Assembly (NCBI GenBank): GCA_048938895.1 | Contig: JBHLLU010000041.1 | Span: 1 to 36,060, forward strand | Origin: Promethearchaeota archaeon | GTDB lineage: Archaea; Asgardarchaeota; Lokiarchaeia; Sigyniarchaeales; SOKP01 | Reading direction: 5' to 3' | Length of the DNA: 36,060 nucleotides | Shown here: one piece after another, positions 1 to 36,060 of the stretch | How the letters are laid out: each line of letters starts with the position of its first letter | Numbering within the stretch: position 1 is the stretch's first letter | Made by a program: the position numbers and the translations under genes | The notes under the pieces: generated by a model | What the model was told of the DNA's origin: nothing | Database searches by the model: none | The model's input: only the letters and a program-made list of their open reading frames with translations

Positions 1-449
1 AATTCCAATTTCTCTTTTTCAGATTTTTCATCTAATCTATCTAAAATGATATTAAAAGGACCATGTTTATGAAAACCCTTAGGAATTACACCTTCATCAT
101 CTCCAAGCATCGCAATTTTCAATGTTTCAATTGATTCATCAATAATATTTTGTTTTTCAAGCATCATTTTTAAGGTTGCATTACCTTTAGGTGTAACTTG
201 ATAAATTTTCCTATTTCTTCCTTCAACTTGTTCTTCTGTAAAGGTTATCAAACCTTTTTCTGTCATATCTTTTAATACAGTATACATGGTAGATGAAGGA
301 GGATCCCATATCCCTAGGGTTCGTTTTTCAATCTCTTTACCAATTCTATACCCGTAAGAAGGATTTCTTTCAAGAACAATCAAGATAAGTGCACTAATGA
401 ATCCTGTTTTCATGGCATTCTCAAATTTCTCAGCAATTTTCTCTGCCAT
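1..449 (-). CDS. PadR-family winged-helix transcriptional regulator (3' end runs off the window; not in ORF track)
   Basis: Manual translation from ATG at 449: MAEKIAEKFENAMKTGFISALILIVLERNPSYGYRIGKEIEKRTLGIWDPPSSTMYTVLKDMTEKGLI...GRNRKIYQVTPKG. Matches the PadR pattern (ILxxL..P.YGY.I, T.Y..L..M.EKGLI, RK.Y..T.KG). Confidence 0.88.
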   Translation of the reverse strand, partial: MAEKIAEKFENAMKTGFISALILIVLERNPSYGYRIGKEIEKRTLGIWDPPSSTMYTVLKDMTEKGLITFTEEQVEGRNRKIYQVTPKGNATLKMMLEKQNIIDESIETLKIAMLGDDEGVIPKGFHKHGPFNIILDRLDEKSEKEKLE

Positions 450-484
450 GACTTATCACTTATTTTTCAGAATAACTCAACTTT

Positions 485-496
485 TGACATATGTCA
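485..496. promoter_or_regulatory. Perfect 12-bp palindrome TGACATATGTCA, candidate PadR operator
   Basis: Lies between divergent padR and DUF362 genes, next to an AT-rich TATA-like box (about 500-510) oriented toward padR. Confidence 0.5.
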
Positions 497-593
497 TAAC
501 TTAAATATATTTTCATTATGTTTCATTAAGGTTTTGAGTAGTATTCCCAACCTTTTTCTGTCTTAATCAATTTAATAAAATTGGTGATATGAG

Positions 594-1931
594 TTGACAG
601 AAGTTTTTATAGCAGATACTTCAAAATCAGTGGAGGAAGCAGTAAAGGAAATGTTCTCACACTTAGAAAAATCAGATATACCACTGATTAAAAGCTCAAA
701 CAAGGTTTATATTAAAATCAATGGAATTGATTATCAGAAACATACTTACACTTCTCCTCAAGTGGTAAAAGCAGTGATAAAATTTTTGAAAGCACGTAAA
801 ACAGAAGTATTCATTATGGAGAACTCTACACAAGCAAATTTAACAAGAGTAGTGTTTGCAATTACAGGTTATAAAGATCTTTGTGATGAATTAGGGGCTA
901 AGATCATATATTTAGATGAAGAAGATACGATAACCTTCGAATTCAATGGAAAACCCTCGATTGAAGAGGATCCAAATGGTTATATTTTAAAGACCTTTAG
1001 ATTACCCGCAACAATAGTTAAGATTATAGAAAATAGGGATGATGTCACATATATCAATATTCCAAAACTAAAAACCCATTCAATGGCAGGTGTGACTCTT
1101 GGGATTAAAAATCAATGGGGATTTCCCCAGCATGCTGACCGAGGGAAAGACCATAACTTTAACCTGCACTATAAATTTGTAGATTTATATGAAATAATTA
1201 AACCTGACATCACTATTATTGATGGAATTGAAGGAACTATTCATGGTCACTATCCTCCTACAGCCTGGGAGGATCGACTGGTAAAACAATTTAATATATT
1301 GATTGGTGGAAGAGATACTTTAGCGGTGGATACTGTAGGTGCAAGAATCTTTGGCTTATCTATAGATGAGGTTCCGCATCTGAAAATTGCTTATGAACGA
1401 GGCTTAGGAGAGGGAGATCTTGATAAAATCGAAGTAATAGGTAAAAATTTGGATACTTATACAGAAAAATATGAATGTGACTTGCTACAAGAATTCCCTG
1501 ATAACGTGAAGATAGTGAAAGGGAAGGATCTTTTATGTAGAGAAGGATGTCAGAATAATCCATTATCAGTTATACAAGTTTTTGCAAATGATCATAAAGA
1601 TAAGTTTAAAGGGGGATGGTTTCTAATAATGGGAAAAGGGCACGATAAAAATCTCATTGAACAATTAAAAGCGGAAGGATATAGTAAGGGACTTGTTGCG
1701 GGATATTGTGCTATTGATGAAATTGGGAAAGAATTAAGAAAGGAGTTTGGTAGAAGAAATGTTTTCTTCTCAGGAGATTGTAATAATTTAGCAGATACCG
1801 TCACTGCGATACTTAAATTATCTGGTATGAGTGCTCTAGATCTAGTACCTTTTTCCTTCGAAGAGTTAATGGTAATAATCCAAAAAGCACAAAAAAATGG
1901 TACAAACGCCTTGATTACTACGGCTTTTTAA
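594..1931 (+). CDS. DUF362-domain putative Fe-S protein
   Basis: VYIKIN, TSPQVV, INIPKLKTH..AGVTLGIKNQWG, IIDGI.G and D.LAVD motifs; C-terminal Cys (CREGC, GYC, GDC). GGTGA Shine-Dalgarno precedes the TTG start. Confidence 0.85.
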   Translation: MTEVFIADTSKSVEEAVKEMFSHLEKSDIPLIKSSNKVYIKINGIDYQKHTYTSPQVVKAVIKFLKARKTEVFIMENSTQANLTRVVFAITGYKDLCDELGAKIIYLDEEDTITFEFNGKPSIEEDPNGYILKTFRLPATIVKIIENRDDVTYINIPKLKTHSMAGVTLGIKNQWGFPQHADRGKDHNFNLHYKFVDLYEIIKPDITIIDGIEGTIHGHYPPTAWEDRLVKQFNILIGGRDTLAVDTVGARIFGLSIDEVPHLKIAYERGLGEGDLDKIEVIGKNLDTYTEKYECDLLQEFPDNVKIVKGKDLLCREGCQNNPLSVIQVFANDHKDKFKGGWFLIMGKGHDKNLIEQLKAEGYSKGLVAGYCAIDEIGKELRKEFGRRNVFFSGDCNNLADTVTAILKLSGMSALDLVPFSFEELMVIIQKAQKNGTNALITTAF

Positions 1932-2000
1932 AATTTTAGATTATTACTTCATTCATGAAATGATAAATTTTTATAAAGATTATTAACAACATAAATTATT

Positions 2001-2756
2001 GTGGATCTAAGTACTGTTTTTTCTGAGATAAGACAACGTTTATCAATTCCTGACGAAAAATTCGACTTAGAACAGTGTCTCAATCAATATTGTAATACAG
2101 AACCCGAAGAGAACAAGCTTGAAATTATCGGTGATATTTTGAGCTTTATTAATAAATTTTCCATGTTTCATGAAAATAAACAGCTTATGAACTCCCTCTA
2201 TACTTGTATTATTAATACACTTGCTATTAAACCTGATTCTATTTTTGATTATGAGGAATTATTCCTCAAAAATGCCGTTATGCTTTTTCTCCAACAGTAT
2301 ATTGATTATTCAATGTCAGAAATAACTCAAAAAGATCAGGTTTTCAATTTTTTAACCGATTCATTGGAAAAGCTTGAAATTCAACCTTTAATTATGAATT
2401 TAGGATTATTAATAAAACCAATGTATCAAGATCAATCCTATATATCTAATTTGAATCAAATCGAAGAGAAACAAGTTAGTTATAACCACATAAATGGGAA
2501 TGAATTTGAAATTAAGGGAGAAATTGATAATTGGTTGAAAAATCAGGAACTAGACTTAGATAAGCAAGAAGAACTAATAGTCCAATTATCATACGAGTTA
2601 GATAGATTATTTATAAAATTTAACTTGTCAAAAGATTCTGTAAAATGCAAAAAACTGCATTTAGAAGCAAATGAGATGCTCAATATGAAGCTAACAATGC
2701 TAAGCTTAATGGATCAAGTTCCAGATGACTCATTTAAGCTTATTCCTATTAAATAA
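2001..2756 (+). CDS. Hypothetical, probably alpha-helical protein
   Basis: 251-aa ORF with typical composition; no motif recognised. Confidence 0.7.
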   Translation: MDLSTVFSEIRQRLSIPDEKFDLEQCLNQYCNTEPEENKLEIIGDILSFINKFSMFHENKQLMNSLYTCIINTLAIKPDSIFDYEELFLKNAVMLFLQQYIDYSMSEITQKDQVFNFLTDSLEKLEIQPLIMNLGLLIKPMYQDQSYISNLNQIEEKQVSYNHINGNEFEIKGEIDNWLKNQELDLDKQEELIVQLSYELDRLFIKFNLSKDSVKCKKLHLEANEMLNMKLTMLSLMDQVPDDSFKLIPIK

Positions 2757-2895
2757 ACCTAAAAAGATTAAATAGTATGGATTGAATAAAGATATTTTGT
2801 GAATGAATCAAAATATTTTCGATATTTAAATCTAAAAAAAAATAAATACCAATTCTACTATTATAATTAAAAATAGCATTTTTTACTTTTAAAAC

Positions 2896-4269
2896 GTGAG
2901 AATATTGGGTGAGAATGAAAAACCTCCAACTAAGGAAGAAATAGAAGCAGATAAAAAAATTGTAGATGATCTTTACAAAAAGGAAAAGGAAGAAAGAGAA
3001 TCTTACCTAAAAATTACTGAAGATGAAAGGAGAAAAGCTTTTGAGGAGAGTACAAAATTAATTTCAGAACTAATAGAACAAAAAGCATTCATGATTGATC
3101 GTCATAAAGAAAGTACAGCTCAATTGAAAGATTTACACCCTGATATTGAAGGTACTGGTGAAAAGATTGAGAAATCCGTTGGTGAAAAAGCGTTTATGAT
3201 AGATAGACAAAAAGATACTATATCTCAGTTAAGAGACATTCATCCTGATATGGAAGGAACTGCGAGTATAATAGAAAAGACAATAGGTGAAAAAGCATTT
3301 ATGGCCGGTAGACAAAAAGAAATAGCTACACAACGTGCTGAGTTGCATCCGGATATTGTGGGAACAGGTGAAAAAATCGAAAAGTCAATTGGAGAAAAAG
3401 CGTTCATGATTGATAGGCAGAAGGAAAGTACTACTCAGAGAAAAGAATTACACCCTGATTTAGAAGGAACTAGGGAAAAAATTGAAAAATCTGTAGTAGA
3501 TAAAGCCTTCATGATAGATCGTCAAAAAGAAAATAAAGCTAAATTGAAAGAGATCCATCCTGACATTGAAGGAACCGCTGAAAAGATAGAAAAATCAATT
3601 GGTGAAAAAGCATTCATGATAGATAGGCAGAAAGAAGACCTTGCTCGACGAAGAGAAATTCATTTAGATATAGAAGGTACAGGAGAGAAAATTGAGAGAT
3701 CTGTAGTAGATAAAGCATTTATGATTGATCGACAAAAAGATAGTGTTGCCAAATTAAAAGAGATTCATCCTGATATTGAAATAACCGCAGAAAAGATCGA
3801 GAAGTCTATTGGTGAAAAAGCTTTTATGGTGGATAGACAAAAACAAGATCTTGCGCGACGAGCAGAAATCCATCCGGATATTGTAGGAACAGGTGAAAAA
3901 ATCGAGAAGTCTATTGGTGAAAAAGCTTTTATGGTGGATAGACAAAAACAAGATCTTGCGCGACGAGCAGAAATCCATCCAGATATAGAAGGTGCAGCTG
4001 AAAAAATCGAAAAATCAGTTGGTGAAAAGGCGTTCATGATGGATAGGCAGAAAGAAGATCTTGCGCGACGAGTAGAAATCCATCCAGATATAGAAGGTGC
4101 GGCTGAAAAAATCTCTAGTATCATTGAAAAACGAGCAAAAGAAATTGAGGAAGATAAAGAAGTTGTCGACCATCAGATTGAGATAAAAAAAGAAGCAGAA
4201 TCTATAGTCGAGAAGTTTGATTCTGAAATTGAAAAGTTTAAAGACGATGATGATGATGAGGAGTCTTAA
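2896..4269 (+). CDS. Highly charged protein with ten tandem 35-aa repeats and an acidic C-terminal tail
   Basis: Repeat consensus KAFMIDRQKExxAxxxEIHPDIEGTxEKIEKSIGE; ends DDDDDEES. The start may lie slightly downstream of the GTG. Confidence 0.88.
   Translation: MRILGENEKPPTKEEIEADKKIVDDLYKKEKEERESYLKITEDERRKAFEESTKLISELIEQKAFMIDRHKESTAQLKDLHPDIEGTGEKIEKSVGEKAFMIDRQKDTISQLRDIHPDMEGTASIIEKTIGEKAFMAGRQKEIATQRAELHPDIVGTGEKIEKSIGEKAFMIDRQKESTTQRKELHPDLEGTREKIEKSVVDKAFMIDRQKENKAKLKEIHPDIEGTAEKIEKSIGEKAFMIDRQKEDLARRREIHLDIEGTGEKIERSVVDKAFMIDRQKDSVAKLKEIHPDIEITAEKIEKSIGEKAFMVDRQKQDLARRAEIHPDIVGTGEKIEKSIGEKAFMVDRQKQDLARRAEIHPDIEGAAEKIEKSVGEKAFMMDRQKEDLARRVEIHPDIEGAAEKISSIIEKRAKEIEEDKEVVDHQIEIKKEAESIVEKFDSEIEKFKDDDDDEES
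3082..4131 (+). repeat. Intragenic tandem array, 10 x 105 bp
   Basis: KAFM codons recur every 105 nt (3082, 3187, ...). Units 8 and 9 are nearly identical at DNA level. Confidence 0.92.
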
Positions 4270-4284
4270 CTTCGAATGCACTAC

Positions 4285-4773
4285 TTAAAATTTTTTATTG
4301 AATTTGAATAGAGAGTCTAAATTCATACTTTCAAGTCTTTTTTTATAATCCATTATTGCAGGAGCTATTGAGCCATTAAAATTATTAATTTGGTTTTTAA
4401 ATCGATAATAAAAATCTTCAAGAATTTCCCGAACCACTCCTCTTTCCATTTGAAGATCATTTTTTTTAGTAATTGCAATAACCACTAGACGACCCTCTCT
4501 TTCGTATAAAATCCTGGTGTCACTAAAATTAATTTCTTGAATCTCTTCACTTACACCTTCTTTCAATTCATTAATAAACAAATTTATCGCATTTAAAAAA
4601 CTGCAAATTAGATCATCTTTCAAAAAACTCAAATTATTTGAGAATCTATTACTCACGAGTAAAGAACCTGATTCGTAATCTAAAATATAGATCGCATGAA
4701 ATAGATTTTCTTGAGATCGAATTTCGCCTTGATTAAAACCATAATACCTATTTATATTGTTATGGAAAGACAT
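4285..4773 (-). CDS. Stand-alone longin-like domain protein
   Basis: HAIYILDYESGSLLV...DDLICSFLNAINLFINEL...IQEINF....ILY...LVVIAI, then a helix. Fits the beta-beta-alpha-beta-beta-beta-alpha-alpha longin pattern common in Asgard archaea. Confidence 0.65.
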   Translation of the reverse strand: MSFHNNINRYYGFNQGEIRSQENLFHAIYILDYESGSLLVSNRFSNNLSFLKDDLICSFLNAINLFINELKEGVSEEIQEINFSDTRILYEREGRLVVIAITKKNDLQMERGVVREILEDFYYRFKNQINNFNGSIAPAIMDYKKRLESMNLDSLFKFNKKF

Positions 4774-4965
4774 GCTGTTAACTATTTTAAGAAAGTATTT
4801 GTAGAAATTTTTATAGAAGAAAATATCAAATAACCAGAAATTAAATTAAGTATAAAATACAAATATTATCTTAATATCACCTAGGAAATACCATTAAAAA
4901 ATCTTGAAAAATCATAAAAATTTATATAGTTTTCAGAAATACTACACTTAATCACCCTAAGGTTT

Positions 4966-5436
4966 TTGATTATTATGGAAAATGACAATTCCACACAAAA
5001 AAATAAGATTTCCGTAGGCTTAATTTTGACTAACAATGAACTAAATAACAATCCAATTTTTCCTTCTGAAATTAAAGAAGAAATTATGGATTCTCCTTAT
5101 TATCTGCTCATCTTCATTTCAAGAGAAGATGTTGTTAAGATTAGTTGCTTTCCAACACAAAATAAAAATATTAAGAAAATCCTTATCAAGTTGAAAGAAT
5201 TTTCTCCCGATCTCGTAAAAGGTATTTCAAATGTATTAAATGACTTAAATTTGAGCAAAGAAATCCTTCACACCACAGGCCTTTGTTATGAAATGGAAAA
5301 ATGTTTCTATGAAACTTATTTAATCGGGGATATAATTGATTCTGGGGAATTAACGATAAAACAAATTAAAGAAAAATTTATGGCTGTAGCCAACGTTCTC
5401 GAAGTTCAAATCGAGGATATTAATAGCCTTTTATAA
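4966..5436 (+). CDS. Hypothetical protein, possible C-terminal ACT-like fold
   Basis: ILIKLKEFSPDLVKGISNVL...ILHTTG...IKEKFMAVANVLEVQI resembles ACT topology. Likely start is ATG 4975. Confidence 0.55.
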   Translation: MIIMENDNSTQKNKISVGLILTNNELNNNPIFPSEIKEEIMDSPYYLLIFISREDVVKISCFPTQNKNIKKILIKLKEFSPDLVKGISNVLNDLNLSKEILHTTGLCYEMEKCFYETYLIGDIIDSGELTIKQIKEKFMAVANVLEVQIEDINSLL

Positions 5437-5473
5437 TTTTATAGGTTTTTTAAACACTATCTTATTTTTTATC

Positions 5474-5630
5474 ATGAGTAATAAAAAAATTCCCCCCTCC
5501 TCCTCGTCTTCCTCCTTTTATAAAAATCAATAAGAACAATATTTCGTAAAAGGATTGTATGAAATGTGCTGAAAAAGCGCAAGAAGAGGCAAATCTTTGC
5601 ATTAAGTATAAGCAACTGATATTATTGTAG
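5474..5630 (+). pseudogene. Possible decayed Pro-rich / zinc-ribbon mini-gene
   Basis: Removing one C from the C6 run (5492-5497) gives MSNKKIPPPPRLPPFIKINKNNIS*KDCMKCAEKAQEEANLCIKYKQLILL*, with one internal stop. Confidence 0.3.
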
Positions 5631-5646
5631 CAGACCTATTTCATTT

Positions 5647-6039
5647 TTATTCATCAATTCGTTTAATTGCAGAAATCGATCTCCAACCTGTCCAAAAAAT
5701 AAGCATGATAATGATAAATATAAAAAGAGCAGTAGCGAAGGTATACCAGCCAATAAACAGATCCTCTATAAAAGAAAAGGGAATACCAGCGATTGCGAAA
5801 CCCCCTATATACGCATACCCCCAGTATCTATCCTTTAATCCAACTATAACTCCGGGGATAATAGTTGTAAAAATAATTGTTAAATATGACCAAATCTGCA
5901 TTGAATCTAAAATAATTAGCATGTTTATCCAAGAAGCAAAAAAACCGATGATAATCCATACTACTGTGAAAATCGTAAACTTAAACTCAGGTTCTGGTCT
6001 TCCTACTGTTTGTTCTTTACCATTACTTACCATAATCAA
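5647..6039 (-). CDS. Small membrane protein, about 4 TM helices
   Basis: Four hydrophobic segments. Likely start is ATG 6033. Confidence 0.78.
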   Translation of the reverse strand: MIMVSNGKEQTVGRPEPEFKFTIFTVVWIIIGFFASWINMLIILDSMQIWSYLTIIFTTIIPGVIVGLKDRYWGYAYIGGFAIAGIPFSFIEDLFIGWYTFATALFIFIIIMLIFWTGWRSISAIKRIDE

Positions 6040-6269
6040 ATCAAAAGGGGTGTTTTCTGCATATATAATGAGTATAATACTTGATATAATTAATATCCTT
6101 AACTTTCATTGTTATTTAATTAATAATATAGTTAATAATACTATTGATTTAATTTATAAAGTTCTAAACATATACTATCTTTAGGATGAAAATGGTGCAA
6201 AATTTAAAAAAACACCATATAAATTAAATTAGATAAATACTATACGTTAAAAAATCAAATATAAAAAAT

Positions 6270-6410
6270 GCCTCCTGCCTACACCCTGGATTTTTGTCTT
6301 TTGGTAGTGTAAATTTTACACTCTGATTTCGCCCTCCTCCCCCTATTATATTTTTTGACGCGAATATTGCGTCCGTTGGCAGGAGGCTCTACCTTTCTCG
6401 TTTTAGGTAG
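6270..6410. ncRNA. Candidate structured RNA of unknown class
   Basis: 10-bp closing stem GCCTCCTGCC (6270-6279) / GGCAGGAGGC (6378-6387); internal hairpins at 6306-6322 and 6357-6373; flanking hairpin at 6389-6410. GC-richer than the surrounding intergenic DNA. Confidence 0.45.
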
Positions 6411-6719
6411 CTATGTTGAGAAACTCTATTGAAAAATTAATTTGACTTAAAATTAAAAATTAGTTGTCTAATTAACCATCTCCTTGTTTTAAATATTCTC
6501 CATATCCTCGCTGACAATTTTAACCCCACTAAGATAGGATGGATGGAATACTTTCTTAAGGTGATATCATGTGTTGATTTTTATTAAGAATTTGAAGTTT
6601 TTTTAATAATATCGATAATACTATTGTAATTACTAAAAAATTTAAAAGATTCTAATACTTATTATTTAAAATATTAATTATTTAATTAACACAACAATTT
6701 AATAAATTAAAAACATAGT

Positions 6720-8468
6720 TTGATTCTTATGACTGAACTTGAGACTCAACCTACTAAAAAAGAGAAAAAATATACAGATGTAATTCGAACGACAACTAGT
6801 CTATGCCCCGAATGTATGAAACATATCCCCGCAGAAATCGTTGTTGATCCAGAAACAAACTGGGTTATGATGGTAAAAGAATGTAAAGATCATGGAGAAT
6901 TTAAGGACAAGTTATCAATTAATCCGGAAGACTACAAATGGCAGCAGAGATTTACTAATGACATTGGTTCTACTGTAAATAATACTACAAAACCTGAATT
7001 TGTCTCATCCGGAATTAAAGAAATTAAAAAAGGATGCCCTTATGATTGTGGACTTTGTACTAATCATAAAAGCGCTCCAAACATTTGTTTAATTGATATA
7101 ACTAATCGATGTAATCTTACATGCCCTATTTGTTTTGCTAACGCAAGTGCGAAAGGATACGTAGTGGAACCTACATTTGACCAAATAGTTCAAATTATGG
7201 AGCATTTCAGATCTATGAAACCGGTTCCTGCAGTTTTACTTCAATTATCAGGCGGAGAACCAACTGTAAGAGATGATCTACCTGATATCATTCGAAAAGG
7301 TAAAGAATTAGGTTTTACTGAGCTTATGGTTACTACAAATGGGGTTCGATTCGGTAAGGACGCTGAATTTATGCGGAAATGCCATGAAGCAGGAATGAAT
7401 GCAATCTATTTACAATTCGATGCTACTGATGCTCCTGAAATTTGGAAAAAGATAAGGGGTGTCAATCTTTGGCCTCTAAAAAAGAGAGTTGTCGAAAATG
7501 CCCGAAAAATTGGATTTTTTGGCATCGTTTTAGTACCTACCGTTGCAAAAGGAGTAAATGATAGTCAAATTGGAAATATTTTAGATTTTGCACGGGATAA
7601 TTCCGATGTTGTCTCTGGAGTCATATTCCAACCTGTATCACTGACTGGGCGTATAAGTTTTGAAGAACTTATGGACATCCGATACACTACTTCTGATCTT
7701 AAAGAAGCGATTAATAAACATACAAATGGAGCAATCGGAAATTTTTATCCCATCGCAACTACCGCAAAAATGACCCAATTACTTGCTTGGTTCGATGAGA
7801 TGCCTGCATTTAGCATGACGAGCCACCAAGACTGTGGTTTTTGCACAATCGTTATCGTCAATGACAAGGGAGAGTGGGAAGCAATCGAGGATTACTTCGA
7901 TGTCGACGGATTAATTAAATGGTCGAACAAAGTATGGGATATGGTTCAAGAACGTGAAGTTCCTAAACCTACTGGCTTATTGAAAGGTATTAATTTAGAT
8001 GATCTAGGCGCAATTTTCTCGAAAATTGGAGAATTTGTTGACGATATGACCGATTTAGGATATCGCCAAATTATAAAGGCTTACTACTTTGCAGGAGCGG
8101 CTCGTTATATTAAAGACCCAGGAAAAATTCTTACTAGCAAGACATATCAAGGATTTGCTCGGTTAATTATGAACCCAAACTTTAACTCCGCAGCCAATTT
8201 TTTACATACACGCAACCTTATGATTAGTTCGATGCATTTTCAAGACAGCTATAACTTCGATCTTGACAGAGTGTGCAGATGTCTTGTCCATTATGGTGTA
8301 ATTGATCCAGATGATCCTACTAAAGTCAGAGAAGTCCCATTCTGTGCTATGAACACGCTACACAGACCTATTATAGAAAGACAACTGGCGATAGAGGGTC
8401 AAACCGCCAAGAAGCCTGAAGTAATACAAGCTGAGATTGAGGAGCTTTTAGAAAAACTCCAAGAGTAA
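6720..8468 (+). CDS. tes: Radical SAM tetraether lipid synthase (Tes / GDGT-MAS, MJ0619 family)
   Basis: N-terminal SLCPEC...KECKDHG metal site, GCPYDCGLC..H, radical SAM CNLTCPIC, GGEPT, YLQFD, and C-terminal FQDSYNFDLDRVCRC..HYG...VPFC. Likely start is ATG 6729. Confidence 0.85.
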   Translation: MILMTELETQPTKKEKKYTDVIRTTTSLCPECMKHIPAEIVVDPETNWVMMVKECKDHGEFKDKLSINPEDYKWQQRFTNDIGSTVNNTTKPEFVSSGIKEIKKGCPYDCGLCTNHKSAPNICLIDITNRCNLTCPICFANASAKGYVVEPTFDQIVQIMEHFRSMKPVPAVLLQLSGGEPTVRDDLPDIIRKGKELGFTELMVTTNGVRFGKDAEFMRKCHEAGMNAIYLQFDATDAPEIWKKIRGVNLWPLKKRVVENARKIGFFGIVLVPTVAKGVNDSQIGNILDFARDNSDVVSGVIFQPVSLTGRISFEELMDIRYTTSDLKEAINKHTNGAIGNFYPIATTAKMTQLLAWFDEMPAFSMTSHQDCGFCTIVIVNDKGEWEAIEDYFDVDGLIKWSNKVWDMVQEREVPKPTGLLKGINLDDLGAIFSKIGEFVDDMTDLGYRQIIKAYYFAGAARYIKDPGKILTSKTYQGFARLIMNPNFNSAANFLHTRNLMISSMHFQDSYNFDLDRVCRCLVHYGVIDPDDPTKVREVPFCAMNTLHRPIIERQLAIEGQTAKKPEVIQAEIEELLEKLQE

Positions 8469-8480
8469 TATCTTATCTAT

Positions 8481-8503
8481 TATCTTCTTTTTTATTCTTT
8501 TTT
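8481..8503 (+). terminator. U-rich archaeal-type terminator after tes
   Basis: TCTTCTTTTTTATTCTTTTTT directly after the stop codon. Confidence 0.5.
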
Positions 8504-8640
8504 ATTAAAAAGTCAATTAAAGTATTCTTTTCTAATACTTTAAATTATAATAGTTTCTTGACTTCTTTTTCTTCATCTGTTCCTTTCTCCATTCTGGAAG
8601 CTTTCCATAAATAGTTTTTAGTTTTGAGTCCCTCATAAAA

Positions 8641-8664
8641 TATTCTTGAAAAAATTCAAGAATA
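8641..8664. repeat. Perfect inverted repeat TATTCTTGAA-AAAA-TTCAAGAATA
   Basis: 10-bp arms with a 4-nt spacer in an intergenic region. Confidence 0.6.
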
Positions 8665-8909
8665 ACTATTATTTTCTTTTAGTTTTTTTTATAAAATTTA
8701 ACATTAATGAGAAACTAATTTCTTTTTCATTTTTCTGCTATTCTCCAATCAGGAAGTCTCCTATAGATGCTCTTTTTTATCTAATTGGTCAAAAACCTCT
8801 ATTTGTTGTTGCACAGTCTCCAAAGCAAAGCATCTGGGCATAATTAATATCTCAGTTAAGTTTGAATAGAAGAGGAAAAAAATTTAAAAAAGTAATCACA
8901 AAAATATTT

Positions 8910-10169
8910 ATGTCAATTAAAAACGAATTCAAAAATGACAATTCAGAACAGGGTGAGAGACATTCTTATCTTTATCAGAGGAAGCCCGTTCATTTGAAAA
9001 AAGAAAGTGCGGATGATAAATTCGATGTAATTGTACCAAAAAAAAATATTATTGTTCTAATTGTAATTTTTTTGATATTTTTCTTTATTCAATTCTATTA
9101 TTTCAGCGGACTTTACTACAAGCTAATGTTTCCAGATGAACCTTACAATCCTGGGGAGTTCTTTTGGTGGGCACCTTTAGTTTTTATCGCAATTGCAATT
9201 GTTCCTATATTAGCATGGGGTCAGATTGGAGCGCGATTTGGTGCGAGGAGTATGGTAAAATACTTAAGGAAAACAGTATCAAAAACTAGACCAAAAGCTG
9301 CAGAAATTATTTTGGGATATCCTCTCAGAACAAAAGATATTTACTACCTTGAAACATATCCCATGGATTTAAATTTGGGGAAAGGATTTACGAGCATAAA
9401 GGTTTTTATCAAGAGGGTACTGAACGTGTTATTTCTTTCCATGGGTATGAGTGTGGTAATTTCTCAAATAGTAGCTCCATATATTTATGAGCGTATTATT
9501 GCATGGGATGCTGATTATTATTTTAATATCGAGGAAATGATCATAGATCTTACGATTTATTTGGGTCCTTTTACTTTACTAATCCTTATGTTCGTTATGC
9601 CTGTATTTTGGATTGCGGAGGATACTCAAGCCTATCGAGTTAATGAGTATCAAGACTCTGTCCGTTTAGGCTATTATTTGAGAACTGGAATATTAAGCAA
9701 AATTCTTGGATTCTTTGGGTTAGTTATTGTATATAATTTAGCTCAACAATTTGCTTCTGCTCTTTTGGCTGGAGGTGATCCAATTGAAATTTCGGCTTTA
9801 ATGGATAATCCATTACTTGCCATCCAAGTGTACACCACAACTTTTATCTGGTTTGCTATTATTCTTGGAATGTGCGCGGGAATTCCCTTTTTAGTTACAC
9901 TGGTATATTTAGTTTTCTATCACGAAAGATGGGTAAATAATGTAAGAGTTAAGGCCAGTGAATTTATGGAGCTTGGTACATTAGAAGTCCGAGAACCCCG
10001 GGAAGCCAATTTGAAGTATATGAAGAATTCTGAGATGATCGATGAAACTGGTGGATTTTTCCAAACTACTCATGGAAGAGTAATTCTTATCGTATTGATA
10101 ATAGTCGTAGCTTTAATTTGCTTCTATCTTGCATTTATTTTAGGTTTTGAAGAAGCTCTATTTGGGTAA
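8910..10169 (+). CDS. Multi-pass membrane protein of unknown function
   Basis: About 7 hydrophobic segments. ATG 8910 is preferred over the TTG at 8862. Confidence 0.8.
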   Translation: MSIKNEFKNDNSEQGERHSYLYQRKPVHLKKESADDKFDVIVPKKNIIVLIVIFLIFFFIQFYYFSGLYYKLMFPDEPYNPGEFFWWAPLVFIAIAIVPILAWGQIGARFGARSMVKYLRKTVSKTRPKAAEIILGYPLRTKDIYYLETYPMDLNLGKGFTSIKVFIKRVLNVLFLSMGMSVVISQIVAPYIYERIIAWDADYYFNIEEMIIDLTIYLGPFTLLILMFVMPVFWIAEDTQAYRVNEYQDSVRLGYYLRTGILSKILGFFGLVIVYNLAQQFASALLAGGDPIEISALMDNPLLAIQVYTTTFIWFAIILGMCAGIPFLVTLVYLVFYHERWVNNVRVKASEFMELGTLEVREPREANLKYMKNSEMIDETGGFFQTTHGRVILIVLIIVVALICFYLAFILGFEEALFG

Positions 10170-10187
10170 AATTGCATAATTCCTGAA

Positions 10188-10206
10188 TTTTTTTTCTTTT
10201 TTTTTT
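10188..10206 (+). terminator. Poly-U terminator
   Basis: Long T run after the stop at 10169. Confidence 0.55.
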
Positions 10207-10301
10207 ATTGAAAAAGATGTTATTCAATCTCGGAGTAATTTTTTAACTAATCAAGTTTAAATCTATTATAAGTAGAAATAATTAAAAGAAGGGATTACAC
10301 T

Positions 10302-10949
10302 ATGATTCTAAAAAACCAAAATACTATCAAAACAATTGTTTTTGACTTAGGTGGGGTATATTTTACGTCGGGATCTTTTTTAGTAATCGAAAAAATCAAA
10401 GAAATATATGATATCGAAAATACACGTCTTTTGGAAGAGATATTTAGTGATTTACCTAATACAGATGGAAATTTAATACGACGAGGTTTAATTACCATTG
10501 AAGAGTTTGAAAAGCGACTATTCGTGAAAATGAATATCCAAAATAAGGATAAAGATCATATTAGATATATTTGGTTTGGTTCTTATTGTTTGCATTATGG
10601 TATCGAAGCAATAATAAAAGAGTTGAAGAAGAATTATAGATTAATCGTATTCAGTGGTAATATAAAAGAAAGAGTAGAATATCTCAATGGTAAATGTAAT
10701 TTTTTAAAATTATTTGATGATGCGGTTTTTAGTTATGATTATCATGTCAATAAAGACAATTTGGAGTTTTATAAAGAATTAATAAAGCATATTAATTGTG
10801 ATCCTTCAGAGGCAATCTTAATAGATGATGAGAAAAAAAATATTCAAATGGCAAGATCTCTTGGTTTTAAAGGGATTCACTTCTATTATACTGAAAAACT
10901 ATTAAAAGATCTTAAAAAATTCAATATAAATCTTAATATCTCATTATAA
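10302..10949 (+). CDS. HAD-superfamily hydrolase (subfamily IA)
   Basis: Motif I VFDLGGV, motif II FSGN, motif III K, motif IV LIDD...NI..A..LG. Confidence 0.9.
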   Translation: MILKNQNTIKTIVFDLGGVYFTSGSFLVIEKIKEIYDIENTRLLEEIFSDLPNTDGNLIRRGLITIEEFEKRLFVKMNIQNKDKDHIRYIWFGSYCLHYGIEAIIKELKKNYRLIVFSGNIKERVEYLNGKCNFLKLFDDAVFSYDYHVNKDNLEFYKELIKHINCDPSEAILIDDEKKNIQMARSLGFKGIHFYYTEKLLKDLKKFNINLNISL

Positions 10950-11058
10950 GATTTAGACTACACAGACTTATTAATAAATAATTAAAAGTGGATTAATTGT
11001 ATATAAAGATTGTTAATCTGAATTTGAAATATTTTGTAGATATTTTTAGAGGAAGACT

Positions 11059-11868
11059 TTAATCAAAGGATTTAAGAAATGATACAATTTCTTTAACAAC
11101 TCTTTCTGGCTTTTCATTAACCAAAAAATGACCTGCCTTTTCAATATTTACTAATTTCACTCTATCTCCATTTTCTTCTTTTAGAATTAACCCATTTTCT
11201 GGAACAGCTGTTTTGTCGTCTAAACCTTGTATAACCAGCATTGGTGCTTTTCCCCCATTCCACCATTCCATAATCGGTGTAGCAAGATTTGCCTTCCCAT
11301 GAGCTTCCGTTGCTTTTCTATGCTTTTGTCTCTCCTCTGGACTAATTCTGCCTCCTTTAAAAGCTTTGGCTACGATTTTTATATCTGTTGAGGGTGAAAA
11401 GTACAAGAATCTTAAAGCTTCTAATCTTTCTTCCCTGCTACTACCTGGCTTTGCTAAAATCGCATAATATTTTGATGATTCGTGATTTGGTGCAACCTTT
11501 CCACCTGCAGCTAATAAAATTACTGATTTTACTAATTGTGGATGGTTTTCAGCAACACAACGCGCTATACGATTTCCAAAAGCCCAACCTAGTATATGAA
11601 CTGGACCTTCACCAAGTAATCGGATCACACCAGCAACATCATTAGCAAGATCATGTAAGGTCAAATTTTCAAGTGGTCCACTGCTTCCAGCATATCCTCT
11701 TCTATTGATGGCAACTGTTTTATAACCTTTTTCATTAAGAAGGGGAGTAAAACTATCAAAAGTTGAAGCGTCTCCATCTCCTCGTGATAATAAAATCATA
11801 AGCTCTCCAATACCATTTACAATAGCTTCAATCTGAACTTCTCCTAAATTGAATTTTTCATTAGTCAT
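11059..11868 (-). CDS. Alpha/beta-hydrolase fold protein with Ala at the nucleophile elbow
   Basis: NRRGYAGS, GWAFG in place of GxSxG, QGLDD, AGHF. Confidence 0.88.
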   Translation of the reverse strand: MTNEKFNLGEVQIEAIVNGIGELMILLSRGDGDASTFDSFTPLLNEKGYKTVAINRRGYAGSSGPLENLTLHDLANDVAGVIRLLGEGPVHILGWAFGNRIARCVAENHPQLVKSVILLAAGGKVAPNHESSKYYAILAKPGSSREERLEALRFLYFSPSTDIKIVAKAFKGGRISPEERQKHRKATEAHGKANLATPIMEWWNGGKAPMLVIQGLDDKTAVPENGLILKEENGDRVKLVNIEKAGHFLVNEKPERVVKEIVSFLKSFD

Positions 11869-11872
11869 AATA

Positions 11873-12628
11873 TTATCTCTTATCTAAATCCAATTCTGTA
11901 TATCCACCAGTTTTCCAGTCTCTTTTAAAAAATCTAAAGCTGACATTTTCTTTATTAAACATGTCATATTCTTTTTGATTCCAGAAAACTTTACCAGTGG
12001 GACCACCAGAAGGTAATGTAGCCATCCATTTTGCAGAAGGATAGACAACCTTAGGATCTTGCCCTTGTGGCATCATTCCTGATTTTGTAGGTCCAGGAAT
12101 CATACCATTAACTAAAATGTCATAATCTAAATTTTCGACGGCAGCACTTCTTGTTATTGACCATAGAGCAGCTTTAGAGGAATTATAAGGAGCCATACCA
12201 TTATTTCCTGCTTCAGCAGCTCGTGAAACAAGATTAATAATACGTCCAAAGTTTTGAGCTCTCATAACGGGAATGGCAGAGCGTATTCCATAAACAGGTC
12301 CAAAAAGATTGACACGAATCACGTATTCATATTCATCATCTTTGAATTCATGTATATCTCTTACTCTTGCAACACCTGCATTGTTGAAAAGGACATCAAG
12401 ACGTCCGGTTTTATCTACAGCAGTTCTAACCATCGATTCTACCTGCTTATAATCAGTTACATCAACGAGTTTTATAATTGCCCCTTTTTCTTCAAGTGTA
12501 TCTAGTCCCTTGCTATTGATATCTACTGCTAATACTTTAGCCCCATCTTCAAGAAAACCTTTACTTATTGCATGTCCGATACCACTGGCAGCACCAGTAA
12601 TACATACAGTAATCGAGCTTAAATCCAT
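11873..12628 (-). CDS. Short-chain dehydrogenase/reductase
   Basis: TGAASGIG, NNAG, catalytic S and YNSSK. Confidence 0.95.
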   Translation of the reverse strand: MDLSSITVCITGAASGIGHAISKGFLEDGAKVLAVDINSKGLDTLEEKGAIIKLVDVTDYKQVESMVRTAVDKTGRLDVLFNNAGVARVRDIHEFKDDEYEYVIRVNLFGPVYGIRSAIPVMRAQNFGRIINLVSRAAEAGNNGMAPYNSSKAALWSITRSAAVENLDYDILVNGMIPGPTKSGMMPQGQDPKVVYPSAKWMATLPSGGPTGKVFWNQKEYDMFNKENVSFRFFKRDWKTGGYTELDLDKR

Positions 12629-12762
12629 ATAATATCAATTAAAATAAAGTATGTGAAGATTATAAATATAAAACAAACCTTTTCTTAAGAATTTTTTAAA
12701 TAGAAAAAAATATGTAACCAATTCGACACAAATGTATAAAAGTCACTTTATCATATTACATT

Positions 12763-13218
12763 ATGGAATCCAAAAACATGATGGTTTTTATGCACAGAAT
12801 TGAACGAAAAATTGATATTGAGTCTTCTCCTGAAAGGATTTTTGGTATCGTCATGGACCCTAATATCATATCTAAATGGAATCCTGCAGTCGATCTTGCA
12901 GAGCAAAGAGATGAAAATTTGATACTCAAGACAAGTATTGGTGATCTTAATATAATCAATACTGAAAGTGAGGAAAATAAATATATGACGATCCAACTAG
13001 AGAAAGGAAATGTTGATTCAATCGGATATATATTAACTCCAAAAAAAGAAAAAACTGAAGTTATGCTCTGGTCTGAATTTGATGATAAAAAATTTATAAA
13101 AGCATATAAAGACGTAGAAGATCTCGTTTTAAAGAGTTTAAAGCAATTTAGCGAATACCTTGAAGACGGGGGAAATCCAGATGATTATGACAAAAAACAG
13201 CTTTTAGCTGTACCCTAA
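12763..13218 (+). CDS. SRPBCC/START-like (polyketide cyclase family) protein
   Basis: IERKIDIESSPERIF..V.D...ISKWNP and a C-terminal helix LKSLKQFSE. The start could be a later Met. Confidence 0.75.
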   Translation: MESKNMMVFMHRIERKIDIESSPERIFGIVMDPNIISKWNPAVDLAEQRDENLILKTSIGDLNIINTESEENKYMTIQLEKGNVDSIGYILTPKKEKTEVMLWSEFDDKKFIKAYKDVEDLVLKSLKQFSEYLEDGGNPDDYDKKQLLAVP

Positions 13219-13234
13219 CTCTCTTTTTTTTATA

Positions 13235-14659
13235 TTAACTCATTTTCCAATGAGGTCCATCCTCAGAATCCTCAATTTGAATACCTACAGAACGTAATTT
13301 CTCCCGAATATCATCACTCATTTTATAATTCTTTTCTTTTCTTGCTTTTTCTCTAAGGTTGATAATGAGATCCATTAATTCATTTATTTTTGTATCATCT
13401 AGTCCTTTCTTTTTAGTGAAATCGAGTCCTAAAACCCCCAGTAATTCAAGTAGAGTTTCTTGAGCCCTTTCAAGTGTTTGCTTTTTATTATCTAATGAGG
13501 AATTTATTTGTCTTATGAATTCATGAATAGCTGCAATTGCTTTAGGATTATTGAAATCATCATCCATGGCTTCCTCAAAATTTTGTTTAACTTCCTCTAT
13601 GGCCTGATTGAGGTTTATTTTATTACCTCCTGAAGAATCTGCAATTAAGCTTAAACAATTCCGAATTCTTTCCACATTTTTCTTTGCGTTCTCAATTATA
13701 TCTGGATTCCAATCGGCAGCAGTTCGATAATGTCCTGCTACTAATCCCATACGAACAACAAGGCCTCCATATTTATCTATCAATTCACGGGCAGTAACAT
13801 AATTACCCAGGCTTTTACTCATTTTTTTTCCATTAACCGTAATGAATTCAGCATGCATCCAATAACGAACAAACTTTTTCCCAGTTGCAGCTTCAGCTTG
13901 AGCAATTTCATTTGGATGGTGAGTTGGGATATGATCAATCCCTCCTCCATGAATATCTAATGTTTCTCCTAAAAATTTCATTCCCATTATAGAACACTCA
14001 AGATGCCAACCAGGATATCCCCAGCCCCAGGGAGAATCCCAACGCATAATATGGATTTGATCACCTTTTTGAGCATTCAACCACAGAGCAAAATCAAAAT
14101 AGTTCTTTTTAAGAGGATCTTTATCAACACGGGCTTTTGCTTGTTCTTCATCAAGTTTTATTTTTGCAAGTTTCCCATAATCCTTGAATTTAGAAACATC
14201 ATAATATACATTTCCTTCAACTTCATACGCATATCCTTTATCTATAAGAGTCTTTATTAAGGCAATCATTTCAGGTATAACCGAAGTTGCTCTTGGACTA
14301 ATATTTGGTCTGTTAATATTCAATTCATCAATAACACGCCAGTATTCCTCGATTTCTCTATCTACTAACTCCCAAGGATTGATTTTTTCTTCACGCGCTC
14401 TTTTTTCTATCTTATCTTCCCCTTGATCAGCATCATCTGTTAAATGTCCTACATCAGTAAAATTTTGTACATGAAGTACTTTGTATCCTTTATACTTTAA
14501 ATAACGAATTACAATATCCCAGGCACTGTATGTTCTTGCATTTCCTATGTGACACTTTTCGTATACAGTCTGCCCACAAGTGTAGATCTTTACAGTTCCT
14601 TCTTCTAGTGGTGTAAAAACTTCCTTCTGTCTTGTCATAGTATTAAAGATTCTGAGCAT
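13235..14659 (-). CDS. cysS: Cysteinyl-tRNA synthetase
   Basis: YTCGQTVY..CHIGNAR, NFTDV, DFALW, PGWHLECS, DIHGGG.D...HH.NE, KMSKSLGN. Start taken at MLRIFNT (14659). Confidence 0.97.
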   Translation of the reverse strand: MLRIFNTMTRQKEVFTPLEEGTVKIYTCGQTVYEKCHIGNARTYSAWDIVIRYLKYKGYKVLHVQNFTDVGHLTDDADQGEDKIEKRAREEKINPWELVDREIEEYWRVIDELNINRPNISPRATSVIPEMIALIKTLIDKGYAYEVEGNVYYDVSKFKDYGKLAKIKLDEEQAKARVDKDPLKKNYFDFALWLNAQKGDQIHIMRWDSPWGWGYPGWHLECSIMGMKFLGETLDIHGGGIDHIPTHHPNEIAQAEAATGKKFVRYWMHAEFITVNGKKMSKSLGNYVTARELIDKYGGLVVRMGLVAGHYRTAADWNPDIIENAKKNVERIRNCLSLIADSSGGNKINLNQAIEEVKQNFEEAMDDDFNNPKAIAAIHEFIRQINSSLDNKKQTLERAQETLLELLGVLGLDFTKKKGLDDTKINELMDLIINLREKARKEKNYKMSDDIREKLRSVGIQIEDSEDGPHWKMS

Positions 14660-14733
14660 AACAAAGAAAAGCATAAGAAAATATAATAATTTTACGGAGT
14701 TAAATTACAAGTGGAAATTTGAAATAGAAAAAA

Positions 14734-17589
14734 TTAATTTTTTACATCTAAATACGCGTTAACTACATAATTATCTATATTGATTTTCTTATAATCTACT
14801 TTACCTTCAATACTTCTGAATATATTATCTGCTTGTACCATTTTTTTTATTTTTTCTTCGTGTTTCTCAATTGATTTCAGAATGTCTTTACTTTCTGTAG
14901 TTATGTAAAGATCTATTCGATTTTTCGGTGATAATTTCAATCGTTTTCTATAATTATTAAGATTTCTGATTAGATTTCGTGCTATTCCTTCAAGCTTTAA
15001 TTCTGCGTTAATATTTGTATCTAATTCAACCGTAAGCTCTTTACCATCTTTATTTTCAATTATAACATCTCTGACATTTAAAGCATTTAGAATGACCTGT
15101 AAGAAATCATTATCAAGAGATACTCCCCTTATTGTTAGTTTCTGCAATGGTTGTCTAACAGGAATTTTAGAATTTTCTCTTAATTCTAATGCTCTTTTTA
15201 TAACTTCTCTGGATACATCCATGCTTTTATGTATCTGAGGTCTAATTAATTTTTCATTATATTTCGGCCATAGTTCTAAATGAACAGAATCATAGCTAAC
15301 TAATCTACTTTCTCTCAATTTTTGATATATCATCTCAGCTATAAATGGAGTAAGGGGCGCTAGCAATTTTGATAGATTATAAAGTATATAAGATAATGTA
15401 TTCATAGCAGATGATTTTTCACGAATATCTTCACTTTTAAATCGATCTCTACTGTTTTTAACATACCAAGTGGACAGGTCCTCAACAAAAGCAAAGAAAA
15501 ACCTACTTACTTCTGCAGTATCATAATCTTCCATTCTTTCAGTAACATCCCGAATTAAGATATGTAACAAGCTGACAATCCATTTATCTAAGATATTGTT
15601 TGAATTAGATATATCCATAGCTCCTTCTCTAAAATCAATCATAGAATAAAATTTAAGAACGTTTATTAACAATAGATTAAACCTACGGTAAACTTGCTTT
15701 ATGATTTCTTCTTTAAAATTTAAATCCTTTGCCCTCATTAGTTGCGATGATAATAAATAGACTCTCAAGGCGTCTGCACCGTAATTTTCAATTATTATGT
15801 TTGGATCGGGGAAATTTCGTTTTGATTTAGACATTTTAGTTCCATCTTCAGCGAGAATATTACCATTTACAACTACGTGTTTAAACGGTATATCATTAAA
15901 TACTAAAATTGATATCACATGCATATAATAAAACCATGCTCTTACTTGTCCTATGTATTCTGAGACAAAATCACTTGGATAATTTGTCTTAAACCATTCA
16001 ACATTTTCAAAAGGGTAATGCTTTGCAGCAAAAGGCATCGAACCTGATTCTAACCAGCAATCAAATACTTCGGGAATACGATTCATTATTTTTTTACAGC
16101 TTGGGCATCGAAGATGAATTTCATCAACTATGTGTTTATGCAAATCTAAACTATTTGGCACCTTCTCTATAGCATTTTCTTGTAATTCTTTAACCGAACC
16201 GATAACTCTTATCTCATTACAATTCTCACACTCCCAAATTGGTATAGCTGTAGCCCAAAACCGATTTCTAGAGATACACCAATCTGGAGCTGTTTCGATT
16301 ATATTCTGGTATCTCTTCACTACATCCTTGGGATACCATTTAATAGCTTTATTAGTCTCCAGGAGTCTTGACTTTAATTGCTGAATATTTATAAACCACG
16401 CATCAAGAGCATTATAAATAAGTGGAGTATCGCATCTATAACAAAACGGATACGAATGTGCGTAATCTTCGGAATTAAATAATAGATTTCTTTGTTTCAA
16501 ATCCTCTAAAATTTCTTTATCTAAATCTTTAAACCACATACCAATCCACTCATTTGGACCACTTTTTAACTCCCCATGTTCATCAATATGCTGAATTGTG
16601 GTCAAATTGAATTTCTTTATCATCTCATAATCAAATTCTCCGTAAATTGCCAAATGAATAATTCCTGTTCCCTCATCGGAAAGAACATCTTCACCTCCAT
16701 CAACAATGATATGAGCAGTCCCATTTGAAGAATCAGAAATTTGATATAATGGTTTATATTTTTGATTAACTAGTTCTTTTCCCTCAAATTCCTTAATGAC
16801 TTCATAATTGGTTTTTATAATATCTAATCTGTTTTTAATTAAAATTAAAATTTCATTATTGACCTTAACTTTAACATATTTTTGCTCACTATTTATAGCT
16901 AATGCCACATTTCCGATTAGAGTCCAAGGTGTTGTCGTCCAAGCTAAAAGAAATGTTCCTGGTTCTCCTCTTAATTCAAATTTGGCAGTTACAGATTCTT
17001 CAGTAACATCCTTATAGCTATTATCCATTGAAATCTCAAAGTTAGAAAGTGGAGTTTCACAGCGAGGACAATAAAACAATACTTTTTTACCTTTATATAC
17101 AAATCCTTCATTATAGATTTTCTTGAAAATATACCACACAGTTTCCATATACGTATTATCCATGGTTTTATAAGAATTATCAAATTCTATCCATTTACCC
17201 ATTCTTTCAACAGTCTTTTTCCATTCATTTGCATTCCATAATACCTTTGATCGACAAAACTCATTGAAATCTGCTATACCCATCTCATAGATCTCATTCT
17301 TTTGTTTTATATTAAGAGATTTTTCACAAACACTTTCTATAGGAAGTCCGTGGCAATCCCAACCCCATCTTCTTTCACAACGATATCCTTTCATCGTCCA
17401 ATATCTCGGGAATACATCTTTTGTAACAATACTTAAGATATTTCCATAATGTGGCCTACCAGTAGCGAATGGGGGACCATCATAAAATACATAAGGTTTA
17501 TTCTCTGGTCTTTCTTCTACACTTCTTTCAAAGATTTGATTGTCATTCCAAAATTGGATGAGTTTTTTTTCCTTTTCATTATATGACAT
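14734..17589 (-). CDS. ileS: Isoleucyl-tRNA synthetase, type-2-like (no C-terminal zinc finger seen)
   Basis: DGPPFATGRPHYGN, GWDCHGLPIE, WTTTPWTL editing motif, DWCISRNRFW, KMSKS. A GGTGA SD precedes ATG 17589 (the ORF track extends to 17619). Confidence 0.96.
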   Translation of the reverse strand: MSYNEKEKKLIQFWNDNQIFERSVEERPENKPYVFYDGPPFATGRPHYGNILSIVTKDVFPRYWTMKGYRCERRWGWDCHGLPIESVCEKSLNIKQKNEIYEMGIADFNEFCRSKVLWNANEWKKTVERMGKWIEFDNSYKTMDNTYMETVWYIFKKIYNEGFVYKGKKVLFYCPRCETPLSNFEISMDNSYKDVTEESVTAKFELRGEPGTFLLAWTTTPWTLIGNVALAINSEQKYVKVKVNNEILILIKNRLDIIKTNYEVIKEFEGKELVNQKYKPLYQISDSSNGTAHIIVDGGEDVLSDEGTGIIHLAIYGEFDYEMIKKFNLTTIQHIDEHGELKSGPNEWIGMWFKDLDKEILEDLKQRNLLFNSEDYAHSYPFCYRCDTPLIYNALDAWFINIQQLKSRLLETNKAIKWYPKDVVKRYQNIIETAPDWCISRNRFWATAIPIWECENCNEIRVIGSVKELQENAIEKVPNSLDLHKHIVDEIHLRCPSCKKIMNRIPEVFDCWLESGSMPFAAKHYPFENVEWFKTNYPSDFVSEYIGQVRAWFYYMHVISILVFNDIPFKHVVVNGNILAEDGTKMSKSKRNFPDPNIIIENYGADALRVYLLSSQLMRAKDLNFKEEIIKQVYRRFNLLLINVLKFYSMIDFREGAMDISNSNNILDKWIVSLLHILIRDVTERMEDYDTAEVSRFFFAFVEDLSTWYVKNSRDRFKSEDIREKSSAMNTLSYILYNLSKLLAPLTPFIAEMIYQKLRESRLVSYDSVHLELWPKYNEKLIRPQIHKSMDVSREVIKRALELRENSKIPVRQPLQKLTIRGVSLDNDFLQVILNALNVRDVIIENKDGKELTVELDTNINAELKLEGIARNLIRNLNNYRKRLKLSPKNRIDLYITTESKDILKSIEKHEEKIKKMVQADNIFRSIEGKVDYKKINIDNYVVNAYLDVKN

Positions 17590-17632
17590 GCTTATCACCA
17601 TATTTTTGATTTCAAACACTTGAACATTACAT

Positions 17633-17823
17633 AAAAAAAAAATAATTATATTTTAAAGAACAAAATCATGGCCTTTGTTATCCATGAAGCAGGATGTGGA
17701 AAAAAGGCTATGAGAATCTGCTTCATGAAAAATATAATTTACCCAATAATAATAGATGTGATTATAACTATGGTTTCTATTGATTTTAAGAAATTTTTTG
17801 GTTTACTCATAGCATCCACATCC
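17633..17823 (-). promoter_or_regulatory. Putative attenuator: alternative RNA stems plus U-tracts in the ileS leader
   Basis: A (17806-17823) pairs with C (17692-17714) as 9+8 bp. B (17718-17727) pairs with D (17683-17692) as 10 bp. Part of C (17703-17713) pairs with E (17666-17676) at 10/11 bp. These are followed by UUUUGUUCUUU and a U10 run. Confidence 0.7.
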
Positions 17824-17825
17824 AT
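17739..17825 (-). CDS. Ile-rich leader peptide of ileS (28 aa, MDVDAMSKPKNFLKSIETIVIITSIIIG)
   Basis: 7 of the last 13 sense codons are Ile (ATA x3, ATC, ATT x3). The ORF ends 150 nt upstream of the ileS start. A TATA-like TTTTTAAA lies about 30 nt upstream of the ATG. A second in-frame ATG is at 17810. Confidence 0.78.
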   Translation of the reverse strand: MDVDAMSKPKNFLKSIETIVIITSIIIG

Positions 17826-18012
17826 GTCTACAATTATATTAAGACATTAAATTTTAAAAAATTGATGGTGATTTAGCATAAATTGTGTTATCGCAAAGAA
17901 TAACAATTTTCTTTTAGCTCAAATATAAAAAATCTAAATTTATCAGATATATAAAATAGATCCAAATAGGACTTTTTAATTATTTCAAACAACAAAATCT
18001 TGAGGGATAATA

Positions 18013-18441
18013 ATGAGGTCTATTGAATCTGAAATTAAGCGAGTTATCATAGGAAAGGTTGAACCTGATGAAGATCTTATTGATTCTGTGATTAATATGA
18101 TAAATATTCATAAGATTGGTTCTGGTTTAATTAATTGTATCGGGGCTTTGAAAAAATTCACCTTAGGTTACTTTGATTTCCCTTCAAAAGAATATTTGAG
18201 AAAGGAATTTGATATGTTCGTTGAGCTTGTCTCATGTATGGGTAATATTTCATTTAAAGACGGAGAACCAATAGTTCACCTCCATGCTACTTTAGGAACT
18301 AAAGATTATACAATACTAGGCGGACATTTATTCCAACCAAGCATAATCTCAATAACAGGTGAAGTCTATATCTATGGAATAGATAAGAAGCTAAACAGAA
18401 CCACAGATCCTCAACTTGGCTTAACACTTTTGAATATTTAA
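18013..18441 (+). CDS. PPC / DUF296 domain protein
   Basis: CIGAL, ELVSCMGNIS, PIVHLHATLG, GGHL motifs. Confidence 0.92.
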   Translation: MRSIESEIKRVIIGKVEPDEDLIDSVINMINIHKIGSGLINCIGALKKFTLGYFDFPSKEYLRKEFDMFVELVSCMGNISFKDGEPIVHLHATLGTKDYTILGGHLFQPSIISITGEVYIYGIDKKLNRTTDPQLGLTLLNI

Positions 18442-18458
18442 CGATCTAGGTGGAAAAA

Positions 18459-18989
18459 ATGGTAGAAAAAAAAATTAATCTAAAATTAGCTTTACTGGGA
18501 GACCCAGCAGTAGGAAAAACATCTTTGATTAATCGTTATACAGAGGAAGGTTTTAAAGATAATTATCAACCAACCTTAGGCGTTAATATTGTAATGAAAA
18601 AGCTCAAATTTAATGATCATGAAGTTCAAATGGCCATTTGGGATATTGCAGGACAAGATAAATACGATTTGACTCGTAAAATGTTTTTTGAAGGGTGCAG
18701 TGCATGTCTTCTCGTCTATGATAAATCTAGATCATCAACTTTTGATAGAATTCAGTCAAAATGGCTAGGAGACTTTAGAAAATTTGCACGACCAAATGGT
18801 ATTTATGTTTTAATCGGAAATAAAAGTGATTTGAAAGATTCAAAGTCAGTTTCCACAGAAAAAGGTCAAGGATTAGCTGAAGAGATTCAGGCAAGTGAAT
18901 TCATTGAAACTAGCGCAAAACTTGGTGATAATGTCGAAATTGCATTTAAAAAACTTGTTTCCCATGCACTAACCAAATTTAATATTTAA
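18459..18989 (+). CDS. Rab-like small GTPase
   Basis: G1 GDPAVGKT, G2 YQPTLG, G3 WDIAGQ, G4 NKSD, G5 ETSAK; no C-terminal Cys motif. A GGTGG SD favours ATG 18459 over GTG 18450. Confidence 0.95.
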   Translation: MVEKKINLKLALLGDPAVGKTSLINRYTEEGFKDNYQPTLGVNIVMKKLKFNDHEVQMAIWDIAGQDKYDLTRKMFFEGCSACLLVYDKSRSSTFDRIQSKWLGDFRKFARPNGIYVLIGNKSDLKDSKSVSTEKGQGLAEEIQASEFIETSAKLGDNVEIAFKKLVSHALTKFNI

Positions 18990-19068
18990 CTTAGGTAAAA
19001 AATAACATATCAAGTAATTTACAGATAATATTGGTTTTTAATATAAAATGTGAAGAATTTAAGAACAG

Positions 19069-19632
19069 ATGATTGGAGATTATAAAGGAGAAGTAAAGTA
19101 TAAAGTACTTACTGCACTTCTTCAAGCTTATCATGATATTCTTGATTATGATGGTATGAAATCTATATTAAAAGAAGCAGAAATGCTCCACTTAAAGAAT
19201 ATCCGGGATGAGGACCAAAATCAATTTTTGGATTTTTTTTCATTTAAAAAAATAATCTCCGCTCAAAATTGTTTGTTGTACGATTCTTCTATGCTCCTTT
19301 TTGAAATTGGGAAGAAACTATCGTTTTATTTATTTCCTTATGGAAAAAATTTCGAAGAAATTGTTTCAGAAATTAATTCAATAATACATACAGACTGGAA
19401 TGTTGAAATTATCGAAAAATCAGAAAATTTCATCATCCTATTGGTTCAAAAATGCATTTTCTGCTCTGAGATTGGTATCCCATGCGATATGTTTAAGGGG
19501 TTTCTGGTTAATTCCTTAGAAAAATCCCTTTCGTCAGAATATAAAGTCATTTATTTTGGGGAAAAAGAAGATATAGATAACCCTAATCATAATACTTTTA
19601 CTCTCAAATTGAAAATTGAAAAAAAATATTGA
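19069..19632 (+). CDS. V4R / Bet3-HNOX-like fold protein
   Basis: N-terminal helices (DILDYDGMKSILKEA), FEIGKK, then LLVQKCIFC...PCDMFKGFL, typical of V4R. The last Cys pair is absent. Confidence 0.65.
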   Translation: MIGDYKGEVKYKVLTALLQAYHDILDYDGMKSILKEAEMLHLKNIRDEDQNQFLDFFSFKKIISAQNCLLYDSSMLLFEIGKKLSFYLFPYGKNFEEIVSEINSIIHTDWNVEIIEKSENFIILLVQKCIFCSEIGIPCDMFKGFLVNSLEKSLSSEYKVIYFGEKEDIDNPNHNTFTLKLKIEKKY

Positions 19633-19804
19633 GTGAGTAAAAAACCAATCTTAATCCTAATTAAATACTCTTTTATTATTAATTGAGGAAAATATTAAAT
19701 ACTTCAAAGTTAAATTACAAATTAATATTAATAAATCTACTCGAGCGAACATTGAAGATCAAAAATTGATGATAGTCTTAAATATACTAAAGATAATATA
19801 TTAA

Positions 19805-20392
19805 ATGCAAAATGAGTATGGAAGGATAATATTGACTACTGAAGAACCTAAAGAATTAAGAGAATTTGTCTATAAAATCGTTATTTTAGGTGAGGCTGCA
19901 GTAGGTAAAACAAGCCTTCTAAACAGGTTTTGTGAGGGATCTTTTCAAGAGGATTATAAACCCACTCTTGGAGCTAACATCATAAGAAAAGATGTTGATT
20001 TAGAAGAAGCTAAAACGAAAATCAGATTGATAATGTGGGATTTGGCTGGTCAAGAAAAATATAATGTGATTCGATCGATGTACTTTCAAGGGTGTGAAGG
20101 TGCTTTATTTGTATACGATGTTACTCGCTATAATACGTTCGACAGCGTAAAGTCAAGATGGTTGCGAGATTTCAAAAAATATATCAGAAAAGAAGGAGTC
20201 TATGTTTTAATTGGCAATAAAATTGATTTGACGGATGAGAGGGTTGTCCCTACTGAACAGGGAAAAGATTTAGCCGAGAAAATTAAAGCTAGTCATTTTA
20301 TTGAGACTAGTGCCAAATTAGGAGAAAATATCGAGGAGGCCTTTCTTCTCTTAGTGAAACAAATCTTACTTAATCATGGGGTAAATGTTTAA
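19805..20392 (+). CDS. Rab-like small GTPase
   Basis: GEAAVGKT, YKPTLG, WDLAGQ, NKID, ETSAK; no prenylation motif. Confidence 0.95.
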   Translation: MQNEYGRIILTTEEPKELREFVYKIVILGEAAVGKTSLLNRFCEGSFQEDYKPTLGANIIRKDVDLEEAKTKIRLIMWDLAGQEKYNVIRSMYFQGCEGALFVYDVTRYNTFDSVKSRWLRDFKKYIRKEGVYVLIGNKIDLTDERVVPTEQGKDLAEKIKASHFIETSAKLGENIEEAFLLLVKQILLNHGVNV

Positions 20393-20474
20393 AAAATTTT
20401 AATAGTATGTAAAGACTCTTTTTTGTAATATTTTAATTATATCTGGGCTATTAATATGGCTAAATTCATAAAGA

Positions 20475-21635
20475 GTGAATATCATGAAAGAACTCTCTTA
20501 TAGAGTATCTAAAGCACCCAAATCAACAATTAGAGAATTATTTGATCTCGCTTTGGGACGATCTGATGTAATAAGTTTAGGTATTGGTCAACCAGATTTT
20601 CACACTCCTGAACCTGTTATTCTGGGTAATATTAATGCACTAAAAAAAAACATTACTATGTACGCCCCCACAAGAGGAGTACCTGAGCTTTTACAACTAA
20701 TTGAAAATAAAATCCTTAAAGTAAACAATTTTCAGGTGAATTGGAAAGAAAATATTATAGTGACAAATGGAGGGAGTCAAGCTATTACCCTCGCGTATGC
20801 TACAATTTTTAATCCTGGAGATGAATTAGTAATTTGTTCTCCTAATTTTATATCATATTTCTATTGCGCTCTTTTTTTTGGCATATCAGTAAAAGAGGCA
20901 AAAAGAAATGAAGATTTCAGTATTAATATTGGTAATATTAAGAAACAAATTACAAAGAAAACTAAAGCTATTCTTATTAATTCTCCAAATAATCCTACTG
21001 GTTATGCATTGAGCCTTAACGAATTAGAACAAATAGTGGAAGTTGTTATAGAAAAAGACTTATACTTAATTTCAGATGAGGTTTATGAAAATTATATATA
21101 TGAAGGATTAAAACATACAAGTCCTGCCTCCTTAAATGAAATGTTTAAGCGTACTATTACCATAAACGCCATGTCAAAATTATTTTCAGCAACAGGATTT
21201 AGGTTAGGTTACGCCGTCGCCTCAAAAGAAATCATTGATCTTATGGAGAAATATCATCAATATACTGTCGCAGGTACTAATCATGCAGCTCAATTTGGTT
21301 TTATTGAAGCGCTAAAATTGGATACCCAGTTTTTCAATAAGATTTGGGAGAGTTTCAATGAGAGAAGATTATTAGTGTATAATAGATTAAAAGAAATTGG
21401 TTTTGAAACGGTTAAACCACTCGGTGCTTTTTATATTATGCCTTCGACTGAGAATTTTAATATAACTGGTGATGATTTTTCAAGAAATCTTATGAAGGAG
21501 CAAGCTGTTGCTGTCGTCCCAGGTTCCATTTTTGGTGAATACTCAGAAAACAATATTAGAATCTCATATGCGACTGAAAAAAGTAAGCTTGAAGAAGCAA
21601 TGGATAGAATTGAAGAATTCCTTAAAGTCATATAG
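20475..21635 (+). CDS. PLP-dependent aminotransferase class I/II (aspartate aminotransferase-like)
   Basis: ISLGIGQPDF, NSPNNPTG, SDEVY, SKLFSATGFRLGY, GAFY, IRISYA. Likely start is ATG 20484. Confidence 0.95.
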   Translation: MNIMKELSYRVSKAPKSTIRELFDLALGRSDVISLGIGQPDFHTPEPVILGNINALKKNITMYAPTRGVPELLQLIENKILKVNNFQVNWKENIIVTNGGSQAITLAYATIFNPGDELVICSPNFISYFYCALFFGISVKEAKRNEDFSINIGNIKKQITKKTKAILINSPNNPTGYALSLNELEQIVEVVIEKDLYLISDEVYENYIYEGLKHTSPASLNEMFKRTITINAMSKLFSATGFRLGYAVASKEIIDLMEKYHQYTVAGTNHAAQFGFIEALKLDTQFFNKIWESFNERRLLVYNRLKEIGFETVKPLGAFYIMPSTENFNITGDDFSRNLMKEQAVAVVPGSIFGEYSENNIRISYATEKSKLEEAMDRIEEFLKVI

Positions 21636-21654
21636 AATATTTAACCTAATGATA

Positions 21655-22533
21655 ATGAGATTAGCAATCCTTGCAGATATTCACGGAAACCTTCCAGCAC
21701 TTAAAGCAGTTTTAGCAGAAATTGAAAAGAAAGAAGTCAATAAAATATTAGTTGCGGGAGATATTTTAGGGGGACCTTATCCTATAGAAGTGCTTGAAAC
21801 TTTGCATGATCTTAATACGTGTATGATCCGAGGAAATTCTGATGATTATTTGCTTAAAATTTATTTAAATCCAACAGATTCTTATTGGTATAGAAGCAAA
21901 CAATATGCTCCCGTTTATTGGATTTATAAACGTCTAAATAAGCATTGGTTGAGCTTTATTGATTCTCTGCCAACACAGAAGGTTATTTCTTTTCCTGGAA
22001 CTAATGATATTTTAATGGTTCATAGTATATACTTACCTATGCTTCCAACAGATTCTACTGGAATTCTAATTACTGATAAATATAATCAACTACTTGATTC
22101 CTATACAAAAACTCTCAAGCAATCAGTTCTTATTTTTGCTCATAATCATGTACCGTGGAATCAACAAATTAATGGATGTCTGGTTTTAAATCCCGGTTCT
22201 ATCGGTTGTCCCTTAAATGGTACAACAGGCGCCCAATATGCAATAATGGAATGGGAAAATGATCACTGGGAAGGTACTATAAACACTGTACATTATCTTA
22301 TTGATGAAATAAGTGAAGCATATATAAAAAGCGGATTTTTAAAAGAAGGGGGCCCTCTTGCAAGATCATTTCTCCTCGCCATTAAAACAGGTAAGGATAT
22401 CGCTGCTATGTTTTTAAGATACTCTTATCAATTAGCATATGATAAAGGTTATAGAAATTTTGATATAATTCCTGACGATATTTTAAAAATAGCGGAAAAA
22501 AATTGGGATTGGAATAAATATATGAAAACTTAA
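21655..22533 (+). CDS. Calcineurin-like metallophosphoesterase (YfcE/MJ0936-like)
   Basis: ADIHGN, GDI, RGNSD, VH, AHNH, NPGS. Start at MRLAIL (21655) avoids the overlap with the aminotransferase. Confidence 0.9.
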   Translation: MRLAILADIHGNLPALKAVLAEIEKKEVNKILVAGDILGGPYPIEVLETLHDLNTCMIRGNSDDYLLKIYLNPTDSYWYRSKQYAPVYWIYKRLNKHWLSFIDSLPTQKVISFPGTNDILMVHSIYLPMLPTDSTGILITDKYNQLLDSYTKTLKQSVLIFAHNHVPWNQQINGCLVLNPGSIGCPLNGTTGAQYAIMEWENDHWEGTINTVHYLIDEISEAYIKSGFLKEGGPLARSFLLAIKTGKDIAAMFLRYSYQLAYDKGYRNFDIIPDDILKIAEKNWDWNKYMKT

Positions 22534-22570
22534 TAAACTTCTCTAGTTTTAATTTTACAATTATATAATA

Positions 22571-22918
22571 ATGTCGACTATGATAAGAATTTTAATAAAT
22601 GTGTGGTATCCTGTTGAAAAAAGTGATGAAGTGGGGAAAAAATATCTCGAAGTTGAGAGAGTATTTCCCTTTCCTCCTGTTATAAAACCAGCAGTAGCAT
22701 GGGAAACATGGGCTACTAAAAGTGGGCTAAAAGGGGCAGGTATTTTTGAAGTAGAGGAAGAAGATTTCGAAGAAGGAATTAATTATTTTATTAGACGCTT
22801 GACTATGTATGCTGATGCAATTAATGGTTATAGATTTGAGATTGCGGCTTCTGTGACTAGTGAAAAAGGAAGAACATTGATAGGGAAAGACTTGTCAGAA
22901 TTACTCCTTCCTGAATAA
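22571..22918 (+). CDS. Hypothetical small alpha/beta protein
   Basis: 115-aa ORF with a ferredoxin-like alternation of strands and helices; no firm family assignment. Confidence 0.7.
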   Translation: MSTMIRILINVWYPVEKSDEVGKKYLEVERVFPFPPVIKPAVAWETWATKSGLKGAGIFEVEEEDFEEGINYFIRRLTMYADAINGYRFEIAASVTSEKGRTLIGKDLSELLLPE

Positions 22919-22930
22919 GCTAGAAATCTG

Positions 22931-24073
22931 TTATGTATAATACGTTTTTAATAGAGCTCTCGTCAAATATTCTGTTGCGCTATATACCTGGTCTATAGAT
23001 ATTGATTCATTTAGTTTATGTACATCTTTTGGATTTCCTGGGCCAAAGATAATAAACGGAATAGAATTTTCTTCTGTAACAAATCTAGATGCATCTGTAG
23101 CATAAGGTAATCCAATTATTCTTGAATTGCTAATTTCAGCTAGATTTTGTATAAAAGGATGTTTGGAATCTGATTGTAATGGGGGTAGAATATTTACTAT
23201 TTCAATATCCATTTTCCAAGGATTTAGATTTAAACGTTTTAGGTTGGTAACTATCGTCTCAGTATCATGTTCCGGAATCAATCTAAAATCTACTTCTAAT
23301 TCTGTGTAATCTGGTACGACGTTAATTTTCGTACCTCCGTGAATCTTACCTATATTTATCGTGGAAGATCCCAAAAAGGGATTAATGGTATCATTTAAAC
23401 AAGTTTGCAATTGAGGAATAATATTTATAGCACCTTCAATAGCATTTAAACCTTCCTCTGGCATTGAACCATGTGCTGATCTTCCATAAATTTTTAACTT
23501 AACCCACAGTATTCCCTTTTCAGCAATACCTATTTCTAGATTTGTAGGTTCCCCGACAATTAACAATTCTGCATCGTTGATAATTCCTGTGCTCGCAAGA
23601 GTAAGAGAACCTGACATCCCAGCTTCCTCATCTGCTGTTCCTAAAAAAATTAATTGATGATTCTCTAAGAACTCTTTATTTTTACTAAGAGATTTCATAA
23701 CTCCTATCAAAGAAACAATTCCCCCTTTCATATCAGCTGAACCCCTTCCATGTAGCTTTCCGTCAATTATTCTTGCAGAAAAAGGAGGAATATCCCATTT
23801 TGATGAATCTCCTACAGGAACAACGTCAAAATGCCCTGATAAAAGTATCTTCTTTTTACCAAATCCAATTTTTGTTATTAAATTATGAAGTTTAATATTA
23901 TTTTTAAAGTGGGAAATTACCTGATTTTGAAATCCCTCTTCTTCCTTGAATACAGTTGAAATCAAGAAATCTACTATTTCTTCTGTTTTTCCAGGAGGAT
24001 TTTCTGTTGGTATCTGGACAAGCCTTTGTAAAATATAGACCAATCTTTCTCTTAGAGTATCATCTAAATTCAT
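22931..24073 (-). CDS. M20 family metallo-hydrolase (ArgE/DapE-like)
   Basis: SGHFDVVP, GRGSADMKGG, ADEE, GEPT, GRSAHGS, H..NE. Confidence 0.95.
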   Translation of the reverse strand: MNLDDTLRERLVYILQRLVQIPTENPPGKTEEIVDFLISTVFKEEEGFQNQVISHFKNNIKLHNLITKIGFGKKKILLSGHFDVVPVGDSSKWDIPPFSARIIDGKLHGRGSADMKGGIVSLIGVMKSLSKNKEFLENHQLIFLGTADEEAGMSGSLTLASTGIINDAELLIVGEPTNLEIGIAEKGILWVKLKIYGRSAHGSMPEEGLNAIEGAINIIPQLQTCLNDTINPFLGSSTINIGKIHGGTKINVVPDYTELEVDFRLIPEHDTETIVTNLKRLNLNPWKMDIEIVNILPPLQSDSKHPFIQNLAEISNSRIIGLPYATDASRFVTEENSIPFIIFGPGNPKDVHKLNESISIDQVYSATEYLTRALLKTYYT

Positions 24074-24099
24074 AATTAAAAAGAAAATAATTTTACTTT

Positions 24100-25314
24100 T
24101 TAAACATAATCCACTTCAAATGGAGTTTTCGGAAGAACTTCTGCCCCCTTTTTAGTTACAAGCGTTGGAGATTCTAATCGTAAACCACCAAGACCTGGGC
24201 GGTTGAAGACAACTGCAGCGATTTCTACCATATTTTCTTCAAAAATCAAAGAGCCCCAATCTTTACCAGGAACTACAACTGGCCATGATTCATTTCCAAT
24301 ACAGCCAATACCGTGTCCTAAACCAAAAAATAAATCATTTGCAAAACCCTCCTTTTCTGCAACTTTCCGTACTTCTTGGTAACAGTTATCAAATGTGTTT
24401 CCTGGATACATATTATCTATAAGAGTATAGCATAATTGCTCATATACATCATTAAATTGCTTTAGTTCCGGGGGACACTCTCTAAGGACGTAATTATGAC
24501 TTAGATCTCCTAGATAACATCCATATTCACTATGTAGATCAACTAGCAACGATTCACCTTTATTAACAATCTTATTAGTAGCAGGAGTGCACCCATTAAA
24601 TGTCCATGATGCTCTATGCCCTGAACCTATTTCTTGACTGCCTGTGAAAGTCCACTCATAATTACTTCCAGCTTTCCTCATTGCTAATGTACCAATTCCA
24701 GCAATTTCATTTTCTGTAAATTTTTTTCCTTCTGGTCTCTCAGAAAGAGCTCTTTTCACAGCTGATTGTCCTATATCTGTAATTTCAGAGGCTTTTTTCA
24801 ACATAGAAATTTCTTCAGGTTCTTTAATAAACTGAATCCTCTCAGTTTTTTCATTGAAATCTATAAATTCACAACCAGGAAAAGATTTTCTTAAAAGTTC
24901 AGCTTCAGTATACGAGAAAGTCTGCCCGGTTACACAGATATCTACACCCATTTCAACACCTATTCTCGGTGGTTTTCCCTTGGGGTTATATAATCCACTC
25001 CTTTTTGCTGCTTTTTGAATTCTCTTTTCCCAGTAATAACCTTTCATAGGTCCCCATCCTTGCACATTTTCTAATTCTCCCTCTGCTTTAACACGTTCAA
25101 CATCTAAAAGTACAGTATAAAGAATGGGTTCTCCTGCACCTTCTTTAGGGAGAAAAATAAAACTTTTCCAAGGTACGAAACACCCTGAAAGATAAGTAAT
25201 CGATTTTACTCTGGTAAGTATACAGAAGTCAAGATCTAATTCTTCCATTGCTGTTCGATACTTTTCGATATGTCCCTTCCAATTTATTTTAATTTCACTC
25301 ATTATCTTCTTCAA
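24100..25314 (-). CDS. M24 (aminopeptidase P / creatinase fold) protein with a divergent active site
   Basis: IK.PEEI..LKKA..I.D, VD...Y.GD, GHGIG, GLRLE. Likely start is ATG 25302. Confidence 0.88.
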   Translation of the reverse strand: MKKIMSEIKINWKGHIEKYRTAMEELDLDFCILTRVKSITYLSGCFVPWKSFIFLPKEGAGEPILYTVLLDVERVKAEGELENVQGWGPMKGYYWEKRIQKAAKRSGLYNPKGKPPRIGVEMGVDICVTGQTFSYTEAELLRKSFPGCEFIDFNEKTERIQFIKEPEEISMLKKASEITDIGQSAVKRALSERPEGKKFTENEIAGIGTLAMRKAGSNYEWTFTGSQEIGSGHRASWTFNGCTPATNKIVNKGESLLVDLHSEYGCYLGDLSHNYVLRECPPELKQFNDVYEQLCYTLIDNMYPGNTFDNCYQEVRKVAEKEGFANDLFFGLGHGIGCIGNESWPVVVPGKDWGSLIFEENMVEIAAVVFNRPGLGGLRLESPTLVTKKGAEVLPKTPFEVDYV

Positions 25315-25431
25315 ATTAATTTTTCTTGATATTACATAAATTACTGATTTACTTTAAACTAAGCTATGGATCATTAGTTTAAAAATTAATTGAAAAGATA
25401 AGAAGTAAGAAAATAGTTTACAAATTCTAAT

Positions 25432-27729
<2,298 letters not shown>

Positions 27730-27825
27730 TTATTAATTAAAATAAGCTATAATACCACAAGTGATTAAAGTATTTATGCTTTATTTTCTTTATCTTTAAT
27801 TTTTATAATATTAACTAACATTAAA

Positions 27826-28647
27826 CTAAAATACTTTATCAGAAATTATGATATTTAATCTTTTTTCTAAGTACCCTTTGAAAGTAATTTCAATCTCATC
27901 ATCTATTAGGCGATTCTTATAAAGTTTTATAAAAGACTTTCTTAGATTTATAATAGCGCTTTTCATAGAAGCAAACTGGGAATCTTGTAATAACTTTCCT
28001 ACATATTGTCGAGTGATTTTATCTAACTTCTGATTATCCCTGTTAAGAATTTCTTCCTCTTTCTGTTCCTTTTTTAATATCCCACTTGAGGATTTTACTT
28101 TTTTCTTCAAAATGCGAACTAAATCTTCAATTCTATCATCTAAATCTTGTATTTGATACAAATCATATGTACTTTCAGGAGTGTCCCATTGATATCTCCC
28201 AAAATTGTCAAATCTCCTATGAATTTTCTTAATAATTTTGTTAGGTATGGGTTTTCCTCTATTATTATTCCATTTCATACAAATTTCAAGGGGTGTAGAA
28301 ATATGGATTATATAGTATTCGATCTTGAATTCATCTGAAAGTTTCTTTAAATCATGTCTCATACTAGTATAATAATTTAAATCGTCGCTAATTACAATGT
28401 ATTCTTCTTGTAGCTTTTTTTTTACTTCTTTTAAATTAATTTCCCTTACTTTAGGCTCAGATTTATAATCAAATTTATTCGGCGTCAACGAGTTTCGTAT
28501 TTTATCAGGATCAATAATTATAACTTTGTTTGTATTGAAGTTCTGTTCTATCTTGATCTTTAATATATTAGCAAAAGTGGTTTTTCCTGAAGCAGGTAAT
28601 CCCACTAAGCACACTATAAAATTTTTACTTACCACCATTAATCTCAA
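27826..28647 (-). CDS. pstK: L-seryl-tRNA(Sec) kinase (PSTK; KTI12/PSTK family)
   Basis: GLPASGKTT, DKIR, DDLNYYTSMRHDL, RGKPIPN..I....RFD....Y.WD.P, and C-terminal LDKITR..V...LRK.F, all characteristic of archaeal PSTK. Confidence 0.88.
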   Translation of the reverse strand: MRLMVVSKNFIVCLVGLPASGKTTFANILKIKIEQNFNTNKVIIIDPDKIRNSLTPNKFDYKSEPKVREINLKEVKKKLQEEYIVISDDLNYYTSMRHDLKKLSDEFKIEYYIIHISTPLEICMKWNNNRGKPIPNKIIKKIHRRFDNFGRYQWDTPESTYDLYQIQDLDDRIEDLVRILKKKVKSSSGILKKEQKEEEILNRDNQKLDKITRQYVGKLLQDSQFASMKSAIINLRKSFIKLYKNRLIDDEIEITFKGYLEKRLNIIISDKVF

Positions 28648-28654
28648 TTATTTC

Positions 28655-28921
28655 TTAAGTATAAATACTATTTATTAACTCTCTCTTTTGTTTTCTTGAG
28701 AATGATTTTATTTCTGATTCTCTTTTCATGGCTTCTTTTCTGGTGGTAAATGTTTCAAAATATTTTAAATCAATTGATTTTTTACCCCGACAAAATTTCG
28801 CACCTTGTCCACTTCGATGTTCATTCCATCTCCTATATAAGTTATTTGTGTATCCTGTATAATATCGTTTTTTCCCATTGTTTGACACAGTTTCTAAGAT
28901 ATAAACATAGTACACATTCAA
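28655..28921 (-). CDS. GIY-YIG nuclease (UPF0213-like)
   Basis: YYVYIL, YTGYTNNL.RR..EH.SG.GAKF, EA.KRE..IK. Confidence 0.93.
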   Translation of the reverse strand: MNVYYVYILETVSNNGKKRYYTGYTNNLYRRWNEHRSGQGAKFCRGKKSIDLKYFETFTTRKEAMKRESEIKSFSRKQKRELINSIYT

Positions 28922-29151
28922 ATAATCTCACTAAGTGACAATTTTCATTTTAGCTATTTATTATTTTAGTTATTCTTTCTATAGCTAATTTTCTTTTTAA
29001 CCTAATATAGGATTACATCAATTTTTTTAATGATTAACAAAACTAAGAACAACTAAATTTTTATTAATAAATGCTATTATTTTATTAGTAAAGTAAATTT
29101 TCTGCTTGCAACCTTAGATATATATCAAAATTAAAGAAAAAATAATCTAAA

Positions 29152-29793
29152 ATGCCAACGGGTATTTTTCTAATAAAATGGGATGAAGTTATAGGGGGGA
29201 CCATTTACATGAGATACCCTGAAGATTTAGAAATTCCCGATCCGATTGTTCAACAGATAACAATCTCTCATAATTTTACAGAATCACATATTATAACAGA
29301 AGAAAAAGAATGGAATTCAGTTTCCTATTATAATGAAAATAAAGAAATGATCGTAGTTTTAGTTTTAAAACCCTCCTCTCTTGACGATGGTAATGACTAT
29401 TTGGAACTTCTCGAAGATTTTAGTAAAGAACTAGATATGGACTTAAAAGAAGATATGCTTAAAAGTAGGTTAGAATCTATGTTTAGATCAAGTTTAGAAG
29501 CATTTCAAACTACTGATGCGGTTATAAGTAAATTAAGTAATGAAGTCGCTCTATTAAGAACAAAAGAATATGATATCGAGGAACGTTTTAAAAAAGTACA
29601 AAATTCAGACCATTTGTCAGTCAAGAGTAAGATATTATTTTTATTAGCTGTAAACGATGGACTTAGTCTTCAAGATCTCAGAAAATCTGTTAGTGCTAAC
29701 ACAAAATGGTTTAACAGCGTGCTTGAAACACTTGTTAAAAATAATATTATAGCTTATGATCCTAATCAGGATGTCTATTATGTAAAAATATGA
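29152..29793 (+). CDS. uDENN/longin-like N-domain, coiled coil and winged-helix C-domain
   Basis: IFLIKWDEVIGGTIYMRYPE resembles the uDENN/NPRL2 start; C-terminal KILFLL..NDGLSLQDL...VLETLVKNNII.Y looks like a wHTH. Confidence 0.6.
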   Translation: MPTGIFLIKWDEVIGGTIYMRYPEDLEIPDPIVQQITISHNFTESHIITEEKEWNSVSYYNENKEMIVVLVLKPSSLDDGNDYLELLEDFSKELDMDLKEDMLKSRLESMFRSSLEAFQTTDAVISKLSNEVALLRTKEYDIEERFKKVQNSDHLSVKSKILFLLAVNDGLSLQDLRKSVSANTKWFNSVLETLVKNNIIAYDPNQDVYYVKI

Positions 29794-30068
29794 ATGACAA
29801 AAAGATTATAATCAAAGTTTATGGACATGTTCAAGGTGTATTCTTTCGATACACAACTAGGAAAGTTGCTCGAAAGTTAGGTCTAAATGGTTATGTAAAA
29901 AACATGCCTGATGGAAGTGTTTTAATTGAAGCAGAGGGTGCTGAAGATAATTTAAAAGAGTTATTAATTTTCTCAAAGAAGGGACCAGTAAACGCTAGAG
30001 TAGACCATGTTGAGTATGAGATTAAAGCTCCTACATATCAGTTTAAAGGATTTAACTCTTCTTTTTAG
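29790..30068 (+). CDS. acyP: Acylphosphatase
   Basis: VYGHVQGVFFR, GYVKN.PDGSV...AEG, GP..A.V. The ATGA overlap with the upstream gene suggests translational coupling. Confidence 0.96.
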   Translation: MNDKKIIIKVYGHVQGVFFRYTTRKVARKLGLNGYVKNMPDGSVLIEAEGAEDNLKELLIFSKKGPVNARVDHVEYEIKAPTYQFKGFNSSF

Positions 30069-30094
30069 ATCGAATTTAACGAAATCTCCCTCTG

Positions 30095-30119
30095 GTATTA
30101 CCTGGGTAATACTCTTTTT
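30095..30119 (+). terminator. Inverted repeat GTATTACC-TG-GGTAATAC followed by a T-tract (terminator or operator)
   Basis: 8-bp arms just downstream of acyP, followed by TCTTTTT. Confidence 0.4.
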
Positions 30120-30147
30120 CAATAATAAGGTTTTAAATTAATTATTT

Positions 30148-30483
30148 ATGTCGGCTTATTTAGAGAGAGATAAATATCTTAAAGACCTGAGATCATTACG
30201 AAATAATAGTGTCAAATTTCAAGCCCCATTGATTTTACGAATGTATGGTGCCTTAAATAAAGCTAATATGAGAAAAGAAAATAGATATATTTTATGCAAT
30301 TTTCTTGACCAACATAGCGACTGTATAAAAATAGAGGATATTTATAATTCTAATAATAATTCTAGTTTAAATCAGTTACTTCTTTTTGCGCTGATTAAAG
30401 CTAAAGAGTTTAATTTACTAAACGCGCTATATGAGGAATACCTCAACTCTATAGATGCTATTAATAATAAAAAACTGAGATAA
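30148..30483 (+). CDS. Hypothetical protein
   Basis: 111-aa ORF with a TATA-like element about 25 nt upstream; no motif recognised. Confidence 0.7.
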   Translation: MSAYLERDKYLKDLRSLRNNSVKFQAPLILRMYGALNKANMRKENRYILCNFLDQHSDCIKIEDIYNSNNNSSLNQLLLFALIKAKEFNLLNALYEEYLNSIDAINNKKLR

Positions 30484-30540
30484 ACTAGTCAAAATTAAGC
30501 CTAATGGTCTAGCATTAAAAATAAGAAAAATATAAAAAAA

Positions 30541-31236
30541 CTAGATAAAAGTAATATCTTGATATTCAGAGTCTCCGATATCTTTTTTGGCCACTCCAAG
30601 ATCTCGAACTTGTTGATTTAACTTTAAAACTGCATCTCTTACGATTTCTCTCCGTTTTGCTCCGGTACATACAATTCTTCCAGTACTAAAAATTAAAAAT
30701 ACTGTTTTTGGATCTTGCATACGATAAATCAATCCTGGAAATACTTCAGGTTCGTACATAGCATATTCCATTACAATAGCAGCCATATTTAAGTCAATAT
30801 TAGTATGAAGATCTCCAGATGCTACAATATTTTGAATAGTGATTTCGGGATTTGATAATTTTATTCCTGCTTTTCTTATGTTTTTTACAACCTTATCAAC
30901 CACTCGTTCTGCTTCTGCTGCTTGCCTTAATCCTGTGACTACCATTTTTCCTGTTGAGAAGATAAGAATTGTTGCTCTAGGTTTTTCAATTCGCATTACA
31001 AGACCTGGAAAACGTTCTGGGTTATATTCTACTTCTGCATGACGTCTCGCAATTTGATTAAGATCAATTTTTTCAGTAATCTCGACTGTAACTGTTGCCA
31101 CTACGTTTTCAATCTTGTAATCTAAGTCTTTTTCATAATCATACTCTCCTTCTTCCCCTTCTTCCCCCTCTTCATCGAGATCGTACTCATCCTCATCTTC
31201 AAATTCATCATCAAATTCATTTTCTTCTTCTGACAT
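30541..31236 (-). CDS. tbp: TATA-box binding protein with a long acidic N-terminal extension
   Basis: Two repeats: IENVVAT...YNPERFPGL...LIFSTGKMVVTG and IQNIVAS...YEPEVFPGL...LIFSTGRIVCTG. Confidence 0.98.
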   Translation of the reverse strand: MSEEENEFDDEFEDEDEYDLDEEGEEGEEGEYDYEKDLDYKIENVVATVTVEITEKIDLNQIARRHAEVEYNPERFPGLVMRIEKPRATILIFSTGKMVVTGLRQAAEAERVVDKVVKNIRKAGIKLSNPEITIQNIVASGDLHTNIDLNMAAIVMEYAMYEPEVFPGLIYRMQDPKTVFLIFSTGRIVCTGAKRREIVRDAVLKLNQQVRDLGVAKKDIGDSEYQDITFI

Positions 31237-31458
31237 AATAATCTTAAAGTGATAATTGAGAATTAAAAATTGAGAAATAACAAAATATTCTATTTTGAAT
31301 GGTTCTTATGTTATTTGTATTTAAATAAATCCTCCTTTATAAAGGTGGTAGATTTATCGACTGTATAAGCTTAAATCCCTTAATTTTGAGACTAATAGTA
31401 ATATTTTTGCTTTTTTTAGAAAAAGATGATGAAAAAGAAATTCTCGTAGGTAAAACAT

Positions 31459-31986
31459 TCATCTATTAGTAATTTTATCTAAAATACGTTTTGTTAACTT
31501 AGAAAACATATCTTCAACATTTTGACCAGTTTTAGCAGATGTAATGACCAATTCCATATTATTATTACTGGCAAATTTAGATGCTTCACTTTCACTGATC
31601 TTTATTTGATTTGCTAAATCAGATTTGTTACCTATTAATAATAACGGTTGTTCACCCCTCGCATTTTTAAAACTTTCAATCCATTCAGGCAGTTTATCAA
31701 AAGATATTCTTTCCGTTAAATCAAAAATTACTAAACCTCCATTTGCACCTTCTAAATAAAGTTTTCTCAGTGATTTAAACGGTTCTTGTCCTCCTAAATC
31801 CCAAATTTGAGCTGAAACACCACCATAACCTTCAATATGTATGTCTTTTTTAAGAAGATTTACCCCTAAAGTTTGTTTATAATTTTCCCGGAATTTTTTT
31901 TCCATAAACTGGTAAACGAGTGAAGTTTTACCAACTCCCGCTTCCCCAAGTAACACAATTTTCGTAGTATAGTCACTATCCGTCAT
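31459..31986 (-). CDS. Rab-like small GTPase
   Basis: GEAGVGKT, YKQTLG, WDLGGQ, NKSD, TSAK. Confidence 0.95.
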   Translation of the reverse strand: MTDSDYTTKIVLLGEAGVGKTSLVYQFMEKKFRENYKQTLGVNLLKKDIHIEGYGGVSAQIWDLGGQEPFKSLRKLYLEGANGGLVIFDLTERISFDKLPEWIESFKNARGEQPLLLIGNKSDLANQIKISESEASKFASNNNMELVITSAKTGQNVEDMFSKLTKRILDKITNR

Positions 31987-32112
31987 AAGATTTCCTATGA
32001 TTTCAATAATTAATATTTTTTAATATATTCAATATAGTGTTAACTTATTAATAATTTTCCTCTTCACACTCATTTACAAAATATATCTAAAACAAAGTTA
32101 AATTTGTAATTA

Positions 32113-32592
32113 TTAATCTTTTTGAAATACAATCATAAAAGTACAAAAATCTTCCCCAGTTTGTAAACTACAACCAATCTCTTGAGCAAAGCAATGGCGA
32201 TCACTCAATTTCTCTACAATTCCAGCTAACAAACCTGCTTCAAATGAACAAAAACTGCCTGTTGCTTTTATCCCTTTTTTGATAAGATCTTTAATAGATG
32301 AATGGTCTTTCATTTTTAATTCTATAATCTCATCTGTTGCTTCAGTAATCTCAATTTCGCCTAGATTAAACTGAAAGATTATATCCGTTAATTCATTAGG
32401 AATTTGAGTTACATCTTTCGCTTGCTTAACTTTTAATGTAGTTCCTAATTCATGGCCAAGGTAATAAAAAATCGCCTCTAATTGATGCCCTAATGCTAGT
32501 AATGCTCCAACTTTCATATCTCCAATAGATTTTCCATCTTTCAAGTTTTTTCTCATTTGGGCCAAAATTTTGGAGAGTAATTGTCTATCCAT
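32113..32592 (-). CDS. V4R domain protein
   Basis: YYLGHELG, FNLG.IEI, FCSFEAGLLAG...QEIGC...GEDFCTF; the C/E/C/C Zn ligands of V4R are present. Confidence 0.9.
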   Translation of the reverse strand: MDRQLLSKILAQMRKNLKDGKSIGDMKVGALLALGHQLEAIFYYLGHELGTTLKVKQAKDVTQIPNELTDIIFQFNLGEIEITEATDEIIELKMKDHSSIKDLIKKGIKATGSFCSFEAGLLAGIVEKLSDRHCFAQEIGCSLQTGEDFCTFMIVFQKD

Positions 32593-32666
32593 AAATTTTT
32601 CACATTCCTCTTTTCTTTGTATTTCTTTTTAAATTATTTTTGTTTATCTCAAACTGAATATTTTAA

Positions 32667-32966
32667 TCATAATTTTACTGATGATATAAATGCGTATAGA
32701 ATCGCATCAATAATTTCTTCTTCCGCGATATTTACTGATAGTCTTTTATCTGCTATTATTAATGTGGGAACTGAAGTGATCCGATATTCTTGAGTAAGGT
32801 GTCGATTTTCTTCAAGATCGATTGAAATTTTTTCTATTCTTAATTTTTTACCAAACATTGAAATGTTTATTCTCTTTAACATAAACTCAACTGGTTGACA
32901 TGGGGCGCAGTGACTTGATGAAAAGAACAAAATCTTGGGATAACCTTGATCAAGATCATCGTACAT
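32667..32966 (-). CDS. Thioredoxin-fold protein (CxxC)
   Basis: FSSSHCAPC and YRITSVPTLII (cis-Pro loop). Starts 3 nt after the GTPase stop. Confidence 0.88.
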   Translation of the reverse strand: MYDDLDQGYPKILFFSSSHCAPCQPVEFMLKRINISMFGKKLRIEKISIDLEENRHLTQEYRITSVPTLIIADKRLSVNIAEEEIIDAILYAFISSVKL

Positions 32967-32969
32967 TTT

Positions 32970-33521
32970 CTAAGCGTCTTTGTATTTATTATATAAATTT
33001 TTAATTATTGCTTGAAATGCTTGAAATACTCCCTGTCCTGTCTTAGCAGATGTCTTATAGTAACCAAGAAAACCTCTATCTTTTACTAGCTTTTCTGCTT
33101 TCTCATTATCTATCTTATCTTCCTTAACCAAGTCTGTTTTATTCCCAAATAAGACAATGGGGAGTTCTCCTGTGTAGTTTTTGATATCCTCATGCCAATT
33201 GGGGATATTATCAAAACTATCATCATCTGTATGGCTAAAAACAATTATAGCTGCTTTTGACCCTTTGTAAAACGTTGGGCGCATAAAATCAAATTCTCTT
33301 TGACCTGCGATATCCCAAAAAAATAATTTACAGTTATTACCTTCTATTTCTTCATCATACTTAGAAAATTGAGCTCCTAATGTTTTAATATAATCTTTTT
33401 GGAAACTTCCTTGAGTATACTTCTTGATTAGTGAGGTCTTCCCTACGGCGCCATCTCCAATCACAGTAATTTTAAAAACAAATCCTTTTGTCGCATCATC
33501 ATCTTTTCCCATATAATTCAC
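32970..33521 (-). CDS. Rab-like small GTPase
   Basis: GDGAVGKT, YIKTLG, WDIAGQ, NKTD, KTSAK. Likely start is ATG 33512. Confidence 0.95.
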   Translation of the reverse strand: MNYMGKDDDATKGFVFKITVIGDGAVGKTSLIKKYTQGSFQKDYIKTLGAQFSKYDEEIEGNNCKLFFWDIAGQREFDFMRPTFYKGSKAAIIVFSHTDDDSFDNIPNWHEDIKNYTGELPIVLFGNKTDLVKEDKIDNEKAEKLVKDRGFLGYYKTSAKTGQGVFQAFQAIIKNLYNKYKDA

Positions 33522-33676
33522 TCTGTTATTTTTTATTAAGTAATTTTCCGTAATTTATGCAATAATTACAAAATTATAAGATATTATTTTTTTATTTATT
33601 TTTATTTGTTATTAATTTATAATAATAATAATAACTCATTTTAAATGTTTACATTGATTCAGATGGCTCAAATTTT

Positions 33677-33698
33677 AATACGGAATGTGTTCCGTATT
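33677..33698. promoter_or_regulatory. Perfect inverted repeat AATACGGAA-TGTG-TTCCGTATT in a divergent promoter region
   Basis: 9-bp arms and a 4-nt spacer, between the GTPase cassette and cinA. Confidence 0.45.
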
Positions 33699-33734
33699 TC
33701 ATATTGTGGGTAATTGTGCTTATGAATTTCAAAG

Positions 33735-34232
33735 GTGAATAATGCAATGGAGAATAAGGAAAGAATAAGTAAGATTATTGAAATTTTCACTCAAAATAAT
33801 ATAAAAATTGCAATCGCGGAGTCTTGTACTGGAGGATATGTTTCACATATGATGACAAATATTTCTGGAGCATCAAATGTCTTTGAAAGAGGGATAGTGT
33901 GCTATAGTAATCAAGCTAAAATAGATTTATTAAATGTGGATCCTAGTTCTCTCGAAACTTATGGGGCTGTGTCTGAGAAAATTGTTGATCAATTGGCTAA
34001 TAACATAAGAATTCAAGCTAATGTCGATATTGGGATTGGTATTAGTGGTATTGCGGGACCAACAGGAGGCACTCCTGAAAAGCCAGTGGGTACTGTTTTT
34101 ATTGGATTTTCGACTAAAAACGAGACCATTGTTAATAGATATACTTTAAATGCAGATAGGGAAACCTTTAAGAAATTGGTTTTACAAAAAATTCTTGATT
34201 CTTTGGAGCAGAAAATGAATATAGAAAAATAA
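33735..34232 (+). CDS. CinA C-terminal domain / NMN deamidase (PncC-like)
   Basis: AESCTGG, SGAS..F, YSNQAK, GAVS, SGIAGPTGGTPEKPVGTV. Likely start is ATG 33747. Confidence 0.93.
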   Translation: MNNAMENKERISKIIEIFTQNNIKIAIAESCTGGYVSHMMTNISGASNVFERGIVCYSNQAKIDLLNVDPSSLETYGAVSEKIVDQLANNIRIQANVDIGIGISGIAGPTGGTPEKPVGTVFIGFSTKNETIVNRYTLNADRETFKKLVLQKILDSLEQKMNIEK

Positions 34233-34244
34233 ATTCTTCACCAT

Positions 34245-35426
34245 TTAGACTAATTTACCATTCTCCATTATAGTTTTCTCTGAATTGTTTTTGTATTCTA
34301 CTTTAATATTTGCAATTGGGGCAGTAACAAAATCCCAATGCATCTGGGACGTTGAGGTTCCTCCAAAACTCTTATTAAAACCAAAAGCTACATGAACGCT
34401 TCCGTTTATCTTTTCATCTGTAAGGATATATCCAATCGCCTTAGTAATCATAGGATTACATCCAATCCCAAGTTCCCCAACATTATAAGTTCTAAGTTCA
34501 GGGACATTGTTTGCTTTATCTATTTTTTCACTTTGTTTAAAGGCTTCAATTAAAACATCTAAATTAGAGTCTGCAGTAACTTTTTCCAAGATTAATTTAC
34601 CCTCTTTAAAATGCAATTCCACATTTTTTACAAATTTTTGACTATATCTTTCTCTAGTTATAGGGCAGAAAAGGGTACCTTCCCCTTGAGTTTCAATAGG
34701 AGCGAAAAATACTTCTCCCGCAGGTAAATTTCCTCCTAAATCCCCCAAAGCAATTTGTTCTTCTGATAGTTTTCCATCATCTAGAATTTTTGTACGATTC
34801 TCTACGGATATCCAGAAATCTGTTCCATTATCATCCCTTACATATATTTTTTTTGCATTTTCGAACTTATCTCCTAAATTCTTTACTATTGAGGTAAATT
34901 CTTCAGATGGAATGCTCATTCCATCAACAATAAATGTTTCAAATAATTTATAATTAATATTGAAGAATTTGGCGGCTTTTTTAGAAGGCCACGCAGCATA
35001 ACACCATTTCTTACCCGGGGCATATTCATCTGTAAATCCATACAATATATCTCTCAAAGGAGCTACTGATTTTTGATAAGCTTCAAGTTTTTCTTTTGGG
35101 GCTTTGTTTCGAATCACAGGATTCTCTGGATATTCAATAACAATGTATGCATCGATTCTTTTAAGCATTTCAAGAAAGGGTTGTCTTGTATTTTCTATTG
35201 TTTTAGCTTTAATTCGTTCATCTTGCCATTGCATTTCTTCATAATAATCACTTGTTGCACCAATATGGGGAATTCCTCCTTTTCTAAGAACGCTTAATCC
35301 AATTTCTTCCAGAAGCTCTTGGCTATATGTATTACCTTTTATATAGACAAATTCGCCTTCCTTTTGTATATTTATACTTCGAGCAATGTTTTCTGCACAG
35401 GATTTAATTTTTTGTTTATCAATCAT
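34245..35426 (-). CDS. M29 family aminopeptidase (AmpS/AmpT-like)
   Basis: NLPAGEVF.AP, GELGIG.N, IL.DEK..G.VH.AFG, S.MHWD. Confidence 0.93.
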   Translation of the reverse strand: MIDKQKIKSCAENIARSINIQKEGEFVYIKGNTYSQELLEEIGLSVLRKGGIPHIGATSDYYEEMQWQDERIKAKTIENTRQPFLEMLKRIDAYIVIEYPENPVIRNKAPKEKLEAYQKSVAPLRDILYGFTDEYAPGKKWCYAAWPSKKAAKFFNINYKLFETFIVDGMSIPSEEFTSIVKNLGDKFENAKKIYVRDDNGTDFWISVENRTKILDDGKLSEEQIALGDLGGNLPAGEVFFAPIETQGEGTLFCPITRERYSQKFVKNVELHFKEGKLILEKVTADSNLDVLIEAFKQSEKIDKANNVPELRTYNVGELGIGCNPMITKAIGYILTDEKINGSVHVAFGFNKSFGGTSTSQMHWDFVTAPIANIKVEYKNNSEKTIMENGKLV

Positions 35427-35556
35427 AAATTTTTAAATAATGCAATTATAAAAAAATCTTATAATTTAGCCAATGCCAAAGAGTTTATTAAAATTAGTAG
35501 GTATAATTAAAGTATTGATAATAGTATTTTATGATTAACATCTCTCCTAATTCAAG

Positions 35557-36060
35557 ATGGTTGTCCGAGAAGCTGGATTAATGTTCAGGGGATTTACTTT
35601 AGTAAAGAAAACATTCCATAAAACAGATAAAGGAAAAATTGATATCGATCTCCGAAGTGGGTTACTTGAGGCTATTATGTCCTTTGCAGAAACAGCATTT
35701 AGGAAGAGTTCTGTAGAATATTTTCAAGGTAGAAAATTCATTATCGTCTTTACTAAGGAACAGACTATGTCAAATGATGGTATTGAACCTGAAAGCATTA
35801 CATCATATGCAATTTTGGATAGAGAAAAAAAAATAGAAAAATATATCAATAAAATAATCCAACCTTTATTGAAAAACGTGCTTGATGAATTTTTATTAAT
35901 AAATAAAGGGAAGAATTTATCAGAAGTTTCTCAATTTAAAGATTTTAAATCTAGGATAGAAGAAATATATGGAACAGATACCAAGACTGTAGATCAAAAA
36001 CTAAAGGGTATTTTTACCGATTATCGTTTCAATAATAGCTATAAGGACGATAATGACTGA
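35557..36060 (+). CDS. Longin-like domain protein
   Basis: REAGLMFRGFTLV...DLRSGLLEAIMSFAETAF...VEYFQG.KFIIVF...YAIL, then helices. The stop codon falls at the last three bases of the window. Confidence 0.6.
   Translation: MVVREAGLMFRGFTLVKKTFHKTDKGKIDIDLRSGLLEAIMSFAETAFRKSSVEYFQGRKFIIVFTKEQTMSNDGIEPESITSYAILDREKKIEKYINKIIQPLLKNVLDEFLLINKGKNLSEVSQFKDFKSRIEEIYGTDTKTVDQKLKGIFTDYRFNNSYKDDND

What the first reader, a model, noticed from the sequence alone, without database searches (positions are those of the whole stretch)
17739..17825. Ile-rich leader peptide upstream of ileS: probable ribosome-mediated attenuation in an Asgard archaeon
An unannotated 28-codon ORF ends 150 nt upstream of ileS on the same strand and finishes with I-E-T-I-V-I-I-T-S-I-I-I-G-stop. 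All 7 Ile are in the last 13 codons and use all three Ile codons (seen). Clustered cognate codons in a leader ORF ahead of a synthetase or biosynthetic gene define bacterial attenuators such as ilvL, thrL and pheM (established). A TATA-like box about 30 nt upstream suggests a near-leaderless transcript, an archaeal-style design. To my knowledge such Ile-tRNA sensing is not described for archaeal ileS. It would imply functional transcription-translation coupling, or uORF-type control, in the closest prokaryotic relatives of eukaryotes (inference). cysS follows about 75 nt after ileS and may be co-regulated. Caveat: Ile codons are AT-rich and the genome is AT-rich, so the associated RNA structure is important supporting evidence.
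Basis: partly seen in the sequence, partly recalled or inferred. Interest (0 to 1): 0.92.

Follow-up and report, generated by a model that had tools for sequence, protein, structure and literature searches.

The report
Isoleucine-sensing leader peptide in Asgard archaeon
A tiny, isoleucine-codon-rich reading frame and a two-state RNA fold sit in front of a second isoleucyl-tRNA synthetase gene in a group of Asgard archaea, and look like the bacterial "leader peptide" sensors of amino-acid supply, which have not been described in archaea.

Summary
The 28-codon ORF (window 17825..17739, minus strand) ends 149 nt before ileS. An equivalent ORF precedes every close ortholog examined: 37 distinct sequences, with an invariant AUU AUU AUU, then one codon, then stop in 35 of 37. 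All indels are in frame. The N-terminal codons show no amino-acid-level constraint. The gene is a second, probably horizontally acquired IleRS (33% identical to the genome's canonical one). The related records are titled Promethearchaeota (Asgard).

Covariation supports two competing folds. A 5' segment (A) pairs either with C1, just upstream of the Ile codons, or with C2, which lies in the loop of a hairpin that follows the stop codon. Masking a stalled ribosome's footprint in silico switches the fold to A:C2 in 29 of 33 sequences.

The same genus has cognate leaders before leuS (Leu), trpB2 and trpD (Trp) and cimA (Ile). No Rfam family matches, and six literature searches found no archaeal precedent.

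The output step is unresolved. No hairpin-plus-U terminator was found, and predicted start-site accessibility of ileS does not change. No RNA data could be obtained. Most likely this is a ribosome-mediated, Ile-tRNA-sensing attenuator: a new variant of a known kind.

The parts
17851..17862 (-). Conserved T-rich TATA-like box (ATTTTTTAAAAT), candidate promoter of the leader transcript. Recalled archaeal promoter geometry would put the start 2-6 nt upstream of segment A.
   Evidence: The run of Ts is invariant or nearly so in the alignment of 33 upstream regions. One relative (L076) has TTATAAAA at this place. The transcription start itself is not mapped.
17815..17823 (-). Segment A (GGAUGUGGA). 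It is the 5' strand of two alternative helices and resembles a Shine-Dalgarno sequence for the inner AUG.
   Evidence: Invariant in 35 of 37 sequences. Both variants are compensated in the pairing partners. Together with its complement it occurs once per genome in 26 of 54 genus genomes.
17739..17825 (-). Leader ORF of 28 codons plus TAA. An in-frame inner ATG at 17810-17808 gives a 23-codon version.
   Evidence: Open in all 37 relatives. All indels are 3, 6 or 12 nt. Codon-phase entropy in codons 2-11 is flat at 0.83/0.93/0.88.
17752..17761 (-). Segment C1 (UCACAUCUAU), inside the ORF and overlapping the first AUU by two bases. It pairs with A to form helix P1.
   Evidence: Predicted by RNAalifold. 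10 pairs, 96.4% of cells paired, 3 pairs with changes on both sides. Deviations from Watson-Crick pairing are almost all G.U.
17745..17753 (-). The regulatory codons AUU AUU AUU, followed by one codon (GGG) and TAA.
   Evidence: Zero entropy at all nine positions in 37 sequences. One further codon and then a stop follow in 35 of 37. Genome-wide Ile codon use is ATT 51%, ATA 33%, ATC 15%.
17718..17727 (-). Segment B (CAUGAAGCAG), the 5' arm of the post-stop hairpin P2. It starts 11 nt after the stop codon.
   Evidence: Helix of 15 alignment pairs, 91.5% paired, 7 pairs with changes on both sides.
17692..17700 (-). Segment C2 (UCCACAUCC), in the loop of P2 and abutting its 3' arm. It is a perfect complement of A.
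   Evidence: 9 pairs, 99.1% of cells paired. There are 2 independent compensatory changes (L076 and L078) and 2 G.U pairs. A:C2 forms in 29 of 33 minimum-energy folds when the stalled-ribosome footprint is kept unpaired.
17683..17692 (-). Segment D (CUGCUUCAUG), the 3' arm of P2. It shares base 17692 with C2.
   Evidence: In the nested folds, A:C2 and B:D never occur together.
17633..17657 (-). AT-rich block (TTTAAAATATAA followed by T10). It is either an oligo-U termination site or a second promoter for ileS. Unresolved.
   Evidence: Sequence. An AT-rich block lies 50-70 nt before ileS in all clades, but by my reading of the alignment several sequences have no run of five or more Ts.
17596..17599 (-). 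GGUG Shine-Dalgarno core of ileS2.
   Evidence: Conserved in the alignments. The genome's ribosome-binding motif is of the GGAGGTGAT type, and GGTG peaks 9-14 nt before start codons.
14734..17589 (-). ileS2, a second isoleucine--tRNA ligase of 951 aa counted from ATG 17589.
   Evidence: TIGR00392 822.3 bits against a cut-off of 621.4. Pfam tRNA-synt_1, Anticodon_1 and DUF5915. 32-34% identical to the canonical IleRS of the same genomes. The nearest relatives outside the group are DPANN archaea at 55-59%.
13235..14674 (-). cysS, the only CysRS gene found in the genome, 59 nt downstream of ileS2.
   Evidence: TIGR00435 503 bits. A single tblastn hit in G000. It follows ileS2 in 20 of the 32 related loci.

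Best explanation
This is a cis-acting sensor of charged tRNA-Ile that controls an accessory isoleucyl-tRNA synthetase gene (ileS2).

A short transcript 5' region carries segment A and then a 23-28 codon leader ORF. A ribosome translates the ORF while the RNA is still being made.

When Ile-tRNA is plentiful, the ribosome runs through AUU AUU AUU and terminates. Behind it, A pairs with C1 (helix P1). The hairpin P2 (B:D) forms just after the stop codon.

When Ile-tRNA is scarce, the ribosome stalls on the AUU run. C1 is then inside the ribosome's footprint, so A stays free. A captures C2 as soon as C2 is transcribed. C2 lies in the P2 loop directly against its 3' arm, so P2 cannot form.

I infer that the P1+P2 form leads to non-productive transcripts. 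Most likely this is premature termination before ileS2, at the downstream U-rich block or through a termination factor. I infer that the A:C2 form lets RNA polymerase read into ileS2.

Shown by comparative sequence analysis and folding, with no experiment: the conserved ORF, the invariant Ile codons, the three helices and their mutual exclusion, and the dependence of the fold on a modelled stalled ribosome.

Inferred: translation of the ORF, the transcription start, the direction of regulation and the termination step.
For: (1) Conservation. The ORF is present in 14 of 14 loci and in 32 of 32 close orthologs among the 68 loci returned. It gives 37 distinct sequences. AUU AUU AUU is invariant, followed by one codon and a stop in 35 of 37. 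All ORF indels are 3, 6 or 12 nt. Entropy is equal at the three codon positions in codons 2-11. So frame and length are selected, not the peptide.

(2) Specificity. Of the other 36 loci (DPANN, CPR and others), 0 carry the A motif. Canonical ileS1 and valS in G000 have no cognate-rich sORF.

(3) Structure. RNAalifold finds P1 and P2. On 37 sequences, 10 of 25 pairs change on both sides, 93.5% of cells are paired, and 0 of 500 shuffles reach the covariation score. Versions slid by 1-3 columns give 35-49% paired. A:C2 is 99.1% paired with two independent compensations. In L076, a G-to-A change in A is matched in both C1 and C2.

(4) Switch. Without a constraint the two folds are near-isoenergetic: A:C1 in 14 of 33 minimum-energy structures and A:C2 in 16 of 33. 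With the stalled footprint kept unpaired, A:C2 forms in 29 of 33, B:D in 3 and A:C1 in 0.

(5) Generality in the same genomes. Leu-rich leaders precede leuS in 18 of 18 loci. Trp-rich leaders precede trpB2 in 30 of 30 loci and trpD in 5 of 6. Ile-rich leaders precede citramalate synthase in 3 of 3. In the sequences I read, each is followed by a hairpin at or just after the stop.
Against: No RNA data. No RNA run was listed, so neither the transcript, its start, nor any short terminated species has been seen.

P2 is followed by AUAAAUAAA, not by a U run. By my reading of the alignment, several sequences lack any run of five or more Ts before ileS. In DNA this AT-rich, such runs are expected by chance anyway.

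The AT-rich block 50-70 nt before ileS could instead be a separate ileS2 promoter. That would uncouple the leader from the gene.

A second TATA-like element lies about 22 nt before the inner ATG. If it is the promoter, the transcript is leaderless and segment A would not be in the RNA. The leuS, cimA and trpB2 leaders have exactly this leaderless geometry.

In 16 of 33 unconstrained folds, A:C2 is already the minimum-energy form. The switch must therefore be kinetic, and that was not modelled.

Nearly all of A and C2 is invariant, so evidence for A:C2 rests on two single-sequence compensations and two G.U pairs.

The sequences are related, so shuffle statistics overstate support.
Confidence: 0.72

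Rival explanations
1. Same sensor and RNA switch, but the output is not transcription termination. The two folds would instead change translation initiation of ileS2 or the stability of the mRNA. Examples: the C2-D junction pairing with the ileS2 ribosome-binding site, or a stalled ribosome and paired 5' end protecting against 5'-to-3' decay. This would resemble the mycobacterial poly-Cys short ORFs.
For: No hairpin-plus-U terminator follows P2. The 12-nt window at the C2-D junction is the leader segment most complementary to the ileS2 ribosome-binding site: mean -5.46 kcal/mol against -3.95 for shuffled sites. It reaches -6 kcal/mol or better in 42% of 33 sequences, and -8.5 to -13.3 in L062, L064 and L091. 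The abstract of bioRxiv 10.1101/834739 describes ribosomes stalled in a codon tract blocking structures that sequester a downstream ribosome-binding site.
Against: Predicted unpaired probability of the ileS2 start region is the same with and without the stalled-ribosome constraint in essentially all 33 sequences. The same holds for leuS (0.58 against 0.55, 18 sequences) and trpB2 (0.40 against 0.39, 29 sequences). The C2-D complementarity is weak in some clades (L109 -2.4, L067 -4.7). The junction is also GC-richer than its surroundings.
Confidence: 0.2
2. The ORF encodes a small hydrophobic protein with its own function and its own transcript. It lies next to ileS2 for other reasons, and the Ile run is part of a membrane segment.
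For: The peptide is hydrophobic at its C-terminus. AT-rich genomes readily produce Ile-rich ORFs: 31 of 3,746 sORFs have III near the end. A T-rich tract and a possible second promoter lie between it and ileS2.
Against: The three codon positions vary equally in codons 2-11, so the peptide sequence is not under purifying selection. The peptide differs greatly between clades apart from the III motif. The nine bases AUUAUUAUU are invariant despite synonymous options. The element occurs only in front of ileS2, once per genome. Four further leaders in the same genomes match the amino acid of their downstream gene.
Confidence: 0.04
3. Segments A, C1 and C2 are DNA sites for a transcription factor: an operator at the promoter plus two downstream sites. 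The ORF is incidental.
For: A lies between a TATA-like element and the inner ATG, where archaeal repressors often bind (recalled). A and C2 are almost invariant, as protein-binding sites can be. The change in L076 is shared by all three copies.
Against: C1 departs from perfect complementarity to A almost only by changes that give G.U on the sense strand (pair 11-72: GU 27, GC 10, other 0; pair 14-69: GU 35, GC 1, other 1). This is expected for RNA pairing and not for a DNA motif. P2, which encloses C2, has 7 pairs with compensatory changes. This reading does not explain the invariant Ile codons, the in-frame indels, or the cognate leaders of other genes.
Confidence: 0.04

Closest known systems
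Bacterial leader-peptide transcription attenuators (E. coli ilvL, thrL, trpL; pheM ahead of pheST). Names and details are recalled, not taken from any call.
   Same: A short ORF on the same strand ahead of the gene. Regulatory codons of the cognate amino acid are clustered near the stop. There are mutually exclusive RNA helices whose choice depends on where the ribosome sits. As with pheM-pheST, the controlled gene is an aminoacyl-tRNA synthetase.
   Different: The host is an archaeon with a eukaryote-like RNA polymerase. No stem-loop followed by a U run sits at the decision point. The antagonist of the post-stop hairpin is the extreme 5' end of the RNA, released when the ribosome masks its first partner. 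The spacer to the gene is 126-175 nt. None of the 4,227 Rfam families matches.
Mycobacterial poly-cysteine leaderless short ORFs, the 'Cys ribulon' (bioRxiv 10.1101/834739; abstract read)
   Same: Unannotated short ORFs at or near the 5' end. A run of one codon type acts as the sensor. Several operons share the device. Ribosome stalling remodels downstream RNA.
   Different: In that system the stalled ribosome blocks a structure that sequesters the next gene's ribosome-binding site. Here the predicted accessibility of the ileS2 start does not change. The domain of life and the amino acids (Ile, Leu, Trp) are also different.
T-box control of ileS, and the inducible second IleRS of Bacilli (PMC1262725, passages read; bioRxiv 10.1101/2022.02.09.479832, abstract read)
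   Same: Expression of IleRS responds to the charging state of tRNA-Ile. In Priestia megaterium a constitutive IleRS1 coexists with a stress-induced IleRS2. This parallels a leaderless-of-control ileS1 plus a leader-controlled ileS2 here.
   Different: T-boxes bind uncharged tRNA directly and need no translation. No T-box or other Rfam match is present. Whether the archaeal IleRS2 resists any inhibitor is unknown.

Membership tests
Ribosome-mediated (leader-peptide) attenuator | A short ORF upstream of the regulated gene, on the same strand, conserved among orthologous loci | tested here: met
   Found in 14 of 14 loci and 32 of 32 close orthologs. 37 distinct sequences, all open, with indels only in multiples of 3.
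Ribosome-mediated (leader-peptide) attenuator | A cluster of codons for the amino acid that the downstream gene handles | tested here: met
   AUU AUU AUU is invariant, with 3-6 consecutive Ile codons next to the stop. In the genome, only 3 of 3,746 sORFs have at least 7 Ile in the last 13 codons.
Ribosome-mediated (leader-peptide) attenuator | Mutually exclusive RNA helices selected by ribosome position | tested here: met
   Covariation supports P1, P2 and A:C2. Folding with the stalled footprint unpaired gives A:C2 in 29 of 33 and B:D in 3 of 33. This is in silico only.
Ribosome-mediated (leader-peptide) attenuator | An intrinsic terminator (hairpin followed directly by a U run) as one of the alternative structures | tested here: not met
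   P2 is followed by AUAAAUAAA. Runs of five or more Us lie 40-60 nt further on and appear absent from several sequences. Archaeal termination may not need a hairpin (recalled), so this lowers membership in the bacterial family but not the functional analogy.
Ribosome-mediated (leader-peptide) attenuator | Leader and gene share one transcript, and short terminated transcripts accumulate when the amino acid is plentiful | not testable with these tools
   No RNA run was listed for this stretch.
Translational attenuator (sequestration of the ribosome-binding site relieved by stalling) | The start region of the regulated gene is paired in the unstalled state and free in the stalled state | tested here: inconclusive
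   Equilibrium accessibility is unchanged. The C2-D junction shows modest complementarity to the ribosome-binding site in some clades.
T-box riboswitch or any curated RNA family | A match to a covariance model | tested here: not met
   No Rfam match at E up to 1 in window 17000-18500. For the four other leader loci, only one chance-level match outside the leaders.
Functional small protein | Purifying selection on the amino-acid sequence, seen as a more variable third codon position | tested here: not met
   Entropy by codon position is 0.83/0.93/0.88 in codons 2-11.

The most novel reading that the evidence does not exclude
A family of Asgard archaea runs a 'ribulon'. Short leader ORFs rich in Ile, Leu or Trp codons sit ahead of two aminoacyl-tRNA synthetase genes (ileS2, leuS) and three biosynthetic genes or operons (cimA, trpB2, trpD). 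They would read the charging of the matching tRNA through ribosome stalling and reset an RNA switch while the transcript is being made.

This would be the first amino-acid-sensing leader-peptide control in Archaea. It would show that transcription and translation are functionally coupled in the closest prokaryotic relatives of eukaryotes. It would act on a eukaryote-like RNA polymerase through an effector that is not the bacterial hairpin-plus-U terminator, possibly factor-dependent termination.

The ileS2 leader would have arisen after the gene was acquired, because it is absent from the gene's DPANN and CPR relatives.
Probability: 0.6. Interest if true: 0.92.

Novelty: new variant of a known kind. 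Interest (0 to 1): 0.88.

Why it matters
Leader-peptide attenuation is a textbook bacterial mechanism. It works only if ribosomes follow RNA polymerase closely.

I found no description of it in archaea. Six full-text searches and passages from two archaeal Ribo-seq papers mention uORFs only as a possibility.

This is a comparative case with five cognate systems, in the lineage closest to eukaryotes. If it holds, it gives three things:
- direct, testable evidence for regulatory transcription-translation coupling in Asgard archaea;
- a natural RNA switch whose effector on an archaeal, Pol II-like polymerase is unknown;
- an example of a horizontally acquired synthetase being wired into host amino-acid sensing.

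The leaders are short, so the key experiments (codon swaps, compensatory mutations) are easy to design.

Tried and rejected
RNA evidence. The look-up of sequencing runs on window:16900-18100 listed no RNA holder.

16S rRNA. RF01959 was searched to read the anti-Shine-Dalgarno sequence. It was not found in G000, G006, G002 or G024. I inferred the ribosome-binding motif from upstream k-mers instead.

Sequestration of the start site as the output. Constrained folding showed no change for ileS2, leuS or trpB2. A first duplex scan used a wrong anchor and was redone. The result was only a modest signal at the C2-D junction.

A clade-specific D:E hairpin, and pairing of E with the ribosome-binding site, occur in the window's clade (from reading). 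Neither is conserved in other clades, so neither was adopted.

Hairpin-plus-U terminator. None follows P2. By my reading of the alignment, U runs downstream are not universal.

The pattern TGGNNNTGGNNNTGGNNNTGG across 301 phylum genomes was uninformative. It matches glycine-rich repeats, and the control counts were similar.

Hits to TGGCARTGGCCNTGG outside the window's family (5 genomes) do not look like leaders.

Of 10 further sORFs with a tail enriched in one amino acid, 8 precede unrelated genes, including DNA polymerase, NAD synthase, an SMC-like protein and a PhzF-family protein.

No Leu-rich leader precedes leuS in 2 genomes of a neighbouring family. The other 3 of the 5 genomes asked gave no match to the query.

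Chance. Rejected because of conservation across 37 sequences and the cognate pattern in five systems.

Supplementary files of papers were not consulted. They could list archaeal uORFs that I did not see.
Full report
THE OBSERVATION

On the minus strand, window 17825..17739 reads MDVDAMSKPKNFLKSIETIVIITSIIIG*. All seven Ile lie in codons 16-27 and use ATA, ATC and ATT. The stop ends 149 nt before the ATG of a class I synthetase gene at 17589.

That gene is an isoleucine--tRNA ligase. It scores 822.3 bits on TIGR00392 against a cut-off of 621.4, and has Pfam tRNA-synt_1, Anticodon_1 and DUF5915. cysS follows after 59 nt, not about 75.

The window is about 31% G+C. A Ras-family GTPase gene lies nearby. 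Records holding close relatives are titled Promethearchaeota archaeon. The Asgard assignment therefore holds.

WHAT THE GENE IS

A search of 41 related genomes showed that this IleRS is a second copy. Genomes of the genus carry a 1048-1061 aa IleRS only 32-34% identical to it (in G000 at C146:41084-44014). Orthologs of the window's gene, at 70-83% identity, occur in 13 of the 24 other genus genomes sampled.

In a collection of one genome per species, the nearest relatives outside the group are DPANN archaea (55-59% identity), followed by CPR bacteria (36-50%). I infer horizontal acquisition. I call the gene ileS2.

CONSERVATION OF THE LEADER

- All 14 orthologous loci have an ATG-started ORF of 24-42 codons ending 149-174 nt before ileS2.
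- Of the 68 loci returned, the 32 with 65% identity or more all have the ORF. Of the other 36, none carries the A motif. Four have an unrelated short ORF with an III run, at other distances.
- An exact pattern made of two conserved segments hits once per genome in 26 of 54 genus genomes. The reversed control pattern hit in one genome.
- Together this gives 37 distinct leader sequences.

Invariant features are an inner ATG (window 17810) and the nine bases ATTATTATT. In 35 of 37 sequences these are followed by exactly one further codon (ATC in 19; otherwise Arg, Gly, Ser, Lys, Glu, Gln or Ile) and then a stop. The other two have extra ATT codons before it.

All gaps inside the ORF are 3, 6 or 12 nt. 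Entropy at the three codon positions of codons 2-11 is 0.83/0.93/0.88. The peptide sequence is therefore not conserved as such, while its frame and length are. That is the signature of a leader peptide rather than a functional small protein.

Genome-wide, Ile codons are ATT 51%, ATA 33% and ATC 15%. Invariance of three consecutive ATT is thus a constraint beyond coding for Ile.

BACKGROUND RATE

One search examined 3,746 intergenic sORFs of 8-50 codons in this genome. 31 have III in the last five codons. Three have at least 7 Ile in the last 13. Two of those three precede ileS2 and citramalate synthase.

RNA STRUCTURE

The alignments show four conserved segments:
- A: GGAUGUGGA, window 17823-17815.
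- C1: window 17761-17752, inside the ORF and overlapping the first AUU by two bases.
- B and D: the arms of a hairpin, window 17727-17718 and 17692-17683. In most relatives AU pairs extend it to 15 bp. It begins 3-11 nt after the stop.
- C2: UCCACAUCC, window 17700-17692. It lies in the hairpin loop and touches D.

RNAalifold predicts A:C1 (P1) and B:D (P2).

Counted on 37 sequences:
- P1 has 10 pairs, 96.4% paired, 3 with changes on both sides.
- P2 has 15 pairs, 91.5% paired, 7 with changes on both sides.
- 0 of 500 shuffles reach the observed covariation score.
- Versions slid by 1-3 columns give 35-49% paired.

A:C2 has 9 pairs and is 99.1% paired. It shows two independent compensations (L076 G-C to A-U; L078 A-U to U-A) and two G.U pairs. 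In L076 the change in A is matched in both C1 and C2.

Deviations of C1 from perfect complementarity are almost all G.U on the sense strand. This argues for RNA pairing rather than repeated DNA sites.

C2 and D are contiguous. In the nested folds computed, A:C2 and P2 never co-occur.

THE SWITCH

Minimum-energy folds were computed for 33 leaders from just upstream of A to the ileS2 start.
- Without constraint, the folds are near-bistable: A:C1 in 14, A:C2 in 16 and B:D in 12.
- With 12 nt on each side of the AUU run kept unpaired to mimic a stalled ribosome: A:C2 in 29, B:D in 3 and A:C1 in 0.

C1 is transcribed about 50 nt before C2. So the choice should be kinetic. A pairs with C1 unless a ribosome sits on it. 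This last step is my inference.

WHAT THE SWITCH CONTROLS IS NOT RESOLVED

- P2 is not followed by a U run.
- By my reading of the alignment, runs of five or more Ts further downstream are present in most but not all sequences. They are expected by chance in such AT-rich DNA.
- The same block could be a second promoter.
- Predicted accessibility of the ileS2 Shine-Dalgarno and start region is unchanged by the stall constraint.
- The C2-D junction is the leader segment most complementary to that region, but only modestly and not in all clades.

I therefore commit to co-transcriptional attenuation as the most likely output, and keep translational or stability control as the main rival.

The transcription start is also unmapped. 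A conserved T-rich box (17862-17851) would place it just upstream of A. A second TATA-like element would give a leaderless mRNA starting at the inner AUG and would exclude A from the RNA. The covariation favours the first.

GENERALITY

A scan for sORFs with tails enriched in one amino acid, followed by family assignment of the downstream genes, found four more cognate cases.

- trpB2. MKLATTPEWCWQWPWRWR* lies 160 nt before a TrpB-like enzyme (NF009057, 639.6 bits). It is conserved in 30 of 30 genus loci fetched.
- trpD. MSTVKIFSWRWQCWWRV* lies 168 nt before trpD (TIGR01245, 408 bits). It is found in 5 of 6 loci.
- cimA. MRLVLIPIVGITILLIIIGII* lies 106 nt before citramalate synthase (TIGR00977, 684 bits), which I recall as the first step of the pyruvate route to isoleucine. 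It is found in 3 of 3 loci.
- leuS. MMLNKTVFRYYLKEKLLLDELLTVLLL* lies about 135 nt before leuS (TIGR00395, 925 bits). It is found in 18 of 18 loci.

In the sequences I read, each has a helix joining the 5' part of the ORF to the region of the regulatory codons (seen for leuS and cimA), and a conserved hairpin at or just after the stop.

The Trp-leader coding motif occurs in 43 of 301 sampled genomes of the phylum. 37 of these are among the 68 sampled genomes of the window's family, in 8 of its 9 sampled genera. The control pattern gave a single hit. In other genera of that family it sits before trpD or trpB2.

Negative results:
- No cognate-rich sORF before ileS1 or valS in G000.
- 8 of 10 other enriched sORFs precede unrelated genes.
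- No Leu leader before leuS in 2 genomes of a neighbouring family.
- The five Trp-motif hits outside the family do not look like leaders.

COMPARISON WITH WHAT IS KNOWN

No Rfam family matches any of the five leaders.

Six full-text searches found no archaeal amino-acid-sensing leader peptide. Passages from Ribo-seq studies of Methanosarcina and Haloferax mention 5'-UTR sORFs only as possible uORFs. A 2025 perspective on archaeal coupling lists attenuation among bacterial roles of coupling (passages).

The closest known systems are:
- the bacterial leader-peptide attenuators (recalled);
- the mycobacterial poly-Cys leaderless sORFs (abstract);
- T-box or stress-induced control of ileS and ileS2 in bacteria (passages and abstract).

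The present element shares the sensor logic. It fails one defining feature of the bacterial family, the hairpin-plus-U terminator. It also uses a distinctive arrangement in which the 5' end of the RNA acts as the anti-hairpin strand.

VERDICT

The element is best read as an Ile-tRNA-sensing leader peptide with an RNA switch controlling an acquired second IleRS. It belongs to a wider set of cognate leaders in one Asgard family. The effector step and all expression data are missing.

I rate it a new variant of a known kind, of high interest.

Noticed in passing
G000:C67 about 9640-9696 (+), before the gene at C67:9857-11257; loci L125, L130-L159: A Trp-rich leader ORF, MKLATTPEWCWQWPWRWR*, lies 160 nt before a TrpB-like enzyme (NF009057, 639.6 bits). 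It is conserved in 30 of 30 genus loci fetched. A compensated hairpin encloses the last Trp codons and the stop. A conserved structured block lies before the trpB2 start.
   Followed up: partly
G000:C53, minus strand, before the gene at 27101-28183; loci L160, L173-L178: A Trp-rich leader, MSTVKIFSWRWQCWWRV*, lies 168 nt before trpD (TIGR01245, 408 bits). It is present in 5 of 6 genus loci. In some relatives it shares the 3' conserved block with the trpB2 leader. Only 6 of 54 genus genomes have trpD.
   Followed up: partly
G000:C75, minus strand, before the gene at 4886-6505; loci L162, L170-L172: An Ile-rich leader lies 106-108 nt before citramalate synthase (TIGR00977, 684 bits): MRLVLIPIVGITILLIIIGII* here, and MKLKLKPIIGIIAIFIIIIGIII* in two relatives. 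A hairpin followed by UUUU sits at the stop, and the ORF contains a compensated internal helix. Only 3 of 54 genus genomes have this gene.
   Followed up: partly
G000:C125 about 17500-17800 (+), before leuS (locus L260:438-3338); loci L243-L259: A Leu-rich leader, ...LVDLLAVLLL(S)*, lies about 135 nt before the single archaeal-type leuS (TIGR00395, 925 bits). It is found in 18 of 18 genus loci. The TATA-to-ATG spacing suggests a leaderless mRNA. A helix joins codons 4-7 to the Leu run. A GC-rich hairpin starts at the stop and has a U-rich loop.
   Followed up: partly
window 14734-17589 (-): ileS2 is closer to DPANN archaeal IleRS (55-59% identity) and CPR bacterial IleRS (36-50%) than to the host's own IleRS1 (32-34%). 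This suggests horizontal acquisition. None of the 36 more distant loci has the leader, so the leader probably arose after transfer.
   Followed up: partly
window 18013-18989 (+): Transcribed divergently from the leader are a PCC-domain protein gene (PF03479) and a Ras-family small GTPase gene (PF00071, E 2.9e-47). The PCC gene keeps this position in 9 of the 32 related loci.
   Followed up: no
G000:C138, upstream of the valS-like gene ending at about 6888 (-): The region before the ValRS-like gene holds what looks like a tRNA gene (my reading of the sequence; no tRNA finder was run). It has no Val-rich short ORF.
   Followed up: no
window 13235-14674 (-): cysS is the only CysRS gene found in G000. 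It follows ileS2 in 20 of the 32 related loci, but not in the more divergent clade. Whether it has its own promoter in the 59-nt gap is unknown.
   Followed up: partly

Follow-up and report, generated by a model that had tools for sequence, protein, structure and literature searches.

Accessory IleRS gene and its leader open reading frame

Within the window (the whole stretch of 36,060 nucleotides that was analysed), a gene that we refer to as ileS2 lies on the minus strand, and every element that the initial annotation had listed upstream of it was found in its place on this same strand. Judged by its sequence, ileS2 is an accessory isoleucyl-tRNA synthetase (IleRS) paralog. Its product scored 821.6 bits against the curated TIGR00392 ileS equivalog model (cut-off, 621.4), matched both Pfam tRNA-synt_1 and Anticodon_1, and contains the class I motifs, of which KMSKS was found as such and the HIGH motif, HYGN or QHGN in IleRS2, reads HYGN in the window, unlike HxGH. 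The canonical IleRS of the same genome is encoded on another contig by a 1061-aa open frame with 34% identity to the ileS2 product; the region upstream of that gene contained no upstream open reading frame (ORF) with an Ile run and no leader. The features of the ileS2 locus are the following, in the order of the transcript.

17852..17862, minus strand: probable TATA-like promoter element, AUUUUUUAAAA when read on the transcript strand; the predicted 5' end follows after about 27 nt
17806..17825, minus strand: segment A, AUGGAUGUGGAUGCUAUGAG, with the probable Shine-Dalgarno sequence and the conserved AUG (17810..17808); partner of A' or C (inverted repeats, covariation)
17739..17810, minus strand: leader ORF MSKPKNFLKSIETIVIITSIIIG, 23 codons plus UAA, from the conserved AUG; ORF in 32/32 leaders
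17752..17760, minus strand: segment A', CACAUCUAU, within the ORF and next to the Ile run; alternative partner of A (9 nt, 89% complementary)
17745..17753, minus strand: AUU AUU AUU (Ile run), where the ribosome is proposed to stall, with GGG UAA next; conserved in 32/32 leaders
17718..17727, minus strand: segment B, CAUGAAGCAG, 5' arm of B:D, 11 nt after the leader stop (inverted repeat, covariation)
17692..17714, minus strand: segment C, made of C1 CUCAUAGC (17714..17707), a 6-nt linker and C2 UCCACAUCC (17700..17692); in the loop of B:D and partner of A (inverted repeats)
17683..17692, minus strand: segment D, CUGCUUCAUG, 3' arm of B:D, starting on the last base of C (inverted repeat)
17655..17676, minus strand: segment E, AAAGGCCAUGA (17676..17666), followed by UUUUGUUCUUU (17665..17655); lineage-specific feature
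17633..17654, minus strand: AAAAUAUAAUU, then AUUUUUUUUUU (U10, 17642..17633); T-run with conserved position
17587..17599, minus strand: ileS2 Shine-Dalgarno sequence GGUGA (17599..17595), identified with the genus 16S 3' end, and start AUG (17589..17587)
14734..17589, minus strand: ileS2, the regulated gene, 951 aa (TIGR00392, Pfam)

We compared 32 distinct homologous leaders, all from one Lokiarchaeial (Promethearchaeota) genus. An ORF of 20 to 25 codons occupies the same start and stop columns in 32/32 leaders, begins with AUG in 31 and GUG in 1, ends with UAA in 31 and UGA in 1, and has three to five terminal Ile codons, with at least three consecutive ones within the last five codons in every leader. 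No nucleotide of the AUUAUUAUU codons varies among leaders, and the encoded peptide has a conserved core, KFLGF..QNMIKIISTIIII. The initial annotation had described an archaeal leader of an IleRS gene with an Ile-rich mini-ORF, predicted to be translated, and both the TIGR00392 match and the ORF in all 32 leaders bear this out. The first leader AUG, at 17825, is in frame in the window (the ORF then reads MDVDAMSKPKNFLKSIETIVIITSIIIG), but it is replaced by GUG, ACG, or CUG in most relatives, and the conserved start is the second AUG. Six nt before this second AUG, the GGAUGUG of segment A is complementary at 6/7 positions to the genus 16S 3' end, GGAUCACCUCC, and is probably the Shine-Dalgarno sequence of the leader ORF. 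No 16S rRNA was found in the window's own genome, and the 3' end was taken from two relatives in the genus. Two other candidate ORFs, one from an (A/G)UG inside B and one from the AUG in the spacer block UGAUGGAUA, were discarded; on inspection by eye neither kept a frame across relatives.

Upstream of segment A, a block reading ATATTTTTTAGA or AATTTTTTAAAA is conserved in relatives and resembles the TATA-like block that precedes the leader of leuS, a paralogous leucyl-tRNA synthetase (LeuRS) gene. Transcription probably starts a few nt before segment A, as judged from spacing alone. The leuS leader has a Leu-run ORF ending in LLAVLLL in 30/30 loci and a conserved hairpin that starts at the ORF stop codon, also in 30/30 loci. 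The Ile-run leader was found only before the IleRS paralog and the Leu-run leader only before the LeuRS paralog.

A protein search found the 951-aa IleRS type in 18/37 genomes of the genus, and the leader was present at 18/18 loci carrying this gene in that set; at the DNA level, the full-length leader was found in 26/54 genus genomes. In a set of Asgard loci, the leader was present at 28/28. The A..C motif pair occurs a single time in the 4.65 Mb of the window's own genome. A search of metagenomes with the pattern GGATGTGG-N(100-130)-CCACATCC returned at least 118 loci; among the matches listed, 0/118 had Ile codons or the B/D motif, and we therefore regard them as chance matches. When positions 17400-18200 were compared with Rfam by cmscan at E <= 10, the five hits obtained were weak and unrelated, and the T-box covariance model was not among them.

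Mutually exclusive pairings of the leader RNA

An inverted-repeat search of the window recovered A:C as arms of 9 nt and 8 nt, each 100% complementary, and B:D as a 15-nt arm pair with 87% complementarity. Fourteen such pairs were listed in the 281 nt of the leader region, and the minimum free energy (MFE) structure of 17589-17845 on the minus strand, which uses A:A', had a z of -1.18, so that the window alone was not decisive. Across the 32 leaders, pairing reached 99.0% for A:C2, 83.1% for A:C1, and 96.5% for B:D (93.3% of all A:C and B:D cells), compared to 37-52% in slid controls. For A:A', 97.5% of cells were paired, against 14-57% in slid controls, and the RNAalifold consensus predicted this helix independently. 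Because A' lies inside the coding sequence, part of its conservation may stem from the peptide.

Seven pairs in A:C and B:D were changed on both sides, a number reached in 0/500 shuffles, a statistic that overstates the case because the 32 leaders come from one genus and hence are related. The pair types of B:D included UA/UG/CG, AU/GU/GC, UG/UA/CG, and GU/AU/GC. In A:C, pair 25:136 is CG in 18 leaders and UA in 9, and pair 22:145 is swapped from A:U to U:A in leader L077. These changes in A:C are scattered over the gene tree and recur on separate branches; at 25:136, for example, L053 has U:A and its sister L012 has C:G. Cells with G:U numbered 109 in the four helices, compared to 12 cells with adenine opposite cytosine, which argues that the helices belong to RNA of the minus strand.

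Helices A:C (9+8 bp) and B:D, both proposed in the initial annotation as competing pairings, are therefore conserved and covarying, and their mutual exclusion follows from the absence of any linker nucleotide between C and D together with pseudoknot geometry. Conservation did not extend to the third proposed helix, C:E (below). The proposal that A:C shuts off leader initiation is likewise in keeping with the alignment, since A:C buries the leader start codon and the probable Shine-Dalgarno sequence. The annotation had overlooked A:A', and its inclusion changes the wiring: by comparative analysis, the conserved switch is A:A' plus B:D versus A:C. The leader thus combines a short 5' ORF rich in Ile codons, mutually exclusive helices that overlap or adjoin it, and a downstream gene tied to the same amino acid, an isoleucine--tRNA ligase.

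We computed the balance between these folds with equilibrium folding, in which kinetics are ignored. In the ensemble of the naked RNA, the mean probability of A:C was 0.69 and that of B:D was 0.27. Masking a ribosome footprint on the Ile run, which hides A', shifted these values to 0.94 for A:C and 0.01 for B:D. When A was also covered by ribosomes during the stall, B:D rose to 0.93 in place of A:C. The footprint used was about 12-15 nt on either side of the P site, a general figure and not a value measured in this organism. The initial annotation had predicted that stalling yields B:D; in the computed ensembles this is true only if A is covered as well, and a stalled ribosome by itself gives A:C. 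The direction of the modeled switch would therefore depend on the assumption made about ribosomes on A.

The region between segment D and ileS2

According to the initial annotation, C:E and the U-tract next to it would form a transcription terminator. In the window, E can pair with C at 10/11 positions; alternatively, its CCAUGA can pair with UCAUGG, which makes up the 3' half of D. The C:E duplex of the window was computed at -11.3 kcal/mol (z = -3.6 versus shuffles), and the D':E' duplex had a z of -3.0. Comparison across the 32 leaders did not sustain C:E, which was paired in 54.7% of cells versus 34-50% in slid controls and is not conserved; its z was below -2 in 1/32 leaders, the window itself, with a mean of -0.02, and it was missing from the closest relatives, L002 and L032 (z = 0.61 and 1.09). 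As a column-wise helix, D':E' was not conserved either, and per sequence it showed a weak tendency (mean z = -0.99; 6/32 below -2). Of the 29 leaders listed, 7 have a U4 tract some 16 nt past D. An intrinsic terminator composed of a G+C-rich hairpin and a U-tract was thus not a shared property of these leaders, and the combination of C:E with a U-tract was found in the window only.

Farther downstream, a perfect 11-bp helix is possible between AAAAUAUAAUU and AAUUAUAUUUU, which lies directly after the leader stop (17739..17729). We considered this AU helix before U10 as a terminator stem shared by the leaders and rejected it (mean z = -0.24; 7/30 below -1 in 30 sequences). The T-run at the U10 position is itself conserved, with U>=5 in 30/32 leaders and U>=6 in 23/32. 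Among the leaders listed, it lies 39-60 nt beyond D, a distance that places it beyond the direct reach of either fold, and the T-run block is 42-75 nt before the ileS2 start. Either an oligo-U terminator or a TATA box could lie here; a promoter role is possible because the run resembles the TATA-like block before the leuS leader. Among the helices and U-tracts that had been proposed (three and two, respectively), A:C, B:D, and the run at the U10 position stand above chance, and C:E and its adjacent U-tract do not.

A scan of the spacer from D to the ileS2 start in the 20-sequence main clade found no helix of at least 6 bp that is conserved, folding this spacer sequence by sequence gave no common structure, and no conserved hairpin was found ahead of any U-tract in the leaders. 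In the leaders listed, 91-117 nt separate D from the ileS2 ribosome-binding site downstream, and the Shine-Dalgarno sequence and start codon of ileS2 are outside all conserved helices, an arrangement that does not match translational attenuation of the erm/cat type. A relay from D/E to the ileS2 ribosome-binding region was tried as a candidate and rejected, with a duplex mean z of -0.05 and a computed accessibility of 0.438 when D was free versus 0.448 when it was sequestered. The codon at the start position is AUU or AUA in 19/32 ileS2 orthologs, so that initiation of translation would be a sensitive point of control.

A proposed ribosome-read switch and its relation to known systems

On the basis of these results, we lean toward reading this stretch as the 5' leader of the accessory ileS2 gene of a Lokiarchaeial Asgard archaeon, working as a ribosome-read RNA switch. 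From the conserved parts described above, we infer the stalling of the ribosome, the fold that is the ON state, and the output step. Transcription would begin a few nt before A, which holds GGAUGUG and the AUG of an ORF of approximately 24 codons ending in three to five AUU/AUC/AUA codons. One fold would consist of A:A', in which A' is the nine nt just before the Ile run, and the hairpin B:D; the other would be the 17-bp long-range helix A:C, which breaks B:D because C sits in the loop of B:D and abuts D. When charged tRNA-Ile is plentiful, the ribosome would complete the ORF and depart, leaving A' free so that the first fold forms. When charged tRNA-Ile is scarce, the ribosome would wait on the Ile codons and mask A', and the freed A would pair with C, preventing B:D and closing the leader's own start site. 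The fold would then set the flow of RNA polymerase or mRNA to ileS2 over an unstructured, A/U-rich spacer of about 110 nt with the conserved T-run, most likely by altering premature 3'-end formation in this spacer.

More tentatively, the genus may have evolved its own class of ribosome-read leaders before accessory tRNA synthetase paralogs for Ile and Leu. In such a class, a single pioneer ribosome would be loaded cotranscriptionally, its stalling would free a 5' Shine-Dalgarno segment to invade the loop of a downstream hairpin, and the output would be archaeal in kind, either oligo-U/FttA-dependent 3'-end formation or mRNA stability. To our knowledge, Archaea lack Rho, and the analogous factor would be FttA/aCPSF1.

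The same sensing could be coupled to an output other than premature termination. The T-run block would then be the TATA box of a second ileS2 promoter, or neutral, and the switch would act on mRNA stability (by enclosing the 5' end in a helix, or through protection by the stalled ribosome), on processing, or on the translation of ileS2. Several observations are consistent with this possibility: the block reads AAATATTTTTTTAATAT in most relatives and resembles AAATATTTTAATATAAAA, which lies about 26 nt before the AUG of the leuS leader; its distance from the ileS2 start would suit a promoter; T-rich TATA-like blocks stand 20-35 nt ahead of the ATG of many genes in the window, which lack a Shine-Dalgarno sequence; no T-run separates the structures of the leuS leader from the gene; and the AUU or AUA starts would favor control at initiation. 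Against it, the segment that follows D is complementary to the ileS2 ribosome-binding region at no more than chance level, and the computed accessibility of that region is unchanged; we give this version a modest chance of being right. The trp-type scheme of the initial annotation is improbable in our view. There, C:E followed by UUUUGUUCUUU would be an intrinsic terminator, B:D would be the antiterminator formed upon stalling on Ile codons, a ribosome at the stop codon would block B, and A:C would only shut off leader translation. The strength of C:E in the window, with a U-rich tract directly 3' of it, fits this wiring, as does the position of B, which was correctly placed 11 nt past the stop and so within reach of a terminating ribosome; initiating or queued ribosomes covering A would also tip a stall toward B:D. 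Against this stand the near-control pairing of C:E, its significance in a single leader and its loss in L002 and L032, the sparse occurrence of the adjacent U4 tract, and the lack of any role for the conserved helix A:A'. In addition, archaeal termination is usually described as relying on oligo-U and factors rather than on hairpins.

Two further explanations dispense with sensing by the ribosome altogether. The mini-ORF could encode a functional small hydrophobic peptide, or the helices could be a protein-binding site (for example, for autoregulation by IleRS2), the Ile run being incidental in a genome of 31% G+C. The conserved peptide core would agree with this, as would the 336 small ORFs of the genome in which Ile, Leu, Lys, or Phe is repeated at least four times in a row. 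We nevertheless consider it distinctly improbable, given the occurrence of the Ile-run and Leu-run leaders only before their cognate synthetase paralogs, the nucleotide-level invariance of the AUUAUUAUU codons, and the position of the helices, which overlap with the start site and border on the codon run. Least probable of all, and very improbable indeed, is that the inverted repeats arose by chance, or act at the DNA level (as an operator, say, or as the remnant of a mobile element), and have no RNA function. Short inverted repeats are frequent in AT-rich DNA, as the 14 pairs of the leader region illustrate, and the MFE z is small, but covariation contradicts this explanation, and the excess of G:U cells, the uniqueness of the A..C motif pair in the genome, and the absence of an Rfam match weigh against it.

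The switch proposed here, with sensing by a ribosome on the Ile codons, looks like a bacterial-style amino acid sensor of a kind so far undescribed in archaea; our full-text literature search found no description of a leader-peptide attenuator in archaea or of a leader of an archaeal ileS. Control of genes after transcription initiation is poorly documented in archaea. Should the more tentative class of ribosome-read leaders hold true, it would give Archaea their first case of attenuation-type control by tRNA charging. The codon run, the four covarying helices, and the LeuRS sister element would make it a mutable test case for ribosome position as a means of controlling expression in the archaeal lineage closest to eukaryotes.

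Bacterial leader-peptide attenuators (trp, his, leu, ilvGMEDA, ilvBN, thr, and pheA) likewise join a short ORF with a cognate codon run to mutually exclusive RNA pairings, between which the position of the ribosome would choose. They regulate biosynthetic operons, whereas the ileS2 leader precedes a tRNA synthetase paralog in an Asgard archaeon and has no conserved terminator hairpin and U-tract. In addition, its sensing helix is long range, joining the 5' Shine-Dalgarno and start region to the codons before the run or to a hairpin loop, so that the start site of the leader is itself part of the switch. As in ermC/cat translational attenuation, a ribosome stalled in a short leader ORF would remodel a downstream hairpin; in those systems the hairpin hides the nearby ribosome-binding site of the next gene, whereas the ileS2 site is distant from D and its accessibility is unchanged. 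Factor-dependent attenuation in bacteria (tnaC with Rho and the mgtA and corA leaders) resembles our model in having a leader ORF and a long, untranslated spacer with little structure, on which a termination factor could work according to the ribosome and the RNA fold; in the archaeal leader, FttA/aCPSF1 would take the place of Rho.

In physiological terms, the nearest parallel is with the T-boxes of ileS and ileS2 in Firmicutes, which also place a second IleRS under the control of tRNA-Ile charging and make it inducible if the main IleRS fails. A preprint on Priestia megaterium reports about 70-fold induction of a second IleRS in response to an IleRS inhibitor, which its authors credit to T-box sensing of uncharged tRNA-Ile (10.1101/2022.02.09.479832). 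T-boxes bind uncharged tRNA themselves, independently of translation, whereas the ileS2 leader has no Rfam T-box match and its sensor would be the Ile-codon ORF. By analogy with Bacilli that carry ileS2, our data suggest that this genus keeps inducible back-up synthetases, possibly against natural synthetase inhibitors.

The accessory IleRS gene and its leader ORF

The leader lies upstream of ileS2, the accessory isoleucyl-tRNA synthetase (IleRS) gene, and is read from the minus strand. The locus contains the following features:

13238-14674, minus strand: cysteinyl-tRNA synthetase (cysS-like) gene, downstream of ileS2 on the same strand after a 59-nt gap
14734-17589, minus strand: ileS2, 951 aa, assigned by the ileS equivalog model TIGR00392
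420-nt gap between minus-strand ileS2 and divergent plus-strand genes: holds the leader
18450-18989, plus strand: Ras-family small GTPase (PF00071, E = 2.9e-47), adjoining a PCC-domain gene

The 951-aa product scored 821.6 bits against TIGR00392 (cut-off, 621.4) and contains class I synthetase and anticodon-binding domains. The cysS-like gene may be cotranscribed with ileS2 and so fall under the same leader. Judged by sequence comparison, the 951-aa gene is an accessory paralog. A second, longer IleRS is found in the same genome (1061-aa open frame, contig C146, ~41-44 kb; 34% identity to the 951-aa type), and this canonical type occurs in nearly all genomes searched of the Lokiarchaeial genus. 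The 951-aa type was recovered by protein search in 18 of 37 genus genomes, and full-length leader DNA in 26 of 54. Close relatives of the gene are in Promethearchaeota metagenome-assembled genomes (Lokiarchaeial Asgard archaea). The nearest non-Asgard relatives, sharing 51% and 39% identity across the N-terminal 300 residues, come from candidate-phyla-radiation bacteria and so hint at horizontal transfer; the Ile-run leader was not seen upstream of ileS relatives in those bacteria. The window has a G+C content of 31.5%, and a Ras-family GTPase beside a PCC-domain gene is consistent with an Asgard archaeal genome.

Two features of the synthetase gene itself vary among 32 orthologs. The class I HIGH signature (IleRS residues 46-49; window ~17440-17460, minus strand) reads HYGN in the window and 3 relatives, QHGN in 7, and canonical HYGH in 21. 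A different noncanonical motif, G/AXHH, is reported to make bacterial IleRS2 hyper-resistant to mupirocin (preprint 10.1101/2023.01.31.526100). The start position (17587-17589, minus strand; aligned across loci L003-L082), with a Shine-Dalgarno AGGUG 6-7 nt upstream, is AUU in 16 orthologs, AUA in 3, and AUG in 12, with one not alignable. AUU must be the start in loci L014 and L018, since the upstream in-frame GUG runs straight into UAA. AUU and AUA are Ile codons themselves and are rare as start codons.

Each element listed in the initial annotation was found in its place on the minus-strand reading of the window, where the leader ORF reads MDVDAMSKPKNFLKSIETIVIITSIIIG, followed by its stop. 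We compared 32 distinct leaders, 27 from genome-search loci and 5 from named records. All 32 contain an ORF of 20-25 codons (24 codons in 27) with shared start and stop columns, starting with AUG in 31 (GUG in 1) and stopping with UAA in 31 (UGA in 1). In every case the ORF ends in three to five Ile codons, placed last or before one further codon. The first leader AUG of the window is replaced by GUG, ACG, or CUG in most relatives, and thus the second AUG is the conserved start. The 16S rRNA 3' end is GGAUCACCUCC in two genus relatives. In leader segment A, 6 of the 7 bases of GGAUGUG are complementary to this 3' end, and the motif stops 6 nt short of the AUG, so A is probably the Shine-Dalgarno sequence of the leader ORF. 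Upstream of many other window ORFs (e.g., 22931-24073, 30541-31236, and 34245-35426, all minus strand), a T-rich, TATA-like block sits 20-35 nt ahead of the ATG and a Shine-Dalgarno sequence is missing, a pattern that suggests largely leaderless transcripts. ileS2 and its leader ORF differ from these in having Shine-Dalgarno-like sequences.

Conservation and covariation of the leader helices

Can the three helices proposed for this leader (A:C, B:D, and the terminator C:E) be recognized in related sequences? The fold energy of the window leader is unremarkable on its own (z = -1.18) and Rfam gave no match for it, so the case rests on comparison with relatives. An inverted-repeat search of the window returned A:C as 9-nt and 8-nt arms (100% complementary) and B:D as a 15-nt arm pair (87%); A also pairs with 9 nt inside the ORF. 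We then counted paired cells in the 32-sequence alignment A2, with controls in which the partner was slid by 1-3 columns. A pairs with the two parts of C in 99.0% (C2) and 83.1% (C1) of cells and B with D in 96.5%, compared to 37-52% in slid controls. Both sides changed at seven pairs, a number reached in 0 of 500 shuffles. Pair 25:136 is C:G in 18 leaders and U:A in 9; pair 124:156 is U:G in 14, U:A in 10, and C:G in 8; pair 123:157 changes from G:C to A:U in the most divergent leader, and pair 22:145 from A:U to U:A in locus L077. These changes fall on separate branches of a tree built from the gene's first 880 nt (e.g., U:A in L053 versus C:G in its sister L012).

Unconstrained RNAalifold returned B:D together with A:A', a fourth helix absent from the initial list, in which A' is the 9 nt immediately preceding the Ile run. 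A:A' is paired in 97.5% of cells versus 14-57% when slid. Across the four helices, G:U cells number 109 versus 12 A-C mismatch cells, indicating that the helices belong to the ileS-strand RNA.

The putative terminator C:E fared differently. It is paired in 54.7% of cells versus 34-50% in slid controls (55.4% on a 27-sequence alignment), and its duplex reached z < -2 in 1 of 32 leaders, the window alone (mean z = -0.02). E can also form a small hairpin with the 3' half of D, and this recurs weakly among the leaders (z below -2 in 6 of 32; mean z = -0.99). The original observation is thus real, and covariation across the 32 leaders supports A:C and B:D, while the proposed terminator is not conserved and A:A' joins the set.

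Two exclusive folds and the output step

C and D share one base, the last of C and the first of D, and B is placed in the interval from A to C. If A:C and B:D formed together, the result would be a pseudoknot whose 17-bp stem is spanned by a linker of zero length, a geometry we take to be sterically excluded, so that A:C excludes B:D. Because A can pair with A' or C but not both, the leader has two folds, A:A' plus B:D versus A:C. For naked RNA up to D, equilibrium calculation gave mean P(A:C) of 0.69 and mean P(B:D) of 0.27, with B:D preferred in 9 of 32 leaders; in this model the two folds are nearly balanced.

Which fold would a stalled ribosome favor? When a ribosome-sized mask was placed on the Ile run, hiding A', P(A:C) came to 0.94 and P(B:D) to 0.01; the calculation assumes a footprint size and describes equilibrium rather than kinetics. 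We prefer the reading in which a ribosome stalled on the Ile run would release A, which would then invade the B:D loop, mainly because A' sits directly against the stall site. The initial annotation had stalling free B to form B:D. That outcome was obtained when A was masked as well (P(B:D) of 0.93, under the same equilibrium and footprint assumptions) but not with the Ile-run mask alone; it requires additional ribosomes on A and assigns A' no function, and we consider it less probable than release of A by stalling.

The spacer from D to the ileS2 start is A/U-rich and 91-117 nt long among the 29 leaders listed, and no conserved helix was found in it in the 20-sequence main clade. In the window, 17729-17739 can form a perfect 11-bp A/U helix with 17644-17654 (minus strand), joining bases after the stop to those before the U10 run. 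This helix is not a conserved feature; it would give a long-range stem followed by a U-run in this window only. Between the segment following D and the ileS2 ribosome-binding region, complementarity does not exceed chance, and the computed accessibility of that region is independent of the state of D. A T-run is conserved in the spacer (at least five U in 30 of 32 leaders, at least six in 23 of 32), starting 39-60 nt after D among the 29 leaders listed; as background, runs of at least six occur 70 times for T and 75 times for A in the 36,060-nt window. The T-run may serve as an oligo-U terminator of the archaeal kind or, given that its block resembles the TATA-like block before the leuS leader described below, as a promoter element. 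In our model, regulated 3'-end formation in the spacer ranks first as the output, ahead of an action on stability or translation.

A leucine counterpart and known systems

Scanning the genome for long ORFs preceded by a small ORF with an amino-acid run, we found a sister element outside the window:

Contig C125 of the same genome, ~17568-17800, plus strand: Leu-rich leader ORF before a LeuRS-like gene (loci L100-L129)

A leader ORF of ~27-28 codons ending in LLAVLLL precedes this LeuRS-like paralog, one of two LeuRS-like genes in the genus, in all 30 genus loci retrieved. The leader has a conserved 13-15 bp hairpin whose 5' arm starts at the stop codon and whose U-rich loop is complementary, with apparent covariation, to a downstream GAAAGAG..CAUAGG segment. 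In a further helix, the 5' part of the ORF pairs with bases immediately ahead of the Leu run, an arrangement matching that of A:A'. The element has the appearance of a sister to the ileS2 leader, with Leu as the sensed amino acid. Because the codon runs match on two different synthetase paralogs, chance is unlikely, as is a function of the peptide alone. No cognate-run upstream ORF was found before the canonical IleRS, a ValRS-like gene, or the second LeuRS-like gene.

Full-text literature searches found no description of an archaeal leader-peptide attenuator or an archaeal ileS leader. The ileS2 leader is not a T-box (no T-box Rfam match), nor is it of the erm type, given unchanged accessibility of the ileS2 ribosome-binding site, no complementarity, and no conserved spacer helix. 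Its sensing part would work like that of a bacterial leader-peptide attenuator. The terminator hairpin that defines such attenuators was tested and is not a conserved feature here, and we therefore do not assign the leader to that family. The predicted logic, charging-dependent control, matches that of Priestia megaterium, where mupirocin induces a second IleRS ~70-fold and the authors credit this induction to sensing of uncharged tRNA-Ile (preprint 10.1101/2022.02.09.479832). The ileS2 leader is best described as a putative new archaeal form of leader-peptide sensing.
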